Notes: generated by a model not told the origin, from the letters alone. DNA of 63,993 nt, filler included, from Porpidia crustulata (GCA_964255105.1; 9 parts of 9 records of this genome joined end to end with filler, not necessarily neighbours in it); one strand, 5' to 3'; shown: positions 1-63,993, numbered from the whole stretch's first letter. A program made the numbers and translations.

Positions 1-329
1 ACCCCCCGCCCCGCCACTGCAACTCCTCTTCTTCCTCTGATTTATCCCAACGAAAGCCAACGCAAGACGACCGAGCCGCAAAACTCGCCGCCATGCAACA
101 GGCGGCTTCCGAGCTTGACCGAGACCGCGAGATGCGCTTGGCGGCCGTCGTAGAGCGCGAGAGAGCGGAGCGGGAGGACGAGGAACAGGCAAAGGCTAAG
201 TCTGCAAAGTACGGAGGCAAGGGAGACTTTGTGCATGGCCTGCATCGACAGGCTGGAGAGATGGGAATTGGGGAGAGGATGAGGAGGGGAAGAGGAGAGT
301 CGGGAAAGGAAGGGAAAGACGAGGATTGA
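1..329 (+). CDS. 3' end of a pre-mRNA splicing factor Cwc25-like protein (5'-truncated by the window)
   Basis: C-terminal peptide ...KLAAMQQAASELDRDREMRLAAV...SAKYGGKGDFVHGLHRQAGEMGIGERMRR resembles the C-terminus of fungal Cwc25; stop at 327-329. Confidence 0.6.
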   Translation, partial: PPPRHCNSSSSSDLSQRKPTQDDRAAKLAAMQQAASELDRDREMRLAAVVERERAEREDEEQAKAKSAKYGGKGDFVHGLHRQAGEMGIGERMRRGRGESGKEGKDED

Positions 330-1253
330 ATTCTAGGAATTTGCGCATTTGGGATGTGATACCCAAGGAGTACCAGGCTTGGAGAGGTGAAGCTATATAC
401 TGTGGCCAAGGGCGTTCATGGTATGGAAAATAGCGATTGACATGCATAAATTTGAACGACGATAGTACCTTACTCTTTGAAGCGGATGGTCGAGACTAAG
501 TGAAAAGCTTTTCAACAACAATCTGCAAGTAGATTCAGTCACGAAACGACGTAACACACTGTGGAGCCGAATGGTCCTCGGAATGTATCCAGTAAAATGT
601 TACAGAAACCTAGGTTGATGTGACAAGATGCTGTAAGTAGTTTTGAGGCCCATAAAGGTACACGAGAGAGTCGTATCAAATAAACGGCTTCTTGCTACTG
701 ATGTCGCAGTAATTCTTAGAATCGCGTTGTAGTGGAAGAGCGAGAAGCAATTTCTGATTAAGTCGAACATCGCCAGAATACCTGAAACCAGAATGATTAA
801 TGGAAAAAAGGAACCTGGAAGGCGATCACCGAAGCAAGCAGGCGCATCCGTCGAGGTACCAGCGGTCTGTCCACAACGAAATAACCTCATCAGTAAGTAT
901 CACTTGCAAGGTCCCTCACTGAGATAGTGACCAGTATTGGAAGACGAGCACACGAAGCCGTTTATAGGATTTGGGCCGCAGTGATTTTCTATTAGGGGTC
1001 TTCCGGCCACCTACCGAGCGTCATCATTCGTTCCCCGGACGCCGAGTCTATTTTGGGCTTTTAGTGCAAGTCGACAAGGAACAAGTTATGCTCGTGGACT
1101 ATACTCCTACATTAACGACGGACAAGCTGCTCAGATCTCGTCTCCTTTGGCTACTCACAATCTCACATCGGCTTCCGAAGCGCTCACAACATATCATATT
1201 ATAGACAGTAGAACTTGCGACCCTTGATCAACCAGCGTTCTCAACTTCTCACA

Positions 1254-2283
1254 ATGCCACTTTGTGGTGGAGGCAAGACAGTCTCACGCAAACTAGTATT
1301 ATTGTACGGTCCCTCTCAATTGGTAGGTATTGATCTCAATTGACGACTCTGTTTTGGTAGGGGAGATGGTGCATGTGGAAAAACGTCGCTGCTGAATGTG
1401 TTTACCCGAGGGTGAGTCGAGAAGTTCAGCGCTTGGGTGACTTTGCTGATGAACCCGGCGCAAACACAGATATTTCCCAACAGTATAGTAAGTCGCAAAC
1501 TTACTTCACTTGAGCCCGAAACAGCAACTAATTAGAGCTCTTCACACTGCAGCGAACCTACGGTCTTTGGTAAAAACCTCCCTTCAACGACTACCGTGCT
1601 CGCATTTTAACAGCTTCATAGAAAATTACGTTCATGGTACGACTGTCAATCTTGAAGCTCCTCGCTTCCGATGTTGATGGAGATCAGACATTTTTGTCGA
1701 CAACGTACATATAGAACTCTCGTTATGGGATACAGCCGGACAAGAAGAATTCGATCGCCTACGATCACTATCCTACGATGATACCCATACAATAATGCTC
1801 TGTTTCAGTGTGGGTAATCCAGTCGCACTTGGTGAGATGACAACAACCTCTGACAAAGACACCAGGTGGATTCGAGAGACTCCCTCGAGAACGTCGAATC
1901 GAAATGGGTCGGCGAAATCGCAGAAAACTGCCAAGGTGTTAAGCTGGTAATTGTCGCCCTAAAATGCGATCTCCGAGAAAATCATACAGACGAGGACGAA
2001 GGGTCTGGCGCCAATGAGATGCCAAGCCGAAAAAAGGAAAAGGATGCCATAATATACCAGGAAGGTTTGGAGGTCGCTAAGCGGATAGGGGCTCTGCGAT
2101 ACCTTGGTACGTTGAACCTGGACTCATTATCAAAGGAAGCATGGAACACTAATGAGCTATATAGAGTGCTCCGCAAAACGAAATCGAGGAGTCAACGAGG
2201 CTTTCACTGAAGCCGCACGAGTGGCGCTTTCGGTGAAAGGCTCGGGGAGCTCAGGCGGTAGCAGCAAATGCACCATTATGTGA
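1254..2283 (+). CDS. RHO3: Rho3 small GTPase, 8 exons
   Basis: Spliced reading [55 protein letters not shown]...[17 protein letters not shown]...ECSAK...CTIM*. Contains the N-terminal Cys, G boxes, CAAX box and GT-AG introns. Confidence 0.93.
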
Positions 2284-3967
2284 ACGATCTGTATATATCG
2301 ACCTCACTTCCTTTGGTCTATTCTACCTCTTGGATTTAAGGAGGTCGGCTTCGCTGGTGCAAGGGTCGGTTAGGCGTTGGGGATTTGACGTGGCGGTGTA
2401 TAATAATAAGTAGGCATAGTTCTGGAAAGCTAACCGCGGTTGGCTATTTGAAGCTGATTATTCGGAAATGGGCGTATAAGTTGGGCTATGGTGTCGGAGT
2501 GGACCATCAATAAGGTCGCTCTTGCACGTCGTAGGGTCAGCAGAGTCATTTGGAAGTTCCTGTGTGATCGAATGGTACGATAATTGGAGAGAACGCTTGC
2601 AATACACGATGGTTCAAGGACTAAGTATCTCATTCCTCCACATTTGGCCTTCTTGCATATTGTCTTGGCATGACTATAGGCTGCCGCCTCGCTCGTGCAT
2701 ATGCTTCCACAGCCACCTGCGAGGTACCTTCTGTCCGTATCACACTTCCAATAGACATGAAGAACCTGGTCAAGAATCAGCCACCAAAGATTCGCTCACG
2801 GGATTGCTTCAGATCCACCGTACCCAAACGTCGCTCCAGATCCTAACATATACTGCCCCAGAGTCCTCATAATACCATTAGAACCAGCTCCATATCTCAT
2901 AATGTTGAAACCTCCTACACTCTTTTAGCAATATGGCTATAGCTTTAAGGTCCTGCTCCTAATATTTACCAAACATGAAGCCCATGATTAGACCAACGGC
3001 TAGTAATTGGACTTGAGCTTTGGCCAAACTTGGGAAAAGGGGGTGAGACTTACAGCCTCCCAACATCGCACCCATCTTCCCTATGCTATGTCAGCCAATA
3101 CCCTACGACCTAAACGATCCTGACTATCTTCCACACACATTTGTCAAAGGTGGATGGGCCTCGCATGCCCCCTCCACCTTGCGAGCTCGATGGCATTGGC
3201 GGCATGGTAACTTGTGAGGCGTCCCAACTTTGAATGGCAAGTGTATTGTGAGTTCACTTGCTATCGGCATCTGTAAACCGAATGTAAGCTGTTTTTGGCT
3301 GACTAAGCATTTGGTCACGTGTTTAGAGCTTTGATCACATCAAACTCTCCATGGTGTTTGATTGTGTAGGATTACCACACTCATTGAGATAGGGATAAAT
3401 CCTTGCAGCCCTCGGAAAAATTGTGCAATCCCAGTTTGCTTGTTGGCGTCTATGTGTGTGTAAACAGTAGACCTCACGTGCTTGTTCTGGGATTGTATTC
3501 GACTAAGGGCCGGCGTCTGTTTCGTGAAAGGAAAGAAACGACACCTTCTCACTACCCCTCGCCCTTGAACATAAATTTCATCCACGGCTATCGAAGACTC
3601 AAAAATTTCCTGGTTTCCTCATTGCCGGCGTCTACTGGGCTCATCACAATCGCACATATCTCTAGTAAAGGAGGTCACAAGAAGTCTCGAAAAAACCACA
3701 TTTTCGAGAGTGCGGTCGTGCGGCTCAGCACAGATACCTCTCGATATTTGAGTGCGCAACCGGGCCACTTCCTGATCATATTTTCGACGGTCTGGTTTCA
3801 TGAGATTGATTTCTAGCCTCGAATATTGCCCTGTCGCACGCGAGATACGCCACGGCACTGGTTTCAAGTGCGTGGGGATTCACCAGTGGGGATACTTGGG
3901 GGGTCAAGGGCGGTACATTAGCAATTTGGCCTATCGAGAAAGAACACAATAGGAGAAACTTGTGCAG

Positions 3968-6441
3968 ATGACGGCTGTAGCGTCTCCGTCGAGTTTCCAG
4001 CCTCTAGCCCGATGGAATTCTGGTAATGGTGGACAGGGAGGCTTAAATCCAATGAGTGCCGACGAAGTTACACGTATGTTCATGCCGCAGAAGAGTGTAC
4101 AACGGACAAACTCCTCCTCATCCGTCGCATCTTCGTCGTCGTCGTCTTCTACCTCGACGATACCTACAACTGCCCCACCAACAAATGGCGAGGCTTCGGC
4201 TACAAACGGTGACCAAGGAGGGTGGCCCGGAAGGAAAAAGCCTGTGCGAGGGCTCTGGCCTTCGTCAAAGGCTGAGCCAGTGTCCGGCATATCCAAAGCG
4301 CGACCGCAGCCACTTCCTACAGCAACCTCAGGTCAGTCCGCTGCGTCGACAATGTCAGCTATACATCAGCCGTCTCCCATCCTACCCTCACAGAACAGAC
4401 TTCAGACTCAACCACAACAGAACGGTGGACGGATAGAACCTTCAACAAACCAGACAGAGCCGCCTGCAGTTCTTGCCTTGCAGCCGCTTACTACCACGTT
4501 TGAAAGAAAACATATCACAGTACCATATTTCCCGGAGGTACTCAGGATAGGTCGACAGACAAATGCGAAAACAGTCCCTACAGCCATCAATGGTTATTTC
4601 GATTCTAAAGTACTTTCTAGACAGCATGCCGAGGTATGGGCGGATAGAAATGGTAAGATCTGGATTCGGGATGTGAAGTCATCGAACGGTACTTTCGTGA
4701 ACGGAGTTAGATTGTCACCCGAGAATCGGGATTCTGAGCCGCACGAATTACGAGAACATGACACATTGGAATTGGGCATCGATATCGTAAGCGAGGATCA
4801 GAAGAGCATCGTCCATCATAAAGTGTCCGCCAAAGTCGAACACGCTGGTATATATACGAACGGCACGAATGTACTGGACTTGAATTTTGGTGATATTGAT
4901 TCAAGTTCCGGAAATCCTATACCCATTGGTCAACAGGTCTCACAAGTCAGAGGTCGCGCTGGAAGCCAAGGCTCGATATCAAGCAATGGGCGAATGTCCG
5001 TTCCGGCGAGCATGGCAGGTAATCATTTGAACGGAATGGGCCCCCAGCGGCAGATGAACTTTTGGCTGAACCCAATCACTATTGAACAGGTTGTTAAGAA
5101 ACTTACTGTAAGTCGGGGCACAGATGCTGACAAATGTCCGTCTGCTAAAAATTCCTCCAGACCGAATTGAAACAGGCAAAGCAGCAGTCCCAAGACCTTC
5201 ACCGGACCGGCGATTTCTTCACAACATTATTGAACTTAGAAACAGGCGAAGAACCTCCAAAGCCATCAGACACTCATCCAGCAGATGATAGGAAACTTAA
5301 TGGAATATTGCCTGGAGCGCATCTCGATCCCGTATCGCCTTTCTCCCAACCACCGGCTCCACCACCTCAGCAGCCTCTCCCGGAAAAGCCCGACGCAGCC
5401 CGCTCAATCGCTTTTGACACAAAAGTGCAGACCTCTTTGAACAGAGTGGACACAGATAAGCCAAAGCCGGCCATGAATTCGCCGTCAAGGGTAGAGCCTC
5501 CAACAAGCCAGATTCTGTCCCTTGTCGAAGCTTTAACAACCGCGAAGAGAGAAATTGACTCCCAAGGCGACCGCGTCAAGCAGCTAGAGATTATGCTTAG
5601 TCGAGAGCGAAAGGCGCGAGAAGGAGCCGAGGAGCGCGCTCGTCGTCTGCTAGCCGGCTACACTCCTGAGTTTGACATACCTGAAAGTGAGTCAGTCGAA
5701 GGGGAAGCTTTGGATACGTTGACGCAACCGCAAATCACGGACGAGCACCGGCAATCCAATTGCAACATGAGAGACGTCAAGGACCAACCCAAAACATTAG
5801 CATCAACCTCAGCGGCACTGGAAACCCCAGATGAATTCCACCACGATACAGCTTCCGTCGATGCATCTACCACCCGTCTCCAAGAAAAGCTCGACCTGAT
5901 GATTCGAGAAATGGACGAGATGAAGATTGTCATGGAGAATTATAAAAGACGGGCTGAGACGGCGGAGGACGAACGAAAGGGCCTTGCGGAGATGGTACAG
6001 CAGATTCGGTCCAATGTTGCTGCCACAGCGAACGACCTCAGTGACGACAGCACCATTCTCGGAAGCAGCTCATCCCAATCCTCTGACGGCATCATTTCAT
6101 GGGGCTCCTCTTCCACTTATGCTGCTTCCGGTACTAGCTCCTCCTCACCCATCTCCCAGCAAAAGTCCAAACAACTCAACGGTCGAACAGTCACTGGCGT
6201 CCCATTATCGTCGGTAGCGCAAGCCGAGTATGACAACATGGCCGAGCTGGAACGAACTGTTTCTACTGCACTACAGGAAGCTAGCAAATCGCAGCGCTGG
6301 GGCCGCAATAGCCGGGGATGGAGTGGTAATGGCGAGAGTGCGATGATGCAGGGGGCACCGTATGCGAGTATGGTTGGGGTGGTGCTAATCGGAGTAGGGA
6401 TCATGACATGGTTGAACGGGTGGCAGAGGGGGGAGAGGTGA
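3968..6441 (+). CDS. VPS64: FHA-domain, coiled-coil, tail-anchored protein (Vps64/Far9/SLMAP-like, STRIPAK component)
   Basis: FHA motifs LRIGRQT, FDSKVLSRQHAEV and DVKSSNGTFVNG; coiled coils; C-terminal TM helix PYASMVGVVLIGVGIMTWLNGW; intron 5108-5160 (GTAAGT..CAG). Confidence 0.88.
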
Positions 6442-7074
6442 GTTGTTACGAGAGAGTGCGGAGGTTTTGAGGCGAAAGTAGGGAATGGAGTCGAAACGCA
6501 GCTGGAACAAAGCCCGAGGAGGCTGAATCAGTCTTCATGGAATAAATTAACACTCTCATTGCAGGCGTGCGGTTTTTCGTGGATAGGTGTGCATATTTGA
6601 AGGCGTTCCTTCTCAAGTATCAATTACCAAGTTGTACTTACGGCCGTGGCAACCGCTGGAATTTTGGGAAATGGGGATACAGCACAGCACAGGACCTTTA
6701 CGCATAAGGGTACTTCATTACGTTGTCTTTTTATCGCAGGGTTATTCTTATGAGAACCCTGCAAGTTTAGGATTTGTCTGGACGATGGGAGGGTGAGGGG
6801 CTGGAGATTGTATATATGGATGCACGAAGTGGCTTTTGGTCGGTGTAATGTACCGTTTGATTCTGTGATAGGAGTGCAATATGGGATGATGTTTGCCGCT
6901 AGGGGAGCGATGACTCTCAGTGGGGGTCCCGCTGAGATGAAAGCACCCCTGGGCAAGACTTTCGACATAGACGTTGCGACTGAAGGACCATTGACTCTGT
7001 CAGAAAAGTCGAATCAAAATCACCCAAAGCCATCCACATATCCCTCCTCTCCAAAACCCACCCCAACATCCCCC

Positions 7075-7174
7075 NNNNNNNNNNNNNNNNNNNNNNNNNN
7101 NNNNNNNNNNNNNNNNNNTTAATTAATTAANNNNNNNNNNNNNNNNNNNNNNNNNNNNNNNNNNNNNNNNNNNN
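7075..7174. other. Artificial contig spacer (N44-TTAATTAATTAA-N44); also at 14238, 21398, 28550, 35697, 42839, 49960 and 57075
   Basis: Identical 100-bp layout eight times; the 12-mer has stop codons in all six frames. Confidence 0.98.
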
Positions 7175-8456
7175 GTCATAGGGGGGGATAGTGGCGGCCG
7201 TACCTGGAGGATTGTTCTGTTCATCTAGGAGATAGTGGAGGATGCTACCGTCCGCGCCGCCGGTTGATAGCAGATTGGCGTGGATTGGGTGCCAGGTCAA
7301 AGTTGATATGTCCTTCTCGTTTCCCTTCAAAAGGCAAATGTCTCGCATCATCCTGAGGTCAAATACGCGCGCAGTTTGATCTCGTGCGCACGTTGCCAAG
7401 AGCTGGCCTTTGTTCGGCTCAAACAAAGTTTTGGATATGGTGTTTTTGTGACCGTGGAGCGTTGTCAAACATCGACCAGTCCGAGGATCCCAAAGCTTGA
7501 CTTGATGATCCTTGGAGCCAGAGACGATAAGACCTTTGGTCGGATGCCAGTCAACAGACTTCACTTCCCAGCCGTGCCCGGTGATGGTCGACTCGGCCTC
7601 TGCAACACCACCATGATGTATTGCTTCGCTATGGAAATCCCAAATTTTTAGCGTAGCATCATCACTGGCAGTCACAAATTTTGTATCATTTGGTGAGAAT
7701 GCGAGATCGCGGATGGGATCAGTATGTGCTTTTGATATATCTCTGACATTATTAAAGTTTGGCTGCCAGTACTTGACCACACCATCTTGATCCGCTGACA
7801 CAAGCCATTCCTCGTTGTGGGAATACTTTGCTGCTCGGATGGCAGAGTCATGCGCCTGTTGATTTTGTTATAAGCTTATATTTTTCTTCAAGGTGAATGC
7901 TACTAACTTGCATTATAGTTTCAAAATTGAATCCCATTCCATTCCAAAGCGTGAACTCTCCACTGCTCGATCCTGTCAGCAGACGGCGGCCTTCTGGAGT
8001 CCATTTGACTATATTGATTGGATGTTTGAGTTTATTCGTTGAAGAATGTAGATGCCGCGAAGGTATTGCATCAACAGCGTGTTGGATTTTGGCAGGAGGC
8101 GGTAGCATCTAATATGAGAAATCAGATTTCAATGATCCAAAGCTAAATCAGAAATACTCTGATATATCATACATCTACTATGTAACTGGCGCTTGGCCTC
8201 TCCATCTCCATTCGTATTCCCCCCTTGTACCGTGGCTGGCGATGTCGCATCCATTGCACCATTGACGAACCGTAATCAGTCACGGATCCTTTCAAAAATT
8301 CAGCCATTGTTCTAAGCATATGTCGTCGCGTCAAGCCAGTATCAAAAGCTGGTCTTCAGCTATGGCATACTACTAACTCCTACCGACAGTACGTCTGTAA
8401 CCTCCTCCATCATAACCTCCCCCTCCACCATATCCACCTTGGAAGTCACGATCCAT
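7175..8456 (-). CDS. PFS2: Polyadenylation factor subunit 2 (Pfs2/WDR33), WD40 protein, 3'-truncated at contig end
   Basis: ATG 8456 [15 protein letters not shown]...; [74 protein letters not shown]; several introns. Confidence 0.92.
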
Positions 8457-10003
8457 ATTGAATTCGAACAGACTACCCTACAATCATTGGTCTCGCAGAC
8501 AGTTCAATCGACACTTTCAATCTCATCATCCATAGATTTCCCCAAGAGAGTATCAAAGGTAAAGGTACAATTAGTAGGCACGTAGGCACGGAGGATAATC
8601 TCCAACCAAGACACTGTTGCCCTACCAACTGGATTAGTAAGCTCCCGCCGCTCTGCAAGAATCACAAAATAAACTAAATCTAGAAATACACAGCTCAAAC
8701 TCGCCATAAAATCTTGTTGTGACTTATTCTTCACCATGCTCCCTCAGAGGTAGTAATGGGCCACTCTGCAGTTATTGTTCAGTGTGGGTTTAACCCTACT
8801 TAGGGTGAGGTCTAGGCCACCTGTCTTACACATCACTAAAGTACGAGAGTACTATTGAAGGTTTTTCACGTATGCTCGGATTACATGATATCCTGAAGAA
8901 ATTCAATAGAGCATCCCTCGGTGATTTTTCATAAAATATTATTTGCGCAGTTCAAAACTTGTCGCAGCTTCCGAGTGTGCTATAATGGCGTTTCATACGC
9001 CGGTGCTTTGCATCTCAAACTAATCCAGGCATTATCTCACGATCTTGTATATGAGCGATTGAGCAGCTATGAGAAGGTGATACCTTATCTCATAGTGCAA
9101 ATGTTTTCTCTTTTATACCGACTCCCCATTCGTGGACAATCAAAACCTCGTTGTATACTTAACTGGCAATGACGAGAGATACTACAAAGTTTCTGTGTAT
9201 TTCTGCCCATGACTTGTCACCTATATGCAATGGGAGAGAAGGATCAGTAAAGGGGATGATTTGCGAACATCGACACAGACCGAGTGTCTCGACGAATCCA
9301 ATCGTACCCGAGCCATATGTACACCTTCAGAAAAGCAGCAGTACGCGGAGAAACTCATGCGTATCCACAACAATACCGTCCTGCTCTGCGGCGACAGGAT
9401 TAACAACGCGGCCGCTCTCGTTCAGGCCAACCTTGGCTTATCGAGAAAGATGCCATGCAGAATATCGCAGATGCCGTCCTCATCACATTTTCTTCATTCA
9501 ATAACCTCGCACTCATCGACCTGTCTCGACACTTTTGTCGTCACGTTGTCTTTAACTTCGCCTGAGCCGCTTCTGAAAACGTCTTTGCCATCCTACTTGC
9601 CATCGGCGCCTTTGTTAAGATGCAGTTGACTCCCGAATACACCAGGCTCGGGGAGGCAGTAAGCGTGATGCCCGTGATCCTGACCCGCTGCTGCTACGGC
9701 AAAGTCTGGCTTTTTCAACGGGTCCCAAGAACGCCATAGGAACTGTTAGACTCCAATATCAGATCCATCCATTAGTCTTCAAAACCACATAGAAACCCTT
9801 CCACGCGCTGGATTTCGCGGCCTCCATTATCAATTGCGAAAGATCTGCAATGCATCTTACCGCGATAGATAAATCAAAACCTTTCGCTACAACCCTTACA
9901 GAAATGGGGTGTGCAGCATGAATCCCTCGTGATTGGTTTATATTCACGCATGCACCCCCACATCCCGTTCATCTATTCCTCCGACTGGTGTGTGTTGTCC
10001 ATG

Positions 10004-10010
10004 TATATAA
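10004..10010 (+). promoter_or_regulatory. TATA box upstream of the metallothionein gene
   Basis: TATATAA about 145 bp upstream of ATG 10152, followed by a CT-rich leader and an A-rich start context. Confidence 0.6.
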
Positions 10011-10151
10011 GACCCCCACTCCCCGCACTGTTCTGCAATTAACTCATCTCCACCATATCATCTCCACCAACTCAAGGCCTTTGGCAAACGATTCCAAACC
10101 ATCAACTCAAACAATTCCCACCGATCTCTAGTCCAAACCCGAAAGAAAAAA

Positions 10152-10312
10152 ATGGGTCCTTGCTCCTGCTGCTCCCACTCTGGCGACTGTAACGGCTGCG
10201 GCTGCAGCACCTGTGGTGTATGAACTCTCTCTGTTTTTCTTCCCTCTTCTCCCTTCCGTCGTTATCAAAGGATGCAAAGATTAAACACCTCTGACCGATC
10301 CTGTAGCACTGA
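10152..10312 (+). CDS. Small fungal metallothionein, 23 aa (MGPCSCCSHSGDCNGCGCSTCGH), one intron
   Basis: Exon 10152-10217; intron 10218-10306 (GTATGA, CTGAC branch point, TAG); final CAC TGA. 7 Cys in CxC/CxxC spacing, 2 His, no aromatic residues; resembles Neurospora Cu-MT and Magnaporthe MMT1. Confidence 0.85.
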
Positions 10313-11862
10313 GTTTCGATGATTTCCATCTCAGGATGATCTCACGCGTGATGCATGGATGGCTGTGTGTTTGCTGATTGGGCTATGGTTAATGAGCATA
10401 TGCACGGGTCTGGCGTGTTGGATGGGGATATGATTGGGAGATGGAGTCACTCTTTTTGGGGATTTGGAGGTAGCACAATTGTGTTGGTGATGATTTGGGT
10501 GTGAGGGGTGCGTAGATACATATGTCATTATGATAGTCTCATGCGCCTACTGTGACAGCACTCTGCCACTGCGAGAAAGTTTCGGTGCCATTGAAATATG
10601 TTCGTGAACCCATGAATACTAATCTTTGCTTCTGGTGTAGACTTGAGCGCCTGCATACGGCAGTCGAAAGTGGTGTACTGGGGGCCAGTCGATGACAAAA
10701 AACAGTTTTCGTACGATTCGAGAAGTAGTTGAAGCCCATAGGAACTTCGAAACCCATTGTTGTCGCTGTCTCTCTCATCGAGGGTGAACAATAGGTCAAC
10801 CTCAGAATAGACTTTATTTCATATGGATGATGCGCTTCCATGAATAGTCAGCTTGAATGTGGGTTCCGATGTCACGCAGAGGAACCGAAAGACACTCGTT
10901 GTCCGTCGATGCTGAGCCAGTTCCTTAGTAAAGCACCACATGCACGAATAGCCTTAAGGGCGGGCTTCAGTGGCATCCTGCAGGGCTCTGACCTCTCATT
11001 TCGAGAAGCAGAGGCTCATCTTTGGAGTGCTTCAACTAACCGCTTGACAGCAAAGCCCAGGTAGCCTCCTCCACCCGGCAATGATACCTCAGGTGTTCGC
11101 TGAACTAAGTGCGAGTGGCGATGGCTTCGCAGAAAAGGAAGACAATCGTAAGTACAAATTTCTTTCAACAACCTTCCAATGCCATGCTCGGTCGATGGAG
11201 TTGAGATCCCAATCGCCTAACATCATGACAGGTAATGGTTAAGAATGTCCGTAAGCTCGGGATTCAGAAAATTGCGTTGCTTTAGTCAATTGACATGATA
11301 CTAGTTGCGACAATGGCGATCAACCTAGCTGCTTACTTTGGGTAAAAGACAATCCCAGGAGACAAATTCTCATTGATGAAGTCAATTCGGAGTTGTGTAT
11401 CAGAGAGTTTTCGAGCTAGAGTAGTAAATTCCCGAGACACGCTCAAGCGCGGTGCACCAACCCGTAGCGTATGTATTTGATCTGTTTAAAACGTTCGAAA
11501 GGACCATACAATACTCTAGTAAAGGAGTCCGATGTAATGTATTCTATTAAGCGCAAGCGAGGAAACTGACGTGCACAAACGTGTAAAATAAGGTTGCATA
11601 AGTGGCCTGTTAAGTCGCCCCAACACAACAGCCATCACCATGAGGAAAGCCCAACCATGATAGTGCAAATCTAACATTTTCTCTTCTCTTCCGTTCTTTC
11701 TTTTATTTGTTCCAGTTTTTTTCTACTATCCATTCAAGGCGATTGGATTCCCGGATTCTATGTCGCGCAGTTCTTAATACCCAATATGCTCATTGTAGTT
11801 ACTAACTTCCTGGACCGGTCTCTTTACTGCGATTGCTTGATTCGAATTTTCGGTCTAGTGTA

Positions 11863-13555
11863 ATGGCAACCACATCTAGTATCCTGCAGCCGCCTCATGT
11901 GGAAAGCAATGGTCCGCGCCAAAGAGAAATTAATGGAGCTGCAGTAACGAATCCGTCGGTATCGCTTGAGAAAAGAGGCAAGGCTAAGCCTGTATCTAAA
12001 TATCGACATATTGCGGCAGTCCACTCAAAGACACGGAACTCCCATTTGAGCCATGATTCAGAGGTGTCTCCAAATTTCTTGGGTTTTAGAAACTTGATGG
12101 TAATTGTATTGAGTGAGTCCCATTCAGAGCAATCAGGAATGAAATACAGAGCTAATGCAAATTTCCCTGCAGTCGTAATGAACCTACGCTTAGTAGTAGA
12201 GAATTTCATGAAGGTAGCATGAGCACTCCGTCTAACGATCGCTAGCTTCTGACCATGTCTGAAGTATGGAGTTCTCATTTGCGTTCGCTGCCATGACTAT
12301 CGACGGCAAGACCTTATCCTCGGCACCATCCTCTACGCTCTCGTGCCTTGCCATCTCTTCGTGGCATATGTCATCGAGCTAGCCGCTGCTCAGCAAGCAA
12401 AAGGTGTCCTCGGCCGCCTGAAACGCGAAGATGGAGGCTTTCAAGACTATCATAACGCCCAAGCCAGAAAGTCCTTCCGGAGTACCTGGCGCAAGATCGC
12501 CTGGGCCCACGGTATCAATGCCACCCTTTCTCTCCTCGTCACCAGCGTCACTGTGTATTATCATATCCACCATCCCCTGATTGGCACCATTAGCGAAGTC
12601 CACGCCATCATTGTCTGGCTCAAGATCTGCTCGTACGCCTTCACCAACCGGGATCTCCGGCACGCATTGCTCAATCCGTGCACGAATGCATCGTTACCAG
12701 ACATCTACACGGCATGCTCTTACCCACGCAACATCACGTTCGGTAATCTCTCCTACTTCTGGTGGGCCCCTACCCTGGTCTACCAGCCCGTCTACCCCCG
12801 CACCACGAGCGTCCGCTGGCTCTTCATCGGCAAGCGCCTCGCCGAAACCGCCGGCCTCAGTATGTTCATCTGGCTCGCCTCGGCCCAGTACGCGGCCCCC
12901 GTCCTGCGCAACTCCCTCAGCAAAATCGCGACCCTCGACATCGCCTCCATCATCGAGCGCCTGATGAAGCTCTCCACCATCTCCCTCGTCATCTGGCTAG
13001 CAGGCTTCTTCGCACTCTTTCAGTCCTTACTGAACGCGCTGGCGGAAGTCATGATGTTCGGGGACCGCGAGTTCTATACTGAGTGGTGGAACAGCCCGAG
13101 CGTGGGGGCGTACTGGCGCAACTGGAACAAACCGGTCTATCACTTCATGAAGAGGCACATCTATAGCCCACTGATTGGTAGGGGTTACACCCATCGATTC
13201 GCCAGCACAATGGTGTTTGTCTTCTCAGGCTTTATCCACGAACTAGCCGTCGGCGTCCCAACCCACAACATCCTAGGTATGCCTTCCCCCTCCGAGTCCT
13301 TACAACCAATCTATCCCACACAACCTTCCGCCCCTAGCTTTGCAATCTAACCCTCGAAATCCCATAGGTGCCGCATTCATCGGAATGATCGTCCAATTAC
13401 CCCTAATCGCCGTCACGATGCCGCTGGAGCGTCATGGCAGAGTAATCGGCAACTGCATCTTCTGGATCAGCTTCTGCCTCGTCGGGCAGCCGCTGGCGGC
13501 GCTGCTGTACTTTTTCGCGTGGCAGGCCAAATATGGCAGTGTCAGTAGGATGTAA
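11863..13555 (+). CDS. MBOAT acyltransferase, DGAT1/sterol O-acyltransferase (ARE2-like) family
   Basis: SHLSHDS...NFLGFRNL, FWWAPTLVYQPVYPR, FGDREFYTEWWN, YWRNWNKPVYHFMKRH, catalytic His in FIHEL; three introns. Confidence 0.92.
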
Positions 13556-14337
13556 ACGGATGACCCGCTAGAGTGATGTGAAGCTGAGTCTGGTTTTTGA
13601 GATGATTGGAGTTGAGGGGTGATGGTGTGGGGGGGGGGTTGATTGAAGGAGTGAATATCGGGTGTGTTCATAAATTTCAAATGAACGCCACCCACCCGCC
13701 TTTTCTCTGTCCCTGATCATTGCCTCTCACCAACGACCACACGCTGCAACTGCGTCCCAAGAACCAGCCCCAGTCTTCAACAGCGTACACGAACATACTT
13801 GACAGCAACATAACCGAGCGTGTACGCCATAGCGATGCGCAACGGATCCACGCAGCAGGGGGCAGCGGCACGGCAACTGTACGGCAAATCAGGCTACTGT
13901 GGTCTGTCCGTCGTAGGGTTTCGGTGGTTAGGGGGTTCTCGGAGAGTTTTGGAGATCGTTGGCGAGTTGGGTTTCCTACAAAAATCCTGCTGTTGAGGAC
14001 GCATTCCGCGAGAAGGGATTGAGATGAGTTCAGGGGTTTCCGGCTTTGTCGGCGTGGCGGATTATTCTTGCGAACAAATAGTCTCGAATTTCCAGTAAGA
14101 CGCCTGAGTATAATGAGTATCCCCCCTAAACGCCTCCCTCAAGTCCCCACCACCACCTATCCCACCCGCACCGCAACCACTTCACCCTCAAACCAAATCA
14201 ACATACCACTCTGATGCAGCGCATGAAACGGCTCCATNNNNNNNNNNNNNNNNNNNNNNNNNNNNNNNNNNNNNNNNNNNNTTAATTAATTAANNNNNNN
14301 NNNNNNNNNNNNNNNNNNNNNNNNNNNNNNNNNNNNN

Positions 14338-14410
14338 GATTTTTGGGAACAAGGGATTTTTGGGAACAAGGGATTTTTGGGAACAAGGGATTTTTGGGAA
14401 CAAGGGATTC
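14338..14410 (+). repeat. 17-bp minisatellite (GATTTTTGGGAACAAGG), about 4 copies, at contig start
   Basis: Four consecutive perfect units visible directly. Confidence 0.9.
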
Positions 14411-15199
14411 TTGGCGAATCGAAAGGTTTAACAATTACAGAGCTCGGGGAGTTATATGCGGTTATGGTGAACCTTCTGTCACCTTATTCTGCGTTATTAA
14501 GCTATTATCTGATTCTGTGTTCCCGTTTGCATTATCATCATCATCAAAATTTGTGCTGCTTTCACTCGTTGGTTGCCGTTCATCTTAGGCTGAATACTAA
14601 ATATAAGTAGACCACTCAACGCCGTCACATAAGCGCCAAGAAAGACCTAAAATCGGGCACCCGTCTTGTCTTCATCCCCGTTGCCGTTTTTGCCGCTCTC
14701 ACCTGGCTACGTTCCCTCGGTTCGAGATTGAATTTCAAGGGTTCCTTGATATCAACCTTGAGACTGATATGGGAATTGTTGGCTGAACATACAAAATTTT
14801 GTTGTTGGACAATCATGTGAACGTTAATTGAAATTAAGAGTAGCCCTATTGCGGGTAGGCATTTACACTAGTAGCGCGCTAACACCAATCTATCAACATA
14901 TTTACCGCTTAAGACTATCACTCATCTATTACAACCTGTCCTTTCTAAACCTTGCGCCATGGCTGCCTACAACTTCTTGCTACCCCGCAGCCTCGCTGAC
15001 ATCAAAAGAACCCTTTCTTCGAGCTGCATTAGTGCACAACGTTCTATTTGCTTCTGTCCGAAACGATTATACTCGGGCAATTACTAAGAGCAGCCTGCAT
15101 GGCGATTTCACACAACAGGTGATGTCGTTCGTTCCCTACTTTGAAAACAGAGCGCATAGCTGATCTGTTTCGTTATTGCAGTGCTCTCATCTCTACTCC

Positions 15200-15990
15200 C
15201 TTCAGGATCCTCGTTTGGCCCAATAGAAAAACTATTCTGCACTCATACCTCATCATTCGAAACCCCTTGATGTCCTTGTCAATAGAAACATGACAGATGC
15301 GAAGGAGAGATGTGCTCTGTTGCAAGACGTCGACAAGCGCACGTTTGTTAGATTCAGTCAATACGCATATACCGAAGACTACATTGCTGCGGATCCAGAC
15401 ATTCTGTTTGATTCCTTCACGGTTACCTTTACGCATCCTGTTCCGAACGAGACTCCTGTAGATATTGATGATGAAGAAGCACTCTCTCCTCCCCCTTCAG
15501 CCCCCGACTACGCGCAGCCGGAGCCAGAGCTAGAGCCAACGCGGGACTGGCCAATGTCAGAGAATGATAAACAGAAATGGCGAAACCTGGAGAAAAATGG
15601 GAGATGAAGTAGAAGACATTGCCCCTGAAGCTGAAGAGCCGGTTGCAGTCACTCCACAGTCAAAGAAGTCCGAACTATGGGACAATTTCAAGAGCAAAGC
15701 ATGTACCACCTCCAACCCTGCTTTTCCACCCTGTGGAAAATGCGAATTATGCGAGAACTACATTGAGGTTTTTCTCTGTCATACCAAGCCTTATGTCTTC
15801 GCCAACCGGTATAATGTTGGCTCTCTAAGAGAGATTTGTCTCCATAAACTTCAACGGACTCTGGCCGAGTTCATTTTGGACGATAAACGAGCCAAGGATA
15901 TTATCGATTTACCGCGGTACAGTTACTCAAAAACTACTGGCTGTCAATAGTCTATTGATGACTTAAGACTACTAGTCGATGGTGCTTTAC
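15200..15990 (+). pseudogene. BTB/POZ-domain protein, disrupted
   Basis: HSKPLDVLVNRNMTDAKERCALLQDVDKRTFVRFSQYAYTEDY and YIEVFLCHTKPYVFANRYNVGSLREICLHKLQRTL lie in different frames (shift near 15590); stops at the 5' end. Confidence 0.7.
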
Positions 15991-15991
15991 G

Positions 15992-17641
15992 TCAAATAGC
16001 CAAAACACTCTTTCCTCCGTCAGAAGTCAATCGGTGTCGAACACGAACTTTGAGATATGAAATGCCTAATTTTCCGAGCCTCCATCTGGTCATCTCATCT
16101 TGATCAGCAACATTCTCAACATCAAGAACGGCCGAAGGGGCAAAAAGCAAGGCCTCTCCTGCATTCAGATTGACGATCTGAACGAACAATTGCTTGAGCA
16201 TATCGCTTTCACCCCTTGTCGATGTATCCATTGAGGCTGCTGCAAGGTGGCTTTTTAAGGCCTTCATCCAAGCCGGAGAAGTGAACCGATGGACTAAGGT
16301 GAATGAACAGACATCGAGGAGCTTCGGAGATATGGTGTGTTCCTGGGTGGCGATGATCACACGACAAGCAAGGTGCCTCTGAAGGCGAACAGTTGTAATC
16401 AACGATTCCGTCAGCTTTTGCGCTGCCGCGGACTCCCTCAAAAACTTAGTCCCGTAATGAACATTAGTGACTAATTTCAGACGCGGATTGGCAACGTCAC
16501 CTACCTTGTGTGCCTCATCAAGTGCAACAACTCGTCCGGTGTCCATCTTCTGCTCCAGAAAAACACCCAAGCAAATATCAAATAACGAACATGCTGAGTC
16601 GGCATCCACAAAAGGACAGCTAAGGTCAACAATAATGAGCTTTCCCGGGGAGGAAGTCCAGTCATTTCCTTTGGTGCTCTGTTTGGTCCTCAACTTTGGG
16701 GCTGCGATAAAGCTTTCGAGCAGATCAAGTCGGAGATTAAGTGGCCCAAGTTGCGCGGGAGTGAGATCTGTTGCCAAAATTCGCCTTTTGAAGTCGTGAT
16801 AATCTATCCCGGGTTTTGGGTTGGGCTCCCGAGCCATTTCTCGCAGTATTTTATATACTACTTGTATGTATAGAGGAACCTGTCCCTCTGTGCTATCAAC
16901 AGCCATAAGTGTCATCAGCCTTTCGATGTTCAGATACCTCTGCTGGAGTAAGAGAGGTTCCACTCTGGGTCCATCTCCTACAAGCCCCGGGATATTTTGA
17001 TAGAGTGACCTCATTCTAGCAAAATTACTGGGCGATACCAACACAGTTACTCTTATTCCGGATGAGCAAAGGTAAGCTGCCTCACAAGCATGACCGCCGA
17101 CAGCCGACGTGAACGAATCATAGTGAAATACAAGTCCCGTGAGCGGATTTGGGAGTTGCGTCGCACACACATTTGGAATTAGACAATTCTCCAACATGCA
17201 CGACAAAGAATGACTTTTGCCACTTCCTTGGGACCCACAGATAAACACTGACCATGGCGCCCCAACATTTAGGAAAATGCGAGGATCTTGCACGGCCTGA
17301 CAGACTGACTCTCCATTGCGCGTTGCCGAGCCAGAGGTCTGTTCGGAGGAAAAGTCTATTCGCCCGGCGAGCAAACCATATTGAGGAAAGGGATCGACCT
17401 GGCCGGGTACTCGTTTTGTGATTTGGTGTTTTACAGACATTGAGAAAAGCGGCGTTGTGCGGATCTCTTTAAGGTCGGAAGTGTCGTGGCTGATATTCTC
17501 TGACGATTTCAAAAGAGCCAAGTGATGCTCAAGGAATGGATCAGAGCCAGGATCATATTCATCCTGACCTAAAGTAAGGTCTTGCAATACGCTTGGGTCG
17601 AATATGTGTGAGGATCTGACAATCCCTGCTGATGAAGACAT
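15992..17641 (-). CDS. HerA/FtsK-like P-loop NTPase (fungal AAA-like family)
   Basis: Walker A ICGSQGSGKSHS, Walker B VVALDEAHK, RLQRH and IIATQE motifs; probable in-frame 60-bp intron at 16445-16504. Confidence 0.82.
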   Translation of the reverse strand: MSSSAGIVRSSHIFDPSVLQDLTLGQDEYDPGSDPFLEHHLALLKSSENISHDTSDLKEIRTTPLFSMSVKHQITKRVPGQVDPFPQYGLLAGRIDFSSEQTSGSATRNGESVCQAVQDPRIFLNVGAPWSVFICGSQGSGKSHSLSCMLENCLIPNVCATQLPNPLTGLVFHYDSFTSAVGGHACEAAYLCSSGIRVTVLVSPSNFARMRSLYQNIPGLVGDGPRVEPLLLQQRYLNIERLMTLMAVDSTEGQVPLYIQVVYKILREMAREPNPKPGIDYHDFKRRILATDLTPAQLGPLNLRLDLLESFIAAPKLRTKQSTKGNDWTSSPGKLIIVDLSCPFVDADSACSLFDICLGVFLEQKMDTGRVVALDEAHKVGDVANPRLKLVTNVHYGTKFLRESAAAQKLTESLITTVRLQRHLACRVIIATQEHTISPKLLDVCSFTLVHRFTSPAWMKALKSHLAAASMDTSTRGESDMLKQLFVQIVNLNAGEALLFAPSAVLDVENVADQDEMTRWRLGKLGISYLKVRVRHRLTSDGGKSVLAI

Positions 17642-18653
17642 GTTGTTATCTGATAGAAAACGTCGGATTAATGTCGAGGCTCGCAGGGGCGTAGGAAGGC
17701 AGATGATTCAAGAGCAATCCAAGTGCAAAGGACCTCAAGGGAGATTGATGCTGAAGTAGTGAGGATTGCCCTTGCAGTAGGAATACGGGCTGTAACGAAA
17801 TCTAAGTCTCAGACAACAAAGCCAGAAGGAGGAAGAAACAAGGTAGGATCTCTTCATAACAAGTTTAATCTTGGCTGTATCTTTGACCTTGCAGGCTTGG
17901 AGTAATAAGGCAGGGCTCTGAATGCTACGAAAGATCGGACATGGTTGAGCAAGCAGTTTAAAAAATGAGCGTTTGCGCCGATGCCGTGTAACCTAGGACC
18001 GCACTATCATATCACAGAGTGGATCTATCACGAAGAAAGCGACGTTGTGGATCAGCGCCAATATCTTTTCATGATGGTCTATGTGAGCACTTGGGCACCC
18101 TTGTTGCGTGGCTTGTCTCCTTCGACGTGTTTTATTGAACAATGCAGCTCTCAAATTTGTTACTGCGTTAACAGAATCTCTCTTCTCAAAATTAACGATC
18201 AGGCGAGAAATGGGGATCGATCGATACGATTCGAGGCGTGGGATTCTTGCGTTGTCTCTTTTCATCTCGAAGCATCGGAACGCAGTCATGGATAAACAGC
18301 CGAACGAATGCAATAAAGCGTCGCGTTTGATGATGCATATCGTTGGAAAGATGCCAGCTGTCCTCACCGAGCCTAACAAAAGCGTTTATGGTTGACAATT
18401 GAACGGTCGCACAAAGTGCCTATCCAATAACAAGGCAAGGTGCCCGCAATGCGTCTCGCATACAGAAACCCACAATTCAGAACGCCTAAAGATTCGTTCA
18501 AAATCTTCAGTCATGTACGCTTGACTCATTGTTATCTGTTCCCACCTCTGAGCTGTGGACATACATGTATTGGGTCAATCCCGAAACCATCCTCAATCTG
18601 CACATGAGATCTATCGAGCGATCCACCTAGTATCAGGAGCCAGTCCCGCAATC

Positions 18654-20974
18654 ATGGAAGGCGATGGCTCGCATTTTGGGCTCGCGAGTCCGGATCTTCT
18701 TGAAAAGATTGACAGGCTTTTTGCATGCAACATTGGAGAGCATGTCGACCTTCCGCAGCTAGTTGTCGTTGGCGATCAGTCAAGTGGCAAAAGCTCTGTT
18801 CTGGAGGCTTTAACAAAACTTCCGTTCCCTCGCGAGAGCGGTCTTTGCACAAGGTTCGCGACACAGATCACATTCCGCCGGGCCCAGGAGACACGGTGTC
18901 TGTGATCCCGGCGCAAAATACGAGTGAGGAACACAAAACAGTCTGTCGCGCTTGGGCCGTGGGCGGTCTTCGATCATTAGATGCTGGTTCGTTTGTCAAC
19001 ATAATGACCCAAGTACGTCCACTTTTCACGATTTCGTTGCGATAGTAACAGGATCAGGTCAACACCGTGATGGGCCTTGTGCCGGACGAGTCCGGGTCGA
19101 AACGCACATTCTCCAACGATGTCCTACGTCTCGAGATCTCTGGCCCTAAGGAAGACCATTTGAGCGTGATCGATGTCCCTGGTATCTTTAAGAGAACCAC
19201 TTCTGGGGTGACGACCAAATCAGACATGGAAATGGTTGAGCGCATGGTTCACAATTACATGAAGAACCCCCGTTCTGTGATGCTAACCGTTGTGCCGGCG
19301 AACGTCGATATCGCAACCCAAGAGATACTTGAGAAGGCGGAAGAAGTTGATCCGGATGGGATGAGAACGTTGGGAGTCTTGACAAAGCCGGATATAGTGG
19401 ACAAAGGCGCGGAAAAGAACGTAATGGATTTAGTTGAAGAGAGAAAGCACCAGCTCAAATTCGGCTGGCATATTCTCCGCAACCCCAGTCAAGCAGAGCT
19501 GAACAAACCTGTCGCTGACCCTTATGCCACTGAAAGAAGCTTCTTCGCAGAGGAATCTCCATGGAACAGCTTGGATAAAGAAAGAGTGGGCATTGACTCG
19601 TTCAGGGACCGCCTGTAAGAGATTCTCGCCAATCATATTCGCCGCGAGTTCCCAAAGGTAACGTCATCGATCAATTTGATGAAGTCGGATAATCATATAC
19701 ACTGTACAGGTGAAATCCGAGATCACCAAGAAGTTAAAGTTATGTCAGCAGAATTTGCAGGCTCTCGGGGTGAAGCGTCAAACATCTGCTGAACAGAGTC
19801 GATATTTAACGGAGATTGCTATGGAATTTCAGAAGCTATCCACAGAAGCGTTGTTGTCCAACTACGGACGTACCGACGTGTTCGACAATAACCCAAAGCT
19901 TCGACTCGCAACCGCTGTGGTCAATCGCAGCAATCTCATGTCAGAAGTCATAGCAACAAAGGGGCATACATTTCATTTCGAGTCCAGCGATGGAAAGAAC
20001 GGTTCTCATGAACATCGTCAAGACTTCCTTGATGAAAGTCTTGAAGCCATGAACATCAGCGCCATAAATCCCGACAATCATGACCCTGAAGGAACAATTG
20101 AGGTCCGGCACGTTCAAGATCATTCAGAGCTTGAAGGTCTGGTGCATGTGCCAAAAACGTTATCCGAACCACAGGGCGGAAGCATTCATGTCTGGCTGAA
20201 AGAGGTTTATCGCGGCGCGCGGGGCTTTGAACTGGGAACTCTCAACTCCTCGCTCCTGGCGGTGACCATGAAGCGCCAGTCGATGAAGTGGAAGAGCCTG
20301 GCACTAGGATATATTGCTGACATCGTGACGATGGCTCACGTTTTCGTCATTGATCTCCTGCGTGCGGTCTGTCCTGTCGAACGAATTCGAATTGGGATAA
20401 TGTCTCTGCTCACGGATCACTTGGTGGAGAAGTACAAGTCGGCCATATCCCACGTTAATTTTCTTTTGGAGATAGAGCTCGAGGGAACTCCGGCGACGCT
20501 TAACCACTACTTCAACGACAATCTAGAAAAGTGGTAAGGAAAGCTCCATTACGTTGGGAAGGATAATCAGCTTACGGGGGATGATAGTCGTCAACGACGG
20601 ATGCACGCCAGGATGGAAAGCAAAAGTTTTTCCGATGATCAGTATGGAGAAGTGGTCAGGCTCAACGACATCGTACAAAATCATCCAATGAGCAACGCTG
20701 ATCACGCCATACAAGATCTCCACGATATCTTACACTCATATTACAAAGTTGCCCGTAAACGATTCGTTGACTCCCTTCGCATGCAAGCGGCTGATTATTA
20801 CTTGACCACTGGACCAAGTACGCCGCTGAATTGTTTTCCCCAGCTTTCGTGGCTGGGATGACACCGATACAGTTGGAAGAAGTGGCTGGAGAGGACTTGA
20901 CGCTGAAGCGAAGGCGTATGCAGCTTAAAAAGGAGAACAAGGATTTGGAGGATGGTAAGAGGATTCTTAGCTAG
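18654..20974 (+). pseudogene. Mx-like dynamin-family GTPase with two frameshifts and a premature stop
   Basis: LPQLVVVGDQSSGKSSVLE, GLCTRFATQI, DVPG and TKPD motifs, stalk region and GED (YYKVARKRFVD). Frameshifts near 18895 and 20830; in-frame TAA at 19616-19618; three introns. Confidence 0.85.
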
Positions 20975-21497
20975 CTCGTATTTGACCAGGTTATGGAGAT
21001 CTTACAGAAACCTCGATCATGTATTCTCTGAGCCTAATGACGTTCTTATTACAACGCGATGGCGACAAAAAGTCGTTTATTCTTATTTGTGGGCCGCTGA
21101 GGAGCGTGACATGGCTCGTTCTTGGATTGAATCTCGGTTATGTACGAGTTGGCTTAAGAATAATTCAGACTGCATCACGTCCCAGCGATAGATCTTTCGG
21201 TATCTGACCCATCTCATTGTAGTCGAAGGGACATTGACCTGGACCTTTCAGGTAAAAGATCCCAAGTCACGTGATAGAATTTTTGCGCCATAAAAGATCG
21301 GGTCTTGACGCGTCAGGTCGTCCATAAACCCTGGTGTTCATGTTGTTGTTGTTATGTCAGGTTTATTGTCCTTATGCAAGCTAGGCTTATGAAAGACNNN
21401 NNNNNNNNNNNNNNNNNNNNNNNNNNNNNNNNNNNNNNNNNTTAATTAATTAANNNNNNNNNNNNNNNNNNNNNNNNNNNNNNNNNNNNNNNNNNNN

Positions 21498-23535
21498 CCG
21501 CGTGCAGCCGGTTGCGCTCCCCGGGGAGCAGGTCGTCGTAGACGGCCTCGGGGGTGATTTGGCGAACGCTGCCTGAGGAGGCGGAGCTAGCGGGGCGGAA
21601 ATTTTCATTTTCGTTTTCGTAGTGAGTTGTTGGGGTCGTGGATGGCGGGTGGAAGAGGTCTCTCATTTTAGGAGGGGGTGCTCGGGCTGGTGGACCCATT
21701 TTGCGCATCGTATTGGTATCATATGTGTGAATATGTTCTTCTGGTGGCTGCTTCCGTTCTGGGGAGTTGTTGCCGTGCTGCATGCCTCCTAGTGGTACAC
21801 GCGCAGGGATTTTCGACGGTGTTCTTCCTCCAGTGGTGGGTATACCTGGTGTTCGTCCTCCAGTAGTTGACGCTACGGAGCTTGCGAATGGGTTTCGTCT
21901 TAAGGTGCCAACTGGCGTGTGAGATCTGGGCGGTGGAAACCCTCGCACCGTGCTGCCAGCTCGCGAGTGAGATGGCTCATGGCCAGATTTCAAAGATACT
22001 TTCGTGGTGACAGATGCTGGACCAGACGGTGTTTTCGATCGGGGTGGAAGGCTCCTTGCTGCTGCTGCTGCAAGTTCATCAAGGTACCGTACCCCATGAA
22101 CGAGAAAAGGTCGACCATATTCATCTTCCCATCGCTCCAGGGTCTTCTTGAGCTCAACTTCGATCTTTGGAAGATCTTTGGAAATTCTCTTTCTCATCTT
22201 TTCCTCTCGCAAAAGCCGAGTTGGATCTCGCTTCTCACCCTTCGCTGGCTTGTTCAAGAGCCGCGAAGCGTCTTGGCTGGAAGCTGCTAGATCTTCACGA
22301 TCCTTGATGAGAGAGCGATGTTTGTCGATAAGAGCTAGCGTAGGTGCTCGCTGTTCCTTCAATGCTTCTAGGCGTGCAATTTCACCCTCATGAGCCGAGA
22401 GCAAAGCATCACTGAAAACATCAGAGAATGCAGGGGTAAACTCAAGCATCTCTTCCTCCGAAAAGTACAGACCGTCCCATAGCTCTTGAAGCTTATACCT
22501 CGCATCTTCAACAAAGAGGTGCAAATTTTGGCGCTTTAGTTCGTTCAACCGATCTAACTCTGCCTCGAATTCGTTAACTGCCCGAAGTCCACAACCCCGA
22601 TTTCCGGCCAGGAACCGTCTTCGATCCGGTTCTTCAACGCCAAGACGATCCCACAAACCTTCGACGGTGGCCTTGAGCTCCTTGAGCTTACGCTCACGGC
22701 TACGCTTCTCTTCAAGCAGCTTGTCTCGTTTGGCCCGCAGCCTAGTAATGTCGTTCTCGTGTAGGCCTAGCTGTTCTGGCGCCTCTCGGTAGTACTTGAC
22801 AATCGAGCTGTCGGTCTGTGCCTGTGGGATCCCCAGTTCTGCCCACAGATTCACGATCTCCTCCCCGAATTGCTTAACCGACGCGACCCGCCGCGTATAC
22901 TCTTCATAGACTCGAGAAAACTCACTATCCACTGCCGTGACGTACGAAGGTGAGAGATCAAAGCTTGGAGACGCATCGCCCGAGGTAAGTGGTAGCTTGA
23001 TTTTGATAAAGGATGGTTCGAGATGGGAAGAGTACGACTCGAGTGCTTGGACAAGTTTTTTGACTTGCTCGAACCGTTCGCGATGAACTTTAGCAACCTC
23101 ATTGTACTTTTCCTTCAGGCTTTTCAAACAGCGCGTGAGAGGCATAGTGATCTTCAAGTCTTTTTCATCCAGTCGGTAGGCGTCTTGTGCCGTGTGACCT
23201 TCCAAACTCGCTTCCATCTGCTTTATGGTCTTGACGATCCGATTTGCTTCTTCGCTGAGCTCACTCTTCTCACTACTCTGTATTAGGTACGCGCAACCAA
23301 ATGCTGTTATGTAAGGAAACTTACGCAGTAACCAGGCGTAATTGGTTGTGTAGTGTCTCTGAGAGCGCCGTAAACAACTGAAATTTATTAGTAGCCTCTT
23401 CCAACTAATGCGGTTTCTGCATACCTCTGATTCTCTTGATTCTCGCTCATGGCTAGATACACCGATGTCGTCAAATAAGCCATGTAATTGGCCTATAATG
23501 GTGGACACCTGGGTTGTAAGGTAGCTGGTATCCAT
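21498..23535 (-). CDS. ASE1: Microtubule-bundling protein Ase1/PRC1/MAP65, 3'-truncated at contig end
   Basis: MDTSYLTTQVSTIIGQLHGLFDDIG; ELDRLNELKRQNL; LQELWDGLYFSEEE; RLLREEKMRKRISKDLPK; two short introns near the 5' end. Confidence 0.92.
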
Positions 23536-24074
23536 GGCAGGCATAATATCCATGAACTTCGAGGTCGGAGTGTTCGAATAAGATGGAAGCCTTCCAGGAC
23601 AGAATGCGCGACAGTAGCCAGCAGTATCACGTATATTTCATGGCCACTTTTCCGGAGCAGAATATGATGATGTCTGACAGCTAATGGAGATATCAAATTC
23701 GCGGTTCAAGTGTAGAGCAAGCGGTACCGAGGCGCCAAATATTGTTTTGCTTGCGGCTGTTGCTACGTGACAACGACACCGCCTTTATTTCTGCCTTCGA
23801 ATTGCAGGGGTCTCGTTATCGATAGCAATTTGAGCGCCGGCAAATTCCTGCAGGCGATGTCCACGTTACGACTCATCACTCTTCAAATCTCCCTCTACTA
23901 CTGTAATGGTCCAGCCTTAGTTATAGTATCCAAGGACTGAACATAGCCAACCGAACATTAAAAGAGAAGTTAAGTCCACGGCGTTCTAGACGATACTTTA
24001 GTCCTTAGCACGCACCTTATCAAGAAAGTAGCTTCCTTCTAAAGTACACAATAGCTCAGTACACAACCGCCATC

Positions 24075-25152
24075 ATGGGTAGCGCCCAGAAAGCATGGGG
24101 TATGATCAAGTACTCTAGGACCTAGAAGTCTGACTAATTACAGAAGAGAAATAGAGCTTGAGAATACCGTCAAACTGGTTGACCCCGACAGAGATGCTCT
24201 GTACGACTACAATGAATCCGAACAGAAAGACCTCATGTCCTCCCGCCCTTGGAAAAAGGACCCAAACCACTTCAAAAACGTCCGGATATCCGCTGTCGCC
24301 CTCCTCAAAATGGTCATGCACGCCCGCTCCGGCGGCTCCATCGAGATCATGGGGCTAATGCAGGGGAAGATCGCTGGAGACACCTTCATAGTCACTGACG
24401 CTTTTCGATTACCAGTTGAAGGCACAGAGACTCGGGTAAACGCTTCAGACGAAGCGAACGAGTACGTAGTCCAGTACCTACAGTCATGCCGTGATAACGG
24501 TAGACTGGAGAATGCAGTCGGCTGGTACCACAGTCACCCCGGCTACGGGTGCTGGCTCTCTGGTATTGATGTTAGTACGCAATCAACGCAGCAATCATTT
24601 CAGGATCCATTCTTGGCAGTCGTCATCGACCCCGACCGTACCATATCTGCGGGAAAGGTGGAGATTGGCGCTTTTCGCACGTACCCAGATGATTATAAAC
24701 CAGCCGCTGGAGCAGGCGGCGACGGCTATCAAACTATCCCACTGTCCAAGATCGAAGATTTTGGTGCGCACGCCAGCCGATATTACTCCCTTGACATCTC
24801 GCACTACAAGTCCACACTTGATACTCACCTCCTGGAACTCTTGTGGAACAAATATTGGATCTCCACGCTCTCGCAATCGCCCCTATTCACAAATCGCGAA
24901 TATGGCAGTAAGCAAATGCTTGATCTAAGTCAGAAGATAAAGAACGCGCAGAAGTCGATTCAGAACAGTTCGAGAGGAGGGCCGATGCATAGAGTGGGTG
25001 CGAAAGATAGCATGTTGGAGAAAGTTGTGAAAGATAGCAATAAAATAGCAGGTGAGGAGATGACGGGATTATTGGCTGGCGAGGTGAAGGCAAAACTATT
25101 TAATGGCGTAGGGGCCAAAGCAAGGGAGGATGCGGGGGGAATGGTGGTGTGA
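24075..25152 (+). CDS. CSN5: COP9 signalosome subunit 5 (JAMM metalloprotease)
   Basis: RISAVALLKMVMHARSGG, LPVEGTETRVNA, GWYHSHPGYGCWLSGID; intron near 24100-24154. Confidence 0.96.
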
Positions 25153-25278
25153 GTAAGTTGAGGTAGATTAGTGTGGATGTTGCTATGAGCTTATGAATAG
25201 ATGGTTATACTACAGTAGATCAAGCGACGCTGATCACAATGGGACTTTTCCCGCCATTCTATATATCCAGCCAGGACC

Positions 25279-27212
<1,934 letters not shown>

Positions 27213-27504
27213 TCAGCATCACGCTAGTACTGGATGTACTCGAAGTAAAGAGTGTATGGCCTCACGAGCGTGTCTTGAGGTCTATTGCTCAAATTGTGAA
27301 GTAGTAAATACTAGGTACCTCACCCGGCGTTTGAGGCGTGCAAGCTGCCGCCTTCCGCATGCTATCTATCTAGTGGCACCCAAATAAATAAAATGTCTAT
27401 TTCTTGCTAGAACAAACAAGGTGTAGTGATACTCCAAAGTTATCAAAGTTCCTTGCTCTAACAGATCAGTAAATCGAGACTTACGCTTCGGAACAAAGTT
27501 TCAA

Positions 27505-28549
27505 ATGAGCGAGCTGCGTGCGTCCGAAACTCCTGTACTGATCTGCCAGTAAGCCTTTGACTTCTCTGCCTTGTCAGAATTTTTCTAATGTTAGCAGTGG
27601 ATGATTTCTCGGATGATATGGATTTATATGGTCTAGAATATCCTATTCCAGCCCGGATCATGCTACTGCTCATACCTATACAGAAATCCTCGGCATTACT
27701 CCTGACGCAAGCAAGACAGAAATCAAAAAAGCCTATCATAAAGTGATTTACTCTAGAGACTTTGCCAAACAATGCTAAAGTCCTTAGGCAGCCCTTTTAA
27801 GCCATCCTGATAAAGTATTGGAGGGAGAACGAGCGGCTGCAGAGATCAAGTTCAAAGCAGTCAGCAAAGCCTACGAGATCCTCTACGATGATAATAACCG
27901 GCATCTTTACGATAGTCATGGCATGTCTGCGTTTGAGGCTGGAAATGGTAACGGGATGGGAGGTGGCCCTGACCTGGAGGAAATGCTTCAGCACATGTTC
28001 GGCGTGGGAGGCGGCGGACCGCCCCCTGGCTTTACTAACATGGGTAGTGGAGGTGGGAGATCACAGAAGCCGCGTCGGGGTGAAAATGAGGAATTACCTT
28101 ATGAAGTGACGCTGGAAGACCTTTATAAAGGGAAGACTGCGAAATTTACAGCCAAGAAAAATGTCATATGCAGCCACTGCAAAGGCAGTGGCGGTAAAGA
28201 GAAGGCTAAGCCAAAGCAGTGCGCTTCATGTCAGGGTAGAGGTTTGTCCGGTGCTCCTTTGATCTTTTCCTTACGCAGCAACTGACGGACGTAAGGTATG
28301 AAACAGGGTCTTCGGTCCATTGGCCCCGGATTGGTCACTCAGGAGACTGTCATGTGTAGCTCTTGCAAAGGCACTGGTAACGTTTTCAAAGAGAAAGACC
28401 GATGTAAAAAGTGCAAGGGTGAGCGTATTATAGAGGTACGGAAGTCATTAGAATTGTATATCCCACGGGGCTCAAAGTAAGCATACCTGGCGTGGGTGTT
28501 CCATCCCCAGCTGATGAGTGGTAGAAAGGGAGATAGAATAGTCTTGGCT
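27505..28549 (+). CDS. Type I DnaJ/Hsp40 (Xdj1/Mas5-like), 3'-truncated at contig end
   Basis: J domain with HPD, G/F-rich region, VTLEDLYKG, four CxxCxGxG-type zinc-finger repeats; several introns; start codon uncertain. Confidence 0.88.
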
Positions 28550-29222
28550 NNNNNNNNNNNNNNNNNNNNNNNNNNNNNNNNNNNNNNNNNNNNTTAATTA
28601 ATTAANNNNNNNNNNNNNNNNNNNNNNNNNNNNNNNNNNNNNNNNNNNNGCTTTCTTGACTCTAGGAGCTGGACCTACAACATGTGAGGAGTGGGTGAGC
28701 TGTGGTTTGGGTCGGTGGGAGCTTTGAGGGCTTTGAAAGTGATATGTCGATCGTCTCGATTGGGTAAGGCGCCTACGGGTGGTTCCTGGCCTCTTTAGCC
28801 TTACGGTTATTGGTCCAAATCGTTCCACGCGAAGCTTCCATCGTTTCTAGTTCAACTTTGTCAAGGGACACAAAGGTCGAAGATGTTGTATGAAATGTAA
28901 TGCCGATACGTGGATGTTGCAATCTAAAGTTCACACGGAGGACAAACAGACCTACTTGCGGAGACAAAGATTGAAGACGTGTAGGCGAGACATCTACATC
29001 TCCATTTAGAAACAATGAGAAGGAGTCTGGGTATTCCAGATTACTTGTTTCGTGGTCTTTGCATATGAAATTCGAAATCTTTGGGAAGATTTTACTAGGG
29101 TTGCATGACCCACCGTGATGGAGTTGTCAGAGCGTTAGGCATTTCTCTTTGCTCAGCCTTAGGCCTTCAATCTGGATCGGATTCAAAATTAGAGACTCGA
29201 TAGCAGCTCTAGCATTTCACCA

Positions 29223-30109
29223 ATGGTCGACAGTACGTTATCTTCCTTCTTCCGAAACCCTATGCGATAACTAACCAGTAGCAGACATAACCGGGCACTG
29301 TCTAAGTCCTTTGATACATATCATCCGCCATGGAGAATCCCTCCACAAGTAAGCTTCCCAAGACAGAGTTGACATTGATCACTGCCTCAAAGCATTGACC
29401 ATCCAGTAGTATTGAGCGTGGATATCCCCACCGTGACCCTCCTTTAACAGACCTGGGACATGAAGGTACGAAAGTTATCAACCTCTCCGTTACGCCCGAT
29501 CTTATTGTCATCTCGCCCATGACCCGAACCATACAAACCGCTCTAAACGCTTTCGCTCCACTCATTGGATCCAAAGCATTCCAAGTCGATGTTCAAATCT
29601 GGCCAGACCTCCGAGAAGCTCACGATGCGGTGTGTAATAAAGGCATCTCGCGAACTGATATGATGGCCAAGTTTCCGCGATTAGATTTCTCCCGCTGTCC
29701 GGAAGAGTGGAACCATCCGCCGCATACTGTCGAAGGTGCTGTAGCCCGTGCTGAGATGGTTCGACGACGTCTAAAGGAGCTTTCAACTACGTACAAGAAC
29801 ATTGCTTTGATCACTCATAGGGGTTTTATTGCGTTTCTGGTGCAAGGGGCGCGATTTGATGCGTGCGGTCAGTCTTGGCTTCCAAGCTTGTCCAAATTAC
29901 ATCTTCACTAATTGTCGACGAGCACTTCAGAAACTCGCACGTACAGGTTTGCCAGTGATGAGGAAGTAGAGAACCGGAGAATGGGTGTCCATTGCGAAAC
30001 CCAGATAGAGCAAGACTTTGGTCCAACGCTTCTGTTGCCGCTGAAAATCAAGGAAGCGTCATCTGATGCTGCGGACGTTGACCCCTTTGTTCTGCCCCAG
30101 GATGCTTAA
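29223..30109 (+). CDS. Histidine phosphatase / phosphoglycerate mutase-like protein
   Basis: IHIIRHGESLHN, DPPLTDLG, ISPMTRTIQTA, DLRE, IALITHRGF; three introns. Confidence 0.85.
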
Positions 30110-30859
30110 ATTGGGCGAAATGGAATTATGCTTTAAATGAGACAATTCTCTTTCCATCGAATGGGGGTCTAACCCTTTGATGGGAAATCGCTCAGGCAGG
30201 TCCCCAATCACACAGAGAACTTCAGACTCACTATCTCCACTGTTCTACGACATCACACTAACGACTACATCGTGACACCGAGATCTCTCCATATGTCAAG
30301 CCAATGTATGACAACAATACCATTTCTCGTAATAAAAATAAATACTTACCAATTTGCCGGTATGGCTAGGTCATTTTCTCTTCCGCGCGTTAGAGGTCTG
30401 ATCGAGACTCGAAAGCGGGTTTCTTTAACGCTTACAGGAACTTTGCGCTTGGAAGACGGGCTTGTCCCGCTTCTAGTATTCAATCTAAGCACTTGGCAGG
30501 TTAAAACTTCGTAATTCGTCAGATGAGGTTCATTGCAAATCACTCTGATATGGAAGACACTAGAATTCTTCGAAATCCAAAATGCGGGCATAGGTTGTAG
30601 CCTAGAAGTGAAGGATTCCGCTGCAGGTGGGTCAACCGTCGCCTTTAAGTGACGGAGAACGCTGGCAATTGAATGAAATCTGCGACAGTATAACTGTCGG
30701 TGGTACTCATGTTACTCCATGAGTGAACTGCCACTTCCCGAATATATGTGCCGCATTTCTACCTATCTTTTCCGCGTTATCATGTCTTGGAGTCGCTGTC
30801 AATCTCGCAACACATCAAACCTCGTGCAGGCCCTCGATTTTTGACATTGAAAGAGGCCA

Positions 30860-32191
30860 ATGCATCTCATTGAGGCTCGATTCTTCGTGAAGACCACGAG
30901 GACTTATCATAAGGATCTTCTCAATCTCCTCATGCAATACACTGACTGGGTGAAGCCTCGCCCTTTCCAAACTGATGCCGGGTTTCTTGGAAAGATCTAT
31001 GCGGCTCAGATTCGTGGATCGGATCTCGAAAAGGCCATCTGTACTGTTGCCACAGAGATCTGGAGCCGTCGAATGACAGCCCATCGCCATCAGGTCAACA
31101 ACGCCGTCTATGACACACTTGAGCCTTATATGGGCAAACGAAATATCCTGTATCGGCTCCGTATGCCAGACGATACACTCTGGATGGCTCGACTACGTAA
31201 CCCTCTGATTAAGAAATCGGCGGTGGTCGATGAGGCTGAGCGGATTGCAAATGAACGTATGCTATTGGAAAGCGAGATTGCGACCATGATATTTGTGAAA
31301 CGAAAAACTCAGATTCCTGTACCAGAGGTATACGGATACGATACGACGTATGAAAATCTTCTCGGAACGCCTTATACCTTTATCGAATATATGCCTGGAA
31401 AGCCGTACCCGTTCCCTTTCACTGAAGTTGGAATCGCCAAAGAATACGAGCTGGCTAAAATCCACATGCAGCTCACGCATTTTGTGTGGCAGCTCAGCGA
31501 ACATCCCTTTAATCAAATCGGACAGTTGCACTTTGCTTCGGACGACGGCATTGATGTAACTGTCCGCCCTATCATTGACCGTAAAGACCGCAAATACGGA
31601 CCCTTCAAGGACTCCCAGAAGTTTTATCGGAAGCAAGCAAAGGCGGTGTATGAGTACGAAGTGCTTACAAACCGCGCATTACTGAAAGCCGGGCCTAGTG
31701 CAGGAGACTCCAGTGAAAGCGTCGAGTCAGCGGCGCTGCACGTGAAAGCAGCCGCCTATGCAGGCGCAGAACGCTTCAGACACGGCCCCTTTATATTACA
31801 ACATGTCGATTTGCATTGGCAAAATCTACTCTTAGACGACGACTGTACAGTCGTCGGTGTCATTGATTGGGAGTGGGCCCAAACTGTTCCAGTGGATTCA
31901 TCGCAGCTGTTACCCTTCAACTTTATCACGAAGATGCTACCACTCGTACCTGCGAATGTATCGAGACACAAAAAAATCTCGGCGAGATTTCTCCAGGTCC
32001 TTGCAGAGATGGGAGATGCCAGCCTAGAGCGCGGGATTATTGATGAAATCGTGTCCTTTCAGGATTCACCCCAGAAGCAGATCAGTCAATATCTGCAGTG
32101 CTACAATTGGCCTAAGGTTCGCCGGCAGCATTTCGAGCGCTTGCAGATGCTTGTACAAGAGATCGAAGCCGATCGATCATCTAACGTGTAG
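30860..32191 (+). CDS. APH/choline-kinase-like phosphotransferase
   Basis: WMARLR, LESEIATM, IPVPEVYGY, EYMPG, LQHVDLHWQNLLLD, GVIDWE. Confidence 0.85.
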   Translation: MHLIEARFFVKTTRTYHKDLLNLLMQYTDWVKPRPFQTDAGFLGKIYAAQIRGSDLEKAICTVATEIWSRRMTAHRHQVNNAVYDTLEPYMGKRNILYRLRMPDDTLWMARLRNPLIKKSAVVDEAERIANERMLLESEIATMIFVKRKTQIPVPEVYGYDTTYENLLGTPYTFIEYMPGKPYPFPFTEVGIAKEYELAKIHMQLTHFVWQLSEHPFNQIGQLHFASDDGIDVTVRPIIDRKDRKYGPFKDSQKFYRKQAKAVYEYEVLTNRALLKAGPSAGDSSESVESAALHVKAAAYAGAERFRHGPFILQHVDLHWQNLLLDDDCTVVGVIDWEWAQTVPVDSSQLLPFNFITKMLPLVPANVSRHKKISARFLQVLAEMGDASLERGIIDEIVSFQDSPQKQISQYLQCYNWPKVRRQHFERLQMLVQEIEADRSSNV

Positions 32192-32548
32192 AGGTTCCTT
32201 GACTCCTCAAGTAAGACTCGATTCATAGATATCTAGGCCATGCATGGAGTGATCAAATGTATCAATACCTACTACTCAACCCATTCAACTATCTTATCTT
32301 GGCCTCCATGTGCAACCGGCGTTCTTAACACTTACCCCTGACTCACTGGCTTGAAATCCTCGTTCTTCAGTCATCTCGTCGTCAGCGAATATTGTATATC
32401 GTGAAGGTCAACATGACATGCAGAATGCCAAAGAATCATTGAAGCAAGCTAATATAATGATTGTAGAATACGCTCTACAGCGTAATGTGAGTCTTTACTG
32501 GAAAACGTATCGCCTTATGCAAAAGTCTGAAGTCGATTTTGAAAATCC

Positions 32549-32581
32549 TGTTACGGCCATACCCACCATATCTAGTAGTAT
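32549..32581 (+). mobile_element. 5' 33 bp of a second copy of the LTR, ending at a 10-N gap
   Basis: Identical to 32865-32897. Confidence 0.75.
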
Positions 32582-32591
32582 NNNNNNNNNN

Positions 32592-32644
32592 TACTAGCGT
32601 AAGCACCCCGAACACCTAGTCGTAGGACCTAGATGCTCTGTTTT
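32592..32644 (+). repeat. Motif A, 53 bp, candidate mobile-element terminus
   Basis: Identical to 50088-50140; identity stops abruptly after TGTTTT. Confidence 0.85.
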
Positions 32645-32662
32645 CCACAAAAAGTAACGAAG

Positions 32663-32725
32663 TATCGCTGTGTGCAAAATGGTGGTCCGAAAACGAAAAA
32701 AAAATTAAAAAATTAAAATGGCGAA
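32663..32725 (+). repeat. Motif B, candidate mobile-element terminus
   Basis: TATCGCTGTGTGCAAAATGGT...CCGAAAA, then an A-run and GGCG; matches the reverse complement of about 56625-56685. Confidence 0.8.
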
Positions 32726-32864
32726 GCAGTCTATTATCTGCTTGTTTGATTAACTGTAGCATGTTCAATATCATAGATTGAAGCTATATACATCATTTGA
32801 TCTCAAGTTGAACATTTCACCTCGCTGTCTTTCTTCGCTCTCCCCCTCCCTAAACCCACCTCAT

Positions 32865-33031
32865 TGTTACGGCCATACCCACCATATCTAGTAGTATTGG
32901 ACCAAGTCTTCCAACTTGATATTTCGCCTTTTAGGTGGTGCGGTTGGGTATTGCGCCCCTCATGTGGATTGCGCCCACCCCACCTAGCTTCCTCACCCGG
33001 GTAAACCAATACCCCTGGGGTGGTCGTAGCA
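32865..33031. mobile_element. Solo LTR, 167 bp, with 5-bp target-site duplication CTCAT
   Basis: Starts TGTTACGGCCA and ends TGGTCGTAGCA (imperfect inverted ends, TG..CA); CTCAT at 32860-32864 and 33032-33036. Confidence 0.85.
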
Positions 33032-33882
33032 CTCATTGAATCTCCAAACCCCATTGAATCCATTGAATCTATTGAACCCCCTTCCCTCATTGAATTCCCT
33101 ATCCCCATTGAGCCTGCTACCAAGTTTGCTGAATATTCGATTTGATGACAGACTTGATGGGGAACTTGATGAGAAACTTTATAGCAGGCTTAATAAAGGA
33201 ATTTATGAGAGATTGAAATTCAATAAAGCAGAAAAGACGAAAACAGATGAGCCAAAGGCGAAGGAAGACGGCGAAAATAGATATTCAATCTGCAGACGAA
33301 CAATGTGTACGTCATTAATCGCACAAGCAGACGATAGCTGCGATACCACCGTCGATTTCTTATTCTCTTTTTTGTCTTCGGACCCATCATTTGCACGCAG
33401 CAAGATAGATAAGACTCATAAAGTGTCACCCAATCCGACGAGCATACTGCTTCCAATCGGATGACATGTAAGAAGATGCGTATCACGAAACTCGATATCG
33501 AATGACGCCGTGATGTTTTAATCTACAGTTTATGATGATTCAAAAACAAATTTTGTCAAGTTACGCTAAAGATTATAATTCCAAAGATAAATACATAACC
33601 TGAATTCCATCTTCGACCCGTGGTATAGAGAAAAATTTCGACGGTATTCTGTACCTGAGAGTATTATTATCCAAGGGTACAAAAGTATTCCAGTTATGAA
33701 AATCTTACTTGGGATAAATTCAATAGGTCTTGGAAGGGTGACAGGGTACGAATTGTAAAGCAACATTGATCATCTTGGAAAAGGGGTTTTTCGCTTCTGG
33801 AAGGCCTTGACGACCACTATGATTCTTAGTCTATTTGCACACTATATATCTGCTCCTTGATTCATCAACCCCGGTCTGGAAC

Positions 33883-34995
33883 TTACGCCGGTACCAAAAC
33901 AGCACGGTAGTAAACCTCGCCACGATCCAGCTTGTCCATCGCCTTCTTGATTCCATCCTCGGTCATGGGAAACTCCTCAACAATGGGCTTGATCTGGTGA
34001 AGGGCCGCAAAATCAAGCATTTGACGGTGCTGGTTCCTTGGAGCAACCAACGATCCTTGCACCGAAATACCCTGCAGGATCAACGCCATGTACGGAATGT
34101 CCAGGTTTCCTGACGACACCGAGAGCGGGTAGATGGCCGACCGCGGCGCCATGATGGGCAAGATCAGATCCCAATTCGGCGGCGCGGCGGCGGTGACTAG
34201 TAATCGGTTCAACGGGGCCGAGACTTTGAGCTCCTTGGTATCCTTGGTAGCGATGAACTCGTGCGCACCGAGCTTCAAAGCTTCGGCCTTCTTCCTGTCG
34301 GAGCCCGACAAGACGACGACGCGGCATCCCATCTTGGCTGCAAACTGGATGGCAAGATGTCCGAGACCGCCCACGCCCAAGATCCCGACCGTGTCGCTTG
34401 GTTTGATGCCATAGAGGGCAGTGAAGGTGGTGGCGCCTCCACATTGGAGGGGAGCGGCATCGACATCACTGAGGCCCTTGGGGATAGCATGTAGGAACGA
34501 CTCGCGCCAGATGGCGTGGGACGCAAAGCTGCCTTGGTCGAGATTCTTGACGCCGTACAGGGCTCGGTCGGGGCAGAACGTCTCGGATCCCTGGAGGCAT
34601 TCAATGCAGTGGCCGCAGCTGTCGACCTCGTAGCCCCAGCCGACGTGATCGCCTTTCTTCAAGGTATGGCACTCTGGTCCGGCAGCTTCGACAACACCGA
34701 CACCCTCGTGGCCGAGAACCATGTCTGCGCCTTTCTACTCTACTATTAGTCCTGAAGATCGAAAGCCCGTATCGAAAACGTTAGTCACTAACATAATGTA
34801 GATCTAGAAGAATTGTTAACAGCCATCTATAACGTGTAGGATAGTACAGAGTTGAAGACACATACCGGTTCCACAAACACCAGAGGCTGTGACTCTAACG
34901 AAGACGCTGTCGCCGGTGAGCTGGTCAGGCTTGGTAGTGATGCTCTTCTTCGGGATACCGCTTTGCTGGCCCTTGTATACTGTGAAGGAAGGCAT
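33883..34995 (-). CDS. Zn-binding medium-chain alcohol dehydrogenase (CAD/NADP-dependent ADH-like)
   Basis: MPSFTVYKG...VTASGVCGT / DLHY micro-exon / LGHEGVG; CGHCIEC..C structural Zn site; APLQCGGAT; GVGGLG. Confidence 0.9.
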
Positions 34996-36596
34996 TTTGG
35001 AGCGTAAAGTTTCAAATGATGTAGATGCACAGATTTTGTCTTGAACTTGGTGGATGGAGTGAGACGAGTGAAGAGTGAGGAATGAAGCTGTTGATGAGGG
35101 ATCGAGCTGTGTTTATGAATGATTTCATTTTGTCGTTTGCTCCTTCTTTGTCGCTTTGAAATTGAGCTTTGCCGTCTGTTGTGTTGACTAGATTACCAAT
35201 GTGATGCTTCTCACTCGGAGCTGCCGGAGAATCCACTAAAACATTCGATTCCGATAGATTTTCAGCTGAGTAATCATGACGTCGATAAGAAATTCACTCC
35301 ACACATAATCGCGGCTCCACAAGTCATTGTTTTGAATTAATTCGATTTAATTCTATCAGTCAGTAAGTAAGTAAGTGAGGGAGAGTACTGTTATGTCATT
35401 ACTTAGTGAGTGAATCAGAGTATATTATATGTTATGTCCGTGGCACCATGGATCATTAAGTAATACCAGAAACATTCCAACATGTAACCAAAAGCGCTTT
35501 TCCACAATCTCATTTTCAGCCTTCGCGCGGCCGTTGTCCGGCCCGAACCGATTATCGTTTCCGCCTTTTCGTTTCCGCCTTTTAGAACCAAATCGGAGAT
35601 TCCGCATTCGTACTCCGGTTTCCCCTCTCGGTAAATAGCCGGTGCCCGCCATACACCAGCCAATTTAACGGCTACACCCCCGAATTAGCCAGCTACNNNN
35701 NNNNNNNNNNNNNNNNNNNNNNNNNNNNNNNNNNNNNNNNTTAATTAATTAANNNNNNNNNNNNNNNNNNNNNNNNNNNNNNNNNNNNNNNNNNNNACCC
35801 TAAATACCAGCCATCGTATTTCCACCGTCCACCCCCACCACCACCACCACCATGCGGCTTCAGGGTGCAAAGTTTTAATTGACGCACCGGTCACAGCTGA
35901 CACCTGCGTCGGTGGGCTTGTTTGCTTGCTTCCTTTCTTTACTCTTTGGCCTGCTGCTGGTCAAGTCGATGGGTCACAATTTCGATGCAAACACACCTCC
36001 GACGCAAACTAATGGCGCTGGCAGGGATCTTTTGACATATGTACCTATGAGGTCAGGAAAATGGGATAAGATTTAAGCATCTTTGTTCCGGACCGCCGTT
36101 ATATGTATGACGTGAACTTTATCTAAGCCCATGGAACGAAGGACATTATCATATTGTGAGAGGTGTTTAGTTGAGATGATTTGACAATATAATCAGGAAG
36201 AACGATCGCGAGAGCATCCCAAAAGCCGTTGTCGCATCTGATCACCTCATCTCCGCCACGTGGATCCTATCGTCACCTCCACCGCCGATCGGTGCCATCT
36301 AAATAGCTTTTTTTTAATTAATCGTAAAGTATTCGACGTCACTGCGGCTGACTCACTTTTTTGATGACTTTTGTTTCTGGTATTAGGTACACAGTAAATT
36401 ACTATCACAGGATGACAATGATTGGATCGAAGTTTCCATGTAATCAATAAGCTAAGCAGATGAGTCTTCAGCGCGCTGAACGACAATTTCCCATTTTTCC
36501 AAAACGTGTATGACATTTCCCCGTCTCCAGAAATTAGAGTTCCCTCGAAATTTCCATAATCCGCGCGCGGCGGCCTGTTCTGAGCGATCCTGGCCG

Positions 36597-38034
36597 TTAC
36601 AAGAGATCCATGGTATCCTCACCCACTTGCGAGGTGTTGGTTCCCCACCACCTCGGTACGGTCTGCACTACCAGCACTCCGTTTTCGATCGAGCAATCGT
36701 GATACGTCTTCTTGGCCAACTTGTCGACAACGCGCAGTTGGATCTCATTCTTCTCCACCGCTTCTTGCAACCCCTCTTGTAGCATCTCATCCTTGCCAAA
36801 GCCAGCATTTTCGAGCTGATGCGCAAGCCCGTCAAAGTACGACAATGTAAAATGGCCGAATCGTTTCTGCCATTCGCGCACCAGATCGCTCGAACCCCCA
36901 GCTTTGGCATGTTTGGACACAGCAGCGAAGTTGTGCTCGAAATTGGGCGTGAGGGTCAAGACTGGCATTGCGAGGATTTTCTGAAGCTTGGCTTGAACTT
37001 CCCCGATCTGAGGCTCGTAGTCGGAACGGATACTGCTCTTGGCGTCAAAGTCCATGGGCTCTCCTCCAGAAGCGGATGAAGACGCGATACCAGCAGCATT
37101 GACCGCCTGGGCAATGTCTTCAGTCGCTTGGCTTATGTTATAGCTCAGGTACTTCGTGGCAAATAGGATACGAAGGCTGCCATTGGAGATGTCGCAGCCG
37201 CATGTACTGATCTTCTTGTCCTCGGTGGGTTCAAGAACAATGGTATGGTTGAAAGCAAGTTGATTCAACTCCGTCTTGCCCTCTTGTCCAAATTTGTTGA
37301 TGTAGGTCTCAATGTTTTTGGTAGTCTCTTCAATGTATCTGCAGAATCAATCTTGTCAGCATGATGCTTCAGAATCAGCTATTGCTGTAAACCACAATGA
37401 TGCGTTTTGTTTCGCGTCTCGTAAGAGCAGGATGACTGCCTTGAAATGGTTTCATCTGACATGAATCAAGACGAAAGAACATGGTAATAAGAGCGCAACG
37501 GACTTGTGAGGAGAATTCTCTGATAATGAAGACTAGTGACGATGACTATAGCCAAATGAAATACGTACGTCGCAAGCATTTGTCCTGTGTTTTCTTTGGC
37601 GAAACCAGCGGTGGCATAGCTAAATACCATCGGAATGTCGATTGGAGCGCTCCATGGGACACCCATCAGGGCAGAGATCTTAGCTTCTAGTTCTGGTTTC
37701 GGCGTTTCCCAATCATCACGAACTAAGAAATATTGTCAGTTTGTCCATGAGCTCGTACTATTGGAGGGAACTGCATACCACTCTTGCGGACTGCAAGTGG
37801 AAGCTTGGCCTTTGGGACTTCAGCGGCTACGCTGGGAGCTACAGAAGTAGAAGGTGTGTTCATGGCTGTGCTGGGAGCTACAGAAGTAGCAGGTGTATTC
37901 ATGGCTGTACTTGCAGTCGTGGTATTTGTCGAAGTAGGCCCATCTTTGTTGTTTAAGCCCAAGGCAGAAGTGGCCTTGTTCAAATCACCTTCGAGGTCTT
38001 TGAGAGACGCCTTTGCTTTCTTGAGAAAATCCAT
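36597..38034 (-). CDS. Uncharacterised fungal protein with an internally duplicated module
   Basis: Three exons with GT-AG introns; LPLAVRKSVRDDWETPKPELEAKISALMG and MDFDAKSSIRSDYEPQIGEVQAKLQKILA; ends VQTVPRWWGTN..DLL*; 39-bp tandem repeat (AMNTPxTSVAPS) in exon 1. Confidence 0.78.
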
Positions 38035-38804
38035 GGAGATGATGCTTGATAGAACTGTGTTTAAAGAAATATTGTCTTTCTATCGAAGGGAGCTCCTTCG
38101 TTTTATATCTCCTTCCTGACTTTCCGATGTCTTTCTGACATGCTGCCCAAATAGATCGAAGTTTTGGACCCCAACTTCTAACTGCAGGAGTTTAGGAAAA
38201 GGCGCACGCTGCAACATACTCATGAGACACTGAACTGCTCAGCTATGCCCCATCTTCTGGAATTAAGGCCATTGCCACAGGAAGAGTTGTACACAAAGAA
38301 GATTACAGTGTCGAATTCAAGATGTTTGGTAATTCCTCGCAGGCTGCAAATTCGCTAAAAGGCGACGGAAGTAGCCTTACAGCCTTGTTGATTGGGTTAA
38401 TGCGGGAGCGACATGCAGGAGCTGAAAATTGGGAGAACCCTGAGATCAATCACAGCGACCTGGGAAGATGTGAATCGTTGTCTAGGCATGTGTGTGGACT
38501 TATTTGGGGTCGAAACCCTCAAAACTCAAGGTATACCTTTGGGGTACAATTGTTGCATCTCGCGAGCCGGACCCTGCTCTTCACCTGGTCAAGCAGCGAT
38601 GAGAGCTGTAAATCGTGAGCTTGATTGGCAGCCAGCAACGGACTGCAGGTGCAAAGATCTCGTAGATCAAGAGAGGGGATATTTTTCTGAGAATCTCGAG
38701 AATGACAACGTGCTCCATTCTTATTTTTAAATCTTCGATATTCCAAGTCCAGTCTGGCAGAGTAATCTTTCCTCGCCTTTATCAGTAAGACTTGTCGAAT
38801 AGCT

Positions 38805-40048
38805 ATGGCTCAACTGTCAGTATTCATCTTCTGTTGATCATCTCTGGTGCAGTCAGTCTAATGACTAAGTAGTCCTTTGAAAATTCGAGTAGGCATTCGA
38901 GATCATTGGACTAAAGCGGACAGCCCGGTTCAACAATCTATCTCTGGTCTGACTAGAGTAATTGGACTCCCGGTCGATGTGACGCTCGATGCTTCCCTAC
39001 TTTGGCATGAACTAGGACAAAGCTGTACGGATCCAGACACATTCGTCCCTAGTATCGTGGGTGTTGTGATCGATTGGGTGGATCGCATGACTTATATGCT
39101 GGAGGATGACGACAATGCGGTCTGGAGTGAGCATTTATTAGAGGCATGCGGTAGGACGTTGAAGGTTCGAGTCGCAGTGAGTCAGAGCCCTTTCGTATGT
39201 ACCTAAAGAGGATCACAATGTGCTGATTCGAACGCATCATTGCAGACGAAGGCAGGTCATGAGGCCAGCACGAGATGGGAAGATGTAAATTCATCGCTCG
39301 TCATCTCTATTCCGGAGACTCGACCTCCATACGGGGGAGTACGCTGTTCATTCGCTACGGATTTAATAAACGCGTTCAAGACAACTATGCCTTCCAAGAG
39401 CTCTAGAATGGAAAAGCCCGTCGAAGGTACTGATGACGGGGGATGGGCGGATATTAAACTGCCATCTAGGGGTCGCGGACCACTCGAAAATGAACAACCT
39501 GCCATTCCAAAGTCGTTACCTCATTTTGATACTCTTGCTCGGCCGGATGTATTGTTCTTGGACCAACTACCATACCACATGGTGATAAAGATGGCCTCCA
39601 AAGGCATTGTGGTCCAAGGAAGTCATCATCCCAGCCTAGAGTTGCTTGCCAGCTATTTCACAAAATGGACAAGGACCATGAGAAATGATGTCAGAAAAGT
39701 AAGAAGCTTTGTCCATATTGTCTTGATTTTTTAGTAAACTGTCAACCTCATCACTCAAATAAAAGCTCCGACTAGTTGATTCCTTTCTTGCGACGTTTCA
39801 AACACAGCTAATAGGGATTCATATGACAGATCCCCATCCTAAGAGTCGAGCTCCAAGAATCGCATTTCGGCCTGGGGGCACTCTTCGATTCGATGGTCAT
39901 CGAGGCAAAAGACGAGCGACAAACGTGGGTGACATTGAACCCCATTTTGGTCGCTGGTTTTATTGAGGGCGTGCTGGGCTATCGATCTGTCCCTGAATGT
40001 AAGGATGGTAATGAATGGCGCTTTAAGCGGGACGAGCGATATGTGTAA
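38805..40048 (+). CDS. Uncharacterised fungal protein, divergent from the previous gene
   Basis: Four exons: MAQL/PLKIRVGIRDHW...; LPHFDTLARPD; VQGSHHPSLELLASYF; NPILVAGFIEGVLGY...WRFKR; stop 40046-40048. Confidence 0.78.
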
Positions 40049-42441
40049 CTTGCAGACCTAGTTATATATTGTCTTGCTCGAATGGACGCAAGTTTTCTCC
40101 GGGTGGAGATGGGTCCAGAAGAAGATGCAACCGTGCTTATGGTATTGGTCCCTCCACATACTGTGGAACACGATATGCAAAGTGAACTGGATATTAAATA
40201 GTAAATTTTCTTTGAGCCGAGAGGCGGGACAATCACAAGAAGCTACGAATGCAAGGCACTACAATGCTTCGATGTCAAAGAAGCTATCCCAGCAACAGGT
40301 ATCATAGGCTCCGCTGCTTTTGACAACGCCACGAGTCCACGTATGATACCGACGTAGACAAGCAGCAAGTTGCAGAATGTGATGCATCTGCCCACGTAGA
40401 AAGTTCCGCAGTTTGTGCTCAGTCGTACGGGTGATTGAGAGTACTTTTCGAGGATGTACTTATCCAAGGAGTTGGAGCTCACCATTGAAAGAAAGGTTCC
40501 TCTGGTCGTTCAGTAGCCAATACGTCCACCAGCTCGCCGTCGGACAAGGGCGTCCTTCTGTAGATAAGTGATACGGAGAACTCACTTTTTGTAGAACACA
40601 TTAGTGACATTCTCCAACGTGGCTGAGGAGCATGTCCTCGGTGGTGCCTGTGCGCCTGTTAAGCTAGGCCACCTGGCGCTTCGGCCCGCCACCTACTCTT
40701 CCCATTTGGCAGACACCCACTGGTTGATTTAGCTCTCTTGGATGACTCTCGAGTAATGTCGTCTTGGAACGTGTACAAATTATGTACGCGTTGAAGCTTT
40801 TGGGTGAAATTTCGGAGGTATATATATGATGAAGTAAAGGATGTCAAGCATGGGCACATGCACCAGAAACTCTGTCACCAAAGTCTTACACAGGATCGTG
40901 AATAAGACTCAATTGTCCTACGCTAGAGGAAGACCACGATAGCAAGGTATCCTCGTTTGAAAGCCGCCTCCTGTCCAGCTATGGGGTCGTCGAAGAAACA
41001 GTTGGCATCCCACGATGCGAGCCTTTACCATGTCCCTACTATTGATGACGACCATGCACACATTATCAAACATGCATAATCCAATGAAACGTCTCGGCAG
41101 GTAGTCCCGCAAAAAGTGAGACTGGTCTCGCCTAAATTACGCCAAAACCAGTCTCATGCCTTCCTTCAATTGCGTGGCGGTGTAAAACCGTGATCAGGCA
41201 CTAAGCTCTAACGTCTTCCGATGTATATTGAAATTTCCGACTTTTGAAGATACGATCCGACATTCCATGCTTCAACCTGAGAAAGCTGTCGAGTGATTAC
41301 TTTGTATTGCTCGAACTTAGCGCACGTAGAATTGCCTGCTTGTATTCAAGACTGTTTCTCAGCCTCGAAGGCAGAATATCGTTCTGTTTTGCGGTGCTTG
41401 TCCTTGTTACTTTCAACCTTACTGTTGCTTTATCGGAAAACCTTGATATTTGCAGTAGCTTAGCCCGAGTAAGCTTTAAATCGGCAAATCGAGCTTGCGT
41501 GCCAGCGTTGCATATCGGGTTTCATCCGCTCCAGGTACGCTGAGGCACAAGGTGGACCATGAACAGGAGAATATAGTCAAGCCACAGCTCCACATAATAT
41601 TTCAGGTTCCTCTCCCATCTGGTGTTGCAGTCCATCCTTACCTCGATTCCGTGGTCTGAATCTGAGCCAGAGATTAATTTGAGCCAGAGAATGCCTGCCA
41701 ATAACTATTCGACAATCAAGCGCCCAAACCAGATCCCGCGCTTTTGATTTCGATCAGAGGATATTCTTTCGTTCTCTCATCCTATATCGCATGGAGGATC
41801 TAATAATAGTCTGACCTGGTAGTTGTCAACACGAAAGAAGATGGAGAAGAAATGGATCAACGAATTTTTCAGTATAATTAGCCCATTTTAGAAGCCAGAA
41901 TACTGCGAGATAGGTGCTATTTTATTTCTAGACTTGGTTAAGGTGCTTCGAAATTTGAAGTCAATTTTATAGATATAGATGAAACGGAAGAACGAAATAA
42001 GACGCGGACATGAACAATTTTATTGTGAGTACCTACCAGAATATTGCCATGATATGAAAAAGAGAACGAAAGTACTGACACAACCATATCAAAGACTACA
42101 AGCGTTGATATGGGACCTTTTCACGTATCAACTTTGACATTCGGATGAGAGATCAATAGATTCGGATCCGTGGATTGCAATTGTATTGGACTTTTGGAGT
42201 TGCTAGTTATGGCTCGTCGAATCCGGCTGTCTTGATTCTCAAAAGAGTGAAAACTTTAATGCCTTAGCAGTCTTGAACACTCACTACTAAAATCATTAGC
42301 GTTGACCATTTGCAGATTTCGTAGCCGATGATGACGTCGTGCTGAACCGAGGTCTATACAACCATAACATTTTTACTTCAAACCCCCAACTGCATCTCAC
42401 ATCCCCACTATTATATTCCACAAATACTCATCAATCCAAAC

Positions 42442-42749
42442 ATGTCATTCCTCATCAAAATCGCCCCCCGCTCAACTCCCCGCTCACCCATCTGCATCGC
42501 CCGATCCCGGCCCTTCCACACGACCGGTCTACGAGCAGCGCTGAGCGAATCGGACACCCATAGAAGTAGGTCGTCCCCGCCCTCCCAGCCAATCCGCTTT
42601 CCATCGCACCCTGCTGACCCGGTCTCCACGCAAAGCAGACGAGGAGCGCAAAAACGACATTGACCACCACAAAACCGACCAGCTGAACAAGCAAAAGGAA
42701 GGCAAGGGGCATTGGAAGGGGGAGCTGGCGAGTAACAGCGAAGCCGCGG
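42442..42749 (+). CDS. Small probable mitochondrial protein, 3'-truncated at contig end
   Basis: Presequence-like start (RPFHTT); after an intron, DIDHHKTDQLNKQKEGKGHWKGELASNSEAA, a motif of a small conserved fungal family. Confidence 0.7.
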
Positions 42750-42938
42750 TATGTTTCAGTCGGGTTGTTGTCTGTGGTGGTGGGGGTGGCCATGGACTAG
42801 GGAAGCGAAGCTGATGTTTCATTTGGGGGGGGGAGTAGNNNNNNNNNNNNNNNNNNNNNNNNNNNNNNNNNNNNNNNNNNNNTTAATTAATTAANNNNNN
42901 NNNNNNNNNNNNNNNNNNNNNNNNNNNNNNNNNNNNNN

Positions 42939-44928
42939 CCACAAATATCGCTCACGGCCAAAGCGAATGACCTCTTTTCCAAACTACCTCATAAGATATT
43001 ACAAGAACTCTTCTGTTTCCTGCCCACATCCTCCGTCCAGGCTTTACGTCTAGCATCGCTTACTATGGCCTCTATACCTCTCGGCTCTTCATATCGGCGC
43101 TCTAGGTTCGCCTTTCCGAACGAATTGAGCCATATCGACTTACCAAAAGTCTTTCCGCCTCCATCGATGAATGGTAAATTTATTGATTGGGAGAGCTTGT
43201 CTCATCAATTGCTCCGGCCAGTTGGTGAGTATAAGTGGTCGAAGAATAGGAGAAGAATCTCCGATTTGACCAAGCATTTAATACAAAAACATCTGTTCAA
43301 GCCTGCGCCGAGTTGCAGTGAAGTTCCCAGACAAGCTTTGGAGAGCGATGCTGCTGTTTGTCACCACTACTTTACTTCTTCTGAACCAAGTAGTATCAAC
43401 CACATTTCAGTGTACTTCTACGAATGGTTCTTATCTGGGTCTAATCGTTTCATTGCTGTAACGTTCACCTCCAGGTCACCAACAGAAGTCATGACCGGAA
43501 TTGCCTATGGTAATTCAGAGGAAAGTCGGAGTCTTGGAAAATGTGACAAGGCAAGGGCACAATATTTTAAGTTCAAATATGGGGAAAGCTTGCAAAGCAT
43601 CATCGTTGGTTTTACGGGTCTGGGTATCCTTGGTCTTGCTGTGAATGTCAAAGGAGCTGACCCTCAAGCGACTACTCGCACATTTACATTCGGTACCCTG
43701 GAGGGGGATGTGGGCGTAGGAAGGCTTGCTCCATGCCGCGATTCAAACATTTTGGGAATAAAGCTCGGGTTCCTTAGGGTACGTCAATTCATAGTTTCCC
43801 AGTCCATCCAATTCGCCAGTGAGCCCTGACTTACTGAAAGCAAAAGGGTGTTGTCGTCTCTTTTGGAATTCTAGAACCCAAATCTGAGCTTGAACCGGTA
43901 GAGCCTGAGGCATTGGATTCAATGCCGGTATCTCAGGATTACCTGTGGTATCAAGCACTTCCTCCACCAAAGATGATAGCCACCACCGCAAGTGGCTTAA
44001 GCCATACGGAATTCTTTTCGTATATGCTCCCAACTATATTCGCACCAGATATGGAGACATTAAGTCACTTGACACAGATCACTGGGTATCTAAGCTCTGA
44101 GCGAAGAGGCATCACTGCTTTTCGATTTCACTACAACGACAGACCGGCGGAACCTAGGCAAATTCCCTTTGAAGGATTGGACGTCCCATTCCTCATCGAC
44201 GGTCCGGGTGGGGAGAGGATATGTGGGCTGAAGGTTTTATGGTCAGATCAGACACAGCACACGGGTGTAATTGTAGGTGTTTGTTTTATTTCGCTCTACA
44301 AGAAAAGCATTAGAGAAAATTTAGCTAATATTTGCAAATAGTTTCTAACCAACCACAATCGACAAGGAATCTTTGCTACCGCTCACGTACATCAAGAGGT
44401 TCGAGAAAAAACAGTTGAAGAAGTACCCCGTGGCAAAATTACAACCGGTATCTTTGGGGAGATAATTGTGAGTTCCAAATCACCTCGTCTATGGGCGTAG
44501 AATACTTTCTAAAAATGTATATTTCTTCAGCCCGGTGAGTTTGGTAGGGCGTACCGGAAGCTAGGACTCTTGTATGTAGACGACACCCAATCGATACGCC
44601 CTGAACCACCGTCAACGAGCCCGACAACCGAAGATAAGACGACCACACAAACGTCTAGAACGTCGCAGTGATCCCACCATCAGCTCGCTCCCTCTGCTGC
44701 TGGCACGAACGCATCAAGCCGGAATCTAGAGCTCGGGTCAAGGATGTATATCTTTTCACAACGAACAAGAGCAACCGTAAGGGTATTGGAGGCGATGAGG
44801 CTTTCGCTTTGTGCGAGGATGATGAGAGGGAGGAGGTGATACTGGCGTCAAGTGGGGGTTTGGAGTTGGTGGGTGTTGCGTGGGCTTTTGATCAGGGGGT
44901 CGGTACCATGGGAGATGTTGGCGTATAG
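42939..44928 (+). CDS. F-box-like protein with beta-rich C-terminal repeats, 5'-truncated, 3' part possibly disrupted
   Basis: DLFSKLPHKILQELFCFLPTSSVQALRLAS (F-box), FLIDGPGGERICGL; introns near 43779 and 44277. Confidence 0.65.
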
Positions 44929-45550
44929 CCAGTTTATGTCGGAAAAAGTACTACGGATCAATTTGGTGTTTGGGATATTCTCTACGACTTTGCTATCTAT
45001 ACTGGACCCAATGCTCATCCCTGCATTACGCATTATCATAGCAAGCCGAATGCGAAAATCTATCCTCATACGAAACGTCCATCTCCAAACGCCAATTTTG
45101 AGTCTTTAAGCTCCCCAATCAATACCCATGCTATTGACGATCTCATAAATATACAGAGACGGGAAATCTGTCGCTAGGAAGACGCCTGTATGTTTCTCTA
45201 GTTGCGGGACGACTTAGACGTTTGTTGGGTATCGGTATTAGTTGTGGGAATCTGGACGGCTTGAATTCGAGGGGTTCCTATCTCCGCAAATTTTGGCAGG
45301 CGGTGGTGAAGTTTTGCTGGGGTTAAGGTGTTGGATTGAGGGAGGATAGGAGGTTGACGGTGGGATTTTGTTTGAGTTGGTGTTTGGCTTTATGGGGGGG
45401 GTGTATTACAATGATCCTTTTGCGTCAGAAGAAGGGCAGATTGGCAAATGGAATTGTGGTGCTGGTTTTTTTTGCTGCTGGATGTTGGTTGGTATGTATT
45501 GGGACTTTGGCGTCTGTGGGTTGGATTTTATTTGTTTTTGGCTTTGAGGG

Positions 45551-45845
45551 GGATCTATTCTAACCGCCTTGTTGGGTCCAAAAAGGCCAGGTTGGTGCCA
45601 TGTAGCAATCGTGAAGGTCGTCTTGTTGATTGCTGCTTGATGTTATTTGTTATGTATTGGGTTTTGAGAGCGAGATCTAGAGACGTATGAAACCTATTTA
45701 GCTTTGGGCGAGATCCATTCTAACCGCCTTGTTGAATTCAAGAAGGGCAGATTGACGTCATGTAGCAGTCGCGAAGATCGTCTTACCGCTTAATGTTGAT
45801 TGGTGTTGGGATTTTGGAGCGAGATCAAGAGACAGATGAAACCTA
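45551..45845 (+). repeat. Degenerate tandem duplication with a ~160-bp period
   Basis: ATTCTAACCGCCTTGTTG, CATGTAGCA, TCGTCTT, GAGCGAGATC and ATGAAACCTA each occur twice in the same order. Confidence 0.8.
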
Positions 45846-45855
45846 AGACCAAAGC

Positions 45856-47216
45856 TCATCGCCATCGACCAACACGCTCCCGCTCATACTCATCTTCATT
45901 GTACCCCTGCCATTCATATCTCATACTCGCCGCATCCCGGCACTCCGACTCCGAGCCCGCCACGCGCGTCCCCGTGAATTTGCACTCGCCCATGGGCCGC
46001 AGCGATCCAGCTATGCGACCGCCGCCTAAGAACGCAATCTCGCCCACACAATTTTTGCCGAAGCTCATCTCCCCCTCACTGGTTTCCCTCCCGGCCCAGC
46101 GGCAGGGTAGTGGCGTCGCGGAGGCGCGGGATGGGCGTTTGGGAAGGAGAAGGATGCCTTGGAAGATTCCGAAGNNNNNNNNNNTACTTGGGGGATTTCG
46201 AGGCAGAGGGTTAGGGAGAGGTCAGTGTGGCCCCATTCGGCGGTGATGTATGGGCAGTCGATTTCGTAGGAGCCATTGATTAGACCGAGGGTCGGTTTAC
46301 TGGGGAAGGGGTTTTCTTTTTTGATGAGGGGTTCTTGCTTTGGGACTTTTTCCTTTTTTATCGCTGGCGCTCTCTTTTCTACGGGCTCTTTTTTCACTGC
46401 TGGCTCTTTCTTCGCTGCTGGCTCTCTCTTTATTGCCGTTGGTTTTTTTGCTGCAGGTTCCTTTTTGGTCGCAGATTTCTTCGTGTTAGGAGGTTCCTCG
46501 GGTATGATCGTATCTCCTATGCTTATAATGCGCTTGGTCACTGGATCCCTCCTTATCGCTCGTGCTCTGAGTTTTGGATCGTGCTTGGCTAATTCCGAGA
46601 GTTTTTTGCTCCTTGCTGTCTGAATTGGCCACTTCTTGTCGGCTCCATCAGCTGGTTCTGTCCTTGCCTTCTTTACGGGCGACGGTCGCTCCGATTCCAT
46701 TGTTTGGAGTTGATTCAGGTTGCCCGGCGCTGCAAATTGCCCACCAGCAAATGCACCGTAATTATTGATGGTGACATTGACATTGTTTGCTTCGGGCTGC
46801 TTCCGCTTCTTACTAGTTGTGGCTTCCTTTGGTTGTGCAGCCATCTGGGATTTGTATTGAGCTCTGGCCTTCTTTTCTGCTGCATTGAACTCTTTCTTCA
46901 GAGAATCTTCCAATCTCGTCACCGTCGCGGGAACAGCTAAACTCGAGGAATTGACTGCCTCTAACAATCGCATCTTTGCTCTTGCTTTATCTTTCGACGG
47001 TGGTAGCCCATAGTGGATCAATTGCGCCTCGTACCAATGGCCCACCGGATCTTTGCTTATTTGAGTAGTTGCCTTTGACTTCTTCAAGTCTGGGCGTAGG
47101 ATTGCTGTGATTTCGGAGATGGAAGCACGTTTGTGTCGATTCAGGCCGCCGACTTCGACATATAGATCCCCATTATAGTGAAAGCCATCCTTAGAGATCG
47201 GAGGGGCGAAGCTCAT
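45856..47216 (-). CDS. Conserved fungal hypothetical protein with a Lys/Ala/Pro-rich linker (10-N gap at 46175-46184)
   Basis: MSFAPP..NRHKRAS; KDPVGHWYEAQLIHYGLPPSKDKARAKMRL; KKEPAA repeats; C-terminus EWQGYNEDEYERERVGRWR*. Confidence 0.75.
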
Positions 47217-47964
47217 ATTAGTGATGGTGGTACGGAGCTTGCTAAAGCAATCGCAACGAGACTTGTCAGTCGTACCCACAATGTCAATGATAGGCTTCCA
47301 GTACCTTGGTGTTGTCGGAGGAGGAGCTGCTGGTTGGACTCGGGGCGGGCGGACTTTGATACCATCAGGAGATATCCATGGCATGTAAGTCGGCCACTCA
47401 TTGAACAGTTACTGAACCCTAACCCTAGCGTGACTATCCTATGGAGGGGTGGGCGGAGCGTCTTGAAATACTACACTAGCCTAATTTCCATTGCCAATCC
47501 GCGCGAAGTTTCAGCCCCGAGGCACAGCCTAGAATCTTCAGCCAAACGATTTCTTCTGAAGATCCATTGGATCGTCAAGATAGTAGCAGTAAAATGCACA
47601 AAAAGGGTCAGCTTGAGGCTCAGCCACAAGTCAAATTGTTCCTGGCCATGATCATTATATAGCTGACGCAATCGCTCTACTACTCTTCCTCACACGACGC
47701 TTCTCGCACTTCAAATCTATTGGTATCGACATACCTCCAATCATCACAGTCGTTGATCCTTTCCTTGCGTTTATTTTCTATAACCATTGCATAGTAAATA
47801 TATGGTACATAGTTCCCTCTAACTATGATCTTTCACTTATACGTCTTTCTAGGCAATCTACCCCTGTTTTCACAATCAAATCCCAACGTTCATCTCAGAT
47901 TATATCTCCCTGATTCGCATTACCAGATAAAACGAAGGAGTGGTAATCAGTAATATAAGCCGCA

Positions 47965-49432
47965 ATGGCCGAAATAGTTGTATCATATTTGCTTGCTTTC
48001 TGTAGTTCGCATGGACTGAGATCTATTGGTGAACCACCCCTTACCAGCTACTTCGAACCAAAGACTCACCCAGACCCTCCGGGTGGCCTACTCGCGGAAG
48101 AAGTGACCAAGACAGGCGTCCCAAAGCAGATGATGCCTGTGTGGCTCATCTTTGTCTTCTTTGCACTTGTCACTCTTCGCTACGCTCTTTCCTTCTTAGT
48201 AAGTACTGCTGCAAGATTGATAAAGTGGCCATACCCTGATCCTTTAGATTTGGTACATCTATCAAGTTGTCTCGACTGTCATCATGGTTTCTTCCACCAG
48301 CGTCTCCACTATCGCTGCAGCAAACGCAATCAAAATCTCGCACGAGGCAAAACCTACTACCAGTGTGCCTACTGTGACCAAAAAACCCCCCAATGTGTCT
48401 GAGAATGATGAGATAGAGAGTAGCTTCATTCCGAAGAAACTTGTCAGCCGAAAGACGTGGGCCAAAATTAATGACCACGTGGGGAGCAGTTTCCGACCAA
48501 AGAAACTCGTCAGTCAAAAGACCTGGGCCAAAGTCCACAAAAACTCCCCATGGGCTCGAATCTGCGGCCTGTCTTGCTTTCGCGGAATCAATGCCTACTT
48601 GATCATGTGCATCCCTCAATGGTATATCGCCGAGATTCTAGACTTTTTCCTTTCTGGACAACCCAACGATATGAAGCTGGGTTACGGTTGCTCATCTGTT
48701 GCGGTTGCAGTGATTTTTGGCGGTACCACGGCAATCTGGACACATTACGCCATCACTGCACCCTCAAATAGGCACGTTCTTGATCATTTCCCTAAGGGCA
48801 GCCAAATTTGGGCCGAGCTGGCGCAGATCACTTTCGCCTGGGCTGTATCTGAACAAGTAACCTGTAGCTTGCCCCTTACAATGAGTCGAACTTTTGGACT
48901 TCGAAAGTACGCTTTCAATCCTTCTTCCTGGACCACACTTGATGAGCGCGGTTTCTTCATTGTGGTGGCGCAGTTTGGACTTGTGTTCCTATCGTATCTT
49001 TTCCTGGTAGCGTTTGTGTCGATCCCAGCCAATATAACTTTGAGGAGAATCCACGCATCTATGCTGCCCCCGGAGGATGCTACTATCGCTATCGTACCTT
49101 TCCATAGCGCAAACCCCACGCCATCAAAAGTAGACGACAAGGACGAAAAGCCCGAACAGCAGCTCAACAGCAAAGAAATATCCGCCACCAGACCAAGCTT
49201 AAAGCTCAGCGTTTCGGAGGCCTGGTCGACAATTACCTTGTCCGACTACTTCCGTGTCTTGAACGTCTACGTTCAGTACTTCCTCATCAATCAGCTACTG
49301 CAGATATTATATTGGACCGCCAATTGGAAGCTCCACGAGGTCTTTGAGGCCGGAAATTACATATCACCCAATCTTCCGTCCTCACCGAGTCCTATGGTTT
49401 TGCCCATATTCAAAGAGCACTTTTTTGGCTAG
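47965..49432 (+). CDS. Multi-pass membrane protein of an uncharacterised fungal family; 5' structure uncertain
   Basis: Hydrophobic segments; AIWTHYAITAPS and VSIPANITLRRIHASMLP motifs; frame change between ORFs 47965 and 48284; internal repeat SSFxPKKLVSxKTWAK twice. Confidence 0.65.
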
Positions 49433-49833
49433 TATTCGAGTTTAATGCTCTGTCTATTTGTATTGTACGAAAACATTGGGAAGGGATGTCTTGAATTTGG
49501 GTTTTCAATGCTTTGACATGAAGCTGGGTCACCTATATACAAAATCTCAGGTGGGTGGAGGCGTTGGATCTCCTTGGTCAGGAAAACTCTTACCATTGTC
49601 ATTTTGTCCTCGATGGGAAGTTCTTCAAGTTTTGAAGTCTGCTTCGATGTCACAATACGCTTGACAGCGATACCACGGCGAAAATGCTTTGGTATCGGCC
49701 AAAAGAATAGACCAACTTCATCACGGTCGTGAGCATCAAAATCATTTTCTGCATTGTATTGCATCTCGCGTCCTTTGTGGCAGGTCAAGACTTCAGCTTC
49801 CATAACCCTCTTTTCAATAACAATGACGTCCAA
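49429..49833 (-). CDS. Hypothetical ORF fragment near contig end
   Basis: 134-codon protein-like ORF with no recognised motif. Confidence 0.3.
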   Translation of the reverse strand: MDVIVIEKRVMEAEVLTCHKGREMQYNAENDFDAHDRDEVGLFFWPIPKHFRRGIAVKRIVTSKQTSKLEELPIEDKMTMVRVFLTKEIQRLHPPEILYIGDPASCQSIENPNSRHPFPMFSYNTNRQSIKLEY

Positions 49834-50743
49834 GAGATTCTTCTCCTACCCCCGGAAAGGAGCGGCTTAATCCAATCATGGGAAGTGTGATCTAATAAAA
49901 CAGCTTTTTTCCTCAGCCAGCCCATCGATCTCATAACCCAGCCACCCAGCCTCGTATTGNNNNNNNNNNNNNNNNNNNNNNNNNNNNNNNNNNNNNNNNN
50001 NNNTTAATTAATTAANNNNNNNNNNNNNNNNNNNNNNNNNNNNNNNNNNNNNNNNNNNNTGTCTATATATCGGAGGTTAGGTGATCTTACTAGCGTAAGC
50101 ACCCCGAACACCTAGTCGTAGGACCTAGATGCTCTGTTTTTAATACGACTAAAGTTAATTAACTGTAAAAAGTAAAGAATCTGATTAATTAAAAATTGAC
50201 TTGATATTCGATCAGGTCTAGATATCGTCTAGTTGCGTGTCGTTTATCTTCTATTTAGTTTGATTAATGATCCGAAGACTTCTCGGCGGCACGAGTAGAT
50301 GCTGTACTAAAGCAATGTGTTGTGCTCGCACATCAGTCATCGACCCTGATTGCCTTCCGGGTGCAGCGGGAACGGCCCGAGCCAATATGAGTCGTGCAGG
50401 CCACATCACCATCTACGTAGCAATTGGGCAGCAGTATAGTTTGAGGCTGTATTGCATCCTCTTGTCGAACGTAGAAGGGGACTGGTTCAACGGGTTTGGG
50501 TAAGTGTACCCGATCCGATTAGAACCCTGCGCAACCCTCCAACCCGACAGAACATCGCATGTCAGTATGTTTGCCTGCGCGAGCAGGTGGGTAAGAACAT
50601 CCATAAAAGGAGAGACGAAACCCGTTGTTTTCTTCTCACTACAACCCTCACACTTTCATCTGATCGATCCTTTCTTTCTCTGCAATCTCAGCAACTTCAT
50701 CAAGTCAGTTTGGCAACAAACGAACGCCCAATACACTAACAAG

Positions 50744-50941
50744 ATGACCAACAGCGGCGGCTTCGTGAAAATTCCCACCGACGAGGAGGCAAAGCGCATG
50801 GAAGAGGCAGCGCGAAAGTCCCAGGAGAAGGATGAACAAGCTAGGAAGGAGCGCGAGGCACGTGAGGCAGCGGAGGCGGCTGGGAAGAAACCTCAGGAGC
50901 GCCGTGGCGCCGGAGGTGGCTCGGGAGGTACTACCACTTAA
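50744..50941 (+). CDS. Small charged coiled-coil protein (65 aa)
   Basis: MTNSGGFVKIPTDEEAKRMEEAARKSQEKDEQARKEREAREAAEAAGKK...; good start context, coding-like composition. Confidence 0.5.
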   Translation: MTNSGGFVKIPTDEEAKRMEEAARKSQEKDEQARKEREAREAAEAAGKKPQERRGAGGGSGGTTT

Positions 50942-51249
50942 AACGCCGAGTTCTGACCGAGGAATCCATCTTTCTTGTGGAACTCTCTATTCATAGAGTA
51001 GACCCTTTGATAGGGATACAAGGAACCTTGTGCGGGAAGAGACAACATTTGTCCGTTGCATGGCACTAGGAGATCTCGCAAAATGGGATATCCTGTTTCT
51101 TGAGGAAGTTTTTGATTTGGGTCGACTAGTGTTGCATAGTTGCCCGCCCGCCACTCATTTCTGCTTTGGTTTATTTTTATACGCTTTTGGAGGGGAAGTA
51201 TTGATCGTGGATGATGTTCGATTCCACGACTCCACTTATTTACCTATAC

Positions 51250-52592
51250 CTATAAATAAAGAAACTTCTTGCAATCTTCGTCATATGCCGTCAACTGCTT
51301 CGTCTTCATCTGGACGAATGGCTCTAACCCTGCACGTACCTTCTCGTCCAGTGACTCAACACTAGCACCGCCCTCATTTAGGCAGTTGTCAAAGAGGACT
51401 TCAACATCGAAAGGCTTCCGTGCTGCGTAGTTGAACCAGAAACGCTTCGTGAGCCACGACTCACGCATAAGACTGGAAAGGGGCATCTCGTTATGCAGCG
51501 TCCCCCTTGCTCTTTCAGCTCGTTGCATCGCTTGTAGGAACTGCTCTAAGCAGGGCTCGTAGGCCGCCACGAATTCCTCTATGGTGTGACCTCGAAAAAG
51601 ATACGAGTCTGGCCCTGCCAGTAGTAACCACCACGGCGGGTCAGACGAGTACTGGCCTGGCATGGCATTTGTGAACTCGAGATCGAGCACGGCTGTGATG
51701 CGGAGAGTTTTTGGGTCTACGAGTATGTTCTGAGGTCGAAGGTCGTCGCAGAAGAGTTTGAAAGGACCGCAGTCGTCAATGCAGTACTTATCGACCAGCT
51801 GCGCAAACAGATAGCGGGCGATATACCGCTTTTGAGCATCTTTCGGGTTGGTGGAGAGGTTGCGCTGGGTCCACAGATGGGTTATGTGCTCATATATAAG
51901 AGACTTGAAGTAGTCGCTTGCAGATTTGAACGGAGCCCTAGGGAATTTATCGACTGGGTAGAATGTGGTAGTTGCTAGCTCGTTTATGCTGTAGGTTAGG
52001 GGTCTTCTAGTAACAGACCATGTGTTTGAAGCAGAATCCTTTGAGATAGCTCCAATGCGTGGAAAATTGAATTGAAAGAGTTGAAGTATGATATCAGCGA
52101 TTTGATCGAAGACAATGTCTAGTGTTCGTTAATCGATCTTTGGGTTTAGGTAAAGCCTCTTTTGATCAGTTGGGTCTTTTAGGATATCAGATAAGTGAAC
52201 ACCTTTAACGAAATCTGAGATAGTGAACGGTCCAAAGTGCTGTGGACTGTCCTCAATTAAGCCCCAGCTTATCAAGCGTGGGACAGGAATCGTGGTCTGT
52301 CCATGGAGGAATTTGATGATCTGGACCTCGTTCGTGATCTTTCTTCCCGGAAAGTGGTGTGTCCCGGCCCTGGGAACCTAATAATGGCATCAGGGCCTCC
52401 ATCGTTGAACGTGACCTGGAGGCAGAAATTGAAGGAGCCCTCAAACCAGTCGATAACCTCTTTAGCTTCACCTCCTGGCCGGCGATGAGCGACAAATGCT
52501 GCAATTTCATCCCTTGCGCCGAGGACCTGCTTCTTCCACTCCTTCCACTGATCATCACCGGTTTTCTCGGCGATCTCGTCGAAGACGGTCAT
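51250..52592 (-). pseudogene. APH-like phosphotransferase, disrupted
   Basis: FEGSFNFC, IIRFPGPG, FCDDLRPQNILVD, AVLDLEF, PPWWLLL; frameshift near 52345 and in-frame TAA near 52130. Confidence 0.82.
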
Positions 52593-52989
52593 TTTACAAG
52601 TGATGTTAGGCTGTCGAGACGGGAAAACATTTCACGTTGACGGATTCTGCCGAAGCTTAAATCCTTTTAGATTCCTATTCTAGAAAGATTTGTGCTTACA
52701 TTATCAGATCACATGACTTTTAAATGATATTACCTAGGACCTTGTGTCAATTTTGACCTATCCAGATATAGCAGGCTGGGATCCTACTTATTCCGCGCTC
52801 ACGTGACGTGTCAGGATTGACACTGAGGCATATAAATCACATGTTCTCGAAATTGCGCTGGATGCGTCAGGCAGTCAGGCAGGTAATGAATTGGGATATA
52901 ACATCCACGAAACCTCGTTCCGCCGAGTTTTGCATTGGCTGGTGCATCGAGACTTCGGACGGGAACTTCCCAATAGAAGTTGGGAATAC

Positions 52990-53343
52990 AATTGGCGCGT
53001 TTCTAAATTCAATGTATTTTGGAACTCCTGCCCAGTATGGACCAAAAGATTCCGCTGAGAGCGTCAGGCCATCGATGCTACGGTCAGATCCAAGTGAAGC
53101 GAATAAGAAGACCGATATTTTCGCTTTAGGGTCAGCTGATTACTTCATGATGAAAGGTCATCCGCCCTTTCCAGGGCTGAATTCCTGGAAAAGACAAGCT
53201 TGAGATTATAAGCCGGTTCAAGACGAAGCAGTCCTGCTCTGGATGATGTGCAAGGTGGTGATGTTGTGAAGAAATGCTAGGCTGGGGAATATGAGTCGGC
53301 TGATGAGGTTTTTTATGACTTGGAGGAAATGACTATGACCTGA
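52990..53343 (+). pseudogene. C-lobe relic of a small fungal protein kinase
   Basis: AESVR..KTDIFALGS.YFMMKGHPPFP and GGDVVKKC*AGEYESADEV; stops present; no N-lobe. Confidence 0.65.
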
Positions 53344-53445
53344 AGCAAAACGGATATGCGATTGTTTCTAATCTCCTTTAATTTACCTATATAACCCTGT
53401 CATCGTTTGAGCAGATAAAGTTTAGCTTGGAAAAGGAAGCGCCAT

Positions 53446-54984
53446 TTATCGTGGAATCACTCGCTGCCGTTTTTCTGATGAAGACGCTCTGCGCTTCAGC
53501 CTTGTAGAATAGCGCACCTGTAGCGTTGCTCGAGTTCCCCTGGGAAGGCACCCTCAATTTCATCCCACGACAAGCATTTTATCTCCTTCATATCAATCAG
53601 CTTTGCGTCCTCTTTCTCCGTGAACCGAGTGCCCTTGATTTGGGACGGCAGACCTGATCCAGTCTTCCTGGCTTGAGTGGGTTAGACGGGAAGAGCCAGC
53701 AGACCCTGTAGCGAAGCCGGCCTGTGACGTATGTTGAGGGCCTGCAAGGACGCAGAGCTCATGAAGCTGTTCTAAGCTGAACTCCATACTGTATCGTATC
53801 TCATCCCCGATCGTCGTGCGTTTAAGAAATCCGTGCATAGGCCATTCGTGATCTCTTCACTCGTATGGGACGTCGGCTCCTCATCATTCGAAGAGGAACA
53901 GGTGGAGTTTTTTTGGAATCTGAGCAATGTACACTCCGGTTATGCCTGTACTGGTGCCGAACGGCTATCGCGAGGCCGTCGAAGGCGACGCTTGCAGATA
54001 CGCTTCGAGGCGCGATCCCTTGAGGAGCGAGACAGCCGGAGCCACTTGGCGGGCCGTGGGCCATCACTGTCGTCACTGTCTTGGTCGTGGTTATCATCAC
54101 CGTCACCGTTGCCACTGCTGTTGTGGTTGTGCTCCTCCTGCTCCTCCCGCTCTTCCAGCTCAGCCTCTTGATGTTGTTGCTCCTTCTCCCTCTCATCGTC
54201 CTTGTCTGAGATATCAAGAGGGGGATGGCTTAGCTCTCTTGATGCGTTTTGACCGATAGGGCAGCTAGCATCATCTTGGCTTACCAGTTCCTGCAATGAC
54301 TCGCTAGGGGGGTGTAGAGAGGGTTCACAAGGGGAAGCAGGCATCGCACTATCTTGGTTGACGAGGGCCAAGCGCAATATCTCGTTAAAATGGTAATCTT
54401 CGAGACTATTGGCGCCGCCAAGGTCATCCCCTAGGCTAGAATATGTCGTCAGAGAAGGAAATATATCCACTCGTTGGCCGGCACCATCAGCGTTTGAGTC
54501 AGTGTTATCTGACTTGTCTTCGTCAATAAGTACTGGATTCTCGGCACATTGTTAGAAGCTGCTTAACCCGCAACAAGGCAGAACTGATGCACGTACCTTG
54601 GCTGTCGCCTAGATCCACTGATCTTGATTGTGCTGTATTGGCATAGACGCCGTTTCCCCGAGGAGATCGCTGGTTAGCCGTCTGCAATGCGTGCTCAAGG
54701 TCTTCAGGGTCTTCTATCGAGATTCCCTTGTATAGAGTAGGGTAGAGGAGCTCAAGCGTTGGTAAGTTGTCCTCGCTGACTGCGTCCTGATCTCGGCCCA
54801 ATCTCCCTTTGTGGTGCGGTGCTACTGGGTGCTTAGGGTTGATGTGCAGTAGAGCAGTATGTTTACTGCCAAACAATGGTTTCATGAAAGGGGTTGGTAA
54901 AACTGGACAGAATCCATGTTGACTGTGGCCATCGTACAGGAATTTAGGAGCAGAAAAAAGAGTACATAATGTGAGAATGCTCAT
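53446..54984 (-). pseudogene. MYB/SANT-domain protein with an acidic low-complexity region, frameshifted
   Basis: EWPMHGFLKRTTIGDEIRYSMEFSL; FTEKEDAKLIDMKE / LSWDEIEGAFPG / ATLQVRYSTRLK spread over shifted frames. Confidence 0.7.
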
Positions 54985-57637
54985 TCTCCGAACAGTGGAA
55001 GAGAGGGTCTATATAATCACCCGGGAGCAGCTTTCAGCTGGAATGTAGCCCCTTCATGCCGACGGTTATTCAATTCCTTGCAACTGCCGATTATAGCTGC
55101 TGCACCGATAGAAGGGCGCTGGCTGAAACAGCGCACGTATGAATCTCTCCCGCTTTGATTCCTCATCGACCTGCCTGTAGACAACAGCTGACGTACTCTG
55201 CCTGGATTGACTGCTCATCAGGGGCAACGATTGGCGTTGCAGGATTCTCGAGAATCCACCCCAACCATCCACATCGCCATTCAGGATCCAAGCCTGCCCT
55301 TCCACCACCAAATCTGTGATTTCAAAGGAGCTTCGCCTTTCCTACACCTTCCTTGTTTTATGCCCCTACATCGACCCAGCTTTCCCTGCCGCCAATCCTT
55401 AACTGCTATATCGAGTCGACTGCAGCCCTCGTATTCATAGATAGGCAGCTGACGACGGTGCGAGCGGACGCCAATCCTCAACTGCAGACAGATTCCACCG
55501 GCATAAGCACAATCCGAGACAGCTAGACGTCGCAGCAAGGCAGAATGCAGTCCCGTTGCTATGAGGCTTTTTTTTATTGGTCTTGACCGTATACACCAGC
55601 GCCTTGGCCTTGAAAATCTTTGCCGTCGCAATCTCCGAGGCGCTCTCCTCTCGCAGGTTATAACGCTCACCCTTCCCTTGCAGGTGCCTTCTCGTACTCC
55701 GCTTCTTCCTCCTAGCTGCGCCTAATCACAAAACTGCTTGATCGACATAAGCGGTTACAGTCCACCAATTCTCTGCTACCACGTCGAGTGGATATCGGCC
55801 CTCAAGAGCAGCTGACAACGATGCAGACGCACGCCCAGTCTCATCCTGCAGGCGCAGGCCGTGAGACATCAGGGGCATAGGAAGGCAGAATTCATCGCCG
55901 TCGCCGCCGCCGCAAGGCATTTTCGATATTGGCCCTATTGCAGAGGCACATGCATGGCCTCGTAAACAAGGAGTGCAGCAATCGCACCGGGATCATGTGT
56001 ATCCACCCCGACCACCACAGGCATGCGAGACAGGAGACGAGGGCTCAAAGTACGCGAACGAGAAGCCGAGGTGTCGAGAGAATTGGTAGAGGCTGTAGTG
56101 TGTGAGTTTGAAGGCTCTCGAGCAGACGGCGTTTGAATTGCAACGCGCTGACGAGGATCCATAGCCATGATCACCAACACACACTCTCAGAGACCTCATG
56201 CAAGCCAGCGCAGCGATATCACAGCTGCTGCGAGGGAGGGATCGGTCAGCTGGCTATAACCGCCGTGTTCTCGAGCTGCGGCGAGGCCGAACGACCCAAA
56301 GAAGGGTCCAGGGACCCTGGGTGGGAGGGATGGAGCAGCGCATGAGTTCGGCGAAGCGAGAAACCGGTAACGAGCGACAGAAAGTTGGAAAGGGACGCAG
56401 AGGGAATTAGAAGGAGCGGAGGGGGGAGGGCGGTATTTATCGTTGTCGAGAAAAGCAGCAAGGCAACCGCGCACGCGCCTTCCCCGATCGGGGGGGCCGC
56501 TAAACCCGGGGGGTGCGACACCACGACTGAGATTACGATTAATATTTAAACGTAAATTAAATTCTTTAAATAAACAGACAATGACTGCAGTATTAAAAGT
56601 AGTGTTTTTAATCTTTTAAGGCTTTTCCGCCTTTTTTTTTTTTTTGATTTTCATTTTCGGATCAACCATTTTGCACACAGCGATAGAGAGGCGGGTGTTG
56701 CCGCGAGATTTTGGTCTACACGACCTCGATGTCTCGTGATCTTTATATATTGTGATCAATTGATGTCTCGATTGTGAGTGAGTGGTCACCGACGTTCAAG
56801 TCTTCTTGCACCATGTCTCGAAATTGGATCCATGGTGTTCGCACTCGCACCCACCACCCGCTTCATTGCCCTCTACCCATGAATCCTTGACTCCATCCCA
56901 CGGAAATCCCAACCCACCAATAATCTCCCTTGTGCAACATCCCATCCACCGCCGCTTACACCTTTACAACAAAACCAAGCACCCACGGCCTTCTTCAATA
57001 ATATAGTACAGCAATGGATCGGCCCGACCTCGCCTCCATCCTCGCAACCCTCGCCGCCTACGCTCCCCCTCAACNNNNNNNNNNNNNNNNNNNNNNNNNN
57101 NNNNNNNNNNNNNNNNNNTTAATTAATTAANNNNNNNNNNNNNNNNNNNNNNNNNNNNNNNNNNNNNNNNNNNNCAGAAAACTACCAAAACACAAGAAAC
57201 CCATCCCTCCATCAAATAAGAATCTTGCGTGTGGAACGAGGTTGTGGGTAAAGATCTACCTACGTCAAAGGAGACAGGGGGGGTTTACTTATCACTAGTC
57301 AAAAGAATAACAGCATGGCATGACATACAATCAATAGCACGGTGAGGAGAAATGGTTTTCAAAGTCTATGCCTAAACGGCCATGTAAGTAGGGTACACGG
57401 CCAACAAAGAGAAAAGAACGTCACAGATTAGGACACACTCCCGTCATTGACAACCTCCCATCGGCGCAAGTGATTTCGCGGCCAAACGAACACCACAGAT
57501 GCATAAAGGAACCGCCGTTGGTCTATGACATTGCCCGGTTTGAACTTGCTTATGTAGAGATTGAAGAGAGCAAGTTGATATCTCTTCCTTATAGCAACAC
57601 ACATGAGCGGATCTCACTCAATTTTCTCCGTAACAAT

Positions 57638-60347
<2,710 letters not shown>

Positions 60348-61206
60348 GTTGGTGTTTTGGACCGTATAGACAGTCTCCGGAGGCAGAAGCTGGTCGGGTT
60401 GGTGGGATCTGGAGAGATACTTTATTAACCGGAGGTGTTTGTTGTCGATGGAAGCTTTGATGAACTGTAAGGAGACGGGTCGTCTTGAAGGAGAGATTCG
60501 AAGATGGATGTTCGTTGGTGAACTCGAAGGTGCTGCAAGTGCAAGAGCGCAAGTGAATGATGTACTGGGGTTCTCGATCAAGCTTAGCGTAATCGGCTTA
60601 CTTAATGGCTCCGTGTCCTTAGAAGACGATCGAACGTGCCAGACTCACCGGAATTTATATATTGTTTTTTCAAAATCCATGCACGCCGTAAAGAACACTA
60701 CTCCAGTCTTCCACTATCACCATCACTCTGGTGTGCATTGAATCTGTCAAGCCATCACGAGTGCTCCTGACACCAACTACGACACTTTGACAAAAGAAAG
60801 ACGTTGGACGGTCCCATTGTTGCCTCCGATCATCACCACCCCATTACTTGAATTGATGGATCTGTGAAAGAGGATAACGGAATGCTGTCCAATGCGTACT
60901 TGATGTCTATCTTGTTGGAGATATCTTGCATCGATTTTTCAATCCTATGGCGGCGTCCTTTAGTGTCTTTTGGTCAGATCTACATTGCTCAATGTCTTCG
61001 TCTCAACAACTTATTACTGAATCATATCTTTTGACGGTGACTCTCAACTCTTAATGTGGTAGACGGTATCTGATGGTTTCACTCGTACTGCTGAAACCCA
61101 CCTAACCCAAGATCGAAATGTTGGATACTTTCATCCAGACCGATACCATATCATCTCAAATAGTTCTTGCTTTCGATCACTGCAAGCTTCAACCAGCATT
61201 TCCCTC

Positions 61207-61734
61207 ATGTTTAAAGAGCAATACTTCACTACCGAAGAAATTGCCAGCTTCACCAGTAAACCCATCAAACCTCTCTTCGTCTACGGCTCCCTCATGGTCC
61301 CCGCCATCCTCTCCCTCGCCATCAACATCACCAACGACCCCATAAACCCCCAACCAAGCGACACCCCATCAACACCATCTACCCTCGCCGGATTCCAGCG
61401 CTTCCTCATCAAAGACTCCATCTTCCCCGCCGTGCTCGACGGCTTCCCCAATTCCACCGTCAACGGCCTCGTCCTCTTCGGCCTCACCTCCCTCCAGCGC
61501 GGACGCATCGATAACTTCGAAGGCGGCCTCTACTCGCGGGAGACTTGGGATGTGACGATTACTCTTGCGTCGGGGGAGGAAGTGGTTATTGACGCCGATG
61601 TCTATGTCTGGGGCCGAGACTCGAGTTTGTTGGAAGATCCTAGGGATCGGGTATGGGATCTGGATGAATTCTCCAAGACGGAGTTTTGCAAGGGATGTGT
61701 TGCAGCGGCGAGCAAAGTAGCCGGAAAGCTTTGA
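61207..61734 (+). CDS. AIG2-like gamma-glutamylcyclotransferase
   Basis: PLFVYGSLM, FPAV, VNGLV, IDNFEGGLYSR, ADVYVW, VWDLDEF. Confidence 0.85.
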   Translation: MFKEQYFTTEEIASFTSKPIKPLFVYGSLMVPAILSLAINITNDPINPQPSDTPSTPSTLAGFQRFLIKDSIFPAVLDGFPNSTVNGLVLFGLTSLQRGRIDNFEGGLYSRETWDVTITLASGEEVVIDADVYVWGRDSSLLEDPRDRVWDLDEFSKTEFCKGCVAAASKVAGKL

Positions 61735-62413
61735 GCCTCTTCAGCCATACAGCTGTCGACTAAGATGCTGCTTACTCTTCTTCAAAGATCTGTCAAATAG
61801 CACCTTTGATCAAAATCGTTCAATCTTATAGCTCTAGAAGTCGCCTACCTATTATTTAGAAGATCTAGAAATGGCGGCGTCTACCAAACGCTACCACTGG
61901 TTTGCATACCATCCTACCACAACTCAATCAAACCCACCCCCATCTGGTCCAATCATCTCACTCATCCAAACCCTCTCTCCCACAACCAGTCCTCCTCAAC
62001 CTCATAGTTTTATAGACCATAGACCACATGCCAAGCTGGAATATGGCGGCAAAGAAATGATGCCAGTCCAAGTGGTAGAAAAGGTTGAGTATGGTGGTTT
62101 TAAGGCTTAGAAATAGTAGTTAAGAAGCCTCGAGCTCCGGGCCTCGAAGAAAAGCCGTTCACTGAATTTAGGTCTAGATACAGGGGAATCACATCAAATA
62201 CGGCGGAAATACTCTTTGGAAACCTACGCGTCAAAGCCGGAAGCACTGACCTGAAGATGTCGCAGCAACTCCTCATTCACCTAATCTGTAATGCATCCAT
62301 CCCAGTCTATACCATTCTACCCATGAGAAACCGCCCAAACTCCATGTAACTTCCCAACCCCCATGTATTCCCAAATTCCTCTGCATCCTCATATAGAAAC
62401 CACCACCGCCCAC

Positions 62414-63993
62414 TCAAGGAGCATCTTCAATATACGGATCCACCGCCACATTATCAATGCGCACCGTATTTGCCACACCATCCTTGCAATCAAAAACCAC
62501 TTGAAACACATCCGCGGCCGACTCCGCCTGGAAGAACGAATTCACAGTCCCCCACTGCCCCGCTGTCGTCCCGGCCATATTATCTGGAGACGTCACACTA
62601 CCCTGGCTGTTGCCAAAGGGATACTTGATCATGACCGAACAAGCGCCTGTTGATTTCTCAAACATGTAGTCCATGGAGATGGAGTAACTAGTTCCGGCGC
62701 AAGTCTTCATGGTCTGCGAGAGCTTGAGGGAGCTAGCGCCATTAGAGGAGGAGTCGGGGGTTGAAAAGACGGCGTAAGAGCAGGTCCCGCCATTTTTAGA
62801 GCTGCCCGGCTGGACCACTGCAGATGTGGTGGAACCGATGATGCTGTCTATGTCCCAAAGATCTGGAGGGCTAACGCCAGTTTCGAAGTTGCCGTTTTGG
62901 ATGGCGGGGCCGGGGTTGCAATGTCCGGGAGTCGCAGCGGTGCTGAGGATGAGATCATGGGGTCAGCAAATTCTGGAATCGAGCTGAAATTAGGGCGATG
63001 TAAACTTACGAGAGCGAATATATATAAGACCGAGATACACTGTAATAATCGGGTCCGCGATATTGGCCGTAGTTGTTGCCATACGAGCGGTCCCAAGTCT
63101 CATTGTATAGTGAGCAGTAGAGACCTTGCGGCATACTGTCTTTGGAGAGAACGAAGGCGTTAAAGAAGTTGCAGGTCTGGTAGGTACCATCGGTTGCTGG
63201 GTGTTTACTGTTGTCCTCTGTCTGAATCTTGCAAGCGTCGGCACAAGTCTGTGGGTCGTAGCCTTGGCTTTGGCTGAACGGAAAAAATCTGAAGCCCATA
63301 TACGTGTCCCATCCATTGGATTCAAGCGGAGCATTGATAGCACCACCCACCTCTGTAGGTCCACTAAGACCGGCGATGGAAAGAGGAGGTGCTGTCTTGT
63401 CATATCCTGAGCAGACGACATCAGCTATCAATAAGCAAAATCCGAGTTTTGGAAGGCCAGCGTACCGTTAGAGGCGACAATGACAACCTGAAAAGCACCA
63501 CGGTATTGTTCAGTGTTGCATACTTCTCGTCCGACTATAGGAGCCCCCCATAAAGTGCACTTGTAATTGGTTGTGCTGGGCGGATTGGCGCAACTCTCAG
63601 AATTGGGATCTACACTCGGATCGCGCTCAATGTACATATTGAACGCTTGGCAGCCATCTGCTTGATCGCATTTGGAAGCACACCCAGTAGTATCATAGCC
63701 TGTCAGAGTGTATAGAGCCATGTAAGTAGAAGCACTCAACGCTCCGGCTAGATTAATAAATGCGGGCGCATAACCGTCTGGTGTGACGGCGCTCATAGCC
63801 ATTGCCTAATGTTCTGTCAGCTGATATCAAAGACTGACATTGGAAGGTTTACCTGGAAGACCTGGGAAGACGCAAAAGCCTCAACAGTATCTGGATCAGG
63901 AACGGGCCCAGATCCAGGTGGCTGAGCCGCACATTCACCATCTCTTTGTACGATTTTGGCTCTTTGCCTTGGTCGAGGTGTAAATAATATTTC
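62414..63993 (-). CDS. Secreted Cys-rich protein (PAN/apple-like modules plus a C-terminal carbohydrate-binding-like domain), 5'-truncated by the window
   Basis: YDTTGCASKCDQADGCQAFNMYIERDP..C.NPPSTTNYKCTLWG; YDPQTCADAC..CNFFNAF..CSLY; IQNGNFETG..W, LSQTMKTCAGTSYSIS, IDNVAV; introns. Confidence 0.75.

Follow-up and report, generated by a model that had tools for sequence, protein, structure and literature searches.

Genes for a HerA-like ATPase and an Mx-like dynamin likely form a real, recurrent and evolutionarily labile pairing in fungi, as judged from their neighborhoods in metagenome sequences. The pair studied here lies in a window (the whole stretch of DNA analyzed, 63,993 nucleotides) and its dynamin is broken. 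To the fuller reading, in which the pair studied here is one decayed instance of a HerA-like ATPase and Mx-like dynamin pairing that recurs in fungi and acts by the mechanism proposed below, we give about even weight.

The contig and its genes

The window consists of contigs of ~7 kb joined end to end through N spacers; each spacer is made of two 44-N runs around a 12-nt linker, and spacers recur once per ~7.15 kb throughout. Because such spacers separate them from the pair, the MBOAT and Ase1/MAP65 genes beyond are not real neighbors of it, and the pair sits on a piece of 7,060 bp (table 1), too short to bear on its wider genomic context or on the accessory contig of the first-pass annotation. 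Over 14400-20858 the window matched, with 0 differences, a second, independent assembly of what is probably the source run.

The contig encodes the ATPase, the dynamin, a BTB-like gene convergent with the ATPase, and no others. This third gene accompanies the ATPase in close copies: It adjoins it in the metagenome loci L001-L005, L008, and L022 (tblastn; 65-82% in most pieces), and L075 has a match at 47% (tblastn). The homologue in L003 gave a weak BTB match (E 0.0012). No nuclease or NADase effector (NurA, SIR2, DUF4297, MAD7) lies next to the ATPase on the contig, and the ORFs scanned from it contain no HET, HeLo, NLR, patatin, or gasdermin-type domain; a scan of the contig with the defence library returned, besides the match of the ATPase to mad8, weak P-loop matches to dynamin exon 1 only.

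Table 1. Features of the contig carrying the ATPase and the dynamin; positions are those of the window.
Feature	Position	Strand	Details
Contig piece with the ATPase-dynamin pair	14338..21397	.	7,060 bp; flanked by N spacers 14238-14337 and 21398-21497
17-nt tandem repeat GATTTTTGGGAACAAGG at contig end	14338..14421	+	4 exact copies and 1 degenerate; end coordinate approximate; read directly from the sequence
BTB-like gene, several exons	14924..15950	+	Convergent with the ATPase; ORFs 15227-15607 and 15534-15950; start is the onset of nucleotide homology, start codon unverified
HerA-like ATPase exon 2	15992..16444	-	RLQRH, IATQE, VHRF, C-terminal strands; stop codon included
ATPase intron, 60 nt, in frame	16445..16504	-	GTAGGT...CTAAT...AG; directly after DEAHK
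HerA-like ATPase exon 1	16505..17641	-	Codons 1-379: variable N-terminus, Walker A, Walker B ending DEAHK
Shared intergenic region, putative bidirectional promoter	17642..18653	.	1,012 bp; 86-92% nucleotide conservation in L002-L005, L008, L039
Mx-like dynamin pseudogene	18654..20974	+	Pfam domains, tblastn of P0121, alignment with L018
Dynamin exons	18654-19012, 19058-19657, 19710-20533, 20588-20974	+	L018 alignment and intact L018 model
Dynamin introns	19013-19057, 19658-19709, 20534-20587	+	L018 alignment and intact 725-residue L018 model
Lesion 1: 7 bp missing, frameshift	18892..18893	+	7 extra bases in L018
Lesion 2: TAA against orthologue CAA, premature stop within RLQEIL	19616..19618	+	Source-run contig same as window
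Lesion 3: 1 bp missing; shifts the frame shortly upstream of the C-terminal helix	20828..20829	+	Comparison with L018 and P0121

A HerA-like ATPase and an Mx-like dynamin

The ATPase reads as an open frame of 549 codons (15992-17641, minus strand) with the 60-nt in-frame intron included; the 20 residues encoded by the intron are absent in 29/31 aligned homologues, and the other two (P0001 and P0016) carry an insert at the same place. The protein has the features of the FtsK-HerA core, namely a Walker A motif (CGSQGSGKS, 135-143, within it GSQGSGKS, 136-143), a Walker B motif (ALDEAH, 373-378), and, after Walker B, Arg and Gln motifs (RLQRH, 419-423; ATQ, 431-433). Most of these motif residues are invariant across the 32 aligned sequences, whose alignment has 80 invariant columns in all. 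The single sequence found no Pfam match even at E 10, bar two weak P-loop matches, and the family profile matched solved HerA chains at modest E values only (8xau, 3.4e-5; 8yho, 1.1e-4; 8j4u, 3.9e-4); the homologue P0117 has a precomputed match to PF01935.

The AlphaFold model (pLDDT 74, pTM 0.78) aligned with Sulfolobus HerA (4d2i_B) over 317 residues at Z 21.4 and an rmsd of 3.6, a match that takes in the ATPase core and the helical parts inserted in it, and DndH-C, VirB4, and the HerA of SIR2/HerA came within 1 Z of that match. The 27 best structural matches are all HerA, DndH-C, VirB4, or TdpAB, followed by TrwB at ~16 and FtsK at ~15; Foldseek gave E values from 2.6e-11 to 1e-8. The alignments begin at model residue ~66, corresponding to HerA chain residue ~112-147, and residues 1-52 and 99-116 of the model are mostly at pLDDT <50. 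The nearest non-fungal clusters in the Atlas are DUF87/HerA, and the best match in the defence library is the mad8 profile PDLC04140 of PADLOC (E 1.7e-9; residues 132-503 against profile positions 30-290 of 314). On its motifs and predicted structure, with further support from the profile matches, the protein belongs to the HerA/VirB4 branch of the FtsK-HerA superfamily, which bears out the HerA/FtsK/VirB4-type class given in the first-pass annotation. The family is large (1,645 matches; 3,316 representatives at E<=1e-3) and occurs across the filamentous ascomycetes sampled, with its nearest look-alike cluster in Basidiomycota; it has no Pfam model, and our literature search found no paper on it. 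The dN/dS of the window ATPase is 0.27-0.30 against L001, L002, and L004 and 0.17 against L006, ratios which indicate that it is still under purifying selection.

For the dynamin, the exon ORFs matched Dynamin_N (1.3e-12 and 2.4e-17) and Dynamin_M (2.7e-07), and the Pfam scan of these ORFs returned no other domain, neither PH nor proline-rich. The best solved matches of both dynamin subfamilies met in this work are Mx1/Mx2: P0121, the closest annotated homologue and our proxy for the window subfamily, matched Mx1 at 8.5e-45 and Vps1 at 8e-43, and P0155, the proxy for the other subfamily, matched Mx1 at 4.2e-37 and the next family at 2.4e-25. The earlier call of an Mx-like dynamin is upheld, and the window dynamin would be MxF-type.

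A tblastn search of the window with P0121 covered residues 1-726 in four pieces with shifted frames. The orthologue in L018 is 93% identical at the nucleotide level, has a full-length model of 725 residues, and lacks all three lesions, so that on sequence the window dynamin is a pseudogene, with two frameshifts and one nonsense codon. In other runs, the 7 bp of lesion 1 are present in X2, X3, and X6 and absent from the source-run contig; the extra A at lesion 3 is found in the X2, X3, and X6 contigs, and in X1 only in a second contig, from another copy. The dN/dS against L018 is 0.17 over 720 codons, which places the death of the gene in the recent past.

The two genes stand head-to-head, with start codons at 17641 and 18654 and 1,012 bp between them, in agreement with the divergent orientation across ~1 kb described before. 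Relative to the window, close copies are 86-92% identical across the BTB-like gene, the ATPase, and the intergenic region, and the homology ends at the dynamin ATG; in L004 and L005 it ends at 18652, immediately 5' of that codon, and L008 retains the first 16 codons of a window-type dynamin upstream of a dynamin of the other type. This pattern indicates that in close relatives one dynamin subfamily was replaced by another at the same putative promoter.

Both genes are real, as proposed in the first-pass annotation for a two-gene module; the window pair itself cannot work as a pair, because its dynamin is dead. Among the copies of the window clade in which both genes are visible, none of the five types has both intact: The ATPase is truncated after residue 199 in L018 and frameshifted in L008, the dynamin of L004 has a nonsense codon, and L005/L039 have stop codons in ATPase and/or dynamin. 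Intact pairs were found in L071 and in L034 (with its dynamin C).

Recurrence of the pairing

The pair had first been noted as a single visible instance, which proved too narrow. Our survey covered 80 metagenome loci holding relatives of the ATPase, among which 22 independent ATPase lineages offer 3 kb or more of sequence upstream. In three of these 22 the ATPase relative has a dynamin no more than 2 kb away (3/16 when counting lineages whose visible flanks reach ~10 kb at either end). The three are the window clade (window, L018, L004, L005, L008, L039), L034 (the same as L035), and L071, which form separate clades in the ATPase tree. The arrangements of L034/L035 and of L004, L005, L008, and L039 were each found in more than one assembly. 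Two dynamin subfamilies, 39-44% identical in the GTPase domain, take part, one in the window, L018, and L071 and the other in L004, L005, L008, L039, and L034 (dynamins A, B, and C). Orientation varies, being head-to-head in the window clade and for dynamin B of L034, tandem in L071, where the dynamin is 0.9-1 kb upstream of the ATPase, and tail-to-tail for dynamin C of L034.

No dynamin was found in the visible flank of the remaining 19 lineages (13/16 of those with ~10 kb on both sides), including the nearest sister to the window clade (L006/L007) as well as L070 and L076, which are close to L071. Within the window clade, L002 and L003 have no dynamin within 3.2-3.5 kb upstream of the ATPase, and in seven NCBI genomes encoding both proteins, among the matches listed, the locus tags are far apart. 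GST recurs as a neighbor of the ATPase in six lineage clusters, and each of DFP, SUR7/PalI, and a response regulator in three; in most lineages the ATPase is a gene of vertical inheritance in an ordinary syntenic locus, beside GST, DFP, or SUR7.

Fungal genomes comprise ~30-40 Mb. With 0-5 MxF genes per genome, the rough, inferred chance expectation is ~0.03 of 22 lineages with a dynamin within 2 kb, rising to ~0.3 for 50 copies, under an assumption of random placement, and both families may favor the same variable, repeat-rich compartments. The three linked lineages are far above this rough estimate. On the other side of the balance, the remaining 19 are unlinked, and in most close copies one of the two genes is broken.

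Alternative explanations and a proposed mechanism

The strongest competitor, which we hold to be a serious though clearly lesser possibility, is that the genes are coincidental neighbors: The ATPase would be a core protein with its own cellular role, dynamins of fast turnover would land widely, and the recurrence would reflect duplication of one segment together with a common preference for variable, repeat-rich regions. This would fit the mostly ordinary, dynamin-free ATPase loci, the independent decay of the two genes, and the persistence of purifying selection on the window ATPase after its dynamin died. It would also fit the RIP-like signature of one copy (L005), where 43/47 changes are C>T or G>A, and the differing flanks of the window-clade copies. 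Of these flanks, that of L004 holds fragments of a transposase and of DUF3723 and that of L005 an OTT_1508 deaminase gene; kinase fragments and a repeated family with no name were seen as well. Coincidence accounts less readily for the fact that three distinct clades of the ATPase and both dynamin subfamilies are involved, for the exchange of one dynamin for another at the same putative promoter, for the excess over the chance expectation, or for L071, a core-type locus whose DFP neighbor is common to L049, L064, and L076 and which nevertheless has a dynamin just upstream.

It is improbable, in our judgment, that the linkage is mere hitch-hiking, with BTB-like gene, ATPase, and dynamin carried as a block by an element that moves or undergoes segmental duplication, such as a Starship-type giant transposon. 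A block of ~4 kb (window ~14593-18652; 86-92% nucleotide identity) does occur in at least four flanking contexts, with assemblies holding two types each, and the RIP-like changes in L005 indicate that it was duplicated inside a single genome. In L004, fragments of DDE_3 and of DUF3723 (E 3.2e-7), the latter presumably a Starship accessory family, are found at 1-2.4 kb from the block, and on either side at most a few hundred bases separate the block from the end of the window contig, as repeats often cause in assemblies. However, no DUF3435 captain, terminal repeats, or target-site duplication came to light (the search was not systematic), and L034 and L071 lack the block, having no BTB-like gene and belonging to different ATPase clades; mobility would explain the copies inside the window clade, not the independent pairings elsewhere.

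An allorecognition (het-like) locus, at which two very different dynamins beside a conserved ATPase would be ancient alleles under balancing selection, is very improbable: The idiomorph-like change at the ATG, from a flank ~90% conserved to GTPase domains 39-44% identical, and the NB-ARC gene and fungal-type kinase of the L034 cluster (NB-ARC only there, 5.4 kb from the ATPase) would suit it, but the two dynamin forms look like paralogous copies rather than alleles, because they have different flanks and co-occur in single assemblies, most copies are decaying, HET, HeLo, patatin, and gasdermin domains are absent from the contig, and our search of literature listings turned up no paper that makes dynamins a determinant of fungal incompatibility.

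In the reading we prefer, a decayed copy of a recurrent pair, the ATPase would be a ring-type, NTP-driven motor of the HerA/VirB4 branch and the dynamin an MxF-type protein with GTPase, middle domain, and C-terminal helix, in which no PH domain was detected. In several lineages the two now lie 1-2 kb apart, and of the four nearest pairings three are head-to-head over one intergenic region, so that they would be switched on together. By analogy with animal Mx, the dynamin may assemble on a target, for example a foreign nucleoprotein or membrane complex, viral or otherwise; by analogy with bacterial HerA and its partner effectors, the motor may provide ATP-driven translocation or disassembly. 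In the window organism the loss of the dynamin is recent and the ATPase persists, which implies that the ATPase also does something for which the window dynamin is not needed. That the pairing occurs in several unrelated lichen-type fungi hints at a job common to both proteins. A bolder extension, somewhat unlikely in our view, is a fungal two-component immune-type module of HerA-family motor and Mx-like dynamins that would act in trans in most species, selection for co-regulation and co-inheritance having repeatedly put both under one bidirectional promoter. If true, it would correspond in eukaryotes to the "HerA plus effector" defences of bacteria and would provide the first functional partner for the uncharacterized fungal Mx proteins.

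In prokaryotes, HerA works with partners in HerA-NurA (DNA end resection) and in the anti-phage systems SIR2-HerA (Nezha) and DUF4297-HerA. The fungal ATPase shares with these the fold and the Walker A, Walker B, Arg, and Gln motifs, and its gene likewise stands beside one for a second protein that would give specificity. It differs in being eukaryotic, with an intron, and in having a dynamin as neighbor, with no NurA, SIR2, or DUF4297 gene nearby; most fungal lineages, moreover, have no fixed partner adjoining the ATPase gene. In HerA, the structurally matched part starts only after the N-terminal HAS barrel (chain residue ~114); in the fungal protein the N-terminus is variable and predicted with low confidence. 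The match to Mad8 of the MADS defence system points to a common ATPase class and not to a common system, as the other seven MADS genes are all absent here; the accessible part of one report describes MAD7-MAD8 merely as an ATPase-nuclease module (PMC13662399).

On the dynamin side, the likeness to bacterial LeoA-type defence genes is limited to the P-loop span of exon 1 (E 4.6e-5), for which LeoA is the best defence-library match. MxF genes occur in 0-5 copies per fungal genome, in two old subfamilies with rapid gain and loss (Langley et al. 2025, PNAS, PMC11789081); the portion of that article available to us mentions no fungal neighbors of MxF genes and reports no antiviral activity of fungal MxF. 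The dynamins described here have, like animal Mx and fungal MxF1/MxF2, a dynamin GTPase and stalk with no PH domain detected, and likewise form two subfamilies, for which the label MxF1 or MxF2 is inferred and, in the window subfamily, Vps1 nearly equals Mx1 as a match.

The contig and its two genes

The window is discontinuous: paired 44-N runs joined by a 12-nt linker about every 7.15 kb divide it into a row of contigs, each some 7.06 kb long, whose lengths slowly decrease (7074, 7063, 7060, 7052 and so on). Gene neighbourhoods cannot be read across the spacers. The HerA-like ATPase gene and the Mx-like dynamin gene lie on one of these pieces. A reading of the locus as a core chromosomal region, with Ase1, CSN5 and MBOAT as neighbours, was rejected because the N spacers put those genes on other contigs; MBOAT, Ase1/MAP65, CSN5 and the other housekeeping genes elsewhere in the window are uninformative for the ATPase–dynamin locus.

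Coordinates of features in the window and in related metagenome loci (L-numbers)
Feature	Location	Strand	Detail
Contig carrying the pair	14338-21397		7,060 bp
Tandem repeat	14338-14421		17-nt unit, four exact copies and one degenerate, at the very start of the contig
Shared block	~14593-18652		BTB-like gene, ATPase gene and entire intergenic region
BTB-like gene	14924-15950	+	convergent with ATPase gene
ATPase gene	15992-17641	-	549 open codons
ATPase codon 435	16337-16339	-	His
Part of intergenic region	18144-18611		matched by two extra contigs at 18223-18273 (6 differences) and 18410-18551 (16 differences)
Dynamin gene	18654-20974	+	pseudogene
Dynamin lesion 1	after 18892		7 bp missing vs L018
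Dynamin lesion 2	19616-19618		TAA vs CAA in L018
Dynamin lesion 3	after 20828		1 bp missing vs L018
N spacers	7075-7174, 14238-14337, 21398-21497, 28550-28649, 35697-35796, 42839-42938, 49960-50059, 57075-57174
Further 10-N runs	32582-32591, 46175-46184
Element fragments	L004:6437-7729		DDE_3 (E 7.1e-6), DUF3723 (E 3.2e-7)
OTT_1508-type deaminase gene	L005:3034-4632	+	E 6.7e-19
Hypermutated ATPase	L005:10001-11647
Dynamin cluster	L034:1-21733 (=L035)
ORF family X	L002:1080-1745, L003:819-1484, L005:1352-1981, L006:7397-8044, L007:7395-8042, L034:2416-3231

Directly after its Walker B motif (ALDEAHK) the ATPase frame contains a 60-nt stretch (GTAGGT...CTAAT...AG) that is in frame and stop-free, which we regard as an intron because its 20 residues are missing in 29 of 31 aligned homologues; the same insert is present in P0001, a database homologue with 91% identity that comes from a prokaryote-style gene caller, and P0016 has a different insert at this position. 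At codon 435, within the IATQEPT motif, at least 90% of 32 aligned sequences have Pro, as does P0001.

Against Pfam, up to E 10, the ATPase gave no match except two weak P-loop hits, and a single-sequence search of solved structures gave none. A profile of 32 family members matches the HerA chains of anti-phage complexes (8xau 3.4e-5, 8yho 1.1e-4, 8j4u 3.9e-4); in a defence-protein library, residues 132-503 match mad8 at 1.7e-9; and in a protein atlas fungal clusters rank first (one of them basidiomycete), followed by clusters of bacterial and archaeal DUF87/HerA proteins. The AlphaFold model (mean pLDDT 74.1, pTM 0.78) matches Sulfolobus HerA with a Z of 21.4 over 317 residues (rmsd 3.6), DndH-C, VirB4 and several SIR2/HerA, DUF4297-HerA and HerA-NurA chains with Z of 17-21, TrwB with about 16 and FtsK with about 15. 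These four lines assign the predicted protein to the FtsK-HerA superfamily, HerA/VirB4 branch. It is at most a candidate HerA in the strict sense, since the structural matches begin past the N-terminal barrel of HerA and the N-terminal part of the fungal protein varies within the family and is modelled with low confidence.

The exon ORFs of the window dynamin contain Dynamin_N and Dynamin_M. All 726 residues of the closest annotated protein (P0121, Psora testacea) align to it, in four pieces and with frame shifts that leave no room for introns, and these are explained by the lesions relative to L018, an orthologous metagenome locus with 93% nucleotide identity to the window over 17799-21112. 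Removal of three ordinary introns from the L018 dynamin leaves an intact protein of 725 residues, 76% identical to P0121; our first splice model of the window gene was discarded, as its false introns spanned both frameshifts. The lesions are not errors of this assembly, because a Logan contig of the sequencing run that covers 99% of the stretch shows no difference from the window over 14400-20858, and three other runs (two labelled rock metagenome) have the 7 bp and the extra A. With a dN/dS of 0.17 over 720 codons between the window and L018, the dynamin was constrained until recently. The ATPase is still constrained (window dN/dS 0.27-0.30 against L001, L002 and L004, and 0.17 against L006). 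The first-pass annotation's family calls of a HerA-type ATPase and an Mx-like dynamin were borne out by profile, structure model, Pfam domains and solved matches. Its candidate two-gene module is not a working one here: the window locus is a half-dead copy on a 7-kb contig, the dynamin having two frameshifts and a nonsense codon.

Recurrence of the pairing

The ATPase family is large, with 1,645 matches out of 8,000 candidates scored and, in a profile search of 1.84 billion proteins, 3,316 representatives of clusters at E<=1e-3; the matches listed by that search comprised only strong family members, without names. Its alignment has 80 invariant columns, and source-given names place it in Lecanoromycetes, Eurotiomycetes, Dothideomycetes, Leotiomycetes and Sordariomycetes; it is conserved across filamentous fungi, yet has no Pfam model. 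A GST gene lies downstream in six lineage clusters, and DFP, SUR7/PalI and a response regulator are neighbours in three each; the mis-fused database models P0048 (GST domains) and P0015 (DFP) agree with this, and the DFP neighbour is also present at L071. As these surroundings are ordinary and syntenic in most lineages, the family behaves as a vertically inherited gene that is only now and then joined by an Mx-like partner.

The first-pass annotation had seen one instance of the pair. When metagenome contigs were scanned with the family alignment, 211 relatives were confirmed, and the best 80 loci were retained and searched with the window dynamin exons and other genes. The 73 covering at least 70% of the ATPase fall into 41 lineages at 85% amino-acid identity; the upstream flank reaches 3 kb or more in 22 of them, and 16 have some 10 kb to either side. 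Three of the 22 lineages have a dynamin no more than 2 kb from the ATPase: the window clade, L071, and L034=L035, one arrangement present in two assemblies. The pair is head-to-head in the window clade and for dynB of L034, in tandem in L071 and tail-to-tail for dynC of L034. The ATPase is intact in L071 and L034, and so, across the aligned parts, are the L071 dynamin and L034 dynC; the latter is one of a widely conserved set of proteins that carry the name "related to interferon-induced GTP-binding protein Mx" in some sources.

These three lineages do not form one clade in the ATPase tree (177 rows; 24 with coverage below 70% were excluded): the window clade stands apart, L034 lies beside Teloschistales-type sequences, and L071 is found among Lecanorales-type sequences. 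The dynamin tree, calculated on the GTPase region of 29 out of 34 homologues listed and 10 of 11 locus regions (rows below 60% coverage excluded), resolves two subfamilies with 39-44% mutual identity. One joins P0121 and its relatives with the dynamins of the window, L018 and L071; the other comprises L004, L005, L008, L039 and all three L034 dynamins. The nearest pairings therefore vary in ATPase clade, in dynamin subfamily and in orientation, of which three occur. Mx1/Mx2 are the best solved matches for both subfamilies, with Vps1 nearly equal for that of the window. We know of no function or partners for the fungal Mx-like dynamins (MxF), which have been recognised only lately. Langley et al. 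(2025, PMC11789081) describe MxF proteins as two old fungal clades with 0-5 copies per genome and rapid turnover, a pattern that our two subfamilies fit by this description rather than by tree placement, and list yeasts and smuts among the fungi that have lost every MxF gene. Neurospora and Aspergillus possess both the ATPase and the Mx-like families, in trans.

A shared block with exchanged dynamins

The block comprising the BTB-like gene, the ATPase gene and the intergenic region recurs at 86-92% nucleotide identity in L001/L004, L002/L003, L005/L039, L008 and L022. The long contigs differ in their flanks: those of L008 are DUF7492 and a kinase fragment on one side and SET and uridine kinase/UPRTase on the other, L005 has an OTT_1508 deaminase gene, those of L004 include DDE_3 and DUF3723 fragments and a calcium-channel-type gene, and copies of two types are found together in single assemblies; the copies thus look like dispersed paralogues. 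In L004 and L005 homology to the window ends at 18652, just short of the dynamin ATG, and a member of the other dynamin subfamily begins exactly there. A remnant of the window-type dynamin, its first 16 codons, persists in L008 some 150 nt upstream of where the other type starts. One Mx-like gene has therefore replaced another behind the same promoter, for which the intergenic region is the putative shared sequence. No dynamin was found within 3.2-3.5 kb in L002 and L003.

Decay is widespread among these copies. Intact ATPase copies are those of the window, L001, L002 and L004; damaged ones are those of L003 (stop at codon 254), L005 (three stops), L008 (1-nt insertion) and L018 (truncated after residue 199). 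The L004 dynamin has a Trp-to-stop change outside introns; that of L008 is apparently intact in the aligned parts. In none of the five window-clade types with both genes visible are both intact, a result that speaks against the pair being under strong selection there. The L005 ATPase has 47 private substitutions. C>T and G>A changes account for 43 of these and fall nearly always on the leading C of a CpC dinucleotide (GpG in the opposite strand), a RIP-like signature outside the usual CpA context of RIP; the L004 ATPase has ten similar C>T changes on one strand.

Meaning of the pairing and rival explanations

The association of the two genes is real, yet half-dead in the window, and its interpretation as a functional pair is partly supported. 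If the recurrence reflects joint function, the Mx-like part might assemble on a target, as Mx does, and the HerA-like part might perform ATP-driven translocation or disassembly, by analogy with HerA. Joint action would provide a testable way into fungal cell-autonomous defence against viruses or stress, a possible deep parallel to the HerA-based anti-phage systems of bacteria and a first functional handle on the ATPase family. Searches of listings and abstracts of the openly available literature returned nothing on HerA-like families of fungi or on fungal ATPase–dynamin pairs.

The main rival is that the genes are coincidental neighbours in variable regions. A genome size of 30-40 Mb is taken for these fungi. 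With the 0-5 MxF copies given by Langley et al. (2025), about 0.03 of the 22 lineages would be expected to have a dynamin within 2 kb of the ATPase, and about 0.3 at 50 copies, a rough and inferred estimate, taken from assumed copy numbers rather than measured dynamin density, whose random-placement assumption is violated by variable genome compartments. The observed three of 22 exceeds both values and speaks for the pair; the lack of intact pairs in the window clade speaks against it. The separate ATPase clades and the two dynamin subfamilies also speak for it, and L070 and L076, which stand next to L071 in the ATPase tree and have no dynamin, against it. ATPase and dynamin locus tags were never neighbouring, among the matches listed, in the seven NCBI species found in both lists (Xylographa soralifera, X. 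opegraphella, X. trunciseda, Trapelia coarctata, Lecanoromycetidae sp. Uapishka_2, Blastenia crenularia and Sclerophora amabilis; best 120 of 1,645, 34, and best 120 of 3,413 rows). Were the pairing coincidental, the record of the window locus would still stand corrected.

Carriage of the pair as mobile-element cargo is a minor rival: the L004 flank hints at a mobile-element context for that copy. An allorecognition locus is likewise a minor rival.

The cluster at L034 departs from the usual ATPase surroundings. There the ATPase is surrounded by three Mx-like dynamins and a fragment of a fourth, together with an NB-ARC gene, DUF6601 and a protein kinase of fungal type (PF17667), and the whole resembles an island of immune-type genes in a fungus of lichen type.

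Several further observations concern individual loci. The transposase (DDE_3) and DUF3723 fragments of L004 lie 1-2.4 kb from the BTB-like gene. The deaminase gene of L005 is about 1.8 kb beyond the dynamin of the pair; the OTT_1508 deaminase family is linked to antiviral responses in Neurospora. The ORF family X, which has no match in Pfam, lies upstream of the ATPase by 1.7-2 kb in L002/L003 and L006/L007 and by about 7-8 kb in L005 and L034. It was rejected as an ATPase partner and treated as repeat-linked, since the protein is 86% identical between L006 and L034, whose ATPases are distantly related and in separate tree clades; it probably belongs to a repeat or mobile element. The intergenic region is matched in two stretches by two extra contigs of the probable source run, which then continue into unlike sequence, so that part of the putative shared promoter region is repeated elsewhere in that genome.
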